A DNA stretch of 64,000 bases. Origin: Sphagnum compactum. Lineage: Eukaryota. Shown one piece after another: positions 1 through 64,000 of this stretch. The stretch covers positions 9,796,001 to 9,860,000 of the forward strand of contig OZ234494.1 in NCBI GenBank assembly GCA_965153455.1. The letters run 5' to 3'. How positions within the stretch are numbered: the stretch's first letter is position 1; each line of letters opens with the position of its first letter. The position numbers were made by a program, and so were the translations under genes. The notes beneath the pieces are model-generated. The model made no database searches. It was given only the letters and a program-made list of their open reading frames with translations, and was not told where the DNA came from.

Positions 1-230
1 GTTATAAATTTAGTTAATACATTGTCACTTTTAACTTTTGTTGAAAAGTCATTTGGCAGAGAAACATTGAAAGCCATGTTGCTGAGAAAAATGTTGTGAT
101 ATTCTTTTCAAATGTAGTAATGTTCATTCATCAAGAATTTGCAATCATTGTGGGCCTAAAACCTACATAACAATATATATTAGGTCCAAAAAGAAAATGA
201 AAGAAAACATCTATCTACAGAGGAAGTTAA

Positions 231-385
231 TTTGTTTTGTTTGTCACATTGAGATCTCCAAAATCACAGCACCCATTGTTGTGCTCTTGGTAATGTTGGA
301 AAGCCCTTGATGAGTATTGGTGCACCAAGTTTGAACATTGACTCATAAGTTTTTAGATCTAAGGTGTGAGAGATATTCAAAATCC
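231..385 (+). repeat. Dispersed repeat; second copy at ~58891-59050 in the same orientation
   Basis: Both loci share tttgtcaYRttgagatctc...ggtaWYgttggaaagcccttRatgagta...ggtgcaYcaag...tttagaYctaWggtg. Confidence 0.7.
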
Positions 386-420
386 AGTTGTGTGCAATTA
401 CAACTACTACAATTATTCTT

Positions 421-545
421 GAACCTTGTGCATTAAATGCTGAGTTTCAGCATTTCATACCCAGATTTAATAAAATTTCCTTACATTGCGGATAACACTG
501 AAAGAGGGGATAGGGGGCGAAAGCAGTGGAGATACGGGGTGAAAC
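421..545 (+). repeat. Dispersed repeat; second copy at ~39331-39455
   Basis: Near-identical aaccttgtgcatYaaatgctgagtttSagcatttcatac..agatttaataaaatttccttacat...cactgaaagaggggat at both loci. Confidence 0.8.
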
Positions 546-1486
546 AGAGGTCGACTTTCTGGATAACTCTATTGGATAAAATTCAACCTATCCTCACACT
601 ATACATCATCTAATCAAGACTCTCTCTCCATTGTTCAAGATTTCATGTTAAAGGGTGAGGATGGGGAAATTACTTACTATTTTGGATGTGGTAGACACTA
701 GTAGAAGCTTGCATACAAGGTATGGGTGGATTTGCTATTTTGAAGGCTTTCCGTAGGTTCACAATTTTGTGCATATAATGAAGAGAACATGTTTCAGGTG
801 TAAGTTCTAATTCCCACCAAGACATCAGAAATTGGCTGGTCAATGTTGCTTCAAAAATGGGCTTTTCTTTGTTTCTAAAAGTATAGCATCAGAAGCGAAG
901 GCCTAGCAACAATTTTTTTAGTTTTGTGCCACTTCCACAAGCCTGTCCTTCAACATTCAGATTGGGTCTCAAATCTGCACTAAAATCTTGGTTGACAATA
1001 GAGTGTCTCTGCCAAGCAGGAGCGAATTACCAACCTGAATAAGAAAACAATTGATGACTCCCATACTGGAGTCGGAATTTCTCTATGACTTAGCAGTGCA
1101 GGCAGATCTGTACACAAAACAATCCCGTGGTAGCCAACCCAGCCAGAAAGTGGGTACACTTGCACCTTGGCATGATGTTTGTTGAGCATGATTTGGCACC
1201 GCACAAGCTTCTAAACATTTGTGTTACTCTGAAAATCAGTCAAAAGAGTAAGCACTTATGGTCAATCCCAATGTGAAATCTCACAACAATTCCGCTTCTA
1301 AATGTGTAGCCAAAGATTGCCAAGGTAATGACCAAGGCACACGTCAGCAGTTCTCACCTATTGAACTTCTCTCCTGCTACCTAGTACAAAATGCTACAAC
1401 AGCCTTCTCGTTTAGTTCATCCTTTTAACCCTGCACTTCAATTTTTGTTAAACATCTGCAACCAAGGTCTTCAGATGCCCTGTACT

Positions 1487-2088
1487 TCAATTAAGTTGAT
1501 CACTGGCAACCAGGTCTTCAACATAATCGTACAACACTTGATCATACAATTTCTTGAGCCGTTCCAAGGCTCGCTCCTTGTCCTTCTCTGGTGCTGTTTC
1601 CAGTTGAAAGTGTGCTGCAATGAATTGTTGAAACCCAGAAGCAGCATCAAACTGCCAAAAAAAATTCACTTATAGCATCAATGTCTGGTCCATATCTTTC
1701 TCCATTCGCATCCAATCCCAGACCTTTTTCTGATTGAAGGAAAGTATGGAAAAACTGGTAATTGAAGATTTGCATCACCATGCAAGGAAACTGTACAGTG
1801 ACAAACATATTCCAACCCATTTTGACTGCCAGCAAGATGTATACACCCATATAACTAGTGAATTACCTGGGCTCGACCACCAGCTTCAAAAGCTAACTTT
1901 GCCAAGTTACAAAGATCCACTTTATGGCCAACCACCTGAGGTTTCCCAGTTGGTACTGGCTTGCCTTTGGCTCGCAAATAGTCATATACTGTCTTCACTG
2001 TGAATCTCTGGTCCTCCACAGGCGGCGCTCCTGCCACTTCATAAGAGTTTTCCCACATTATTTGGACTACCACCTTCAGAACCATCAT
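1487..2088 (-). CDS. ARID/BRIGHT DNA-binding domain ORF (2 exons, 128 aa if initiated at 2088, or a C-terminal extension of the oxygenase)
   Basis: Exons 2088-1867 and 1651-1487 are joined by a 215-nt phase-0 intron (CAG|GTAATT ... TTTTTTTTGGCAG|). The product FTVKTVYDYLRAKGKPVPTGKPQVVGHKVDLCNLAKLAFEAGGRAQ|FDAASGFQQFIAAHFQL...ALERLKKLYDQVLYDY fits the ARID consensus (G.P...P.I.G..lDL..L...V...GG...W..iA..l...L+..Y...L..Y). Confidence 0.72.
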
Positions 2089-4507
2089 GATTGCCTATTC
2101 AGGCATCAAAGTCCCACAAACTATCAAAAGCAGGAAATAAAACAAACCACCAATTCCTAATTATCAGTATAGCTTGTTCAGTTGCTCAACTCTTGTCATG
2201 ATAGCTAATCAGTAAGAAAGTGAGAAAGTGCATGAATTCACCCCTTCCCCTGACATCATTTCTCAGCCTACATGAGAACATGACACAGGTATTGGGTAAT
2301 ATTACTGAACAGCCCAGAAATCCTCCCACCCCAACTTATTTTCAACTATGGAAGAGTTCAGGGTCTTACAAGCATGCTGTGCTTGTTGTGCTTGGCCTGC
2401 CTCCACTGACCCGATCTCTCCATCCTGTGCAGCTGTCCAGCCAGGCTCGTATGCTTCTAGAAATGCCTGTTTGGCTTTGTTGGGCAGATCATGGGGGTGA
2501 ACAAAAGGAACACCTTGGGGCCAACCCATCTCTGCCCTCATTATTGCACATGGGCTGTCAGTTGCACTGAGGTGGTGCTCTTCACATTCCTTCAAATTGC
2601 AGTACCGTACTTTGAGGCCTTTGCTATCTGCAATCTCCTGGACCCGCTCCTTGAGAACTCGTTGGGCTTCAAGCCTCAACCGCTTTGATGGAGCCAGTGG
2701 CTTTCCTCGGGAGACTTGTTTTCGCCGCTTCATTGCAGATTTGATTGCTCCTACAGCAGGAACAAAAACTAGTGAACAATGTTCAGTCAAGGGCATGCAT
2801 CTTACAAGGGATGCTACATAGCAATACAGGTAGAGCTAACTGTCAAAGACAACAAAATGACATCAGATGTTGAAAAAAGTTCAGAGGAAATCCCCAGCCA
2901 AAGTGAGATCACCAAGAATAATTACTTGCGCCCCATGTCATCATCCTCTATGCAGTCTTGCAGAGCACATGACAGTTAGACAAGTTCAGTTTCAGTTGAC
3001 CTCAGTTCAACACCATCAATCCCTCTTCCAACCTCCTAAGCCTCTGTCTTCTCTCTCTTCCTGAAAGCAAGTTGAGAATGGGAGGGACCCACCATCAGAT
3101 GGTGTTGGAAATGTGAGCATAGGAACACCTGGCCGGCTTGCAAGCTGGTCCATTGGATGGGACCTCTGCATGAAATCATGGACAGCAACAGGTTGTTGGA
3201 AGGGACTTGCGACAGGATGTCCTGCAGCTGTCATGGCAGAGCAATGTAAAATGGCTGAGGCTCGTGGCATAAGCTTGAACTCTATAGAGCAACGACCATA
3301 TGGGCTAGAGCCTTGCCCTTGTCTGGCATTGTTGTCCATTCGATGAACTGCAGGAGGAAGATAGCCTCCAGTTGCTTGATAGAGGGACAGTCCTGAGTAC
3401 AATACCATGTCTTGCGGACCCAGCTCAGCATCTACAATGATCCAGTGTCCTTGAAGATCTCGAATTTGGAGGCCAGGCTTATCTGATTTGTGTAGGGTTA
3501 ATAGTCCCTTGTCTGCATCCTCCTCAAAGAGAGGCACACTGCCTTGCTCACCTTCAAGAGGTACAACCGTGTGCTGTGCCCCTGGTCTGCCAAAACATGA
3601 GGTAGTCATATTTCAATACAGATTTGAAGATCTAACTAGTGCAGGCATGATCATGACCTTGCTGCATATCACCTCTCTTAATCAAGGCCTTGAAACTGTC
3701 ACCCTTAATGCTCACTGACAGCCTATTGAGCTCAAACTATTCCCATTCATTTCTTCAATCTTGATTGAAAACTCAGAACTTATTTTCATAACTCTCACTA
3801 CAGAGATGAAACCAGACATCCAGACAAATCCTAACCATCAGGATCGGTACCCATGTAGGACCTTATATTGAACTTCAACCATGCAACTCAGTGCAGCATC
3901 AACAAATAAACACCTTGCAGTCTTCAAAGGACAAACACTTCTGCTCTTCTTACCTATTGTGGCAACAAGTTGACAGCACGGAAGTTGATGTCTCTCCAGT
4001 TTTTAGTGGCACATTATCTAACAGATCTGTAAACGAGAAACTTCGAAGCTCCAGTGAGCAAGCAATGGCATCCAGGATGATGCGAGTTGCCTTCCCCAGC
4101 ACAGCAAAAAGCTCGGACAATCCTGCCGGTGGCAAGTTTGAGACATGGGTCCCAGGCCCTTCAGAAGGAGTTCGCCCTGGGCGGTAGTCATACACCTCTC
4201 TAGCATGCTGACTTTCTGCATAGTAACCTACTGTCCGATTCCAATCTTGAGAGTCTTCTGTGTGTATAGACTCTGGCCCTACCATTGGTTTCTGATGGAA
4301 GAACATCCGCACCGAGTCTAGTACACAACGCAGCAGGACATCATCTCCCGGGGGCAACTGAATGATGGCAGCATTTGAATTCCTCAGAGACTGTGCGAGT
4401 GTTATGACAGCATGCTTGTAAGCATCAGAGGGAAGTCCATCGGCAGCAACCAAGTCCATCAGCCTCACACGAGCTGGGGATGTAATGGCTGCTACCATTG
4501 CGCCCAT
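2039..4507 (-). CDS. Plant 2-oxoglutarate/Fe(II) oxygenase-fold protein (IPNS-like, uncharacterised plant family; resembles the Arabidopsis At3g12940/At3g19895 type), ~494 aa
   Basis: Hand-spliced exons 4507-3954, 3586-3093, 2750-2370, 2094-2039, all GT-AG and phase-compatible (554+494+381+56=1485 nt). Motifs: RVRLMDLVAADGLPSDAYK, DKGLLTLHKSDKPGLQIRD, PAVHR, RCSIEF, and the conserved C-terminal block KPLAPSKRLRLEAQRVLKERVQ...GWPQGVPFVHPHDLPNKAK...YEPGW. The last acceptor is ambiguous (2120, 2094 or 2066). Family assignment is from recall of motifs. Confidence 0.85.
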
Positions 4508-6279
4508 GCACTATATCCTTCGTGGGTGAGTTTTTTGGGGGTGTCTATATATCTATTACTCCAAGAAAAGCTCCCGTGATTGATGCATGTAGAACTGCAA
4601 CTCCTTGACAGCTCAGCAAGGTTTCTATGTAGTCTACACAGATTTGAAAATTCACCCACTTCTTGCAATAAACAGAAGTTACCCTTACAAGCACAGTGAC
4701 AGTCCCCTTCTTCTCTTTCAGTTTCAGACTAAGTCTAGCTCACTGGAACAGATCTGAAGCTCCATTGCAATCCAATCCTAGACCTAAACTAGAAAGCATC
4801 AAAACACTCAGGAAGACAATAGTGCAGTAAATGCTTGAGTGCTTTGTCATCCGTTGTCGAGCCAAACATATCCTTACTTGAGATCCTGTAGTAATGATTC
4901 TTCCACATTCAGTTCTGTAGAATTGTTTGCTGCTAACCCATGGCCAGACCAGTTATTCCTGGCTGTCCTCCTCTTGGTGACCTAACCTTGTACATCTTGA
5001 CTGTATCCGGGCATGCACCACCACTGTAACTACTGCTTCTGGAGAAAAGTATGAACTTGTCTCTTTGCATTTGAGCTTGAAAAAATACCTCCCCTGAGAA
5101 ACAAGGAATTCCCTTCCGGCACCAGAAAACCTTCATACTCGGACTTGGCACTTTGTAACAGTAGTATTCTACTTGTTTTCTCTACTTGCAACTTCCCAGG
5201 ACCCCGTCTGGAAGAAGAACTGATCCGTGCAGGCCATCATCCCATGCTGCTTCAGGAGTGCCTCTGTCTCTGTCCATCTCTCTCTCCCCCTCTCACAACC
5301 TCTCTGCATGCTGTCTAGTACGGTCGTTGCAGCTCCTGGCACCAGCTGCAAGCATTCGAGAGCATTTCAATTCGGTCCAAGCCAGTGTAGTAGAGTTGTC
5401 ACGGATGGGTGCTGCTCAGCTCATCATAGCACACAGAAGAAAATACGAGCGTTGTTGATCGTCAAAAGAAAAACATCATTCCTCTTTCCATCCTGCATGG
5501 GTTCGCCTAATCTCATGATGTTTTACATTAGTGACTTGACCAGATCTCCATTGCCTCTATAAACCAATCCAGGGCTTTAACACAAGAAGCTGCAGAGGGA
5601 AATGGACGTGATGGCAGTGGCAATGAAGGCGGGTCTGATCAACAAAAGAGATGGTCCGCCTTGCTCGTCAACCTCAAAAACCGCACTCCTCAAATATCCG
5701 CTGTTTACCCACCAGCTTCACCCACCAGGCTTCAGTTTCTTCTCCGAGCTCCAAACAGGAGTCCAACAATATCCAAGCAGCACCACACACACACACACAC
5801 AGACCCACCCAGCTTTTCTCTGTGATCTGTCAGCTAAAAACCGAAACCAAAACTCACCGACTAGAAAAACCCAAAACCAGAACTCCCCGACAGAACCACC
5901 CACAAACCCAGTCTCGTATCTCCTCTTTTCCCCAGCCTGCTCACTCCATCACCTTCACTCTCTACTACTACTAGTAGTTCAAAACCCACAACAGTCCATA
6001 CAGCTGCTCCCAAAACAAAGTTCCAAAACTCAGACTTCGGGCCTCAAAAACCCACACACACACACAACAACAACAACAACAACAACAACAAAAAACACAC
6101 ACCAGTCTAGTTTCCCACGTCAAAGTTTCTCCCACCACAAACCTCCAGAACAAAAACCAAAGCAACGACAGCAGGTAGTCGGCAGTGCACAGACAGTAGT
6201 TTCCGAACCCTCCCCCATCCTCTCCTTTACTACTCCCCCTGGGTCCTTTCCCAAACCCCCCCCGGCTCGCTCCACCCCA

Positions 6280-6850
6280 CCTACATGACGACTGGACAAG
6301 AGAACACACTCGCACTCTGGTGTCTCTCGCTCGCCGCAGGTAGGTATCGTTCTCTCTCGCGAGCGCTCTCTCTCTCTCTCTCTCTCCCTGTCCTGTTGCT
6401 GCTTGGCTTGACTGCAAAACCCCCGCAGCGCTTGCAACGAAAACCTTCGGTACCACGGAGAACTGGAGACTCCCGCCTTTGGGCCGCCCGCCAGCCTGCC
6501 CGGGCCCGCAACCAGCACCAAAGTTTGCCACGATGCGTGGCCCGGGCTTTTTTTTTTTGGTAGCTTAGCGCGCGATGGCGGGCAGTGCACGCGGCCTTGG
6601 CCGGGGCGGGCTCAGTCAGTCAGTCGGTCAGTCAGTCTCTTCTGTCTGCCTGTCTGTCTGTCAGTCAGCTGCGGTCAACCGGAACTAACCCGCTGCCCGT
6701 CCACGTGCCGGTAAATGCCAGCCGCTATTTACCGGACCTGGCTCTAGGTCCGGCAAATGGCTGCAGCAGCCTCGTTTCAGGTTCGGAACCGAATCTAGGT
6801 GTCTCGTATCTTCGCACCCACGCACGAACGAACGAACGAACGAGCGAACG
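6280..6850 (-). promoter_or_regulatory. GC/CpG-rich promoter and likely first non-coding exon of the oxygenase gene
   Basis: Abrupt GC-rich island with a (GA)n tract on the minus strand, ~1.8-2.3 kb upstream of the ATG at 4507. It borders AT-rich repeats from ~6860. Confidence 0.5.
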
Positions 6851-6884
6851 AAGCTCCCATTTTGTTCCCATCACTAAACTTTCA

Positions 6885-7275
6885 TGAATTTAAGTTCCCA
6901 TTAAATTGAGGTATTTCTCTTTTTATTTCATGTTTCACATTAAATTCATGTATTTCACTTTTCATTTCAAGTTTTACATTAAATTGATGTTTCAAGTTTC
7001 ACATTAACTTGATGAATTTGACATTTTCAATCAAGTTTTCTATTCAATTTATGTATTTGACTTATTTTTATCAATTTTTACATCCATCGAATTGATGATT
7101 CTGACCTTTTTATACCAAGTTTTACATTAAATTGATGTTTTTGACTTTTTTATTTCAACTTTTACTACATGAAATGAATGATTTTTAATTTTAATTTCTA
7201 GTTTGTACATGAAATTGATGGATTTGACATTTTTATTTCAAGTTTTACAATTAAATCTAGGTATTTGACTTTAAT
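6885..7275. repeat. Degenerate AT-rich tandem repeat, ~40-bp unit
   Basis: Recurrent tttcaagttttacattaaattgatg(ta)tttgacttttt motif, roughly 9-10 degenerate copies. Confidence 0.65.
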
Positions 7276-8559
7276 TGAATTTACACTGAGACTTACATTA
7301 CTATTGTTTGGGGGGTTTTTGCTAATTTTTTGGCTTCATTTTTCCCTATTTTAGAAATATTCCTACGTTCAATATTTGAGTTGATATTAGTATGGAAACT
7401 ATAAGTGGGATATCATCATTATCTTCATTGTCATCATCTTCTAACTTCTTGTTCTTCTTTACACTTTCATTTTGTCTCAATTTGCTCAATGTTTTGTCTT
7501 CACAACTTATTGGTACTAACTATATTGCAATGTTCAACTCCTCCTCTTCCTTGCTCTCTCATGATTCATCTCCTTGTTGTCCAGGTCAATTCTTGTCAAA
7601 CTTGAGTACCCAATATGTCCCTGTTAATAACTTGACTCTTGTGAATTAATTACTAAATCTTTGCTGAACAAAAAGGACTACTAGGTATTGATACTACTAT
7701 TATGGAATGTTATTGTCTTGGGTTGTATTGTATTGTTCATACATTGAATACAATACAATACATTCCATACCATACAATATGTCATGTATTGTATTGTATT
7801 GTTCATATTGGGTTGTATTGTATTATACAATACAATACAATGCCATGTTCATTAGGCGAGGTGGGAATTTTTTTTTTTTTTTTAAGGTGATGAGAGCCTC
7901 ATTACATGCATGGGTATTTGGACGGGGAAATATCAATTCAAAATCTTTGCGGAACACCGCCCATCCCCAAAGGGACAACTTGTATAGGGTAGTAGCTTGG
8001 GAGCATGGAAAAAATTAAACTAACTTATGGGAAGGACCAAGACAAGGATGAATGTACTACTACCACTACCACTACCTATTGCACATACAAAGCAAAAGTG
8101 CATAGAATGTGAAGAAGATTGGTCAAAGCAAAGACTTGACACAAACTCTTGCCTACAAAGCCTGCAAAGGGGGGGGGAGGGGGTGGGGTGAGAGGGGGGG
8201 TGGTGGGAAGGAAGGGGTAGCCTGGAGGTATTCCTTTCTGTCTAAAAAGCCTGGTACTTAATTCCTTTCCCCATACTGGGGATGTGGAAATGGGGACCAC
8301 CCTAAGTAGGTAGACCAAAAGAGGGGGGGCGGGGGGCAGGGGGGGGGTGTAGCCATTTGTCATATATTAAGGCTTATACACTTTACGGTACCCACCCTTA
8401 TCTGGAAAGGTGAAAAGGTCGGCCAAAGAAGCAATTTAGACTTCTTTACAGCTTCCTTCCGGGCGGTTTTGTATCTTGTCCTTCTTTGCTCATGGGTTGG
8501 GTTGTTTTTGCATTTGTTTCTAGTTTTTGAGGCCAAAGTGACCCAACATCCGACACCAT

Positions 8560-8625
8560 GACCAGGATGGATGGATGGATGGATGGATAGTGGGTGGACA
8601 AGAAACAATTTTCCATTGTGTTTCC
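8560..8625 (+). repeat. Dispersed (GGAT)n-containing repeat; related copy at ~58240-58335
   Basis: Shared atggatgga...tagtgg...gtggacaagaaaca.ttt..cattg.gtt.cc. Confidence 0.55.
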
Positions 8626-9073
8626 AATACTACTTACACACCGTAATTAGGTTAGATCAGTTAGGTTAGATCAGTTGCTGTGGTTAAGTACCTACATTCT
8701 AACAAAGCCATGTACCCTTACCCAACTTATTACTAACAGTATATACATATATGCTTTTTTTTGTCCCTCCAATTTGCTCTTGTTTATTCTAGTTTACTAC
8801 TCCCATGCAATGTTTTTCTCTAAAAGATTTTTTTTTTTTCCATCTCCCTTTTCTTCTCCCTCGAAAGTATGATGCTGACAGAAAGCAAGAGAATATATAT
8901 ATTTGCTGAGTTGCCTTGTGTAAAGAGGTAAGCGTGGGATGTTAAAGAATTAAAGCATAGTGTATTTTTGTATGGATGTCTAGGCGCAAAAGTGCCTCAG
9001 ATGAACCATAAAAACAGCCATAATGTGACACTTAGCATAGCATGATCTCAAAATCACATATATACATAAATAT

Positions 9074-9076
<3 letters not shown>

Positions 9077-9109
<33 letters not shown>
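9077..9109. repeat. (TA)n microsatellite
   Basis: Pure TA run of about 16 units. Confidence 0.9.
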
Positions 9110-9112
<3 letters not shown>

Positions 9113-10935
9113 TGTTGGGTGATTCTCTCTTTTCCAAAGAAAGAATCTATGGTTCCGTAAGGGTTGAGTATATGGCCAACCAATCAAAGAACTGCCCAAC
9201 ACTGATATGTATTAGAGATATTCGTAAAGTAATGAAAAGACAGCACCAGAACCTTGAGTTTGGTCATAAACTGGGTGAGATTCATTCAAAGAAAACTTGA
9301 AAAAGAAAGTATATTAGCATTCAAGGGGGGTTGAAACTCAGGTACCATATATTGTAGTAGGCTCCACAAATTCCCCATAGTTTACACAAGAGTTGGTTGC
9401 AAAAGAGTTAGTTATAGAATGAGTGAGGCAAGTTTTAGAAAGCCACCGAGAAAAAAAAATAGGAACTTGGAAGAATAATGGTTACTTACTTACTTACTTG
9501 CATCCGAGAGAGGTGTACTCTATGAGGTAACAAAAAGTTGCAACATTATTAGTTAGAGCTTCCAGTTCCAGTTGGGTGTCGTCATCCCTTGTGTTACAAG
9601 GGGACAAGATTGATGTCTGGAGTTCTGGAGTCTCTGGTAATCTGGACACCACACCCTGGGGAGTCTGATCTGAACACACACATTTTCTCTGATGAAGTGT
9701 TTGAAGGGTCTATGATGATACTGTCAGGAATCCAGCAAGAAATTTGGACATTGCTGAGAATGAGGAAGAAGGTCATATTAGATAATGGCAATTGGGTGAG
9801 CCAAGGACTCAGCCAAATGAGCTGGAGGACACAACCCCATTACAACAAAAGAAGGTGTCTTTGTTGTACGTCAAGTGATTTCACTAGATTTAACTGAATT
9901 CATCAATCTTAATAAATGAAGACTAATTGAAAAATAATGAATCCACTGATCTAGTGAACAAAGCCCAGTGAACTGCACTCACATTTTGTAGTCCCTTCAC
10001 CCCACCCCCATGGTCTGATCAATGGCTCATTACCGAACAAAACCAGCACTCCAAATTTAGTACTACTTAGTAGGAACAACAATGTTGTTTTGTGTTGTTG
10101 ACTTGCATCTGAAATAGCAGTTGACCCTGAGAGTCTTAGGGTGAAGGGCCCCAATCTTTCTCTCTCCTCTCTCTCTCTTAAGCCATGATTCCAAAAGTAA
10201 CAACGATCTTTTCTTTCTTGCACTTACTTGAGTTGTTTGGAAGAGATTAGACCACCAACTAAAGAACACCCAATGTAGAGCTTACTAGGAACTAGGTGTG
10301 GAGTTTGTGCTTGTGGTCTTCTACTTTGTGGAAAGGGAAAGTGTATTCTTGATACAAAAGTTTTGGGGGGGAAAAAAAAATAGTCAAGCCCACCTAGGAG
10401 GAGTTTGATAAGGAGTCTTGGGGTCAAACAAGGGAATGAGCGACAGGTAAAGCTTCTAAGTACAAGAACACCCCCACCAAGGAATCCAAGTATTCATGAA
10501 AACAACTCCTTAAAAGACCCTAACATTTGGCTCTACAAGTATGATTATATGAGAAGAGAGGATGTCATTCCTTTCGACAATACCCTTTCTTGGTACCTTC
10601 TTGTTGTTGTGATTCATTCATTCATTCATCTACAACTGAGTCACAGTGGGTTTCCAATGGATGAGGCAATAGTCAGTGCTGGGTTGACATAATCCGAAAC
10701 AAAATTGGCCATGAGTGCAGAAGCCTCTGATGATCAGCTCAGCTCAGCTCAGCTTATTAGGACTAAAAGCAATGTCACAATCTCTCATTACTTCTTCAAG
10801 AGAGCTTGGCAGGAAAGGTTAAGATAGGAGTCAGCCCACTGACTTCGAAACTGGAGTCTTCAAAAACACTCTTCCCAAACCCAAAAAAAAATTTGTGTCA
10901 GATGCTTTTGGAAGTTTCAAAGGACTTCCGTAGTA

Positions 10936-11133
10936 TTTTGGGTTAAGAAGTTTGGTCAAGCATATACTACCAAATTTTAGGGTTAACAGAATTTAGGGTT
11001 AAGAATATAGGTCAAGCATATACTACCAACTTTTAGGGTTAAGAAGATAGGTCAAGCATATACTACCAAATTTTAGGGTTAACAAGAATATAGGGTTAAG
11101 AAGATAGGTCAAGCATATACCACCAAATTCTAG
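10936..11133. repeat. Tandem repeat, ~40-bp core unit containing TTTAGGG, 4 core copies
   Basis: (tttagggttaagaagataggtcaagcatatactaccaaa)n with short internal duplications. Confidence 0.85.
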
Positions 11134-11242
11134 AACCATGTTTTACTTACTTCTCACTTTGTTTTTGTGGATTATGAATAAGAGGAGGTACTTAAGGGGA
11201 TTCCAAATTTTCAGCTGTCATATGATATTGCATTTACTGTAG

Positions 11243-11486
11243 TAGTACCTGGACTCATTCAACAGCAAGGTGCCTAATAATTAGTATTTTTTGGGTTATT
11301 TACTTTTGGCAGTAAAAAATAATAATTTTGCATAATTAGACACTATATTAAGTAATGAAACTAGTGTGCTTGATTTGAGAATTTTCTTTCAGATTTGCAG
11401 CATGGCAGATAGATATTTTTCAAAAACAAAAAAAAAATCCATAATTAATTAATTAATGAAGTAGTGACTAACGAGTCTAGGTACTA
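11243..11486. mobile_element. MITE with 17-bp TIR (TA termini); inverted related copy at ~56600-56850
   Basis: Left end TAGTACCTGGACTCATT; reverse complement of right end TAGTACCTAGACTCGTT (15/17 match). The internal sequence aligns by eye with the reverse complement of ~56640-56850. Confidence 0.7.
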
Positions 11487-13799
11487 AGGTATACTGATTT
11501 TGGTGAAGAGGAGAGAAAATTTTTAAAGCAATAAAAAGGCTTTTTACTCTGCCAAATCCAAGTCAGCTGGTGGCATTTTGCTTTTGCATTCTTTGTTGCA
11601 CATTTTCAGACTTTGCATTCATCTTGACTCGTACATTCATATCTTGCATTATCTAAACTAGATCTCCCAATAGAAACCCATGATTAAAATACTTGAAGTT
11701 ACACTTGAATTTTTATGCACCCTGTACCTGATCCATCTTGCACTCTTAGTAGGCAAATGGAATTATTAGCACACTTTTTTTTCAGCACTTTTTTCTGGTT
11801 CTATTCTAATGCAGGACAGCTTCAGCTCCATCAAAAGGACCTCATTGTGGAAAGACTTACAGCTTGTTTTTGCTTTGCAATGCAGTCTTCCACATTCTGA
11901 ACAAATATGATATGATATATTTATCGTATAATATACCATATAATATAATATATTTTTTCATGATTCAAATTTCATCATCATTGGTCATCATTCACTAGGC
12001 TAGCTAGAAATGAATATAAAAAGCACTTGCAATAAAGGATTACCTAGTACCCACGATCTTTCCTTTGCATCCATATTTGGATTTGGTATGGGGGAAGTTT
12101 TTTTGGAGAGAAAATTCACAAAAAAAATTAGCTGAATATTGAGGTGGAGAATCACATAAGGGCATTTTGTTAATCTAACCTTCCTATTGCAAAAAGATCA
12201 TTAAAATTCTTTTGGTGTCGCCATGATGAAAACAACAAGCATAAACATGTCACCTCCCCCACCACCAAGGGAAAACCAACATATCGCGAATGACACACCC
12301 ACTATTGATAAGGGTTGTTAGAGTGTAGCCTCGCCATCTTTGCCATCAATTTTGTAATCCTAACCCTTTCCTAATACCCATCTTCGCTAGTTGATGTGTG
12401 CACTGTGCATTTGTGCACTTGCTCATAATTCCCATATTGAAGCACTTTGTTAGAACTCACTAAACACTTTTATCATAAACTTTGGAGTTTGTTAAACATT
12501 TAACTTACAAGTTATTACATGTGTATCACTCACTTTGCAACAACTAATGTTCATTTTTTATTGTTTTGTTGAATTTTGTTCATGGATTTGAAAGTCATCG
12601 CTTTCAAAATTGTGTTGTTACTTGCGAGGCATGCAAAGGGGTAGTGCTTTAACTTTCAAGTTTGAAAGGTTTAAGAAGTTTCTAAACCCTTGGTCATTTC
12701 ATGGCCTTTATATGTGTTTGACACTTGTGTGCAATGTGCACTATGCATCATTGTTTTATGTCTTTTGCAGCTTATAAATTGTGAGCATAATCGTCATTGT
12801 TCATCCTACTCATGCTTGTTTATGTTTGTAATGTCAAGTGATTCACCATGATAGTTGATCACTGTTGGAACTTTGATTTGCAATTTGATTTTTGTCATGT
12901 TCATGTTGTAACTCAAAACCTCCCACCCTTTCTTAATAAACTAATTAGATGCACTTTGCACTGTTCAATCAATTTTTTTTGTTTCATGTGTACATTGTGT
13001 GTGTGACTTGCAAAATTTGAACATCTATTAGCTTATGACGCTTATGAATCAAGGTCATTTCCTTGGGTTAATACTTAGAAAGTAATGGGTCATTTTTCCA
13101 AGATGATGTGATATATTGCAATTGGTTACAAAAGATAATGGATGAAAAATCCATGATTTTACAATGGCCAAAAATATTAATAAGAAATAAAAAGTAAAAC
13201 TATACTATTAGGTAATGGTGTGAATAACTATTGTCCATTATTATGTTATTTTGAAAGCATTTCAAGTCTTTTAAAAAATGAAAAACGTTGAAAGTGCTAA
13301 CTACATTGTTTTATATATATATATATAATACTTGAATTAGATTTGTTCCAAATTATTCCACATGGTTTGAATACAATATAGCCATTGTCATGTAAACTTA
13401 TTAAAACTTATCAACAATACTATATATATTGACCCAAAAACATACAAAACATACCATTGGTTACAACTTGAATGACTTCTATTAATGTGATTGCATTGTA
13501 ATAGATATGATGTCTCATGTTTGTAACTTTTTTATGTGCTTGTGTGGAACAAGTAATTTGCAATGCAACATTCTAAGGTGCATAAGTTTGTTGTATATAA
13601 ATCAATTGTGAAATGGTTCTTTTTGTTGAATATACAAAATTCAATCCATTACTTATGGTTAAGGATTCAAGAATTGAAACTCAAAAATGTTTGTGGTTTT
13701 AACCATGCCCCCATGCTTACAAGTTTTAAATAATTTAAATTTTTTATTTGTTTTGGTGATTGAGTCCCAAAAGATAATCTTACACACAATGAATCTATT

Positions 13800-15500
13800 T
13801 GTTGTGATGTACTTCAATATGTTACTTGCATGCTAAAAGAAACCAAATGTAGGCTTTTAACTTGTAGAGTGCTTCCACAAAGTAAGATTTTAACACAAAT
13901 CCTAGCATCCCTAAAAACCTTGTTGTTGGAGACAAACTTGTCCATAGCTCAAAAAATGGAAGAAATATTAGTATTGACATAAAACATAAGTTTCTATGTT
14001 GTCAAAATAACATGGGCATAACCCATTTTGAATGAGTTTAGAATGATAACTTTTATCAAATGTCATGTATGTATTAGAATTGAAAAGAAGGAAAAGGTTT
14101 TGATGGCAAAGTGACAATAATCTATCAATAAACATGTAGGTAAAAGCACTTGATGGTAAGCGGATCCAAAATGTGGGCATACATAGAATTGCAATATTAC
14201 ATAGCTTAGTATTGGTCAAGCAATGAAAAACAAACAAAAGTTACTTATTCAATTTGCAATTGTTTTACTTACATATACATAAAGGTAAATCAATAATATA
14301 TTATGAAGATTTCCAACCTTTGTTTGAATTCTTGAAACTTTGATCTATCCCCCAAAAAATTTGTTTAACAAGGCTAGTGATTCAAAATTTGATTTCTCAC
14401 CTAAAAAACAAGGTGAAACAGGCCATTGGAGTTGTTGTCCATAATATCAAGTTTATATCCCTTACATGTGATGAAGTCACATCCATGGTTATGCAAGTTG
14501 GGCAAGTGTGCATGCTTATATTATGCAAGATTGGTGTCAAATATCCTTGTTGTTGAATGTGCAACATGTGATATATGGATTTTGAATTGATGTTTTAACT
14601 ATGGTAATCATGAAATTTTTTATGACAAAGGGGGGCTTGAAGGAAGAAAAAAAACTTCAAGGTTGGTGTATTTTGGTGATGGGGTCAACACCTTCCAAGG
14701 CCTTAGATCTAGAATTGTGGTTCAAAATCAATGTCAACATGTTCCATTTGTTAGCAGCTTGCACTATATGGTTCATCAAACAAACCTTGCAATACAAACC
14801 TTCTTACACCTACCAAGTTATTTATTTAACATTCGAAGGTATTTTGCAATTTGTATTTATGTTTATTTTAGCCATAGCCCCAAGGGACTTGGAGTTTACC
14901 AAAATGGTGAAGATCATAGAAGTTAAAGGAAGCAAAATATTACACATCAAAACTATGTGTTAGTGTATATGATCAATCATGTCAAGTTTGTGTTGTTTGA
15001 ATACCGCAGTCTCTTCATGAATATGACATTGGATGCATCCATAGTAGCATTTACCAAATTTAACTTGTTTTGCTTATTGATGTGGAAATGTTTGTTGGGG
15101 TTGAATGTTATTACATGTCACTCCTAGAGATGATACATTCTTTGGTCAAATTTGCACAATTGCATAATGTGTTTATATGTGATTTTATAATAGCAATCAA
15201 AATTTGTGAAGGGGATGTATATCACATGTATTGTGACATCCATTCACTATTGAAAGTGATGTGTTTACTAACTTCCATGCCTTAATTAAATATTCTTATG
15301 AATGTATTAGTTTTCATTATATTGTGAATTTGAATACCTGATCATGTCATTTTGGCTTTTGAGTTTGTTGGGCAACATTATTTGGGCCACAGTTGCAAAT
15401 TAAAAGGGGGCATATGGTTTTGTTACAAGACATATATGTAAAGGTTGTGGCATCTATGAAACAACAATGTCAATAAGTTGCCATTCAACTTATTATGAAG
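13800..15500 (+). mobile_element. Degenerate hAT-superfamily (ZNF862-like) transposase pseudogene
   Basis: Broken-frame motifs SLTCDEVT (first catalytic D), FGDGVNTFQG..SRIVVQ..HVPFV..LHYMVHQTNLAIQT (CxxH region) and YFSHSPK..LEF.KMVKIIEVKGSKILHIKT (TRW region), with many stops and frameshifts. Confidence 0.75.
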
Positions 15501-15515
15501 TTGCGCAAACATTGA

Positions 15516-15612
15516 TAGGAGGGGGGGGAGACAACCCAATTCACCTTGCATTTCATTTGATTCATAAGGAAATTGACCCAACTTTGTCATAGTCTATTTA
15601 GCCCCCCTCCTA
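15516..15612. mobile_element. Possible ~97-bp MITE with 11-bp perfect TIR
   Basis: TAGGAGGGGGG ... CCCCCCTCCTA; no clear TSD. Confidence 0.35.
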
Positions 15613-15714
15613 GTGATTAGGGACCTATGGCTACAAACAGGTGAAAACTTGTCCACCCTTGCATGGTGATTTCACCAATCTAGCATTTGATCCCCATAGA
15701 TATTATTTACCCAT

Positions 15715-15955
15715 TTACTAAAATGAATTCACCACTTTTTCTTGTCATTGTTCCCCCAACTTGTTCACTTTTATGCTAGTGAATTCACCATGATTTGTGC
15801 CCATTTTGAGCACAATTTAACCATTTAACCTACTAAATTCACCACATTCTAACCCATTTTGGACATGACTTAGCCACATAACCTATTGAATTTACCATTT
15901 CCTAGCCCATTTTGGACATGACTTAGCCACTTAATTAATTAAATTCGCTATAATT
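15715..15955. repeat. Degenerate ~55-bp tandem repeat
   Basis: Repeated aattcacca...cccattttggacatgacttagccac units. Confidence 0.6.
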
Positions 15956-18657
15956 GTCCCCAAAACTAAAAAGGCATTAAAACTTAGTATGGTGTGGAAG
16001 CTTGAACTTGTGGAAGTCACTTTTTGTATGTTTTAAAAAACACTTGAAATAAGAAAGTATATTTTAGTTTGTGATGAAATAATGACATATTTAGGTTTAT
16101 TTTAAATATTATAGGTTTATTTTAAGTATATTTTCTTAATGAATTATAAACACCTCAATTACATTAAAATAAATTACATAATTATTTATTTTTAATAAGT
16201 TGTACATTTGTTTTGCACAATTTTTGGAACAAAATGGAATTTATCTCCCCAAAAGCTTGAACCTTGAACTTAGATCATGGCAACTTGAAGGATTTTATTT
16301 TATTTTCCTCATGTATATCAAATCCTAAGTTTTGATTTATGAATTCAATGACTACACTCTAAATTCTTTAATTTATTTTGATGTTTTGTTTACTTGTTCC
16401 ACCATAATGTTAACCCATCAAAAGTTTTTTTAATGGGATGATGGGACCCTTAAACCTTTTTTATGAAATTTTATCAATGAAATTTTATAATTAAAATGTT
16501 ATGATTTATGATATAAATTGTGAACCATGGTGTCATGGGCATGAACAAAATTAAACAATAAGATTTTCAAACTATATGAATGAATGCAAGCTAATTTTAG
16601 ATCCAGGTCATGGAATAAAAAAATCAAAAGCAAAAACATGATGTGTGCACAATGTGAATGCAAAAGGATTTTATTACAAGAACATAACAAGAACAAACAT
16701 GACAAAGATACGTACCTAAAATTGGTGTTGAACAAAGTGAAAATAACATGAGATTCTACCTCTATTTATACCCATTGGGCACCTAGCTCAAGGAAGCTTT
16801 TTTTTAAACTTCTTACATGTGGCCCATGTCCATCCATGCGAAAATTAATAACGAACTATGAATTAACTAATGAATTAGACATGAACTGAAATTTAATTAT
16901 GAATCAACTAAAAGTTAACTAGAAATGAATTAAGACATAATTGATAATTAATTAAAAATGAACTAAAAATGAACCTTTAAATAACCATAAATGAATTAAG
17001 AGTTAATTGGAAACCAATTAAAAGCTAATTATGAATGAATTAAAATTAAACTAATAATTAGGTGTAAGTTAATTATAAATCATAAATGAACATTCATATG
17101 AATGAACCGCATGGTGTTGGCATCTGTGATAATCAATGTTCCATCATCTAAAAATCATGTTTTTGCGTTTATAAATCTTTTGAAGGAATTCAAAGATGTT
17201 TCTACCTACACATCTCTCTAACATATAGTTGGGTAATACAACACACAATATGTCCATGTGACACTTACAACTCAAATAAGGACCACCATGTAGCCCACGC
17301 AATTAAAATTGAAAAGTGACAAAAAAAATTTATTTAGGAGTTTATGTAAATTGCACTGACTTTGTTATTAAGCTTTTTTTGTTTTAGTAATCAACTTTTG
17401 AGGTTTAAGAATTAATTCATTGCCTACTAATAAAACTAATCAACAAAATCAATGCAAATGCAAAGAACCTCAAATTTGGGTTATAAAAATTAAAAGCCTT
17501 CATTACAAAATTGATTAACTAATGATGTATTTAACCACCATGTTTTTTTCATAATGCACAATTATATTGTAGGTATATGTTATATGTATACAACCTTTAC
17601 ATTAAAACAATGCATGGACATTATGAAGTTTTATAAATATTTCTATTAAATATAGAACACAAATGAAGGACATCCAATTTATGAGTGCATATTAATATAG
17701 TACATGCAAATTTGTTTTTGGGCACAATGACTTAGATATACATAAAGAATTGAAATTGATCTTTACTCGGTTGCCCAATATACTCATTGGTAAATACCAT
17801 GGTGAATTTTTTTCATAATTATCATATGGAAATAGTAAGTATGTATCATGTCAAAGTTTATCATTTCTAATGTCAAAACATTTTAATGTTTTCAAAATTT
17901 TCTCTGATTTTTATCAAATTTAACTCTAGTGTTATCAATTTTTGCTTTAATGTTGTCGATTTTGTTTTTGATATTACAATTTTAATTCTGATGTTGTTTA
18001 ATGTTGCTTGAATGTTCTTTTCAAATAACTACATACCAAGGATTTAATGTAAATTTTCAAGCTTTAATTATTTTGTATTGGTTAAATCTTACCAACACTT
18101 GAAATTGTTGTTTCATTATTGAAGTAAGTGGGCCCATATGCTTCCACAAAATCCTTGTTTGTTATTATATTACAATGAGGTTAGGAACTTGACAATATGT
18201 ATTAGCATTTGGAAAATGGTGCCTTTAACATGGAAGCACTTAATCTAGCAACATTGTGGTCGTTTCAACATGTTGTCATCATAACAATTGTTGATTGTGG
18301 TGATTTCACATTATTCCCACGATCTTAGTAAGGTTACATTGATTTCAATAGTGTTTTTTTGATATTAGCAAGATTGTGGTGCTTTTAATGCCCTTGTGTT
18401 TATCTTAGAAAGGTTGTGATTTGTTAGTAACCCTTAGTGATTAGATCAAACATATAATGATTGTTGTGATGATTTAACAAGGTTGTGTTAATGAAAGCAA
18501 TGTGACACGGTGGTTTCATAATTGTTATGATTATATCAGTGACATATGGTCAAGACATGGTGATGATTTTAAGATTAGTGTTGTTATCTCAATGACCAAG
18601 TGGTGGTTTTAATGGCTTTGGAATTAATTTAAATTCTTATATAATATTTCACATTAC

Positions 18658-19239
18658 TGTAACAACATATTTGCATTTCACATGCATATGTTCACTATTC
18701 CTATCTTAAGTCTCAACAAACTTAACACTACCATTCATTCCAACGTTAGATTCATGGTTATTACATATAACCAAAATCTGCATTTCAGAATACATTATAA
18801 AAACTCCAAAAACAAGATTATAATTCATTTTTTCCTAATCTGATACTACAGAAAATTCACACAAAAGATGAACATAGAATTCATTATAGAAGTCTATGTT
18901 TTTTTGTATTATTGAAAACATGAATCCAAGTTACAGCATAATCCCATATTTTGTTGAAAAATCCAACACAACACTTAAAATATGTGTTATCTCCAACAAA
19001 GTCTGTGGTTTTCTACTACAGGTACCTACAACTCTTATTCTTTTCCAAAAACTCTGTTTATCCTCTTCTCCTTTTTCCCCCTATTTTCCATAACTCTAAC
19101 CTTTTGAATTATCCCAAGTCACATCATCATGATCAAAACAACAAGAATTCAAAATTCAAATTAACAAAGTTCTCTGATCAGTCCTTATCCTAACTTCATT
19201 GTTCATCCAAAATCACATATTCATCCTACCCCCTTAACA
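18658..19239 (-). repeat. Putative 3' LTR (~580 bp) of the Gypsy element
   Basis: Minus strand reads PPT AGAGGGGGTAA (19250-19240) followed directly by TGTTAAG..., ending ...GTTACA at 18658. The left boundary is inferred from TG..CA only because no 5' LTR is present. Confidence 0.6.
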
Positions 19240-22200
19240 TTACCCCCTCTATACTTTGGATTCTGTCCTCAAAATCCTAGTAAACTGATAGAAATGAAAT
19301 GAAAGTATTTTATATCCTTTCAAACATCTATTTCACCTACTACATTTCTGTAATCCCAATTTACACAGAAACCATTGGTTCTATATCTAGGTTTTGCTCT
19401 ATAGTTCCAATCTCCTCCCCACTAATTCAATTTGTGGTTCTATTTCTAGATGTTATATCTTGGATATCTCTTCTTCTAGTGTTGGAATAGCCTCCACCTT
19501 TTCATGTTCTTGAATTCCCTTTGATTATTTTTCTTCTTTACCCCCTCTTCTAAGGTCATATGGTATCTTTGGATGTACCTCCTCCTTCTAAGCTGCTCCA
19601 TTTCTAAGGTCATGTGATTCCTCAATTTATATTTCCTCTTCTTGAGCTATTCCATTGGGCCCTGCTTCTGTCTTTTCATCCTGGCTTGATACTTCTATAC
19701 TTGTTGGACTACCACAGATGAAATGTGGAAAATTCTTTTGATAAGCTTCCAACTTGTACCTCAAAATTCTTTCATCAACTTTATGTTGAGTTAGATTCTT
19801 CTCCAACTCCTTTGTAAAATATTCCTTTATAACCTCCCTACCATTCCTCAGATTCTGCCTCAAAGTCCTTCATCTTGTTTTTTGTCCTCATTAGGGTATA
19901 ATACTATAACATTTGTTCATAATCCTCTAGTCCTTTCATGATACCAGCTGGATCCAAACTCTTCCTCTATTCATGCGCCCTCTCCAACTATGTTTGTAAG
20001 TGTTGCAAAGTTCTCTAATACTCCTTCTTATCTTCCATTAATTGATTTTTTTCTGCCTCTATTGTTTCTTTTCTAAGCTCCTCAGACTACAATAGAGATA
20101 CATTCTTCAGATTTATCAATTCCAAATATGTCAAAACATTTTCCTTCTCCTTCTTTTTTTAAGTCAATGCTTTCACCTAACTATCCAAAGCCTCCTGTTG
20201 TTTCTTATGAAGAAACAATGGTGATGTCCACTTCCTTTATGTGGTTTCCCAGATTTTAGCCTTCTACCTTAAATTTTGTAGTTCTTCATCCAACAATTTC
20301 AATGGTGTTGTGCTACCCTTGAGCTCTTCATTCTCATCTTGTAGTTTCTTAATGAACATTTTATTTTTCGGCTCAGCCTCTACCTTGTTCTTCCTCCAGA
20401 TTGCCACATTATGCTTATATCCCTTCTATAAATCTTTTTTTTTATCCAATTCCTCCTATAACACTGCCTTCTCCTTCTCCCCCGTAGCTAATATGTTTTT
20501 CAAAGTGTTCACCTCCATAATCAAATTCCCCATATTCAGACTCACAATTGCCATGGTTTGAAATAACCTAGTTGCCTTATTTGCTTTCATTACTTTTATA
20601 GCTACCTCCACAAACTTTGGTGAACTTGTCTATGTCATAAGATCTCCAAATCTTTCATAGATGATCCCAGCTCCTATACCATTCTTCTCCCCAGTTCAAA
20701 TTTCAAATGGGAATCCTTTTGCAGATTCTAACCTACTAGGTGGTACTTGTAATTTTGCTAGTCTAAATTCTTCAAAAGCAAATTGTGTCACCAGTCTCTT
20801 TGTCTACAGTTCAAAAGCCTATAGACCTTCCTATGTTTACTATTGTTGTTGTTACAAATGTTGTTGTAAATGTTGAAAATGTTTTAGACTTGTAGTGGTC
20901 TCCATCCAATCTTCACATACATCCCCTTCAAAATGTAGATGCTCTTCACCCTTTAGAAACCTTATGTCATGTTCCTTCTTAACTCCCTGGCTCTGCTCCC
21001 TCAGTTATCTCTCCTGTGGCAATGTCATCTATGGTATCTCCTACTTCTGCTCCCTCGGCTATCTTTCCTATGGAGATGTCATCTGTGGTACTGCTATAAT
21101 TTGTATAACTACATGTACCACTATTGGCATTACCCTTACCACTATTGGCACTACAAATGGTTCCACTCTACCCCTCATCATTTTTTGTGCCTTCAAATAT
21201 GTGTTTTCCCATTTCTTCTTCATTCCTGAACTTGAGACTCCTCCATCCTCAACAATGTTCTTCTTCTTGAAAGCACTTCTTGGAGAGTCTGCTGTAGCTT
21301 TCTTTCTGTTCTCTAATGTTATCTGCATCTCCTCCTTAGTTATTTTAACCTTGGCTAGTGGTTTTTGTGGATTGTCTTTTTGATGCACAAATAGATATTG
21401 AAAGATTTTTGCCAATACCAATGCAAATTAACAAGTATCTTTCTTATCCCCCTTATTCTCTTTAACATACTTATACCACCTACCCAGCTCACTACATAGA
21501 ATATTGAATATAATATGTGCCCAATCTACCTGCTGCCCCTTCTTTGCTCTCACCAATGTAATAAGCATTTTTGTTGCAAAAATATTGTACCTTTTCCCTC
21601 TGATAAATGACAGATATAATGGCAAGATATTTAACAGAGTATGGCAAACCCAAACTCTTTGCATTCCATTAACTTGCAGAAGAATTTATAGGTGCAAGTC
21701 TATAATTTTATAATGCCTGAACTGTTAATGACTTACTAACCTGTCCTTTCGATTCTTCTACATACCCTTCCTCACACATTCCAAAAACATCTACAATCAG
21801 TTGTTTACTGATTACATACACCTTATCCTTATGCCCAAAGTAGATATTTGCGCCTTTGATAAAAAATGTGTTCAGAAATTCGAACATTACATCGGGCATC
21901 GGTGCTTCCCACCCCATCAAAAACAAAGGAACAAACCCTGCTTTAAAAGCCCAATATTTTTCCTCAGCAATATCCTTCCAATTTTCCATCTGCTCTACAT
22001 GTTTGTCATAATTTTGTTTCGTTTGTGCCACATGAATTGCTCAAAGTCTGGAATTTTAATACCTTTCTCCAAAACTGTAGTTTTATCCAAGAATGCGCAT
22101 CTTCTCTTCACTATCGCTTCTACTTCACGTTGATGCATCTCCATTGCCCTTCATTGTGCTTCTACCATTGTTTACACCTACGTGGCTTGTTGTACTTTCA

Positions 22201-23399
22201 ATTGCACTTTTATGGATAGTTGTTTTTCCTTTGCAACAACGTTTCCCTCCCTTGCATCCTTCTGCATTATCTATGCCTCCACAAAATATTGCTCCTCAGC
22301 TTCATCTTCCTCTGATTTTTCAATGCACATTGGATATACTAATGTAGTTCCTGGTCATGCCTACTCTCTTGCACACCAACATCGTTTGCTTCTGCGCAAA
22401 AACTCAATTGCAAATGTTCCAGTTATATCTATGTCTTGAATCATTGTTTGCGCAAACTATATCTTCTCATTATACGCCTTCCCTTCTGCACATTTTAAAG
22501 ATGATGAAGAATGCGGTGGCGACCTTATAGCCAATGGCTGAATATTCAACACTCCTTTTCTCTTTACTCTTTTCAACTCCTCTTCTACTTTTGTTCTTCT
22601 CAATATTTCCGCTTCCTCCTCCTACCTTTATCTATCTTCACTCCTCTACACTTCATTTTCCCTTACTATTCATTGTAGTTTTTCAATTGCACTCTTTACA
22701 CTCATACTATTATGAACTCCAAAACTTAAAAAATGCACACAACTTCTAGCAACAAACGCAATGGTTACCCCGTTTTTTCTTGTCCTTGAACATCCCGCCC
22801 GTCACATTCATTTTTTCATCTACCCATCATCTTTTAGTTAACGCATGATCCTCAAAATTAGTATGGCCCATCACTACAAGTTTATGTGTCCCTTGTACAT
22901 CCATGTGGAAGCACTTAACATAATCATTATGAATGAACATCACAAATTTCATCTTCCAATCACTCCACATTTGTAGTTTCCTTAAATTATCTATATTAAT
23001 TCCACTTCGTTCGCCTTGTACACCTCTTTTGATTATGCCCATTTATCTACCAATTGTGAAAACACATCTAGTGATGGTATCAATTTCTCTGCTGATTGTG
23101 CCCACAAATCTAATGATTGTGTTAATACTCTTGATGATTAAATGAATATTGTTGCTGATTTAGCCGATACACCTAACATATCATCTTTAGATCTTTGCAT
23201 CCAAATCCTGCACTTTTGCAATTATTGCTCATTTATAGATCAAAAATAAAAACTATGTTCATCGCTAGATCTGTGATCTGTTCTTTATTTTCTGCATTCT
23301 TCATTTGTGGTTTTTGTATTGCACATCTTTCATCATCTTCTTCTATGTCAAAATTCGCCTCCTAAACTCCACTTGCACTATGTTCCCAATATATTAGCA

Positions 23400-26200
23400 T
23401 ATGTTGTTCTTTTTTTAAACTTCAGATTCCATGTATTTATAAGGTTTGAGCTTATTCACATTGACCAACACAGGGTTAGTTTCAAACTTCTCAATGGTCA
23501 CCAATAACATAATGTTATTTAGCAACACATACTGTACTTTGTATGGTCAAAACCATTTCCTAGTAAACTTCCTTAGGTGTGATTTATTGCCTTTTGGAAA
23601 CTATAAAAAATAATCACCAAAACTAAACTATTTTTCCAAATTCTTTTGTCGATTCCATAATGCTTATTCCACTATTGAAATCCTGCAGTTTTTATAACTT
23701 GCATTCTAGCTTCTTGCAACTTCTCGAGCTCTATAATTTTGTTAGTTAAAACCTTCACTGGAATATTTGTTTTTCTCATTTCCATTAGCAACTATAACGA
23801 TGTACTATGTGGGCATTAATGGATGTAATCCATACACTAATTGATATGGTGTATACCCTGTTGCTACTTTGTATGCAATTCTGTATGAAAATAACACTAT
23901 AGACAGATGTTCATCCTAATATGTTCTATTTTCACTAACTTGGTCACCAATGTCCCTAGTACCTTGTTAGTAGACTCAACCTGCCCATTCACCTAAAGAT
24001 ATTAAGTTATAAAACTCACATGCTTCAATAAAAAATGATTTGTCAAATACTTGATGGCATCATTAACGAAATGAATTCCTTGATCTGTGATTGTAGTCAA
24101 AGGACATCCAAACCTGGTTAATAGGCACTCATATAGAAATTTTGTTGTGACTATTGTTATATTAGTTTTCAATGCTCTTGCTTCTGCCCACTTAGTAGCA
24201 TAATCTATGGCAACAATAATATATTTGTTCCATGTATATCTTCTTGTTGGCTTAATTGGCCCCACAAAATCAAATCCCCATTTCATAAATGGTTCTTCTG
24301 GAAGACTTGTGACCAGCTTTGCAAGAATTTGAGTTACCAATTCTCCTGTTCTTGTATAATCATGCATGTCCCTGTACATAGTTGGCCACCAATATCCAGC
24401 ATCCAATATCTTCTTCTGCGTTATTTCAATTGCAAAATGCCTTCCTTAAGGTCCTTCATGTAATTCTTTCATCACCATATGTGTTTCTGTTGTTGTTAAA
24501 CATCGTTGCAATCTATTGTTTTGGCCCATTTTGTACAATTCACCATTCTTTATTGTAAAAGGTTTTGCTCTCCTAACCAATCTCTACTTCTGCTACACCA
24601 ATAACGTGCCCTCAAGCTATCTTGTTTTCAAAAATTCTTTTACATCATTTAACCATTCAGGCCTTATATAAAACAAACTTGCATCTATGGTTTGATTAGG
24701 CACACATGTGGGTTCTATCATATCCAATAATCTTGATAATGCATTTGCAATTACATGAGTTCTACTTGGTTTATACACTATTGTGAAATCATATTTAAGG
24801 AACAATAACAACCATCTAGTTATTATCCTTGAAACTTGTGATTTGTTGACCAAATAGACTAATGCCATATGATTTACATAAAAAACAAACTTATTGCCTA
24901 ATAAATAATGTCTGAACTTGTGCAAAGAAAAAAAGTTACTAAAGCTTCTTTCTATGTTGTGCTATAATTTTGTTCTGCTTTGTTTCGAAGCCTAGAAACA
25001 TACATTATTGGTTGCATCTCTCTCCCTATTACGTTCTAAGACAACATAGCCCCCATAGTTAACAAGGACACATCTATATGAACATGAAATTTCACCTGCT
25101 AATTTGGTGATATTAATATCGGTGCTTCAATATACTTCTGTTTAATTAATCCCTAGGCCTTCTAACATTCCTCTATCCAAAGAATTTTTTTTGTATTTTT
25201 GGTCAGTTTAGTGGTAAGTGCCATAATAGCAACAAAGTTTTTTATAAAATATCTATAAAACTATGCCATCCCATTGAATAATTGAATTTGCTGGGGATTC
25301 TTAGGTGGTGGCATGTTTACTATTGCATGTATTTTCTTTGGATCTAGTAGTTTCCCTTCTTTGGAAATAATAAAACCCAAGATCATCCCTGAAAATACCA
25401 TAAATGCACATTTGTCTAGATTCAAACTAATGCCATATTCTCTGCAATTTTGAAAACATAGTCTAAGCTTTTGCAAATGATTCTCCATGTCACTATACAC
25501 CGTAAAGTCATCCAGAAATATCTTCATAAAATTGTTCAAATACTTTCTTAATGTTTTGGTCACAACTCTCTAATATGTTGGAGGTCCATTTTAAACTCCA
25601 AACGGCATCACCTTCCATATAAAAGTCCCCCAGTCTATAACAAATGTAGTTTTATATCTATCCTCTGGAACTATAAATATTTGATGATATCCTAAATATC
25701 CATCTAAAAAATAATATGCCTCATACCCCGCCATTGTGTTCAGCACTTTATTTATGAAAGGTAATGGGTATGGATCCTTCTTTGTGGCTGCATTTAATTT
25801 TCTAAAATTTATATAGATTCTCAACTTCCCATTTTTCTTGGATACTATTGCTATGGGTGACAACCAGGTAGCTTCTTCTACAAATTCAATGAATCCAACT
25901 ACTAACAATTTATCTATATCTTGTTTGATTATTGTAACATAATTTGGATTTAATCTGTACATGGCCTGATGTGTCGGTGGTATAGTCATGTCCAACTCAA
26001 TTCTGTGTTGTGTTAGCTATGATGGAATCCCTTTTAGATCTTTGTATGTCCATGCAAAAACATCTTTGAATTCCTTCAACAACTGCTCCACTTCCAACAC
26101 CTTGCCTGTTTCTAACTATGCATTAATCTTCACCATTTGTGGTTATACATCAGTTCCCAAATTGAACTTCATCAAATATTGATCTTTAATTAACATCCAT
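23400..26200 (-). pseudogene. Gypsy pol (RT-RNaseH-integrase), interrupted by stops and frameshifts
   Basis: ORF-track fragments 25591-25995, 25261-25563, 24617-24925 and 24002-24406. Confidence 0.9.
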
Positions 26201-29200
26201 CCAACTATTTGCAATCCTTGTGCTTTGATTTTTGTTGGAGTTTCATCCACTACAACATTCCCTAGTTGATGTCTATAGTACGTCCCAACCTCAATCTCAA
26301 TTGTTTTATGATAATATTAACTCCAAAAATTCCAGAACCTCCATCGAGCAACACATCCTCTATTGTATTCTTCCCAATCTGTACTTGGATAACTGCCATA
26401 TGATTATCTATTACTATAACAATTGTCCCTACTTCTAGTATTGAATAACCAACTGGTATCTCTATGGTTACTTTACTTACATTTTGAATTTTCTCTGGTT
26501 TTAGCTTTTGCCAAATATCTTTTTAGCTTAGGAGCTATTTTAAGCAATTGTCCTAAGTTCAAAGTATAACTTATTTCTAGCATCTGCTTACCAATGTTCA
26601 GAAAAATCTTTTTTTATTGTGATTAGTTTCCCTTGTGAATTCATTACTTCCTAAAATTTCAATGCATCCATAGGAGTAGTATTTGGCATACCCGGCCAAG
26701 TTGTGTTCCATCTTTCCATGGATGTGGATGGCCCTTCTAACTGGGTTTGTGTATTTTTGATTTGTTGAATTGTCTCCACCATTGATTGCTTTGAAATCCA
26801 TGCAAACAAGAGTTAAGAATTAATGTACCCAAAAAAAATTATTATCCCCATAAAATCACCTATTTGTAGTTAATCATTTTATTCAAAAACCTTTATATTT
26901 TGTTACTTACAATGTTTTTTATGTATATTTTACCATGCTTTCACTCATATATGTTGTTTATTGTGCCTCAATCTAGGGACACAATTATACAAGTTTTAGC
27001 ATGCCTTATATTGCAAAAACAAACTTTAGGATCCAATTCATGAAGGTCCAACAAGTAATCATGGACATTTTATATTCCAAAATGATTATTTGTTATGGCA
27101 TGCTTGTTGTTTAGTAATACATAATATTATGTTTGTCAAAATCTTATTTAATATAATATACTTTGCAAATAAACAATAAATTGTTTTTTAGTAATTTTAA
27201 CTAAAAACAAATATAAGACTAAACCTTAAAGACTTTGTCAACTATTTATACAATACTAAAGAGCTTTGTAATAAATATAACGTCCTTGACCTTCAAAAAC
27301 ATATTGTGCCACATGGATTCAAGGTTCATCTCCTTCATTAATAGCTTTAGATCTTCATCTTGTTTTCCAAAGCCCCAATAACACCACTAGTTTGGGTGTA
27401 ATTTATGCTCGCATACATTACATTTGTTGGTGTCCTTCAAGATGGCAATAAGGCAAAATGGGCAAAAGGTGTGTTAACAACTTGGTATCACAATATCTGT
27501 GGAAAGATACCATTGATTATAATAACCACAAGGCTTGATAATAATGATGACCTTTTTCTCTTGGCTTGTTTGGGCGTAAAACTGGTTGAGACCAAAATGA
27601 AAGGCCAAATTTTTTTTTCATTTGTTCAACTTCGTATTACAAACATGTTTATTCTTTGGGAAGTTCTTGTTGGGTAATCAAAACCTTCTCCAATTCCTAC
27701 TATATTAGGTCACATTCTTGGTCAACCTCTTGATATAAAACTTCACTTTGAATAGCCATCTTCTTGTTGTCATCAATGATTGATGTGGCAATATTTAATC
27801 CCCCCCCCCTTTATTTTGCTTTTAAGCTATAACAAGGCATTCATATATGATTCCAAGGTTTTAGTCTATTGCATGCACCTATCCAAATTTGTTTTTTACA
27901 AGAATAAAATTGGCATCTTCTCCTTTTGAAGGCACTAAGTCAATCTTCACCTACTCCCCAACCAAGAATACATGATGCACATAGGAACAACAATGAATGT
28001 AATGAATATATAAAAGTTTGTCACCTTTAAATTGCCAAATCACAAACTCAATTGTAATTGATCTTCATGTGTAAAACACAATTGCTAAATTATAACTAAA
28101 TTACCAAACTAACCAAACAATTACATTATTTTTGAAGCAATTTAGTTTTTTCATTAAAATAAGAGAGTGATGTTTCAACCACATCAATTTTTTCATGTGT
28201 TTTTTAAGTTGCCCCTTTTGATCCTCCATATTAAATTGTAGCCCAATCAAATCCTCCTCCATTTCTATAAAAGTTTGTTTTGGGACAATTGTTTTGTGTG
28301 TGTTCAAAACCTTTGTCAAATTCTAAAATTTTCTCCATTTTGACCCACATTGTTGAGTTGATGGTTAAATGTTGGGCCTTTTCCTTTGTACTAGAGGTTG
28401 TAAATTTGCCCCAATTAATAATATAGCCATTTTGTTATGTTACCAACCTTCTCACCAACCATGTCATTTTTTCATTGTTGGTGACATGCCATGTTCCATA
28501 GATCATACAACTTCTCCAAATCTCTTTTAATTTCCAAAGATAACAAGGGGTTGGTGATTTTGAATTTAATAACATGTGGCCAAAGACATTGGCAATATAT
28601 GTGGTTGCTACACATTTGTTTGTTAGGTCAAACTTTAGATCCAAACCTTTTGCAAGCAACTATGTTAGGTTCTCAAAAAACTTCACATCTTGACCCTTAT
28701 ATTCAACCCAAGGCCATTTGGGGTATTCTTTATCAATCTTTCACTTTGATTTATTTTCTTCTTTTCCTTTCCCATAACCTAGTACCTAAAACATGCACCC
28801 AAAGATTTTTTAATTTTTGAATCGAAACAAAATATTTATTGCAAACCTAGTAAACACCTAGAAGCCCTTAGTAACCATGATGAAACAAAAATGAATAGTT
28901 TATACAATGAAAGACCATATGTGTAAAAGGAAAGATAACATACTTGTAAATACCAAGTAAGTATTATGGACACAATTAGAAAAACAATTAACAAAATAAT
29001 TTGAGATCAAAAATGTTTGCAAGGTAAGAAATGATAAGTGCATCCTTGGTTGATAAAATGGAAACAAAAAGTTTCGAAGCCTCCTAATATACCACCTCAT
29101 AGGAAGGTGAACTAGGACCTTTCATTGGATGCATAGTAGTGCAAAAGTTAGTCATCAAGCCTAGGTGCTTTCTATGTTTTCTGCACCATGTCAAAAAATC

Positions 29201-31539
29201 ACAGACATTCAAAGATATCCCCTAAATCATTCATAGGTGACCCCTATGACTTATAAGTTTTTATGAGTAGCCACATACTATTCTTTATGTCTTTTGGAAG
29301 TTGTAGAGAAAATTTTCAAGAGACTTTCTTCAAATATTACATATGTGAGGTTATGGGTTTTAACTTTCTGCAAATACTACATATATTAGGTTATGCTTTT
29401 ATATGCTTTTTGTGTATTCTTTATAATAGTTATTAGCTAATGTAAATTGTGTTGTTTTGCTTTGCATCCTTCGTCAAGTTCAAAATGCTAAGCAAAGGTT
29501 TATTATAAAGATGAATTATTTAGGGTAGAGTGCTAATTAAAGAATCATGCACTTTATAAACATCTCCTTTCCTTTAAAAAATTCATAACATGTTAAGTAA
29601 AACATCACTTGTTAAACGACTTGAATACTGGATTTGAAAGCATTCCAATGCTTAATGAAAATTCACTCTTGTGAAAAAGTAAGGTACAAATCACAATATC
29701 TTCATTCATTTCTATATGTGTACCTAGATGTTCCACTCATGAAAAAATGCGCCATAGAGCACAAAGTCTTGAGAGATGATCATTCTTCATTTTTACATCT
29801 ATCAAGTTTTTATGAACTTGATTCCACAACTTGACAAGCTATTGCTAATCAACCAACTAGTGAAATTCACATGATTTAAAGTGAGACATGATTACCCAAG
29901 TACTACAAATAACAAAGATTGAAAGTTAACAAAGGGTATTTGAAGTCAAGACTATACTTAATTTCCCATAATAGTTGCAAGGGTAGCTTTTAAACACTTC
30001 AACATTGGACAATGAATCTACTTACACGATGAGACAACAAAATCCTAATTAACAATCTAAATACATTGACATTATAAAAATAAAGCTATGATAAGCTAAA
30101 AAACATTTAGACGAAATAATGTTGCAAGTTGTACAAAGTGTACCTTAAATTGTCAAGACCAAGGTTAGCCTTCTATTAATGCAACAACATGGTTTTTGAA
30201 CATTTCATGAATATTGTTTCAAAGATTGGAATAATTTGTTTGTGGGAAATGGTCATTGGTATCATTTCTCTAATTGATTTTATGACATTTTTTTGTTGAT
30301 TTGTCATTTGCAAATTTTTGGGACCTTAAAAACAATACATTTTGTTGTTGATTTATTACCTACAAATTTTTGGGACCCTAAAAAAATACATTTAGCTATT
30401 GATTTGTTAATTGCAAATTTCTGGAACTTTGAAACATTATTTAACTTTGTAAACTACTTCACAATAATAGAATGTATGTGAGAGTCAACTTCTAAGTGGG
30501 GTTTTATATTTGGTAAGGTAGTAAAACTATTGCCTTCCTTATCAAGACTTTTTAAAGGAGTGCAAAACACCTCACCATCTTTAAAATATCCATCATATTC
30601 ACCCTAGGCCAAATTTTCATCACCAAACTATGATTTATTCAAGGTTTCCCATATGGCGCACTCAATATTTTTGATAGATGGCAATTTGTGAGCATTAGCT
30701 CCCACCCAAAAATGAATGTCAAACAACTTACTCTTGTTGTAGCCTTCATTCCGTTAATGCACCTAAAATCAGCCTTGACACAAAAAACTACTTGAATTTT
30801 AATTGCTAGGAATGCAATTTTGCCACAACTCCATGTCATTTTCATGCCAACTTTTGGGATTTCTCTTCAAGTTAAATTTTGCATGTAGGCCTCACAAGAT
30901 GACCTAGGCCCGACTTGGCCGAGTAATATCTTTTTGCAACAACTCACTTGACCTTGGCAATACACACCCAAGTAAAAAACACTTCATTTTCAAACTTGTA
31001 ACCCTAGTCAGGTTTTTTAGTCCTTAATAAACGTGAACATTGTAGCATGGAAATAAGGGACACCATTTAGCGAACACACCTACATTGTGTTTAGGAGTAA
31101 GTGAAAAACATAGAACTTACTTGGTCAAGTTGTTGTGACCTGTGAACACCACCATTGCCTCCATCAAGTGTAACATTCTAGTTTATAGATCTTTTGTAAC
31201 CGTAAGTGACGATATTTTGAACTATTTGGTCTTCACAAGTGTAACACTACCCTACACATGCTTGAAATTTAGATTTTCAGATAGTTACTCCTTGTTTATT
31301 GAATATTCAATGCATTTGGTGAATTTTGTGAAGCAAAAAGAAGAAGACTTGCCATAGAAGCTATAGAATAGCTTTGCCACATTAAACCTTGAAAACAAGA
31401 ATGACAAGATTGTGAATTGTTCAGATTTGGAGCTTGTGACAAACTTGCGTGTGACTTTACAACAAACCTACACATGACAAAGACGACGAAACCTATACTA
31501 AACTAGCATCTGGGGTAAACAATGCGCATGAAGGAGACT

Positions 31540-32330
31540 TACTTCATTTGAAATTTCTCTATTGTCATCCAATCTTGACTATATGCCCTATCAAAAACGA
31601 AAAGGTCACATGATTTTATTTTTTCCTAAATTCTCCTTGGAAAGGACCTTGGCCTTGGCATTAATGGCTCCTTTTATTGTGATTGGACCTTACACTATTG
31701 TGTAATGCAAAGTCACATAAATTGTGATACCTTATATGTAGCCATGTACTTAAAACAAATTGAAATGCAAAGAGTACAATACCAATAATGCAAACCTTGT
31801 TTAGTTGGGGGCTAACAAGGGGCACACAACATTGGTTGTACAATAAATGGTAAATTGTACTCAATAGACTGATTGGAGGCCAATTTCTAATGTTGGTTTT
31901 TCCTTTCTCATTTGTGCAATAAACACATATTTAATCCCTATGTTGAAGGCTAAGAATTGTACTCAATAGACTAATTGGAGGCCAATTTCTAATGTTGGTT
32001 TTTCCTTTCTCATTTGTGTATTAAACACGTATTTAATGCTTATGTTGAAGGCTTAGCCCAACATATGTTGCTCCAGGACCTTGTTTAGCATTTCCAATAT
32101 ATATTTGGCCCTATGGTTTTGCCAAAGCCGTCCAAGAAGATTTGGGGAAAAACCATCTTTACTATGACTCCTTTGCCTTTGGTCATTTCAACCAACCTAG
32201 TTAAAGTAGCATTTAGCTCAATCTTGACCATTGTGAAACACCCTCTACAAGAAGATTTTGATTTTGAAGAGAACATAAGTCTCACTAAGAGATTCTTGTT
32301 TATTTAATTTTTCCTTGTGCAATCAGTTTC
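31540..32330 (-). mobile_element. LINE (non-LTR) reverse transcriptase remnant
   Basis: Degenerate LINE ORF2 motifs in correct order: EMTKGK...IGP; RNWPPISLLSTIYHLL (cf. NWRPISLL..YK); FDRAYSQDW (cf. DFEKAYDRV.W). Confidence 0.65.
31854..32053. repeat. Tandem duplication, ~102 bp x2, inside the LINE remnant
   Basis: attgtactcaatagact.attggaggccaatttctaatgttggtttttcctttctcatttgtg...tatgttgaaggct occurs twice. Confidence 0.9.
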
Positions 32331-35300
32331 CAAAGAGGTGCACATTCTTTTACAGATTTGAATGTGTTGATGCTGCAGGCTGACACTCACTCAGAGGAGA
32401 CTTGCATGTGCTTGTGGATCGAGAAATTGTACGTTCTATTTGCACACTCTTACATGTAGAAGACGGCGAAGACCAGAATTTTGCTAGCATGGAACCACTC
32501 GACCAACCATATGCAGCAGGAGTCGAAGATGGGTAGGAAAGCCAACCCAAATTGTTCAATTGTTGAAAGTGTACAGAAAACTTCCTAGCTGTGCAATTGA
32601 AAAGGGCCCAGTCTTCACAAGTCAGAGAGATTTTGTAAACCTGGTTTTGTCATTCTGTAAGGCAGGTATAATACACTTTCAACTTGAACTTTCTTTCATA
32701 TCTGAAAAGCCAGAAGAATTCAAAGACCCCACATACTACATCAATGACAAGATTCTAGAATAGAAACCCAGCAGAAGGCTGCATGCAATTACTACACACA
32801 AAGGGAAATCAGAGAGAAAGATATGTAGTAGTAGTTGGGTTGCTGGTTCAATCTGCAGTGAACTCATCACTAGACTTTTTTGTGCCTAAAAAACTCAAGG
32901 AAGAACTTTGTGGTATGCAGTGAAAATTTTGACCCTGTGCTAAATTGCTTAATTAGCTTTCCGTTTTACTCGAATGTTAACAAAAACAATGTTAACCAGC
33001 TTGCCTATCTTTTGACACAAACCATTTAAGTATAATTCAGCATATACATGTACATGTGTGTGTGAGCTTTTTTTTGGGAAAAAATTCTGGTGTATTTTTT
33101 CCACAGAAAATTTTGGAAAAATCTGTTTTTCCAGTACAATTTTGACTAAATTTTCTGTTCTATTGGGCAAAAGTTTGCCAATTTTTTGACCTCACCAAAT
33201 TGAAAAAAAGAAGTCCCTGTACATGTGCGTGTTGGTGTGTGTGCGTGCGTGTGTGTTTTGATTTGAAAGAAGATTCTTTTGGCAAGATCCCAAATATTTC
33301 CCATTACAAGCAGCTTTGATCTGGCAAATACTGCCCTTTACTTTTCATTAGCATGCTACCCACACTTACATATAATTTATGCACCATCCAAGGTGATGAA
33401 TTCCATCCCATATTAACTAACTTTCTAATTAATATTCTTATAGTCCTCCAAATAGTCAATTTAATTTAAGAATTTGAATTCAATAAAATTAAATCTGAAT
33501 TCATTTGAGTTGATTTTCAATTCAAGTCACATGCAATGTCATTCAATATTCTCATTTGAATGGAACCTAATTTGCAAGAACTCAAATCATCATCAAACAA
33601 AATTTCACTCACATGAGTGTGGAGCCCAAGTATTCTTATAGTCCTCCAAATTACGTAATTGAGACCAACATAGTCCACCCAAAGTTCAACCCTTGAGGAT
33701 GATCCAAACCAAAGCTTTTAATGCATGAAAGTCAAGTGTGCTCTTTAGGGTCATTGGGTTTAGGGTTTTGATCATTCTGTGTCAATCAAAGCAGACAGAG
33801 CATGATGGGTGGGGTTCTAGAGAGGTTGTTTCATCAAGGTACGAAGGTGGTAGTAGTAGTAGTAGTAGTAGTAGGTACCCAATTCTAGTATTACTACCAA
33901 AAACCATAATCTTTTCAATGGTGAGATTTGAGAGTCAATCAAAAGCTCCCCAAGTCAATCACTGCTGCACACCTTCAAAAGACTTTTCTGTCAAGAATCT
34001 GTGGGCTGTCAAATGTGAAGAGAAGATACAAATAATAGTAATAATATACTAGAGACTTATATGGGTGTCTCAGACTGAAAGGGTACTACTATGTAGTACT
34101 ACTATTTCCTTTTCTTTCTGTCTTCCCTATAATAAGCACGGACTACTACTAATACCCGAGCCAAAATCTTTAGTCCTTCAACAAAGATACAAATACATGA
34201 AGAACCTGCACTACAACATATTATGGCTTTTTCCTTCCTTCTGCAGTATCTAGTAGACCTTGACTGGGGAGTTGGTAATTGCACATACTACACTAATGTC
34301 TTAACTTCACATTCACATTTTTGAGCATTCACATTTTGAATATAAAGTGCAGTTGCACCAGCAGCAGTAAAATAGCCTGTACACTCTCCTTTGGAAGAAG
34401 AACAAAAGCCTTCAAATTGCATAATATTGATTTTGGAACTTTGTTGGCTGGTTCTTGGGTTTTTAAAGAATTATTGAGTTTGGGTCTTAGATTTCAAACT
34501 TGAATGAAAAACTTTTTCTTTTCCTTTTGAGTTTCAAGAATTATTCTCAAAGATTAAAACCCTATCAATTTTGGGGCCGGGTTCAATTTTGTAGATTGTC
34601 GATTCTTGGATTCATGGTTTTGTGCTTTATGAGATGTGTTGGTTCTAGGTTCAATGCGGGTTCAATTTTTCATCCTTATTTGGGATGATGGTTCCAAGGT
34701 CAAATTCAAGGCTGGTTTCTAGGCCCATTTAGCCCATTGCACTCACTGCCTTCATTTATACTTTGAGGCATATAATTTGTTTGAAGAAGTTGTCATGGAA
34801 GGACATGTAGATTCTTCAAATGGTGTAATTCAAGCCAAGGCATAACTAGGGGCATAAGGTAACTTCCTATAGGGAAGCCAGAAGCCAGAAGAATCATCTT
34901 CGAATATAAACCCCATTTGGTTGGATGTTTCAAGAAAGGTCTTCTTATTGTAATGGAAATCAAAAGAATGAAGCCTTGAACAAATACGCAGAACTAGACC
35001 TAACACCCCATGACCTTGGATCCTAGAATTCAAGCCTAGGACCCTCGAACCTCAAAACCCTATATTCTATCTAAACCTAGGATCCTAACCCATACTTAAC
35101 CATGTGACTTGGACCTTGTAAAAAACTTCATCCATTAGTTCAATTTTACAATTCTAACAATTTTAGTTTTTGATGGGCAACTACCGCTAAAGCACGAGAA
35201 GGAATCAAGTTTACAACGTGTCTTGAAATTTAAACACATTCACACAAGTGTAGGAGATTGTTAAAAAAATGAGTTTCAATGCTTTCAAATGCATTCCCCA

Positions 35301-38124
35301 GTTTTAATGTTGGAATTGCATTGTGGTTTGAATTTTTAGAAGAAGGAAACTCTTTTTTAAATTTACAAAAATATGTGAATAAAAAATAGAGTCTTGTATA
35401 TTGGTTGTTGGGTAAAATTCATAATTTAATTAGTTGTATGATAAGATTATGTTTATTATGAAATCCAAGATATAATTATAGGGTATGCATCAATCCTTGG
35501 TATTAAAAAAAAGTAAAATATGTATTAAATATTTTAGTTATTTAGTTGTTAGTAGGTTCCATTAGTTTTAGTAAGTTCAATTATTAAGTTAATAAGTGAA
35601 TTAATACTAAAAAAAGAACTAGTAATTGAATGTGAAATGAAGGATCTTTCTGCACATTATAATTGAATCATTTTGAAATAGATATTTACATTTCACATAG
35701 ATATTTTTCTTTGCCACCTCCCAATTACTTAATAAAAGGATATTTAAAATACATAAGGTATGTTAAATAGTTAGATGAAAAATCTTATCATGTTCAATTG
35801 CATCTTTGTCAGTCTTCACAACTTCAAGTATTGAAAAAAAAAGGAAATATAGGATACCAAAATTTGATGCAAACAAAAATTTATAATTAATTTATGTTGG
35901 CTTTAATATGTGCATATTAAAATTCCATAATATTAAATCAAGGATTTTTTTTTTCACATAATAACTCCCTTTAATAATACTTTGTTTGACACAAATAGTG
36001 TAAAATTTTAACATTTAGTACCCCCCTTGGGGTTTGGGGGACCAAACTTTGTCTCCATTGGGTTTTTATAGATAATGATTTTGTTTTGAAGAGTGGATAT
36101 CCAAGATGATCTCACATTCCCAATTTTGATATTTGAAGCTTAAATTATGGCTAAAAAAAATAAAATAAAATATCTAGTCATTAAAACATCCAACAAAAGA
36201 GTCAAACGACATCCAAATGGAACATGCATTATGTTGTTGGGAAGGTCTTTTCAAGATCTATATTTTTTCATAGTAGTGGGGTTCATAATTTGATAGTTTA
36301 AATTTTTTTGGGACACCCATTTTCAAGTTCCTCCCATCATTATTTATAGGGAACCCTAAAAAGGAGGCAACAACCACATCACATCATTAAAACATTCAAA
36401 TAATATGAAGACGAAAAAGGCACCAAGAGATGGCACCATCATCACATCAAATTTTTTTTGATACCAAACATATTTAAAACAATTGTCCATTTTAGTTAGT
36501 TTGTTAAACTTTTTACTATTCTTATGCTTATTTAAAACATGTCAAACTGTTGTTTACAAAATATATAATAAAAAAAAAAGTAATGACAAAATTTCAAATC
36601 TAGCTCATGGTGAGTCATGTGAGTTTATGTTCTTTATCATGTAACCCGTGCACCATTTTGGCTTCAATTTGCTCTAATCATCTTTTTTTCATAGTATGTG
36701 TAAATTGATTTCCCTTTGAACTCACATTTGTGAATTCATTGTAGTTCCATCCCAAAGTTTCATTCCTTTCTTTCTCTTGGGAATTAAAGAACACATCAGA
36801 ATTTGCATCTTGGGTCCAAAACCAAAAATCAATAAGTTCTTTACCTTGTATACCATTTGACAAACTTAGGGGTGTATCATGTTGAAGTTTTTGAAATAAA
36901 CAAAAACTTATGATTCTGTGATTCTGATTTTTTTCCAGAAAATCAGAATTAACACTTAAACAAAACCAGCATTGAAATCATTAAATTTTTTTGAACAACT
37001 ACCCAACACCAATTTTGACCAATGTAAGATGGTGATTTGTGAGAAAAACAAACTCCTAGTGGTCATCAATGTAGTTTTTCAGATTCATAACTATGGCTCT
37101 TAAAAAATAAAATCAAAGACTCATTTTTGGTATACAATCACGATTTGCAAAGTTTGAAAAAATGAAATAAAATCAGCCATGAAACGGCCAGTTCATTATG
37201 AGTTCTTTTCTAAAAACCATTAGTTACAGAAGGTTTTTGAAATGACCAAGACCAGCGGTTCTCTTATTCTGATTATTTTTCAATGAATTGGAACCAACAA
37301 TTCTCCACTTTTCAAATAATTAAAAAGCTGAAATTGTCGATGATTCTTCTTCACAAATTCAATTATTTTGCACAACACTAGTTTGGGACCTGTAAAATTT
37401 CCACACTATATACTATGGTGTCCACAAAGGCCTACCAAAAAAAAAACAACGGCATCATGTAATTAATTGGCCAACCACAATGAGTGGCGTGGCGTGGCAT
37501 GGCGTGGGTGGTGGCATTAAATAGTCTCTCACATTATAGTGTCCATTTTTTTCATGTTTATAGGTGGGGATGGGGATAAAATGAACACTCTATGTTGAAC
37601 ATGATAAGCACTTGTAGAGGTGCTCCGAATAAAGGTTATGGGTGGAACCAAATTCAGGTTATGGGTGGACCAACCCACCCTTCTCGAAGAATAAGAAGGG
37701 TACTTGAACCTTGAATAAGAAGGGGTAGTTAACCTTGTAACCTTGTAATACTTTTCCTTGCTGTTCAAGAAATTCAGGGCTTGGGTCTGGGAAGTCGGTG
37801 CCTGAAAGAGAGGAGAGAGTATCATGATTCCTCATCTTGTCTGCAACCCAATGCCAAAAACTTTTGCACCAAAACGCTGACAACAAGTTCTTAGATGCGC
37901 ATGATTACTTCCATGAAGGGGGGGAAAGGAGGCATTGAACCCAGTTTGTCAGTTTCTCAAGACCACCTCCAAAGAAAGACTTGGTCTCAATTTGCTTTGC
38001 TGGTCTGGTATTTGTGTAGTAGGCACTTTGGAGAAAGTGTTTTGGTGATTTGGCCACCACTGTCCTGCTGCCAAGCTGCTGCTGCTTGCTTGCTTGCTTG
38101 CAGCTATGTCTGGCCTCTCTTCAG

Positions 38125-38375
38125 AACTCTCTTCACCCAATTGTTCTACATAATACTAGCCTAGTGTGGGTTGGTTTTTCTCTACATAAAAAAAAATTGA
38201 GAATAGTTTTTACCTCTTCTTAACTGAACTAAAATTAAGTTTTTTGTCTGGACTCTGGGTTCTGACTCTCTTCCAAATTTTCACCCAATTGTTATGGAGA
38301 ATAATAGTGCAGGTTTTCTCTACTTGAAAATTTGAGAGTAGTTTTACCTCTTCTTAACTGAGCAAAATAAGTTGT
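38125..38375. repeat. Degenerate tandem duplication, ~140 bp x2
   Basis: ttcacccaattgtt...ttttctctac...ttgaga.tagtttt.acctcttcttaactga...aagtt occurs twice. Confidence 0.65.
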
Positions 38376-39817
38376 TGATTTTATGAATTGTTGAACCTGG
38401 TGTTTTCTCTTCTCCATGATTCTTTGTATTCCTTCACTTTATGTACCCATCAAAGTCACAAACTGTGTATTCCGATCACCCTAAAACCTAAAACCCTAAA
38501 CTCATCACCCCGCATTTTGCTTTTTGAAATGCCCGTGCTGATACCTGTCGGGTATCATGGTAAATTTTTTTAAAAAATAAAAAAATAAAAGTCATCAATT
38601 TTAACGCTGGGCATTACCAAAATAACAGGCCCTTGGCCTCCAGTCTTGGGGGCCCATTATTATGTTGGGAATGCCCCCGCCGTAGGGCATTACCCTACTC
38701 TCTACCCCTCAGATATGTCAAATTTGGACCCAAGTCTGCACCCTGTTGATTTACTTACCTCCTGGGTCTCTCTGTTTTGTGCTTCGAGGCAGACTATGCC
38801 ATTCAAAATAATTTGTACCAAACATCCGCAACGTTCGTTTTTATTATATTAATTTTTGTGCGATGCAGAGCCCGTCGAGGTCCTTCCAGGTTATGAGAAG
38901 CATGCAATCATGCTGCTTGCTGCATTGTTGTAACAGCTTGTATTGTTTCTGGCAGCGAGAGAGGTTTGTCAATCCTCAGACATCTCGACTTACACAAACT
39001 TTGGGAGAGTCTCCTATCCTATCGCCTTGTTGACACTTTTCCCCGAGGCCAGAGAGTACTGGTTTGCAGATGGGGTTCTTAAGACAATACATAGAAAATG
39101 GAATTGTTATCAGGTGCTTTGATAAGTCAAGTTCAAGTTTCAAAGTCAAGTACTTTAAAAAGACCGCTACTTCCCTCCTAATGAAACAAACCCCTCAATT
39201 TTGGTGTTAAACTTAGTTTCATCCTGTCTTTCCATTTTCTTGAGCGCCTCCACTGCTGCCAGCCTGCCTACATATATGTTTTTCACTGCTGCTACATATA
39301 CAACTAGCCTACTATTAATTAATTATTCTCAAACCTTGTGCATCAAATGCTGAGTTTGAGCATTTCATACTGAGATTTAATAAAATTTCCTTACATACTT
39401 TCGGGATACCACTGAAAGAGGGGATGGGGGTGAAAGGAGGCCCCAAGACAGGGTGAAGACGTGGTGACTTTGAAGATAAGTCCATTGTATTGAAATGTTT
39501 GGGGTTCACTATCTTTTTTTTTGGGGGGCAATGTAAACAATCTTGAGGAACTTGGAATCTTGAAAATTTGGGACATTCCAAACAACCAAAACGGTAGTCT
39601 GATTTACGTGGATTTGCAAATGACCCACCCACCGCCAGATGAAGCATGAAAATATCTCTACGGTTGAGGATTGTTTGATTAATTTTGCTCGGAAAGTCTG
39701 TGTTATCAATCAAGTCCGATCAAGCACATATTATGCAGCCAGTAGTAAAAAGTATCACTTTAGAGACTTGTTTTAGTGTGTGTTTGTGTGTGAGCGCACT
39801 CACAGAGTGTCTTGGAG

Positions 39818-40022
39818 TGCCGACTTTTGCATGCTTGACCAACCCTCCCTCGTGGATATAATATAAATCAGTGACCCCACCGTTGTTGGACTGGTGAGTC
39901 GGTTTTGACTTACCAGACTGCCGACTTTTGCATGCTTATCACCCACCCCCATAGATATAATATAAATCAGTGACCTTACAGGAGTTGAACTGGTAAGGTA
40001 AGTCACTCTTCGCTTACCAGAC
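39818..40022. repeat. Tandem duplication, ~102 bp x2
   Basis: tgccgacttttgcatgctt...gatataatataaatcagtgacc...actggt.ag...cttaccagac occurs twice. Confidence 0.85.
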
Positions 40023-41871
40023 CCGTCCCAGTCTTCAAAGAAATTTAAAACTCACTTCCTAGTTGGGTCTGGGTATGAGGAGGTTTTTCTTTGCAAAATT
40101 CTTCTTCGCCAGACTCGTGGGAATACTTGTTTGTATAATGAAATTCATATTGGTATGAAAACTGGGTTTTGGTGCTAATATGATTGTTGCTTAGAAGCCA
40201 TGATTTAAAGTTGAAAAAAGTATTCAATCCTCTTCAACAACACTACTATACTCCAGTTCAACCTCACATGCATTGAGCAATTTTTGCTTCTTGGCTGAAA
40301 AATTCAGTGATATCCTTTTGGATTACATGATCAAGAATCGACAGGCTAGTTCTTATATGTATCATAGTTCTAGACTATTAAGGTTGCCTAGCCCAAGTTT
40401 ATGATGCCTTAAACTTGTTCAAATTCTAGCAAGACTAACTTAGATGTGCTTCATCTCAAGTTGTCAGCCTATACCGTTCCAAACTTGTTTTCCAAGGAAT
40501 CCAATAAGAACAAAACATGCTTTCATGGTTTTTCTACCAAGTGAGTGGACACATTACATCTTTCAAAGATACCACAAGTTGACAAAACAAAGATACCTCA
40601 AAAATGAGAAATGTCTCACTTAGTATAAAAATATTCTTCCATATTCACTTGTGCATAGAACACTCACACATACATGGTGTACCAACAACTCTACCCATGT
40701 ATTCTTGTTGTGTAAGCTTCACCAAGATGGCCTTAAACCTTGAAACCAACACATTTGACAACAACCCCTAATCATGAGTTTGGTTCAACACACATTGTTA
40801 AACTATGAGATTTAAAGGTTCTATAACAACTCAAGCAATAGCTAGCCCAAGTCAAGCCACTAAAAATGTGCACTTGAAGTTGCGAAGATTGTTCCTATCC
40901 TAGATGTTAATTGCATCAACATATATAAAAGTTTTCTCAAATAAGACAACCTTTGAAGGAATGAAATTTTCATTAGTGTCTTCAATTTGCGATGTGGGCA
41001 AATAAGCTTCCACATATGCATTATCCTGTTGTTGCTACCTTTTAGCTGAATTCTTAAACATCTTTCAATGGAACCTTTTGCATCTCTCGAGAAACTTTTT
41101 CTTCAATAGTTGCACATTAAGAATATTTTTCACATAAGATGGTCAAAATATCATAAAAAATTATGTTTTTTTTTTTTTTTTTTTTTTTTTGTGATTGCAA
41201 CTTTGCAATTATAAAAAAAAATTCCCAAAAAATAAATAAAATTTGAATTATGATATTCACATGGTGATTTTTCAAAGTTGCAAGGCTTCAATTTTAAGCA
41301 TTGTCCACTCCTTAAGTGGCTCCGTCTTTGTTTTTTGATACTGTAAAGCCCTGTTTCGTCCCCAATTTGAGTGTGGGTGGTAAAGTGAGCAAAACTGGGT
41401 AGTACAATTTAATTGAAACTGAGTATCAGTTCCCAAGATTTGCAGGATTTTATTCTGACAAGACTTTGATTTGATGAAGAGTTCAGTCGGCAGTATAAGG
41501 GCTCAGGTAGGGCAAATCCAAAACAGGGGATGAAACTCCACTGTCATAACAAGCACCCCTCCCCCACCTTACACTAGTTTGGTTCCCTCTTGATGTTGTG
41601 TATTGTTTTCATCGTACTTTTAAATTTATCCCCAATTTCGGGCAAATTCAAAACTGGGGACGAAAATCCTCTGACAACAAATATCATAGAAAGCCCACTA
41701 GTTTGATACCCTCTTGATTTTGTGTGTATTATTTCCATCATGACTTTTGAATTCACCCCCAGTTTTGACAAAACTGGGCTCAGTACTCCCAGTTTGAGGT
41801 ACTTTGAGGTGAACACTACTAATAACTATGAAAGATATATGTAGTTAGTTAGCTTCGCAATTTATGCACAC

Positions 41872-42306
41872 CTAATAACGTCCCTAAATTAGGTTAAATT
41901 ATTAATAACATCCCTAAATTGAGGTTAAATAAATAATAACGTTCTTAAATTGAGGTTAAATTTGATAACATCCCTAAATTAAGGTTAAATTATTTGTATC
42001 CTCCCTAATTGAGGTTAAATGACTAAAACATCCCTAAATTGAGGTTAAATGATTAAGAACATCCGTAAATTGAGGTTAAATGATCAATAACATCCTTAAA
42101 TTGAGGTTAAATGATTAATAACATCCCTAAATTGAGGTTAAATGATTAATAACATCCCTAAATTGAGGTTAAATGATTAATAACATCCCTAAATTGAGGT
42201 TAAATTATATTAATAACATCCCTAAATTGAGGTTAAATCATTAATAACATCCCTAAATTGAGGTTAAATCATTAATAACATCCCTAATAATTTAACCTCA
42301 ATTTAA
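41872..42306. repeat. Minisatellite, ~31-bp unit, ~14 copies, terminal inverted half-unit
   Basis: (aataacatccctaaattgaggttaaatgatt)n; ends with atttaacctcaattta, the reverse complement of the core. Confidence 0.92.
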
Positions 42307-43731
42307 CCCAACATTCCTAATAATTTATGTGCCCAAGGTGAAGAAAAAAAATTCTCAAGAAGAAAAACAACACATACATACACACACAAATTCTGAAAGA
42401 TGAAAACAAAACTGACCATTCCTCCTCTGAGCATACGACTGGCGAGAGAGAGAGAGCGATTGATTTCATGATGAAGCTCAGACGAGGCCAAATAGAGCTG
42501 CCATAGCATGTGTGGTTTCTGCCGGAGATCAGAGAGAGAGAGAGACAGAAACAACAAATTGTGAATAGATCGGAAGTAGAAGAAGCAAAGCATGGAAGAA
42601 GCAGAAGAAGAACAACACCAAGCCCAAAATCAAGTCGGCTCCACTGACTAACTGACTACCCCCCTTCCCCAACCCCTCGCTTGCCCGCCCCCCAGGCCCT
42701 CCTGACTCGTGACGTAAAATCCACAACAACTTGCCGGACATGAATTTGGGTTGGTTGGCCGACCCATAAGCCCCCGCCCCCCTTCTTCACCCGAGCCCTT
42801 GAACTTTCAGTCAAAGTATATTTTACAAACACCCAAAACTGGCGGTGCCGGTCGGTCATTTCTTTTATGATTACAAAAACATGGGGGGGGGATCCAAACC
42901 GTGTGATATGCTCTTGTGATATGACACTGAACTTATGAACATTTTAGAGTATGATCGCTTTGAGAAATGGACCCTAGTAGCTTGGCCATTTCTTTACTAG
43001 TTTATAAATAAATAAAAATAAATAAATAAATATGTATGTTGTAGAAATGTTGAAATTTTCAAGAATATTTTTTTTAAACGAAAATCATTTTGTGAAGGAA
43101 ATTTGATAAGTTTTTGATTGAAGAAGTATTCGAGAATATCTATTATTTCAACATGTAGTCATTTTTTCAAAATTAGTTAGTTATTTTTCGTATGCAATTG
43201 CATTGGTTGTCAAATTTATTTATTTATTTATTTATTTATGTTGCTTTGGGGTCATTCAGTGATCTTTCTTTGAAGTTGAAACAAGATATATTTTAGTACA
43301 ATTGACAAGACCGTTGTCCAAATTTTTGTTAGCAATAAAGTTTGTGAACAAACCCTAAGATTTATTTGTGAGCTTGTTGTTGGTGCCTAGTCGAAGGTAA
43401 ACCAATTTGGTCGTATTTGTGAGTGAGTTCGTTAGCACAGCAACCACTTAATTACGAGCCCAGCCCACACACTCTGGAGGAGAGTTTGTTAGTGGCAAGT
43501 TAGTTAGTGATGAGCAATTGACCTTTTTGATCTGATTGCACAGACAAGACAAAGATAAGCTGCTTATTATTATTAGTGGAGGAAACTGGAAACCTCTAGA
43601 GCGGAACTTTCTCTTTCTCCAGTTCCCAATGTGCCCATAAGAGCTATACATCCATTTTCTCCTTCCACAAAAGATTTGCTCAAGGTTAAGTAAGTACTAA
43701 GTACCTATAAGAAAGAAAGAAAGAAGGGGTG

Positions 43732-44057
43732 TGTCACACTGTGGCCTGGTCATTTACATTAAAGAAGTATCTTAAGGCAAAAGACGAATTTATCTATCGA
43801 AACTCGAATATTTCACCATGCAAAAATTATAATGTTCAAAAAATTTCTCCTTGAAACAAAACCAAAATCCTTCAAGATATTATAACTCTATAACTAATCT
43901 CAGGTTTCAACACAAGCCAAAATATTATGTTTCAAAAATCCTCATATAAAAATAAACCTATTGTTACCTAGGGGCCACCAAAATCCCTTCAGCTACTATA
44001 CTCTATAATGAATCCAAACACAATAATCGTTGCCTTGGTAGTATGCAAGGCCAATAA
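43732..44057 (+). repeat. LTR-like repeat copy 1 (3'-truncated)
   Basis: Starts TGTCACA after purine-rich aagaaggggtg; aligns with 45414-45735 (identical core aaaatccttcaagatattataactctataactaatctcaggtttcaacacaagcc). Confidence 0.75.
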
Positions 44058-45413
44058 ACTTCCAAAAGCAATATTTACTTTTTTCTGAATTAGCAAAGTA
44101 CCACCAAAACAAAACACAGATTGAATCAAAATAGATGATACCCACAACCTTGCGCAATTGGTGAGTTGCAATTACATTCATGATATTATTATGACCTTTT
44201 TTAGTGTTATGTTTTAAGCACATGGCCTTCATGTTCTTTGCTTCTAGTTTCCTTTTACTCAATTAAAATGAGAACCAAAATCATTGATAATATTAGAGCA
44301 TCTCTATGGCCACTCCCTATTTGAGAATCCACCAATGTTTGCCGTATCCAACCTAAAGTGTCCATTATTTCCCCATCCCCACTCATGGACATGGTTTCTT
44401 TTTTCAACTTTTTTGATATGAAAAATTTTGACAATTTTTTTTCCCAAAAAATAGCAAAATTAGTCAAGTTCGTAACAACAACAACAACAAAAAAAAAAAC
44501 TTATTTTCCCCAATCTTTTTGTTGAAAAATGACAAAATTTGTTGGAAAACAAAAACTGCACATAAAATACTCTGTAAAGGGTATTATATTGGTATGGGTG
44601 AAGATGTTGGACAATAGTGAAATGCAAAAGAAAGAGGCAAGTAATAGCCAACTACCTTGTACAGAGAATGCAGATGCTTCAACCCCAAGCTGCCTTGCAA
44701 AAGCATATCTCTATTTTTTCAAATTATAATTCTCTTAGTTAATTACGTGAACATTTACAGTAAAAAGAATTGATTGAGGGACTTAGTGTGCAACCCATTG
44801 TCTGATTAATTTATTAATCACCGATTAGTGGGGAGAGCACTGGTATTGTTAGAAAATTAGAATCCAAAACTAAGGGTTCACTGATGAAGTGGCAGCATAT
44901 GTTGTTAAATGTGAAAACGGTGACGATTGTCATCCAAAATTGATAAGCCAATTGATGGCCTATGTGATAATTGTTTTCAATTATGGGTAAAATGGGCATG
45001 TGTGGAGTTTGCTTCTTCATGACGATTTGTCATAAGCTTTTGGCAACTGGAATATCAATCAATTTTTGTCTCTCATCAAATGCTGGCTTGTATCCAGTGA
45101 AAGTTAGAATTGGGTCATACATGGTACCACTTCAGAACAATATCTTGTGCTTATCGATAGCATCATCATAATCAATTTGAGCTTGTGGCAAATTAGCTTT
45201 TTTGGGTGGATTTGTGAAATTTCTCATTGATGAAATTCGATATCCAAACTCGCAGCTGATTGCAGTATTGCAGAGTAGTTTGAAAAGTACGACACTTGGG
45301 GGTGCATACTTGGAAAAGGGACCGCTTGTTGGTTTCTTCTAAAGCCCACTCTCCCTCACCCTTATAATTGATTAATTAATTATGTCCATCTTTGACCATA
45401 TGAACAAGGAGTG

Positions 45414-45752
45414 TGTCACACTCTGGCCATAAAAACTTATCTTAAGGCAAAAGAAGAATTATGGAAACTCAAATATTTCACCATGCAAAAATATAAGCTT
45501 CAAAAAATCCTCTAACATAAACCCAAAATCCTTCAAGATATTATAACTCTATAACTAATCTCAGGTTTCAACACAAGCCCAAATATCATCTTTAGAAAAA
45601 TCCTCATATCAAAATAGACCTATTACCTAAGGGCCAATTTAATCCCTTAATCTACTAGGGTTTAGGGTTCTAAACCCTAGAATTCTCTAGAATGCATCTA
45701 AACAGAAAATCCTTGCCTTGGTAGGCAAGGCCAACAAGTGTTACTTGTGACA
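45414..45752 (+). repeat. LTR-like repeat copy 2 (solo-LTR-like, TGTCACA...TGTGACA)
   Basis: 7-bp inverted termini with TG..CA ends; direct repeat of 43732-44057. Confidence 0.75.
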
Positions 45753-47859
45753 AAATGAATCCCTCCTCTCTGGAGGTTGATTGTTCACTCTTTCGTATTT
45801 TCTAGGTATGGGCTGCATTTGGAGCATAGTATTTTGCTATCTAATTATGAATGGAATAAAATGTTATCATCTACCCTTAATGTAAATATAAGTGAAATAA
45901 AAATCTCAAATTATATTTCTCGGTGCCTTTTTATTTTATTAATATTTTCAAGCTTGGGTGTAAGGCTGTTCCTAATTTATTTTCTAGACGGCTATTAATT
46001 TCACCTCGAAAGAAAGAGATGAAACAACATATTTTAATTTTGAACTGATGTCAATTTTGGTAAATATGTACTTAAGTGACTCCGCAATGGTCCCTGTGGG
46101 TTGTGATAATGGATCGATGTGAACTGCAAACACACAATCAACGAGAAAGTAGTAGTCAGGTACACACACACAACTTACACCTTGGAAGGAAACAATTTTT
46201 AAAAAATAAATAAATCATGAATTTTGTGTTGTTTCCTTCAGGCAAGTTGCTGACAGACAGACAGGACTCTGCAAGTAACATGCCAATGTACATTCAGACC
46301 AGTTCCATCCCTTTGTTGATTGAGTGAAGATGGGAGAGGGGGGGGTGTGGGGCGGGGCGGCAAATGAATTATAAATGTGAGGCTAGCCAAGTCCTTCCCA
46401 TCCTGTGCCCCACACCAACTGAAGAATCATCTAGTTGACGGGGGATGAGCATTTTGCTGTTTGTGATGTGTAAAGCACCAAAGCAAACGACAGCAATAAC
46501 ATCATCAACAACAGAAGGTTTAGTTGGGTAGTTGGTTGGACCAGCAACCCACATATTATAAAAGGAACAAGAAGAAGAAGAAGAAGAAGAAAATAAAAAG
46601 GAATAAATTAATAATAAAAAATACTCAGAATAAAACACCCAGCTAGCCTGCCAAATTTGTTGTCATGCAGTTGTAGGGCAATGTAAGAGAAGCATGTAAG
46701 GGACATGAAAGGGAAAGCTTTTAGCAGAATTTAGATAGGTGTAAGTAAGTAGTACTTACATGATTTGAGAGAAAGCTCAATTGTGGGAGCCCTGGAAGAT
46801 TTAGAAGCAAGTAAGTATATATATATATATATATGTCCATGGCTCCTCTTGACTGCTGCACTTGATGTGCAAAAACACTCCTCATTTGAATTAGTTGGCT
46901 CCCTTGCTCATGGCGCATGTGTGTTGAGAATTTTACCAATGCAATAGTTTCAATTGCAATCTAGTTTTACTCCCAAGTTTGTGACAGTTCAAAGCTGCTC
47001 CAATACTATTCATGTAGCATTAGCCGCAACCTTTTGTGGATTAATTCACAAACTTTAGATTAACTGTGTAAACCCAACTCAACAACTTCTCAAATACTAA
47101 GCGTTCTATTGGATTAAGTACAATGCATTTTGTAATTGCTTGAAAAATTACAAGCGTTTGTTGTGCAATTAACGTGCCGCATGTAGGTTAAGTTTTGTTC
47201 ATATTTCATTTACTTTATTTGGAACATGAATAAAACATATTATTTTTTCAGTTCATTCCTTTCACAACAAGGTTCTTGTTCTCTAGAGTCTTCATACAAA
47301 ATTTTGTTTTTGTCTAAAATCTTCACCACAAATGTTATCTACATGTGAAACCATCTTAAAGCATTCATTTGAAAGGAGTGGTATATACTGCTTGAAACAA
47401 ATTTCATATGTGTATGATAAAATGCACCAATTTAGGTTGTCCAAAGCCCTCTCCACCAAAGACCATTCCAATTACAACGACACCGGTTGGGAATACAAGG
47501 GCCCAATATAGCCCTTACGAAGTTGTGTAATGTACAAATGAATAATAAAACATGTATGTAATTATTAGGTCACAAAAGTCATATGCTTAAGTTCCTTACC
47601 ATATAGTATTATAAACTATGGTTGAATCATATTAACCTACTTGCACACAAATTACCATGTCAATCAAGGCAATTGAGAATTAAATCAAAGGGAAAAATTG
47701 TGTGAGAAAATGTCTTGGTGGAGGTTAACTTAATGTCTATTACCATCTCTACACATGTACAAAAAATTGAGGGAATTTGGCACCATATGTGGTGAGGAAT
47801 TTTGGCATCATGGGTTTTGCACACATCCATCTCAAGTAGGTGAATACAGTTTTAATGAG

Positions 47860-50200
47860 CTTGAAATGCAGATTTTTCAAAGCAATGGCAACTCGGCATT
47901 CTCTAAACCTATGAGCATAAACCATTGAGACTCGATCAATATACCTTTCATCAGTGTCCACCTTTCCTTGATCCAAATGGTGTGTACAAACTTTCTAGAT
48001 TTGCACTATGAGAAACTCTTCACACAAACATGGAATTGTCTTACATAAAATGAAGTCTGGAAACACCAGTGCAAAAGCAAAGGGTCTTTAAAATCATGCT
48101 TCAATAGTGGGACTTACTCAAGAGTGCAGAAAAACCATGGCATACAGTAAATAGCCTAGCAACAGACTTGTGAAGTGGCAGCAACAATCTAGTTCATGGG
48201 TCGGAGGCAGAGCCCACCAAGCTCATGAAAGAATCAAATAAAACCATGACAGAAATTTACATTCCTACCGATTTGTGCACCAACTGGACTTTCATAGTGT
48301 AGGATGTCATAAAAAGTGAAGACAATGATAAGTAGCAAGCTGTGAAGATGGTTTTGTTACAAGTGGCCTAGAGCTTACTTGCACATTGCCCAGAATGAAA
48401 TTTTCCCACCTTCCCTCTTCAAGTCTAATTTGTACAACAAACACCTGCACCAGATTCAAAAACCAAATGTGATCGTTGTTGCACTTGTCTTGGTACTTGT
48501 ATTCATCTTACATAATCCTTGACTATTCAGCAAAATCAATTCCACTACTTTCAATTCATCACGATTGTCTGCTCATTCACAGCACTTGGTTTAGAATCAA
48601 TATTAAGAAAAATGACAAGGATGATGATGATGATGATGATGATGCAATGGTTGTTGATGTCCACAAGGTTAAATAAAACATTGATGTACTTGACACATTA
48701 TCCTGTTTCTCAAACACATGGATATATACAACTTGTGAAGTACACAGAAATGTCTTCTCCTCCAATTATGCAAAGTCCCTTTTGATGACAACCATTTCAA
48801 TTCAGCTGAAAGTATAGAACCCTCATCAAGCTGAATCTATCACACACATCCCCCAAAACATTTCACTACCATCACAGTCACAAAGAAGTAGAAGAGTTGG
48901 AGCTCAATTCTGGCAGTTTGTAATCCATTTCCTTTTCACCGTTGCATGCATATTGATTCTCTGCTACTCAACACCAAGTGCAAAATCCTACACTAAGAAT
49001 TATACGTGAGATTCAAGTGCTTTGAACATCTGAAGGGACTCTCTCATAATCTAGCAGTTTTTTGGAGTATTAGATTTTGGCTGCAAGAATGGAAATATGG
49101 GCAACACATTATCACAAACTATGCAGGTATTCTTCTAAGGGATGTGCATAGATCATTCAGGATAGACAAGGAGGAGGAGATAGCATCCCAATGACCATTC
49201 TTCTCTTGTGTTCTCTATGAAATGAAATATATTTCAGGGATGATTCAAATTGTTGACATGAAAAAGACAAGTTCTACTGAAGCCAAAAGTGGAGTAAATG
49301 GGGAACTTGTGATGGGGGATTTTTTGAAAACTAGATTCAGCATGAAAATGTGAGTGAGGATTTTGCATTTACCTTTTTGCTGAAGCTAAGGAAAGAGGAG
49401 TGACACTTGATTGTCTTATTTTTGAAGATGAGAATTGAGGGAAGCTTTATGGAACTATTTTGAGGCAACAAGGAAGGGTCCATTGCATGAATTTTGTTGC
49501 TTTGTGTGCTTTGATTGTGTTATACAAGTGGGTGTTTATTTTCTTGCATTGACGCCAAGCCACCAAGATGAGGACAAATTTACAAAAACAACTATGGAGG
49601 AGATGCATGTGGGTGGGTTGCCAATGCTTGTGAGGAAGGATTTAAGGAGGTTGGTGATGGCATTGAGAAGGAGAGAATACACAAAGTTCTAGAGAAAATT
49701 AGTGAAGTTCTTCGAGTTGTGTGTTGATTTTTGATAGAGCTACAGCCAAAAGTCTTCCCATGATTCTTCACCTTCCTTCAAGCGAAAAGTCTGTTGCTGG
49801 CTTCTTCTTTTTCTTCTTCTTCCGATGATTATGATGATGATGATGATGAAGAGGAGGAGGAGGAGGAGAAGGAGGAAGAGGAGTTTCAGCCGCATCTCCA
49901 GGAGCTCATGACATATCTCTTTTGGGAGTCTGCGGCAACTCGAGGAAGGATTCTGCGTCTTGTTGATACACTGGTTTTGGCAAAATGGGGTAAGTGTGAC
50001 GCGACGAACCTACAGGAGCTGCTGCGACCATTCTTGCCTCTTCCTCATTTCCAAAAGCCACCTGAATGGAATCATCACCAACCCATGAATCTTGTTCTTG
50101 TTCTTGTTCTTCCTTTTCCTTGCATGATCGATTGTTGCCATCAACGCTCTGAAACATCTCTATAAAGTCTTCTGGGTCTAGTACCATCCAAAATTCTCTC
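47860..50200 (-). pseudogene. Probable degenerate gene divergent from the SLC4 gene (acidic/Pro/His/Lys-rich N-terminus, possible MYB-like remnant)
   Basis: Frame MVLDPEDFIEMF...PKRDMS*APGDAAETPLPPSPPPPPLHHHHHHNHRKKKKKKPATDFSLEG ends at donor AG|GTGAAG (~49770) and has one in-frame TGA (49906-49908). Downstream exon-like pieces lie at ~48445-48380 and ~48005-47945 (IKERWT..DERY). Identity is uncertain. Confidence 0.3.
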
Positions 50201-50650
50201 TGCAATTCGAAATTGTATTCTAGTGTCGTCCTTCATGAATTAGCAATGGAGATTTCGCAACAAGAAGCGAAGAAGAAGAAGAAGAAGAATAAGACGAAGA
50301 AGAACCAAGTCCTCTAGTGGAATTTTGGGATTCTCGGAGTCGGACGAATGACATGCGGCATGATGACACTACTGAATTGTTGTTGCAGCAACTGTTGTTG
50401 ATCACAAGATTCTGCGACAGTTTTACCATCGGAGACGAGCTCGGAACGTCCTTGAGTATCATCATCGCCTGCTGAGAAACAAAGCCTTCAAGGATCCAGA
50501 GGAAGAAAAACTCAAGCAATGCAGGTGCATTCAAATCTCTCTCTCTCTCGAGCTCTGCTTTCCTCAATGTTCTCCAGGACTTCAGTCAGTCTTGTAGTGT
50601 TCTTGTACAGCAAACTGTTTGGCACGAAGAAGTTGTTCTTCGCGCAAAAC

Positions 50651-53600
50651 ATGGAGAAGCTCCTTGTGGGTGGAAGTGGATTTGCTTGGATGGCTGCTCT
50701 TGTGCAACTGAATTCTTTGCAAGTGTGTGAATTCCGTCCTAAACTTGTGATTGCACAGAAATTATTGTTTCCTGCTCTGCCGCAAGGATCGTCGGCGGTT
50801 GTTTTTGGCCGCGCTATTTCTGCACAAACACCAGCCTGCAATTCACAATGCTACCGCAACAGCAGCAGCAACTACGACTTCTCCCCCATCTTGCAGCAGC
50901 AAAAGGGTGCAGCAAAAGGAAGAATGCGGCCACAGAAGCTCTTGAGCATGCAGCTTCATCTTCTTGGCACCCAATGTTGTGCATCTTGTGAATCCTCCTC
51001 ACGCTCCTTAAGCTACAGAAGAAGTATCTTCAATGGACGATACGGACAATTTCCCGGGACACATTCTGCAACAATTCTTCCCCGAGAAGTAGGAGAAATG
51101 ATTCAACAAAGAAGCAAGCAATTCGCACAAGTTCGAAGAGTTAAGTGCTCAGCTACTGTAGATGGTCGAAGTCCATTGGAACAAAACTGGCAACAATCAG
51201 AAACCAGCATCAGAGAAGAGAAATGGTCCCAATCTCAAGGTTCTGAGCTTCCTCCTCCTTCTCCTCCTCCTCCTCAATTTGCAGCAGGAGCAGCCATCTT
51301 GAAGGAGCTTCACCAAAGACTTCCCTCATATGCAACAGATTTTGCAGATGGACTGCATCCCAAAGCTGCTGCTGCAATTGTTTACATGACCTTTGCATGT
51401 TTAGCACCATGTTTTGCCTTTGGCGGGTCAGTTCAATCTCTTCTTCTTCTTCTTCTTCAGAAACAATGCTCTTGATAGGCTAAGTTTACCTCAGATTCTT
51501 GAGCCAACAAAGTTCTGCTGTACATAAGCTTGCATGTCAATCTTCTGTGACCATGTCTTTGTTCACAACTGCAAGCTAGATCAATTTCTGTGACAACAAT
51601 TGTGAATATTGAGTCTTACATCACGGATCATGCAAGGCTCTGTACAGAGAATTCATCACATGATTTCAAGTCTTGATTCTTGGTGTTCTCTTTGTCTTCT
51701 TCCACATTTATTGCTATTGAAAGCTAAATTTCAAATGTTTTCTCAACAAGGTTTTGATCCAGATTCCACTGTGGGAAACTTGTAAATGTCACAGGATGAT
51801 AGCACGTCTCACTGAATGTCAAATGGGACTTGTGGAGACAATCATCAGCTGTTCAGGTGCATAGTCTCTCTTTCTAGAATTGCAGGCTCAGGAAGATGAT
51901 GAAGAGAAACTGATAACCAAGTGAACACTTTGTACTCAAAACAAATCATTAACTTCCCCATAAAGTCCAAGGAAGAAAACAGAGTTTCATACCAGAAGAA
52001 AGAGATGGGTGGGAAGAAGAATGGAAACACTGATAATGATGTACATGTAAGCAGGAGCAAAGTCTCCAAGGTTCAAAAGGAACATTTTGAATGTTGTTCT
52101 GTTTTCTGATCCATGCAGTATCAGGAAGCTTGTACTCACTGCTAGCTGCACAGCCACTCACTCTGCTTGGACCAACTGGGTTCATGGTTGTCATCACTGG
52201 TCTGCTTTACAAGGTACTCAATTGTCAGTGTGATTATGGAAGAGGAATGGAAAGTCAGGACTGCACATTTAGGTTTAGGGTTTGGAGTTTATCTTCTTGA
52301 TAAGACTTATCAGGAGTGTACTATCACATTGCTAATTTTTGCTTGAACGTGTGTGTGTGTGTGTGTGTGTGTGTATGTATTTAGGTGACAACGCAGGCTA
52401 TGGTGCCATTTCTTCCTGTCTATGGTTGGGTGGGCATTTGGACATGCTTCTTTCTTTCCTGTTTGGCAGCAGTGGAGGCCAGCAATGTGGTGAGATATAT
52501 ATACTCTAATCCTTGTTGAACATTTTGTGCAATTCATCATTTTTTTGTTGTATCTGACAGAACTTTGGTCTTAGAGCATTTGATTTACATGATTGCTGGT
52601 GAATTTTCAAGAATGTGAAAGTTCCTGAAGTCTGTGCTTCTTTGCAGCTTGTGAACTATTTGACTCGGTTTGTGGATGAGACATTTACGGCATTTATCTC
52701 TATTGGCTTCATGTCTGAAGCTTTTAAGGTAAAATTTCCAGAAGTGCAGGTTGAATCAGCTTCACCATCTTTGTCAATAGCTCACAAGGTTCAAAAGATT
52801 TGCTTACATGCAATTTTGATTGCATGCTGCAAACTATGAATTGGGTTAATCATGTAGCAATTTTTGTTGCAGGGAATAGGAAATTTATTCAAGCCCGCAA
52901 GCCCTTTTCCGATAGAGACTGCCTTGTTGTCGTTTCTTCTAGCAGGAGGAACATTCACTCTGGCAAAACTTCTAACTCAGGTCACTAACGCCCCCACCTT
53001 ACTTGTACAACTTTGACTGCATCTTCAAGTCTATCTGATAGTGCCAATCAAGTCATTACTCTTGAGTTCAGAGCTTGTGCCACTTACTCTTTTGGAAAGT
53101 CTGGCTATGGAGGTTTTTAGTCTTGCCTTCTTTTTGTGAACCAAAAACCTCTATTTTGAAAAAGACTGCAGCTACGAGCGACACGCGTGCTACTGCTACA
53201 GCCTGTTGCGGGAGTACTTGCAGATTTTGGAGCACCCTTGGCCATTCTAACAATGTCAATGGTGGGTCCAATCCTCTTCCCAATGATTCCCTTGCCAGCA
53301 ATGCCAGCTCCACCAACTATCTCCACAACTGTCAGTCGCCCATGGCTGGTACCGCTTTTCAGCCTTCCAGGATGGGCAGTTGCTGCATCTGCCATTCCAG
53401 CAGCTTTTGTCAGTCTTTTGATCTTTCTTGATCAGGTAAAGAAAACTCTTAGATTTCTTGGGTGATAAAGTTCCTTATGCTAAATTGGGTTTCCACACAA
53501 CATTGATCCTGATGAATGCAAAACTGTACATTCAGACACAAACTTGGAGATCATGCTCTGAATGTTTTAGCTTTGAGACATTTGGTGCAATTTTGCCAAC

Positions 53601-55530
53601 TCTTCCAGAATATGACAACTCGACTTGTCAACAATTCCAAAATTCCTCTGCGGAAGGGAGCAGGCTACAATCTGGACCTTGCTGCAGTTGGAGGTAATAC
53701 ACATCTATCTACATCTCTATGAAGCATTCATGAGACACAGAAAGTCATAATTTTGGAGGTTAATCTGTGATCATGTCTGTCTGCATTACCCATTTGCAAC
53801 TTTATCTCAGGGTGGGTCACAAGTAGCTCAAAAAACCATCTACAGATTAGGCCGCACTCTTGTAGAGAAAATTACACTTTCAAAGATTCACGAGCATGAA
53901 GTGAACTAAGTAATGTTGCGGGTGTTTGCTTGTGTGCAGTGATTGTGGGATTGACTTCATTGTTTGGATTACCATGGATGGTGGCATCAGCAGTTCCTTC
54001 CCTGAACCATGTGCGCAGCCTTGTCACATTATCAAAATCCATGCACATCAGGTTCAACTTACTCATCCCTGTCTCAGAATCAGATTTTTTCCAAATGGAA
54101 AAATTTACTGCAGATTCTAATATGTAACAGCATCACCATTGCCCAGGTAACAGTTTGCATGAATGGATAATATCAGAGACCATGGGTCTGAGGGATATGG
54201 CTCTGGAAGTAGAGCAAATTGCAGGTAGAAATTGAAGTTACAAACACAGCATACTGACTCTATACTTCTGCAGCAGTGGGGACAGTGAAAATGAGCCCGA
54301 AATGTATGTATTGGAAAACCGTCTGACTGGCCTACTGATATCTGTACTTTCTCTCTGTCCCTACCTGTGTTCATATTGGCTTCAAATGGACATATTTTGT
54401 TTCTATTTCTACATCCCTGGCTTGGAATTCCTGGCCAGGTCTGAAATCCATTGCATTTTATCAGGCAGCTTCTGGTATCAGACACTCAATCTGAATTTTT
54501 TATTGGTCAATTTCCCTTCAGTAACTTAGGAGCTGAAATAGCCCTCAACAGGGGTTGCCAGATGCACATTACCAGGTTTGAACTATACATGAACTTACAT
54601 AATGGGTTTTGCAGGTTTGTGTTGGGATATCTCTGCGCTTTTGGTCTGCCATTCGTCTTGTCCCTCTTCCGGTGATTAAATCAAATCCTTCTAAATGCTT
54701 GATGGAAACAGTATGCACTCTGAGTCATTACAGCAGAAATCATGTTCTCTTTGCACAGCCAATTAGAGGCTGTAACATGTAACAATTCTCATCTTATGGG
54801 CGTTCACCTGGGACATTGAATGCTTGGGGTGATGGTAATGTGGGTACTCTTTATGTGCCACCAGGTCACAAGTGGTCTCTTTGTATTCATGGCACTTGGC
54901 ATTATAAACGGGAATCAGTTTGTAGAAAGGTGATCTGCAGTTAAAACCTTATCAACTCTGTTATAGCACACTCAATGTGTTCAAAGTCTCAAATTCACTT
55001 CTTGTGCAAAGTATAGTTAGCCAAGAGAAGAGAGAAGTTCCTAATTTACCAGTTTTCAAATCTGGAGGGTGATCTATCTCATAAGTTGTGTTCTTTCTGC
55101 AACTTCATTCTTGCTCATGTGGTGATGATGGGTACAGGGTGAAATTGTGGTTATATGACCAAAAGCTGGTTTCAAAGCACGAGTTTATGAAGGATGTGCC
55201 ACAGCATGTAGTACATGCTTTCACAGCTCTGCAGCTTGCATGCTTGTGGGGCCTTTGGTCACTGAAACAAAGTGCTTGGGGTATGCCAGCATTCTTCTCC
55301 TATTCCATTTTCCCACCTTCATCACAACTTCATGCATGCATGTACTGTTTTCTTCAATTCAGTATTTTCTGAAACTGTCAAAAGGATTGAAGAAGTCTGA
55401 CTCTTGGTTGCAACGGTTTTCTGCAGGTATCACATTTCCAATTCTGATTCTAGCACTAGTACCCATACGCCAGCTCCTGGCAGCACGCATTTTCCCTCCA
55501 CAGTACTTGGCTGTGCTTGATCCACACTAA
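50651..55530 (+). CDS. SLC4 / HCO3- transporter family anion transporter (non-BOR type) with long N-terminal transit-peptide-like extension, ~708 aa
   Basis: 14 hand-spliced GT-AG exons: 50651-51426, 51795-51856, 52119-52213, 52385-52489, 52648-52728, 52873-52980, 53172-53435, 53609-53693, 53940-54051, 54274-54343, 54615-54671, 54865-54929, 55138-55280, 55427-55530 (2127 nt, open frame). Motifs: RLPSYATDFADGLHPK, FACLAPCFAFGG, QPLTLLGPTG, YLTRFVDETF, LADFG, RPWLV, LIFLDQNMT, KGAGYNLDL, GLPWMVA, ENRLTG, GNQFVER, FPILILALVPIR. Upstream in-frame ATGs exist at 50519 and ~50567. Confidence 0.9.
52349..52374. repeat. (GT)n microsatellite in SLC4 intron 3
   Basis: About 13 GT units just upstream of the 52385 acceptor. 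Confidence 0.85.
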
Positions 55531-56599
55531 AGTGATAGACAAAACTCAATCCACAGCTATTGCATTCTGATCTGCAGCTGCTCCAGAAATCTGATCCTGC
55601 ATGAAAGATTGAAACTTTTGTTCAATTTCTAGAAGTGAAAAGAATAGTTGAAGTCTAAAATTAGCTGAGGGAGAGAGATGTATGACAAAGTTGATGTGCA
55701 TTACTGGTTGTGGCTCAGCTGCAACAATTGCTTGCTGAGAGGACATCCAGGAAAGCCATATTATGTGATCTTTCTCTTTGATTGCCATTGCCAACGATAC
55801 TGACTCTTGTGGTACTCAAATTCCTGCAATTGCCACCGTTCACAGGTATTACCAGCATTGTGCAGGTATCAGAGACATGGCACCTGATCTCCACCAGTTC
55901 TTTAGTTTCTCAGATGGTGATATTGATTGGCAAATGATGCGCAAGATATTGTGACCACCAAGTGCGCCAACAAAGAAGTATACGTATACCTTTCTGGTGG
56001 AGGAATATGTAATTTGATACTGAGAGTTAATAGGTAATACACAAAAGCTTACACCTAGTTTTACAAGTACTATAACTCTAATGAAAATATATTATTTGCA
56101 GCAATAATACATATATACACATGTTACGAGCAGAGTTTTGTTTGGAATTGAGTTTTTGAACAGACCAGGCTAGTCTTTGAATTAAGTACTCTTGAAATTT
56201 TCATACCAGCCTGATCATGCTATTTATTATTGGGTGCTTTTCAAACTTTCATACCATTTTGGTCTCGGTGTTGGGTCCGAGGCTGGTTTTTGGCTGGTAT
56301 GTATGTACTTGACATTGAACCTCATCCAAAATTGGTACAAAAGGTTTGTATTACCTCAAGTCTCTTTTGGCAATAACTTGTGCTGCAAATATTCAAATGG
56401 CTCATGTGAGTTCATTTTCGACATTTACACGTCAATAACTTTCTAACGACATAAAGAACTCTTCAATGTGAGGTGTTTTGACTCCTGCAATCGAACTCTA
56501 AAGTTTCAAGAGTCCGACTAAGCTGGTGTGGATACAACACTAGTATTGACTCAGGTCACACCATCCCCGAAAGATCCTTTGCTTATTATCAGTGTTGAT

Positions 56600-56850
56600 A
56601 CTTGCTACTATCCTCGTTCGGACCTAGGCTGGTTAGGCATTAATTAATTCTTTTTGGGTTTGCTGAAAATTCTGAAAAATAGGAAAGAAAAATCTCATGC
56701 ACACTAGCTTCATTATATTTAATATAGTGCCTAACTGTTAAAAATAATGATTTTTACTGCTGAAAGAAAATGACCAAATAATAATAATAACAATAATAAT
56801 AATAATAATAATTAGGCATCTTGCTGCTGAACCAGCCCAAGTACTACCAT
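56600..56850 (-). mobile_element. Second, inverted copy of the MITE at 11243-11486
   Basis: Reverse complement reads GTAGTACTTGGGCTGGTTCAGCAGCAAGATGCCTAAT...CAGTAAAAAT...TTAGGCACTATATTAA..AATGAAGCTAGTGTGC, collinear with 11242-11370. Confidence 0.6.
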
Positions 56851-57940
56851 GGTGTTGATATAGGCACAAGCTTGTACATTAGACAAATACCGATAACCTA
56901 GGGTTAGTTTCCACATTGAGAAAACAAATAATTATTTTTTTTCAAAAAATGAATTAGTTTAATTTTTTTGAAATTAATTACATTTTTTCCCATCATCTAG
57001 TATAATATTATGATATATAAGTAGTGTGAAATTATTCAGAGTGTAACATATGATAATTGTGATGATTTTGAACATGTAAACTTCATATTTTCACAAAATT
57101 TCATTTCACTATTTTGAGGATTGTTTAACGATGAAACTGACCTTAGGGTAAGGTACTGGTTAAAGAGCAAGTTATAGGGTATCATAAAAGGTAGTACACA
57201 AGCAAGAGAATGTAGGCATCAAGTTCCAAGGTGATCGATCATGTAGTAAGCAAAAGTTTGTCTTGGTGCTTATGACAACCATCTTTTATGATATATTTTT
57301 GTAGGTGCCATGCATTAGCGGGGTTTTAAAACTAGTTGAAAAACACCACCCTTTCATTTTATCAGCATATTCGTTACAAGAAGTATTCAACCTCATCTTA
57401 CAATTGTGCAAATGTGATTCATTATGTTTTTCTCCAAACAAAAAGGTATTGCAGGCAAGTCCTTGACAATACCATTGGATTTTACTTAGGCCCGCTTTAA
57501 ACTAGGGGTTAGGTCCAATGTTCAACCCAAATCAAGCATTCCTATTGGTGCAAAAGTTGAAATCGGCCCCAAGGCCTTTACCCGAGGAGTCAAGGCTGAA
57601 ATAGAAAAAAATAATTTCAATCTGCCCCAAGCTACTAATAAACGCTGAACTTTACAGCCTTGTAAGTATTGGCCCCCCAAGGCTGAAAAAAGGATACCAT
57701 CGAATGAATTCGGGAAGCCAATTTGCAACCCTTGGGGCCAATGTTCCAGCAATTATTAATGATTGGATGTTCTAGCATTTATTAGTAACTTGGGTCGAAA
57801 CAACAAGCCAAAAATGCTCAAAGTTGGCCCCAAGTTTTTTCCGCCCTCACTCCTAGTGTAAAGGGGGCCTTAATATAAGATCTCTGTAATTGAGGTTTTA
57901 CGCAAATTGAACACTTCCATGTGGTAAGTTAGCACACACT

Positions 57941-58170
57941 CCATAGGGTTACAATTATCCAGTCTCGAACAGGCCATTATTCATCCATAGGTCATTATTC
58001 ATCCATAGGGTTACAATTATCCAGTCTCGAACAGGCCATTATTCATCCATAGGTCATTATTCATCCATAGGGTTACAATTATCCAGTCTCGAACAGGCCA
58101 TTATTCATCCATGGGTCATTATTCATCCATAGGGTTACAATTATCCAGTCTCGAACAGGCCATTATTCAT
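57941..58170. repeat. Near-perfect 62-bp tandem repeat, 3.7 copies
   Basis: Units start at 57941, 58003, 58065 and 58127: ccatagggttacaattatccagtctcgaacaggccattattcatccataggtcattattcat. Confidence 0.95.
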
Positions 58171-59371
58171 CACCCTGTTTGATCTTCATGACCTGTTGAA
58201 GAAAAGGATAACTGTATGGACAGTCCCCAGCACACCGTGACGAATGGATGGATCATCATAGTGGCCGTGATGAATGGATGGACATCATAGTGGCCGGGCA
58301 GGTGGACAAGAAACACTTTTTCATTGGGTTCCCATTTCCTTGACTAACCACAGTGGTTAAGCTTAGCTCAATGGTTAACTCTGTTGCTGTGTGTTAACTG
58401 CATACCTGGTGAGCACTCTGTCCATCTTAATATCACCCTGTAAGTAAGTAAGTAACCTCTGGCACTTCCTCCAGCATGTGAAAGCCCAGGTTAAATCAAG
58501 TTGCTTCTGAGGTGCAGTAGAAAAATTGTCATATGCCTACTACTACTTACTTCCCTTCATTAAACTGCAATAAGACTTGGTACTTGCATGTCGCAACTGT
58601 CATACTTGCACATCGCAAAAGCCGGCTCCTCCATCACACAATCCAATGAGTGTGCCACCAACTCAAGAAACGATAGTGATTTTAGCTTGTATTTTGGTGC
58701 TTTTTGTGATGTTCATGGTATGAGCATTGAGCATCTACAATGAGTTTTTGCTTGCAAACATTGTCACCATAGAAAGTGCATACTATGGTATTATATTGTG
58801 CCATGTTTGTAAAGGTATTATATGTGTTGTTGAGTAACGCACATGCATGTGCACACACAACCATACATACATGATTATGTTAACAATGTAGTTTGTTTAT
58901 TTTGTTTGTCATGTTGAGATCTCTTGAGCCATGGTCTCACCCCCCACCCCCCACACTTGGTATCGTTGGAAAGCCCTTAATGAGTAGGGTGCATCAAGGT
59001 GGTTTTGTAATATTTAGACCTATGGTGCAAGAGTTATTATATATTGAAGGATTTTGTTGAAGACAAAAAGTACCCAAAATTAAAGCTTTTAGAGAAATTG
59101 GGGTATGCTCTTGGTATTGTTGGGAACAATGATTTTTTTTTGGGGGCAACATTTCACACCTTGGTTACAACAAAAAAAAGGGGAGGGGTGTGACAAAAAA
59201 CTAGGGCACACAATAATCAAAACAAGGAACACATATATTAAATGGTAGAGACTCTTAGAATTACACAATGGCTTGAGCTTGTGGTCACCTAATTGATATC
59301 CTATGGCCACCTTAATTCCTGCTTTCACCAACAAAGATAGGCTTGAGGTCTTAAAGGGGTCAGATCACTTT

Positions 59372-62062
59372 GATCTCTCTCTCTTGAGCCCACTTGCCTT
59401 CCTTCTCCTCTCAATTTCTTTAAACCACATAAACCTAAAACAACATTAAACTTCCACAAGAACCCAAGTCCTAAATTACACTTTAGACCCTTGAGTCCAA
59501 ATAGATTGCATAAACCAGTACTCATGACACCAACCCTCAAATTGACAACACTTAAAAGCAAGAAAACAACACACTTCAACTCCCCATTGATTGTTTCACA
59601 AGTTTTACAAAGAACCCCTTTACATGATCCACCTTGTAAAATTCAACGGACTATGACTGTTTTTCGGAGTTCCCAATAATTAAGGTGTTATATCATGATA
59701 TGGAGATCAACAACACTCACACACAAATCAACCCAACACACACACATTGAGAAGATTCTAGGCCGCTTTTGAGACCCTAGGATCTTCATCATCCCCCTCG
59801 TCATCAACCTTCCAACCCAACTCCTAGACTAGATTTATGCCTCTCAAAGTACATTGCATAGTGGATTTCTCTGTACTTCAGTTCGAGCTCCAAAAATTTA
59901 ACCTTCCTTCTCTAAAAACCTCTACCAAAACCAATGCATCCCCCCTTCCCCACTTATCTGCTTTTGTTGTTTTGCTTTCTTCCGCTCCATAGCGAGAATT
60001 CCACCAACTTCCCATTGCTTGGTAGCTCCCTTGCTTCACATTCAGCCAACGTCTAGTAATATCCACTACAGTTCGTTCATCCCAAATAAAAGAAAACGAC
60101 ATAAAAACATCAAAGCCATAAACACCACCACATCTCCATCATTCCTTTTCCTTATTTCCATTGTTGTCATGTGTAAACACTCCCAGTCGAAAACAGCAGA
60201 AAACGTTATTCTTGAATTTGAACTTCTCCACCATTAGCTACGTCATTTCCTCCAAGGTGAGTTTTTCCTCTTCCACATTAGTGAATGCAGCAAGGCTATT
60301 ATCACATGTGAGCCTTTGGGTTCTTCTAGTTAACACCATGAAAGGAGAGAATTTAGTGCTGGCACGAACACCACTTTTATAGCCAAACAGAATCCGGGGT
60401 GACTGGAGGTCCTAATTATCCAAATTAGTAGATGACACAACAAATAATCCATTCTTCAAGGTTTTAATCATCCTCTCCACCATCTCATTGCATTGGGGCC
60501 ATTGTGGAGTTGTGAACTAATGAGTAATCCCATATTTCTTACACATCAGGTCAAATTCAGCCATCCACTCACCTCCATTATGAGTGAGAATGAATCTGGG
60601 CACACCAACTGCATACGATTTCCTCTTCCAAAAATCTTGTGGCAGTAGCAACATCATGATCCTTAACAGGCTTTGCTTCACACCACTTTGAGTAGTGGTC
60701 AATGGCAACTAGAGCATACCTATTTTCATCTTTAGTTTTAGGCAAAAGCCCAATAGTATTTAATGCCACCCAATAGAATAGGTCATACACAAAAATGTTT
60801 TTCATTTCCTAAACATTTGATCTAATATTTCCTGAACTTTTGGCAAGCTGACAACGTTGGAATTGTCTCACCACAGTCCTCACAGTTTCTGTTCTGTCAT
60901 GCCAGAAAAATCTTTTCTTAACCTCAGTTAGTGTTCTTCCTTCACTAAAGTGCCCAATCTCCTCATGTATGTCTCTAACCAGCGCCTTTCTTTCCTCGGG
61001 CTTTGGCACCACCAGATTCTTGAAGAACAACATATCTTCTCTCCAGTGGTAATTCAATAGTCTTCTTTTGGTTCGGTCAACTTCAATACCATCATCCAGC
61101 ACTTGGTCCAAAGTGCTTCCAGACAATAGGATCATGCAAGTTTCATCCTTTCAGATGTCCATCTGTTTCTTTGTTTCTTCTATTTCAATGTCCTCCTCAC
61201 TATTACTCACGATCTCTCTCTCTTAAGCCCACTAGCCTTCCTTCTCCTCTCAATTTCTTTAAACCACATAAACCCAAAACAACATTAAACTTCCACAAGA
61301 ACCCAAGTCCCATATTACATTTTGTAACATAGACCTTGAGTCCAAATAGGTTGCATAAACCAGTACTCATGACACCATCCCTCAAATTGATAGCACATAA
61401 AAGCAAGAAAACAACACACTTCAACTCCCCATTGACTGTTTCACAAGTTTTACAAAGAACCATAGCCCCTTTACATGATCCACCTTGTAAAATTCAACGA
61501 ACTATGACTATTCTTCGGAGTTCCTAGTAATTAAGGTGTTATCTCATGATATGTAGATTAACAACACTCACACACAAATCAACTCGACACACACACATTG
61601 AAAAGATTCTAGCCTGTTATTGAGACCCTTAGGATCTTCATCATCCCCCTCGTCATCAACCTTCCAACCCAACTCCTAGACTAGATTTATGCGTCTCAAA
61701 GTACATTGCGGAGCGGATATCTCTGTATTTCAATTCGAGCTCCAAAAATCTAGCCTTCCTTCTTTAAAAACCTCTACCAAAACCAATGCATCCCCCCTTC
61801 CCCACTTATTTGATTTTGTTGTTCTGTTTTCTTTCACTCCACAGCGAGAGTTCCACTGGCTCCCCATCGCTTGGTAGCTCCCTTGCTTCACATTTAGCCA
61901 GCATCCAGTTATATGCACTGTAGCTCATTCATCCCAAATAAAAGAAAACACATAAAAACATCAAAACCATAAACACCACTGCATCTCCATCACTCGTTTT
62001 CCTTGTTTCCATTGTTGTCGTGTGTAAACACTCCTAGCCAAAAATCGGAGAAAACGTTCTTC
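59372..62062 (-). mobile_element. Internally deleted Ty3/Gypsy derivative: integrase remnant between ~850-bp direct repeats
   Basis: Direct repeats at ~59372-60212 and ~61211-62062. Between them on the minus strand lie integrase zinc-binding (IHEEIGHF...KKRFFW...CQLAK) and core (VALNTIG.LPKT..NRYALVAIDHYSKWCEA; ILTHNGGEW) fragments. Confidence 0.88.
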
Positions 62063-64000
62063 CTGTAAACCCTAAAACTTCTTCCTATTCACATCCAAAC
62101 CCTAAAGTTAAAAATTTGTTACAAGGCCTTGTGACAAGAACAAAGGTTTTTTTCTTCGAAAAAGATGGCCCTTTGTTGCCACATTATGAACAACTTCTCT
62201 TTGAAGTCACCATATTTGTTGTAGCATGTTGCCAAAGTATAGCCTAAACTTTTCTATTGTCCTCTTGAGATGTAGACAAATTTCAAGCAAATTTTCAAGT
62301 ATTGTATGAAGTCCATTGGTGATGCCAAAGTTTGGGAATTTTTAAAAATTCTTTCATTTTGTGGGTTGAATTAGTGGTGGTTTGCTGGGAAGGTGGGTTC
62401 ATATACAAGATCAAGTACCTAGTTCCCTAATAGCTATCACAATACCTTACCTTTGTGTCAATAGAAAGACTCTTTGACAATTGACTCAGTTAGCTTAACT
62501 ATCCTCTAAATGGGACACCAAAGAAATAAAATGGGATTTAGGTTCAATGAATGTGAATATATAGTTGTGAAGAACTACTTGTAGAATTTCATTTGTTGAA
62601 TATGACCATCAAGCCAAGTTGTGAAATAACTAAAACAAGTAGAATTTTACTTCTTGGGAACATGATTTCTATAAAATTGTTCCAAAACTAGTTGTGGTTT
62701 TGTATTTTAATCATAAAGCATCAAGCAAATTTTTGTAGTGTAATTGGAGAGGACCTTTAATACATAAAAGTTGTCCACTTCTCCTCTTTGAAGGATGGGT
62801 GTTTCAAAAGAATGTAATGCTCACTCGGATTGACATTTTGTTTTTGGAACACGTGCTTTCTTTCTTCTTGTGATACGTAACAAGTATCTGCTGGGTATCA
62901 TGGGAAAAAAATAAAAATTGCCTAATGCTTTATGCTCAATAAAGCTCTTGACCACGGGCTTTACCCAAGTCGGTCCTGCCTCACACAGGCCCTTAGTCCC
63001 ATAAAGCCCACAACCTCAGACTTTAGCCTGAAAACCAAAAGCACCTTTCAAGATATGATGAAACAAAGAAACTGGCTACTAATCAAGAGCTTGCCACCAC
63101 CCTTCCCTCTCCTTCCCCCTCCCCCCTCCCCTCTCTTTGGCATCAACATGTAGGCAAGCCTCATGTGCAAATTGGATGAAAATCATTGTCAAGTTCATTC
63201 TTGAAATCAATGTACAATAATATAATTCATTTACCCAGTCCCCAATGGTATCATCAAAACTAGTGCTGAGAGTACTATTCAAATCTTGATCAACAATTTT
63301 CTTGGTTCATGTTCATTGACGCACAAGATTGTCTAAGACTCAACCTAAAAGGGTTCATAGCAATGAAAGCACATTATTGGCAAATATTATTATGGACTTT
63401 ATAGAAGTGAATTGACCAGGTATTTATTCCAAGTGCATAATAAATAGCATTTAATCCAAGGTGTTGTCATTTTGGATAAGTGAAAGTGCATGAGAGGCCA
63501 ACTCCTGGCCAGGGCTGAAAATGAGAAAAAGTGACAGAAGGAGGGGAAATGCACATGACAAGCTCCCCCCCCTCCCCCCCCTAATGTACACACCAGTTGA
63601 ACCCAACACTTATTAGACAACTTTGAACCAATGACAGACATATATTTTTGTTGCAAATCAAGCCATTCTTTTCACCTTTGAGAACTTCAACACAAGAAGA
63701 AACTAATAAATCCTTGCCAAACTTCCAACCAAAGAAGTGAGGAGTGATGACCATAATACATACTCCCCTACAGTCTTTTTCATTGACCCGTTCCAATGGC
63801 ACGGACGTTCGTTGTACCATTTAGTCGAAGGAAGGGTCGGTCATTTTCAAATCGTTGTACAACATGATCTCCGATCTCCAATCTAATGTGTCGTATGAAG
63901 TGTACCCCTGCAATTGGATTTTTGAACTGGAATGGATTTGGAATTTTCATTAAAAAGAAAACAATGCAAGTTGGAACTGACATTGGAAGTTTAGGAATTT

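Follow-up and report, generated by a model that had tools for sequence, protein, structure and literature searches.

The KDM5/JARID1 proteins are known to combine a 2OG-oxygenase-type fold with an ARID in one chain, and the IPNS-like 2OG dioxygenases, including thymine-7-hydroxylase (T7H) and the plant DOXC enzymes, provide the closest described fold for the gene considered here. This gene lies on the minus strand of a 64,000-nucleotide stretch of Sphagnum compactum DNA (contig OZ234494.1, positions 9,796,001 to 9,860,000), which is called the window throughout. As in KDM5/JARID1, its product carries both modules, and the KDM5A ARID can be superposed on residues 482-584 (Z 9.5, rmsd 3.0, 93 aligned), but the protein has an IPNS-type oxygenase fold rather than a JmjC one, places the ARID at its C terminus, and shows a degenerate iron triad. 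A Pfam search of the spliced 587-aa orthologue P0141, which differs from the window's fusion at six residues, found an ARID alone and no JmjN, JmjC, or PHD domain, and neither PHD nor C5HC2 domains were found in eight homologues. With the IPNS-like enzymes the protein shares the fold (Z 25.1 to T7H and 21-24 to many others) and the RxS motif, but its first iron-binding His is replaced, identity is 12-20%, and the chain continues beyond that fold into a basic region, a domain of Cys/His type, and the ARID. The Cys/His domain has a weak fold likeness to the GTF2I repeat and to the EIN3 and NRF1 DNA-binding domains, and its Cys/His ligands are a feature of its own family. It is also found behind the dimerization domain of ZF-HD type in Selaginella (P0236, LOC9652532) and in a gene on G000:C19 of the window's genome. 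ZF-HD proteins have a homeodomain where the Cys/His domain stands in LOC9652532, and Pfam detected no homeodomain in that protein.

Members of the family are already represented in databases, so this is not the discovery of a hidden gene. KAH9570926.1 of S. magellanicum belongs to the same gene or family, and the window's 587-aa fusion differs from it at six residues. KAH8970104.1 (S. fallax), the UniRef entries named 'ARID domain-containing protein' of S. troendelagicum and S. jensenii, and Marchantia MPTK1_6g01030 likewise represent the same gene or family under automatic names only. An earlier note on this DNA had listed a constitutive, already annotated fusion among the outcomes that would count against its proposal. 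Half of this applies: the fusion is indeed annotated, in four Sphagnum species, but it is not constitutive.

The gene begins with a long, unspliced 5' leader (4508..6086), across which the orthologue transcripts L028 and L031 align free of introns from 6086 or 6060 to 3954; in these transcripts the leader spans about 1.56-1.59 kb and contains 27-30 upstream ATGs. Coding exon 1 (3954..4507, ATG at 4507) encodes the N-terminal half of the IPNS/T7H-like domain and is joined to exon 2 (joint 3954/3586) in all four RNA runs. The core of the oxygenase fold is encoded by exon 2 (3093..3586), which includes D208-x-D210 at 3519-3511, H266 at 3345-3343, and R283-x-S285 at 3294-3286. Exon 3 (2370..2750) carries a basic cluster and the Cys/His domain. 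Beyond intron 3, exon 4 (1867..2036 from the main acceptor) encodes a linker and the N-terminal half of the ARID, and exon 5 (1487..1651) encodes the C-terminal half and ends at the stop TGA at 1489-1487. The 215-nt intron 4 (1652..1866) that splits the ARID is removed in 4/4 runs, as the earlier note had anticipated; an unspliced contig is also present in X10/X11, and retention of this intron is computed to yield a protein of 536 aa that has only half of the ARID. An Rfam search of positions 400-7000 gave no match.

RNA evidence for the choice of acceptor at intron 3 comes from contigs of four runs of close relatives (X1, X2, X10, and X11), which are other accessions than that of the window. 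The phase-1 donor GT at 2369, proposed earlier from the sequence, is present and is used in the RNA joints. In all four runs, as well as in L028 and L031, it is spliced to 2036 (joint 2370/2036), which removes a 333-nt GT..AG phase-1 intron (2037..2369) and creates an in-frame oxygenase-ARID fusion of 587 aa that is almost certainly genuine. In X1 and X2 the same donor is also spliced to a second acceptor (2030..2032, AG at 2032-2031), where the exon resumes at 2030, and the T from exon 3 and the following GA form a TGA across the joint that ends the protein at 476 aa without an ARID. Two nearby AG acceptors are therefore both in use, the first in four runs and the second in two, and the 2030 joint was not found in X10 or X11. 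By rough contig depth, the 2030 joint stands at 33.7 vs 61 for X1 and at 27.7 vs 32.6 for X2, which puts its share of the junction depth between roughly one third and one half in those runs, and the X2 value may include paralogue reads because 90% likeness was allowed. A contig in X1 with no differing letters begins exactly at 2030, as is expected if two paths join there in the window gene's own sequence. The second acceptor is very probably genuine for this gene.

The sequence surrounding these acceptors is conserved. All three paralogues, another moss (L032), and the spliced contig L033 have both the tandem AG and the GGA codon needed to complete the stop. The end of intron 3 (2037..2069) is poor in pyrimidines, with only 8 of 20 in the tract of the main acceptor, and contains a branch-point-like TAAT at 2060-2057; 30-31 of its 33 nt are identical across the three paralogues and 24-27 of 33 agree with L032. 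The stretch from 2330 to 1985 contains 25 AGs.

The oxygenase-like domain (residues 6-327) adopts the IPNS-type double-stranded beta-helix fold, which agrees with the earlier description of the enzyme as IPNS-like and not JmjC. Neurospora T7H (5c3p) is the top match in both fold searches (VIA Z 25.1, next 23.6, with rmsd 3.6 over 283 aligned residues; Foldseek E 4.9e-14), and Pfam gave no match on exons 1-3 alone. The iron site of the window protein, whose register was set by alignment to 3on7, reads D208-A-D210...H266 and not His-x-Asp/Glu...His. Only 8 of 105 homologues retain the latter triad in full; the position of the first His is most often Gln (66), followed by Asp (15) and His (13), while the distal His is retained in 75 and D/E210 in 104. 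The RxS/T motif for 2OG binding is better preserved, with R283 in 102/105 and S/T285 in 104/105. Three liverwort proteins, from Calypogeia, Riccia, and Marchantia, keep the full triad H-x-E...H, and these together with the retained RxS/T motif imply that some family members may be active. For Sphagnum, classical catalysis is likely absent, and judging from these residues the oxygenase module is probably dead. The earlier proposal of a DNA-targeted oxygenase is doubtful, since Asp replaces His as the first iron ligand.

The most conserved part of the protein is the Cys/His domain of exon 3 (residues about 368-454, positions 2697-2437). C400, C405, and C417 never vary among 105 homologues, 103 of which also have H409. 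The domain probably binds zinc. The basic cluster noted earlier in this exon, at about 2733-2671, is present and is a putative nuclear localization signal. Fold searches with the exon-3 domain gave no match of Z at least 5 among 48,161 chains. The best matches, all weak, were to GTF2I (Z 4.3 and 3.6), EIN3 (3.8), and NRF1 (3.0), and all of them, the top one with rmsd 5.1 over 74 residues, are below the reliable level, although domains of these three types came first or close to first in the rankings. Foldseek found none at E <=0.001, its matches of GTF2I/EIN3/NRF1 type having E above 6, and profile searches against PDB and Pfam recovered no relative. The absence of a fold match does not mean that the fold is new. 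A first Atlas query with P0141 (362-460) gave no usable match, and with an oak homologue as query the nearest Atlas clusters carried GTF2I on 11-13% of members (scores 0.86 and 0.84) and Nrf1 (score 0.77), which is a lead only. Among 38 matches to the Cys/His domain, three that were fetched looked unrelated or doubtful (P0231, P0239, and P0234, the last of which was retained as a distant member). The domain also occurs with an ARID and without the oxygenase in P0224.

Exons 4 and 5 encode an ARID, for which DNA binding is predicted. Exon 4 alone falls below the Pfam cut-off (18.8 bits, E=0.0023), whereas P0141 scores 29.2 bits (E 1.3e-6), above the PF01388 cut-off of 24.1, as would be expected from the ARID assignment made earlier; several other homologues score just below the cut-off, at 19.7-23.8. 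Model residues 475-584 adopt the helical ARID fold, matching the BAF250b ARID (2cxy) at Z 10.2 (rmsd 2.5, 96 aligned), with four further ARID-containing structures at Z 9.2-9.5. A phmmer search of the ARID against PDB retrieved no ARID. A dN/dS of 0.08-0.15 among the three paralogues was obtained for the ARID exons, a comparison that the earlier note had proposed. On exon 5 alone, Pfam gave nothing beyond a chance match to DRAT.

Proteins with this fusion come from mosses and liverworts, from a lycophyte, and from zygnematophyte algae (Sphagnum, Physcomitrium, Ceratodon, Marchantia, Riccia, Calypogeia, Diphasiastrum, Closterium, and a record labeled Mesen1). Pairs with and without the ARID are found in Physcomitrium (P0017/P0176 and P0191/P0189), where the short form ends exactly at the joint, and in Diphasiastrum (P0295/P0294), where it also ends at the joint. 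Psilotum has a protein with a decayed ARID (P0262) and an ARID-less one ending at the joint (P0025). Gene models across the range from Sphagnum to Ginkgo show such endings repeatedly; judging from where the proteins end, the short forms elsewhere probably also come from this second AG, and gene-model isoforms may be annotation noise. Among the best 120 of 255 hits, which are predicted proteins, 12 have an ARID and no named seed-plant homologue does, in line with the earlier note, which knew of no ARID on angiosperm homologues. Many seed-plant homologues end at or near the joint; At3g12940 and At3g19895 are presumed orthologues in Arabidopsis. From these protein ends, the short form seems to be all that seed plants have retained, and fixation of the stop form is a somewhat favored route by which their ARID was lost. 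Of the loci, 27 were retrieved, and seven with weak 18-residue matches (L034-L040) were left out.

Several other explanations can be weighed against a splice-controlled ARID. The earlier note had proposed that the donor is spliced to 2120, with readthrough of an in-frame TAG at 2097-2095, or to 2094, and that 2066 would fuse the two parts directly. Its description of the DNA was accurate: the AGs and their tails are as described, the tract at 2120 is the best (16/20, tied with 2204) and enters the ARID frame, the TAG is present and is retained in the close orthologues L014-L016, and there is a 128-aa ORF from ATG 2088. As the set of candidate acceptors, however, these three missed 2036 and 2030, the ones used in RNA. 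All three AGs, the TAG, and the ATGs at 2088, 2085, and 2058 lie within intron 3, and joints to 2120, 2094, or 2066 occur in 0/4 runs and 0/2 spliced orthologue contigs, although contigs lose rare variants and minor use may escape them. One S. troendelagicum gene model (P0135) does use 2066, possibly as a minor form. Readthrough falls because the TAG is spliced out in all joints seen and, in the two paralogues, does not share the ARID's reading frame; in L015 and L016, an additional base following the 2120 AG causes a frameshift. This model can effectively be dismissed, whereas its principle, that the choice of acceptor decides between an ARID-less protein and a fusion, holds at 2036 and 2030. 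It was also considered that the AG matching 2094, which is in frame in both paralogues, is the true acceptor and that the window copy is frameshifted, an idea rejected because the RNA joints place this stretch in the intron. Of the ARID ORF's own start codons, those at 2088 and 2085 occur in neither paralogue and only ATG 2058 is kept in 3/3. A separate 118-aa ARID microprotein from that ATG, made from an intron-retaining or internally started mRNA, would accord with its occurrence at the same place in Physcomitrium (P0194) and with database ORFs of this form in which intron 4 is spliced (P0303, P0194). Yet partly spliced pre-mRNA would yield such ORFs anyway, the 2030 mRNA has no Met in the ARID frame, and in the moss L032 a TAG directly follows the ATG, which indicates that conservation at 2058 is of RNA (TAAT-G, branch-point-like). 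The microprotein is very improbable.

A more serious concern, though still an unlikely one, is that the fusion is the sole functional product and that the 2030 joint reflects slippage at a weak tandem acceptor or a decay route only, with no short protein in moss. A stop upstream of the last exon joint triggers nonsense-mediated decay, and the stop of the 2030 form sits 162 nt upstream of that joint, beyond the 50 nt used as the threshold for decay (AS-NMD). The second AG may also stem from Ala/Thr-Gly codons, and beyond its absence from X10/X11 the 2030 joint is missing from the long spliced moss contigs, 5/5 of which use the main acceptor. These points must be set against the share of junction depth taken by 2030 where it is present, the conservation of the required third-position bases in three paralogues and two other mosses, and the recurrence of proteins ending at the joint. 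Quite unlikely is an active dioxygenase that is taken to chromatin by the ARID and Cys/His domain and oxidizes a nucleobase or chromatin mark, working like TET/T7H or KDM5 but outside those families. T7H tops both fold searches, R283 and D/E210 are nearly universal, and the three liverwort proteins have an intact H-x-E...H. However, T7H is only narrowly ahead of other IPNS-type enzymes (15% identity), T7H acts on free bases, and in the window protein the first His is replaced by Asp, in a family where 75 of 105 members keep the distal His.

Taken as a whole, the evidence is best explained, with reasonable though not high confidence, by a nuclear regulator that binds DNA, whose oxygenase module is probably dead and whose ARID is controlled by splicing; assignment as a DNA-binding regulator is held with equal confidence. 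It would be an old streptophyte protein of three modules, namely an IPNS/T7H fold whose metal site is degenerate, a basic region with the Cys/His domain, and a C-terminal ARID. The Cys/His domain and ARID would contact DNA in the nucleus, and the oxygenase module would be mostly non-catalytic and serve as a small-molecule sensor or scaffold. Splicing of 2369 to 2036 supplies the 587-aa fusion, and splicing to the AG six bases further builds the TGA that ends the 476-aa form. The weak but conserved end of intron 3 could allow the cell to tune the amount of the ARID-bearing form, either by making the short protein or by routing the short mRNA to nonsense-mediated decay. A fuller proposal is tentative: an undescribed streptophyte regulator family that joins a dead T7H-like oxygenase acting as a sensor pocket for ligands, a new, zinc-containing DNA-binding domain of GTF2I/EIN3/NRF1 class, and an ARID splice-switched since the split of mosses and vascular plants, with the ARID-less isoform fixed in seed plants.

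In the titles and abstract openings searched, neither the fusion nor the splice switch nor the exon-3 domain is described, and the passages of PMC12142463 and PMC9170682 found by word search do not mention the protein, which their supplements could list. Three aspects appear unreported in the literature searched: the two-acceptor switch with a stop built across the joint; the route of domain loss from both forms in mosses and a lycophyte, through a decaying ARID in a Psilotum transcript, to the short form only in seed plants; and a near-invariant Cys/His domain moving among oxygenase, ARID, and ZF-HD partners. If the Cys/His domain binds DNA, a conserved plant gene labeled '2OG oxygenase' needs a new function. 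If the proposal as a whole is true, the seed-plant orthologues that are currently classed as metabolic oxygenases would in fact be regulators that bind DNA.

The gene lies on the minus strand of a 382-Mb eukaryotic genome, which named homologues assign to the moss genus Sphagnum, with its start ATG at 4507, coding exons at 4507-3954, 3586-3093 and 2750-2370, and ARID-encoding exons closing with a TGA stop at 1489-1487. Its splicing was followed in RNA contigs, rather than raw reads, from 4 of 22 listed runs, all from relatives of this accession; X10 and X11 gave near-identical numbers and were treated as one data set. The donor at 2369, which is in phase 1 as the earlier note held, is joined to 2036 in all four runs, yielding an in-frame fusion of 587 aa that differs by 6 residues from S. 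magellanicum KAH9570926.1. In two runs (X1 and X2), contigs also join the donor to 2030, six bases farther on, where the final T of exon 3 and the following GA create TGA and end the protein at 476 aa. Rough contig depths for 2030 versus 2036 are 33.7 versus 61 (X1) and 27.7 versus 32.6 (X2). The 90% filter lets paralogue contigs through, and one such contig occurs in X2. Because an X1 contig with zero differing letters begins exactly at 2030, however, this start points to the gene itself rather than a paralogue. One joint has two splice outcomes. The metagenome loci numbered 27 (20 of them moss copies), and the main acceptor is used in all five spliced moss loci (two orthologues, two paralogues and one other moss).

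The earlier note had proposed that acceptor choice determines whether the protein carries an ARID. Two such outcomes do exist, but they arise at 2036 and 2030 and at none of the three suggested sites (2120, 2094 and 2066), to which no joints occur among the RNA contigs of the four runs. The sequence features behind the proposal are real: the AGs before these sites, the TAG at 2097-2095, the 128-aa ORF and the intron at 1866-1652 are all present. Entry into the ARID frame from 2120 was rejected, as an extra base after its AG shifts the frame at loci L015 and L016 and no RNA joint was seen. Acceptor 2066 may be a minor form, since one S. troendelagicum gene model (P0135) uses it and a longer Physcomitrium isoform (P0190) is similar; its AG is missing in both paralogues and in L032, a locus from another moss. 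Readthrough of the TAG fails because this codon is intronic, and neither paralogue has it in frame with the ARID. A separately translated ARID microprotein fares little better. Neither paralogue has ATG 2088 or 2085, so starts there were discarded; ATG 2058 is retained, yet in L032 it is followed directly by TAG. The ARID frame contains no Met in the mRNA spliced to 2030. Retention of intron 4 (1652-1866), giving a protein with half an ARID, appears in an unspliced X10/X11 contig that may be pre-mRNA; similar isoforms are annotated in Physcomitrium.

The final 33 nt of intron 3 (2369-2037) are pyrimidine-poor (8/20), with paralogue identities of 30-31/33 (the other three introns give 15-29) and 24-27/33 against L032. 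The tandem AG and GGA codon are present in the three paralogues, L032 and a further moss locus, L033. These features would fit a conserved weak acceptor permitting two outcomes, although exon-start constraints could be part of the cause of the conservation. Stops well ahead of the last exon joint can expose an mRNA to degradation. The short mRNA may thus be degraded, given that its stop lies 162 nt before that joint, but the high share of 2030 in two runs is an argument that at least some of it escapes.

The hidden domain is an ARID, as the earlier note supposed. The spliced orthologue P0141 scores 29.2 bits against a Pfam cut-off of 24.1, and residues 475-584 of its AlphaFold model (mean pLDDT 79.7) align with the BAF250b ARID (Z 10.2, rmsd 2.5, 96 residues). 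Among the three paralogues, dN/dS is 0.08-0.15 over 109 codons, and the domain is conserved under purifying selection. The oxygenase is likewise IPNS-like rather than JmjC: residues 6-327 adopt the IPNS fold, with thymine-7-hydroxylase ranked first (Z 25.1; runner-up 23.6). The fusion is not a KDM5, because Pfam finds no JmjC, JmjN or PHD in P0141. Its metal site is degenerate. The iron motif reads D208-x-D210...H266, in a register set by alignment to 3on7. A full His-x-Asp/Glu...His triad survives in 8 of 105 homologues, liverworts accounting for three of these, whereas Arg283 is kept in 102 and Ser/Thr285 in 104. This pattern fits a pseudo-enzyme still able, perhaps, to bind 2OG or another ligand.

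The best-conserved part of the protein is a Cys/His domain in exon 3, in which C400, C405 and C417 are kept in 105/105 homologues and H409 in 103/105. Pfam and profile searches assigned it to no family. Its model (pLDDT 75.9) counts GTF2I repeats (Z 4.3), EIN3 (3.8) and NRF1 (3.0) among its best matches, though these are weak, and one of two Atlas queries returned families of these types (score 0.86), the other nothing; such kinship is a lead. DNA binding is the likeliest role, judging from these leads, a basic stretch and the partner domains. In the transcriptome proteins P0224 and P0242 the domain accompanies an ARID without an oxygenase. Selaginella and a gene on contig C19 of this genome (G000:C19:815200-817260; L041:2219-4255, minus) have it behind a ZF-HD dimerisation domain; the C19 gene is 50-69% identical to Selaginella LOC9652532. 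Pfam detects no homeodomain in the latter, and such proteins may form a third class, not yet described, next to ZF-HD and MIF.

Exon 3 and the ARID exon are found together in three gene copies of this genome (C1, C2 and C3), along with broken copies carrying in-frame stops (L010, L011 and L012; C1 near 10.385 Mb, C10 near 9.867 Mb). Relatives hold ~993 additional bases in intron 3 at 2167/2168, part of which matches the C1 paralogue at 69%; this stretch is therefore either lost from this genome or missing through an assembly gap. A second intron 2 acceptor 18 nt upstream (2751-2768, minus) adds six residues in one S. troendelagicum model, and Physcomitrium proteins and the homologue P0012 carry inserts of a similar kind. 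The intronless 5' leader (4508-6086, minus; ~1.6 kb) has 27-30 upstream ATGs, and leaders of 0.9-1.1 kb with 14-21 are found in the paralogues and another moss, which suggests translational control. Antisense to the leader is an open frame of 235 codons (5581-6285, plus). Elsewhere lie two open frames at 24005-26016 (minus), which resemble retrotransposon pol remnants, and one of 339 codons at 50456-51472 (plus).

Full fusions were found in four Sphagnum species, Physcomitrium, Ceratodon, Marchantia, Riccia, Calypogeia, Diphasiastrum, Closterium and a Mesen1-labelled record. A profile built from 7 of the 12 matching homologues detects the ARID in these 12 among the best 120 of 255, with no named seed plant among them. 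Outside Sphagnum, short forms were compared by protein ends. Physcomitrium (two genes), Diphasiastrum and Psilotum have proteins ending exactly at the joint as well as fusions; in Psilotum the longer transcript holds a frameshifted ARID remnant. The same end residue recurs in Ginkgo, Welwitschia, Magnolia and Juglans. In another 109 homologues, the distance from an AYEPGW-type motif to the protein end is 28 residues, as in the Sphagnum stop form, for 18 proteins, 29 for 8 and 30 for 16; the remaining 67 end differently or lack the motif. Welwitschia and Juglans protein pairs differ by a terminal Cys or Cys-Asn, suggesting that the same T|GT donor is still present. An order of ARID loss across lineages is offered as a hypothesis.

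Part of the surprise is gone because the fusion is already annotated and so not new, but its two splice outcomes mean that it is not constitutive. No description of it was found in searches of mainly open-access literature, nor by word searches of PMC12142463 and PMC9170682. In the proposed mechanism, the basic stretch would direct nuclear import, the Cys/His domain and ARID would contact DNA, and the oxygenase fold would serve as a ligand sensor or scaffold, while the second acceptor would tune the amount of the long form.

Follow-up and report, generated by a model that had tools for sequence, protein, structure and literature searches.

The question raised by this locus is whether a land plant, the moss Sphagnum compactum, carries an SLC4 transporter that is not of the borate-exporter (BOR) type, and whether the long leader of that transporter could take it to the plastid. 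We analysed a window of 64,000 nt (the whole stretch of DNA considered here: assembly GCA_965153455.1, contig OZ234494.1, 9,796,001-9,860,000, forward strand), and all coordinates below refer to it. Land plants are not known to have a bicarbonate transporter in the chloroplast envelope. The engineering of CO2-concentrating mechanisms in crops uses foreign envelope transporters, which are hard to target and to activate.

Gene model and expression

Window positions 50519-55530 (+) hold a transcribed nuclear gene of 15 coding exons with a 674-aa SLC4 (PF00955) product (Table 1). In a Pfam profile search, PF00955 (HCO3_cotransp) was matched by 7 of the 8 translated exon pieces at E ≤ 0.1, and three exon pieces each exceeded the curated cut-off of 27 bits alone; PF00955 is also the only precomputed domain of the orthologues. 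The spliced product is identical to the S. balticum protein at 600 of 617 positions. Twelve of the 13 introns 3' of ATG 50924 are GT..AG joints with 3-12 polyA reads each, and the RNA strand signal is consistent with a transcript from the + strand. The SLC4-type gene is present in two copies in Sphagnum.

The initial annotation began the gene at ATG 50651, which proved to be intronic (50525-50758), as is ATG 50567. PolyA RNA depth, 4.09 and 6.21 in the bins on either side, falls to 0.38 in 50503-50703, and contigs from three metatranscriptomes stop at 50524 and resume at 50756 (with a 3-nt CAG ambiguity), giving the boundaries CAG|GT...CAG|AAA; the junction itself is not among the 15 of 20 joints listed. 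The start codon is likely ATG 50519, the first in-frame ATG after TGA 50453, with A at -3. Counted from this start, the stretch ahead of the membrane domain is about 175 residues long and not the roughly 215 given earlier. The annotations of S. fallax and S. magellanicum fuse "MQ" to the downstream residues, that of S. fallax (P0002) lacks coding exon 6 (27 aa), and that of S. balticum begins at the ATG equivalent to 50924; these three Sphagnum annotations disagree, and the present work therefore fixes the gene model. Seven upstream ATGs lie 5' of 50519, and these, like the S. balticum start at the equivalent of 50924, count against the inferred start.

Table 1. Features of the SLC4-type gene, in window coordinates
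Feature	Position	Strand	Evidence
5' UTR (5' end approximate)	50103..50518	+	RNA contigs (3 runs) begin at 50103, 50153 and 50235 and reach 50511-50524
Seven uATGs in 5' UTR, short uORFs of 2-40 codons; in-frame stop 50453		+	Sequence scan
Likely start plus one codon (ATG CAG, MQ), end of exon 1	50519..50524	+	First in-frame ATG; "MQ" in S. fallax and S. magellanicum
5' intron, 234 nt (multiple of 3), GT..AG	50525..50758	+	RNA depth drop, contig ends; holds ATGs 50567 and 50651
Presequence-like leader, residues 3-132, ending RRVKC (51134-51148)	50759..51148	+	Composition, AF2 pLDDT, no Pfam domain
Acidic Pro-rich linker, 43 residues, from cleavage-like motif to membrane domain	51149..51277	+	
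Start of SLC4 membrane domain (FAAGAAILKEL...), rest of exon 2	51278..51426	+	PF00955 profile positions 6-50; exon 2 donor CGG|GT joined to 51795 in 11 polyA reads
Coding exon 3	51795..51856	+	Gene model; joints 51425/51794, 51853/52116
Coding exon 4; TM3 QPLTLLGPTG (52151-52180); Thr265, equivalent of NBCe1 T485	52119..52213	+	Gene model; joint 52213/52385 (3' of exon 4) absent among joints listed
Coding exon 5	52385..52489	+	Gene model; joint 52488/52647
Coding exon 6, 27 aa	52648..52728	+	Gene model; joints 52488/52647, 52726/52871
Coding exon 7	52873..52980	+	Gene model, RNA joints
Coding exon 8; TM8 central Asp462 (53430-53432), equivalent of NBCe1 D754	53172..53435	+	Gene model, alignment
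Coding exon 9; Thr466 (53615-53617), equivalent of NBCe1 T758	53609..53693	+	Gene model, alignment
Coding exon 10; TM10 GLPWMVASAVPSLNHVRSL (53966-54022); Pro511 (53996-53998) at AE1 R730 position	53940..54051	+	
Coding exon 11	54274..54343	+	Gene model, RNA joints
Coding exon 12	54615..54671	+	Gene model, RNA joints
Coding exon 13	54865..54929	+	Gene model, RNA joints
Coding exon 14	55138..55280	+	Gene model, RNA joints
Coding exon 15; stop codon 55528-55530	55427..55530	+	Gene model, RNA joints
3' UTR, reaching at least 55900	55531..55900	+	PolyA depth 14.6-17.2 across 55528-55900

Placement among SLC4 transporters

PDB scores, site residues and trees bear out the proposal of a non-BOR SLC4. 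Searched by phmmer against solved SLC4s, the product scored 271 bits with NBCe1, 257-270 with AE2/3, 232 with AE1 and 197 with SLC4A11, and far lower with AtBOR1 (148) and yeast Bor1p (80); NBCe1/SLC4A4, NDCBE/SLC4A8 and NBCn1/SLC4A7 were the top PDB sequence matches (263-271 bits). The BOR side of the trees was represented by BOR-type proxies (best PDB matches Bor1p at 341/271 bits and AtBOR1 at 275/247 bits), land-plant BORs being absent from them. The gene groups within a streptophyte clade that includes CaSLOT of Chara australis, with support of 100 (16 rows, PMSF) and 100/100 (10 rows), and the BOR-type proxies form a separate clade (100/100); animals and BOR-type proxies are set apart by a 99/95 branch. 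A sister placement of streptophytes and BOR-type proxies gave a borderline p of 0.062 in the AU test and was not rejected.

The clade comprises Chara CaSLOT, Closterium, liverworts, mosses and ferns, branching in the order Chara, Zygnematophyceae, embryophytes. No seed plant occurs among two lists of 120 best matches each, and as a pattern this distribution is in keeping with a gene ancestral to streptophytes and missing from seed plants. The novelty of the Sphagnum gene had been overstated, as it is a further member of a described family: Physcomitrium XP_024395568 and Marchantia PTQ38262 were listed earlier as homologues of CaSLOT (Quade et al. 2021, PMC8738779). CaSLOT and the Sphagnum gene have in common D-Q-N-[IM]-T in TM8 and A-S-[AT]-V-P-S in TM10, and both are without a Band3 cytoplasmic domain; between CaSLOT and the Marchantia member identity is 59%. 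CaSLOT, the Chara SLC4-like OH(H) transporter, has been handled as a plasma-membrane OH- transporter; its oocyte currents, the sole functional data for the clade, were weak and variable and suggested an OH-/H+ conductance activated at alkaline pH (PMC8738779).

Fold and substrate-site residues

Fold and residue numbering rest on an AF2 model of the S. balticum orthologue (P0001, 97% identical), which has a pLDDT of 83.7, exceeding 90 in most of the membrane domain, and a pTM of 0.81. Foldseek aligned it to AE2 (8jni) with a TM-score of 0.91, an rmsd of 2.2 and 32% identity, and to AtBOR1, of the same superfamily and fold, with TM-scores of 0.72-0.87 and 26% identity.

All three motifs quoted in the initial annotation are present in the spliced product (QPLTLLGPTG, LIFLDQ|NMT and GLPWMVASAVPSLNHVRSL), the second across the 53435/53609 junction (53418-53617). 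Their animal counterparts were confirmed in NBCe1 ("QPLTILSSTGP", "IFMDQQIT", "LPWYVAATV") and AE2 ("IFMETQIT", "LPWLAAATVRS"), and the bacterial one in planctomycetes ("GLPWLVAATVRSLNH"). For the contrasting BOR motifs, D-H in TM8 (D-H..S) and N-G-[LV]-I-P-Q in TM10 (N-G-x-I-P-Q) were recovered in 10-11 of the 16 remaining rows, which include the BOR-type proxies, a comparison made with proxies and not with the letters of AtBOR1 itself. The Sphagnum gene is without this signature and has D-Q..T and V-A-S-A-V-P instead.

S. balticum D405, T409, T208-G209 and V449-V453 align to NBCe1 D754, T758, T485-G486 and V798-V802, and T208/G209, D405/T409 and P454 (P0001 numbering) occur in 20 of 20 streptophyte rows. 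According to an excerpt of a review (PMC13263692), the TM8 Asp-x3-Thr and the TM3 Thr-Gly coordinate the cation in Na+-dependent SLC4s, and AtBOR1 also carries an Asp on TM8. The TM8 Asp/Thr pair and the Pro at the position of the central Arg suggest, at the level of sequence, transport coupled to a cation and not Cl-/HCO3- exchange of the AE type. The animal Na+-coupled transporters have the SLC4 fold, the TM3 Thr-Gly and the TM8 Asp...Thr in common with the Sphagnum gene but belong to a separate clade, and the gene differs from them in having neither Band_3_cyto nor the large extracellular loop, and in carrying Pro where their central TM10 residue is Ile/Arg. Assignment to the AE1-3 type was rejected, the TM8 Glu and TM10 Arg (AE1 E681, R730) being replaced by Asp and Pro.

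N-terminal leader

The leader is acid-poor, as first described: residues 1-132 hold S18, T4, R12, K6 and Q15 against D1 and E3, with the first acidic residue at position 42, and the RRVKC|SA noted at its end was located. AF2 pLDDT is below 50 over P0001 residues 1-53 and 64-93, and the profile search of exon pieces gave no Pfam match in the leader, hence no Band_3_cyto (PF07565). Net charge over the first 50 residues is +2 to +7, with 0-3 D+E, in 13 embryophyte rows; it is -7 in Chara (whose CaSLOT N-terminus has 19% D+E overall), -4 and -3 in two Closterium rows and -1 in one zygnematophyte transcript. The contrast between charophytes and embryophytes is not clean, since the N-terminus of one Closterium model (P0163) is basic too. 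A [VI]-x-[CA]|[ST] motif aligns in mosses, liverworts and ferns and reads V-K-C|S-A in the Sphagnum gene; the consensus for stromal-peptidase-type cleavage is V/I-x-A/C|A. New here is that embryophyte leaders are basic, acid-poor and predicted to be disordered, with a conserved V-x-C/A|S, where those of Chara and most Closterium are acidic. Composition, disorder and the conserved cleavage-like motif fit plastid targeting, which makes such targeting plausible. For a transit peptide, 132 residues up to the motif is long.

A somewhat unlikely reading puts the protein in the plasma membrane or an endomembrane, where it would act as a pH-activated OH-/H+ (or HCO3-) pathway like CaSLOT; its leader would be a cytosolic disordered regulatory tail that replaces the structured Band3/EIIA-type domain of bacterial and animal relatives. 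Disorder fits a tail and a presequence alike, the position of the leader is taken in bacterial relatives by a cytoplasmic N-domain (PF07565+PF00359), and the sole characterised member of the clade was studied as a plasma-membrane conductance in the work in which moss and liverwort N-termini are "predicted to be cytoplasmic" (Quade et al., PMC8738779). That label derives, however, from InterPro topology and not from a targeting predictor, and the change from acidic N-termini (Chara, two Closterium rows) to basic, acid-poor, often "MA...S-rich" ones in the 13 embryophyte rows, together with V-x-C/A|S, is what a presequence would lead one to expect. Our literature search found no localisation paper, and a supplement of PMC11450134 gave no match.

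Origin and proposed function

We favour, with moderate confidence, an expressed non-BOR SLC4 of the CaSLOT clade that would have a cleavable organellar presequence, most likely for the plastid, and would carry out cation-coupled acid-base transport. The presequence would be the basic, hydroxylated, acid-poor and disordered N-terminus of about 130 residues, a character common to moss, liverwort and fern orthologues and missing from Chara and most Closterium. Cleavage near V-K-C|S-A would deliver the protein, most probably, to the plastid envelope, where acid-base equivalents (HCO3-/CO3 2- or OH-/H+) may move with a cation rather than by Cl-/HCO3- exchange, in the service of stromal pH control or inorganic-carbon supply. 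More tentatively, a plasma-membrane CaSLOT-type SLC4 may have gained a transit peptide at the origin of land plants and become a chloroplast-envelope cation-coupled HCO3-/OH- transporter, which mosses (with two Sphagnum copies), liverworts and ferns retained and seed plants lost.

Horizontal transfer from Planctomycetota-like bacteria, in place of descent from an algal ancestor, is an unlikely source of the streptophyte clade. The best non-streptophyte matches are planctomycete SLC4s, and the membrane domains of Planctomycetota/Bacteroidota SLC4s (N-terminal Band_3_cyto + PTS_EIIA_2) are 44-51% identical to that of the gene, against about 40% for red algae, with the TM8 Asp/Thr and the GLPW...SLNHVRSL block in common; a single clade of streptophytes and planctomycetes was not rejected by the AU test (dlnL 16.3, p 0.129). 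The bacterial proteins differ in that 16 of 22 rows retain the central Arg and in their structured cytoplasmic N-domain, where the plant protein has Pro and a disordered leader. Against transfer, the free trees place as sister the red-algal/red-plastid SLC4s (Cyanidioschyzon "probable anion transporter", Porphyridium "Band 3", Pyropia, Vitrella), with support of 84 and 81/85 in two of three trees; the third, the PMSF tree, does not resolve the sister group. These red-lineage proteins have the TM8 Asp of the Sphagnum gene but a central TM10 Gln in 16 of 17 rows. Within the streptophytes the branching order is that of the species tree, which would date any transfer to before Charophyceae.

A mitochondrial or dual-targeting presequence, with the transporter in the inner mitochondrial membrane, is an improbable identity for the leader. 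An Arg-rich, acid-poor leader would fit this as well, and vertebrate SLC4A11 is reported as mitochondrial in an excerpt of PMC8434753. High Ser/Gln content, a length above 100 residues and V-x-C|S-A nevertheless fit the plastid better than the mitochondrion. Most improbable is a borate exporter in function despite its sequence: the TM8 Asp is found in AtBOR1 too (PMC13263692, excerpt), boron transport was raised as a possibility for Slc4-like proteins (Quade et al., PMC8738779) and the AU test of the BOR-type sister placement was only borderline, but the BOR-type D-H and N-G-x-I-P-Q are missing, 148 bits to AtBOR1 compare with 232-271 to bicarbonate transporters, and the BOR domain begins at residue 2-3 (PMC8738779) where this gene has a long leader.

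Implications

At minimum, the gene model is fixed, the CaSLOT family is extended to ferns and Closterium, and the published claim that Zygnematophyceae are without the family is corrected. If the more tentative reading, with a transit peptide gained at the origin of land plants, is true, non-seed land plants own a native envelope bicarbonate/pH transporter that is absent in seed plants. A land-plant SLC4 with its own presequence-like leader would be a candidate open to direct testing, and would offer a case study in how organelle targeting changed during the transition from water to land. In Sphagnum, a plant of wet, acid peat, a two-copy SLC4 acid-base transporter could be relevant to the uptake of carbon or the handling of pH.

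Gene model and expression

The interval from 50.5 to 55.5 kb holds a split eukaryotic gene on the + strand. The peptide pieces quoted in the initial annotation were recovered from stop-to-stop frames of this interval, and seven of the eight translated pieces matched PF00955 (HCO3- transporter membrane domain; Pfam, E ≤ 0.1). A single-exon query against 621 candidates returned four matching proteins: three annotated Sphagnum proteins at 94-96% identity (S. balticum; S. fallax BDL97_02G069600; S. magellanicum CY35_02G067100) and P0004, a transcript-derived moss protein. The gene model was built by using the S. balticum protein (P0001) as guide, which placed 13 GT-AG introns 3' of ATG 50924 and gave a product identical to the guide at 600 of 617 residues. 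Given a start at ATG 50519, the window's protein has 674 aa from 15 coding exons. An ORF scan of the upstream region (44000-50400) gave nothing notable.

Two kinds of RNA data were mapped to 49900-55900: 351 reads of a polyA RNA-seq run that carries the same species label, and contigs from three metatranscriptomes of mosses or plants. GT..AG joints, in 3-12 polyA reads each, were seen for twelve of the 13 introns; the joint 52213/52385 was absent among the 15 of 20 joint rows listed, and a (GT)n repeat at this position was skipped. First mates fell on the - strand, which fits + strand RNA in most stranded libraries. The gene is real and expressed.

Public annotations of this gene from three Sphagnum species (50376-55530; P0001-P0003) conflict: the S. 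magellanicum model starts farther upstream in a different frame and ends early, and the S. fallax model omits a 27-aa exon (52648-52728) that RNA joints back in the window. In a single metatranscriptome contig, X2, the acceptor lies 30 nt past the main one (52977>53199 vs >53169); this shift would remove 10 residues in frame and was not seen in polyA reads. We read three signals tied to the microsatellites as artefacts and not as antisense RNA: a joint that "goes back" (51458>50091, 81 reads), first mates on the + strand (49900-50300, 51307-51507) and a large number of loose ends.

The 5' end and start codon

PolyA depth was 0.38 in 50503-50703, and the bins on either side had 4.09 and 6.21. 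Each of the three metatranscriptome sets has a break between a contig ending at 50511-50524 and another beginning at 50756. The DNA reads ATG CAG↓GTGCAT ... TTGCACAG↓AAATTA, and CAG is common to both intron borders, which explains why the contigs end and restart with an offset of 3 nt. Orthologous annotations continue as ...AMQ↓NLLFPALPQGSS (S. magellanicum) and MQ↓PQGSS (S. fallax). From depth, contig ends, splice consensus and these annotations we infer a 5' intron (Table), and ATGs 50567 and 50651 are therefore intronic; the start at 50651 proposed in the initial annotation falls with this, as does 50567 as a start.

ATG 50519, the first in-frame ATG past TGA 50453 and with A at -3, is the likely start. 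It is not certain, because the annotated S. balticum protein begins at the ATG that corresponds to 50924. Seven ATGs opening short uORFs lie upstream of 50519. With either start, the membrane domain is preceded by 118 residues or more. The leader, originally described as ~215 residues long, is real and shorter than claimed.

The intronic ORF at 50651-50680 opens MEKLLVGGSG, nearly the same as annotated N-termini of moss orthologues (Physcomitrium MEKLLSSGSG, P0004 MEKLLVTGS, Ceratodon ..AMEKLLGSGS), and has essentially no polyA cover. Sphagnum may here be splicing out what was once a start exon in its ancestors. Tandem duplication was considered as the source of this sequence and rejected, as only chance-level 12-14-nt repeats were found.

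Coordinates of gene features, residue equivalences and properties of the N-terminal leader (↓, aligned break point)
Feature	Position or scope	Strand	Description
5' intron	50525-50758	+	canonical, 234 nt, in-frame; junction 50524/50759
(CTT/GAA)n and (GT)n microsatellites	50257-50307, 51244-51281, 51438-51466, 52339-52388		cross-mapping reads drawn there
Substrate site	P0001 T208-G209		NBCe1 T485-G486
Substrate site	P0001 D405		NBCe1 D754
Substrate site	P0001 T409		NBCe1 T758
Substrate site	P0001 V449-V453		NBCe1 V798-V802
Substrate site	P0001 P454		central Arg of AE1-3
13 embryophyte rows	first 50 residues		net charge +2 to +7, D+E 0-3
Chara CaSLOT	first 50 residues		net charge -7, D+E 10
Closterium P0162	first 50 residues		net charge -4, D+E 7
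Closterium P0164	first 50 residues		net charge -3, D+E 6
Zygnematophyte transcript P0161	first 50 residues		net charge -1, D+E 5
Closterium P0163 (longer model)	first 50 residues		net charge +5, D+E 2
Both Sphagnum paralogues	local alignment		V-K-C↓S-A-T (second paralogue: KVKC↓SATV)
Other mosses	local alignment		V-[KR]-C↓x-[SA]-A
Liverworts	local alignment		[TR]-C↓S-I-A
Ferns	local alignment		N-V↓S-A, Q-A↓S-G, Q-A↓I-G

Comparison with BOR and animal SLC4 proteins

The S. balticum orthologue was used as phmmer query against all PDB chains and matched 17 distinct sequences, with scores of 271 bits for NBCe1, 257-270 for AE2/AE3, 263-264 for NDCBE, 263 for NBCn1, 232-235 for AE1, 197 for SLC4A11, 148 for the borate exporter AtBOR1 and 80 for yeast Bor1p. 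An AF2 model (pLDDT 83.7, pTM 0.81) was confident in the membrane domain and disordered in residues 1-53 and 64-93; its top Foldseek matches were AE2, AE3 and AE1 (8jni: TM 0.91, rmsd 2.2, 32% identity), and AtBOR1 matched at 26% identity.

Land-plant BORs ranked below the best 150 representatives, and the trees contained in their place BOR-type proxies picked by best PDB match. The proxy clade found among those 150 included P0087 (best matches Bor1p, 341 bits, and AtBOR1, 275 bits), P0139 (Bor1p, 271 bits, and AtBOR1, 247 bits) and P0068, which was rejected as a proxy since its best PDB match is AE2. In all three trees (FastTree, 160 rows; IQ-TREE PMSF quick, 71 rows; IQ-TREE careful LG+G4, 34 rows) the proxies and animal SLC4s stood apart from the window's gene, and the branch dividing them had support of 99/95 in the LG+G4 tree. 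Forcing the streptophyte clade and the proxies to be sisters in that tree cost 20.7 lnL (AU test, p = 0.062), which is borderline and not formally rejected; this test addresses the sister relation alone, each clade being 100/100 by itself. The PDB scores and the three trees with proxies elsewhere thus agree with the initial placement of this SLC4 protein outside the BOR type: the gene is non-BOR.

The streptophyte clade and its origin

Word-index searches were performed with P0004 (156 matches among 7996 candidates) and Marchantia P0005 (740 among 8000), the best 120 being listed for each, and further relatives were named by two cluster look-ups. Relatives were found in mosses (Ceratodon; Physcomitrium, with a single gene listed, NCBI name "anion exchange protein 4-like"), liverworts (Marchantia MPTK1_6g01490 = PTQ38262; Riccia), ferns (two Adiantum species, Ceratopteris KP509_16G031700, a Pteridium transcriptome) and charophytes (Chara australis CaSLOT, named "SLC4-like OH(H) transporter"; several Closterium proteins). 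No seed plants were among the matches listed (best 120 of 156 and best 120 of 740).

The streptophyte clade had support of 100* (PMSF) and 100/100 (LG+G4), with Chara branching first, then Zygnematophyceae plus embryophytes (92/89), then embryophytes (96/97). As this branching follows species order, inheritance within streptophytes looks vertical from the sequences compared. A second, slower-evolving Sphagnum paralogue on another chromosome (BDL97_15G077300 / CY35_15G080000; P0157, P0285-P0291) splits off before the window's gene and other mosses (support 85-96).

The sister group consists of red algae and red-plastid algae (Cyanidioschyzon, Porphyridium, Pyropia, Vitrella, Phaeomonas), with support of 84 (FastTree) and 81/85 (LG+G4); the PMSF tree does not resolve the sister. 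The next matches after streptophytes were Planctomycetota proteins (44-51% identity) with Band_3_cyto and PTS_EIIA_2 N-domains, and forcing streptophytes and planctomycetes together was not rejected (AU test on the LG+G4 tree, p = 0.129). The deep origin of the clade may thus be algal or bacterial. Hundreds of Planctomycetota and Bacteroidota proteins (P0165-P0410) fuse Band_3_cyto and PTS_EIIA_2 to the SLC4 membrane domain, and automatic annotation often names them "PTS sugar transporter subunit IIA" after the small N-domain alone.

The window's gene is a Sphagnum member of a streptophyte SLC4 clade described before. Passages of Quade et al. 2021 (PMC8738779) report the cloning of CaSLOT, term it a "primitive" Slc4-like protein that resembles AtBOR1 less closely than it does a bacterial Slc4-like protein (48%), and describe a variable conductance in oocytes that is activated by alkaline pH. 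The same passages state that Zygnematophyceae have no homologue, which is contradicted by the CaSLOT-clade proteins of Closterium (P0162-P0164, P0199, P0217, P0053). In the literature searched, no account came up of where the moss, liverwort or fern proteins reside or what they do; the words "bicarbonate", "anion" and "HCO3" are absent from the main text of Yue et al. 2012 (PMC3493653), and one small supplement of a Physcomitrella N-terminome paper contained no match.

Substrate-site residues

Equivalences were taken from an alignment to NBCe1 and are given in P0001 numbering (Table; add 57 for the window's protein). In an 86-row alignment, all 20 streptophyte rows carry the D, T and P, and the central position is Gln in 16 of 17 red-lineage rows and Arg in 16 of 22 bacterial rows. 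Passages of a 2026 review (PMC13263692) give Glu as the residue of AE1-3 and SLC4A11 at the D405-equivalent position, and the Asp of AtBOR1 as the likely H+ site. Judged from the site residues and these passages, transport of HCO3-/CO3 2- or OH- by this protein may be coupled to a cation (H+ or Na+) and would not be exchange of the AE type.

The N-terminal leader

Residues 1-132 (to RRVKC) contain S 18, T 4, R 12, K 6 and Q 15 vs D 1 and E 3, and the 43 residues that follow are acidic and Pro-rich. Several embryophyte rows (ferns, Marchantia) are Ser-rich with an "MA" start. In charge over the first 50 residues (Table), Closterium P0163 is the exception to the contrast between charophytes and embryophytes. 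The last 100 residues before TM1 were aligned locally, the region being otherwise unconserved, and the aligned motifs resemble the stromal-processing consensus, (V/I)-x-(A/C)↓A. Cleavage there would place the mature N-terminus near Ser133 (in Physcomitrium, behind R-S-V-R-C). The presequence-like character of the leader is common to embryophytes and mostly absent in charophytes, a feature new with respect to the literature searched. In the leading reading of this leader, the window's protein would be targeted to the plastid (or another organelle).
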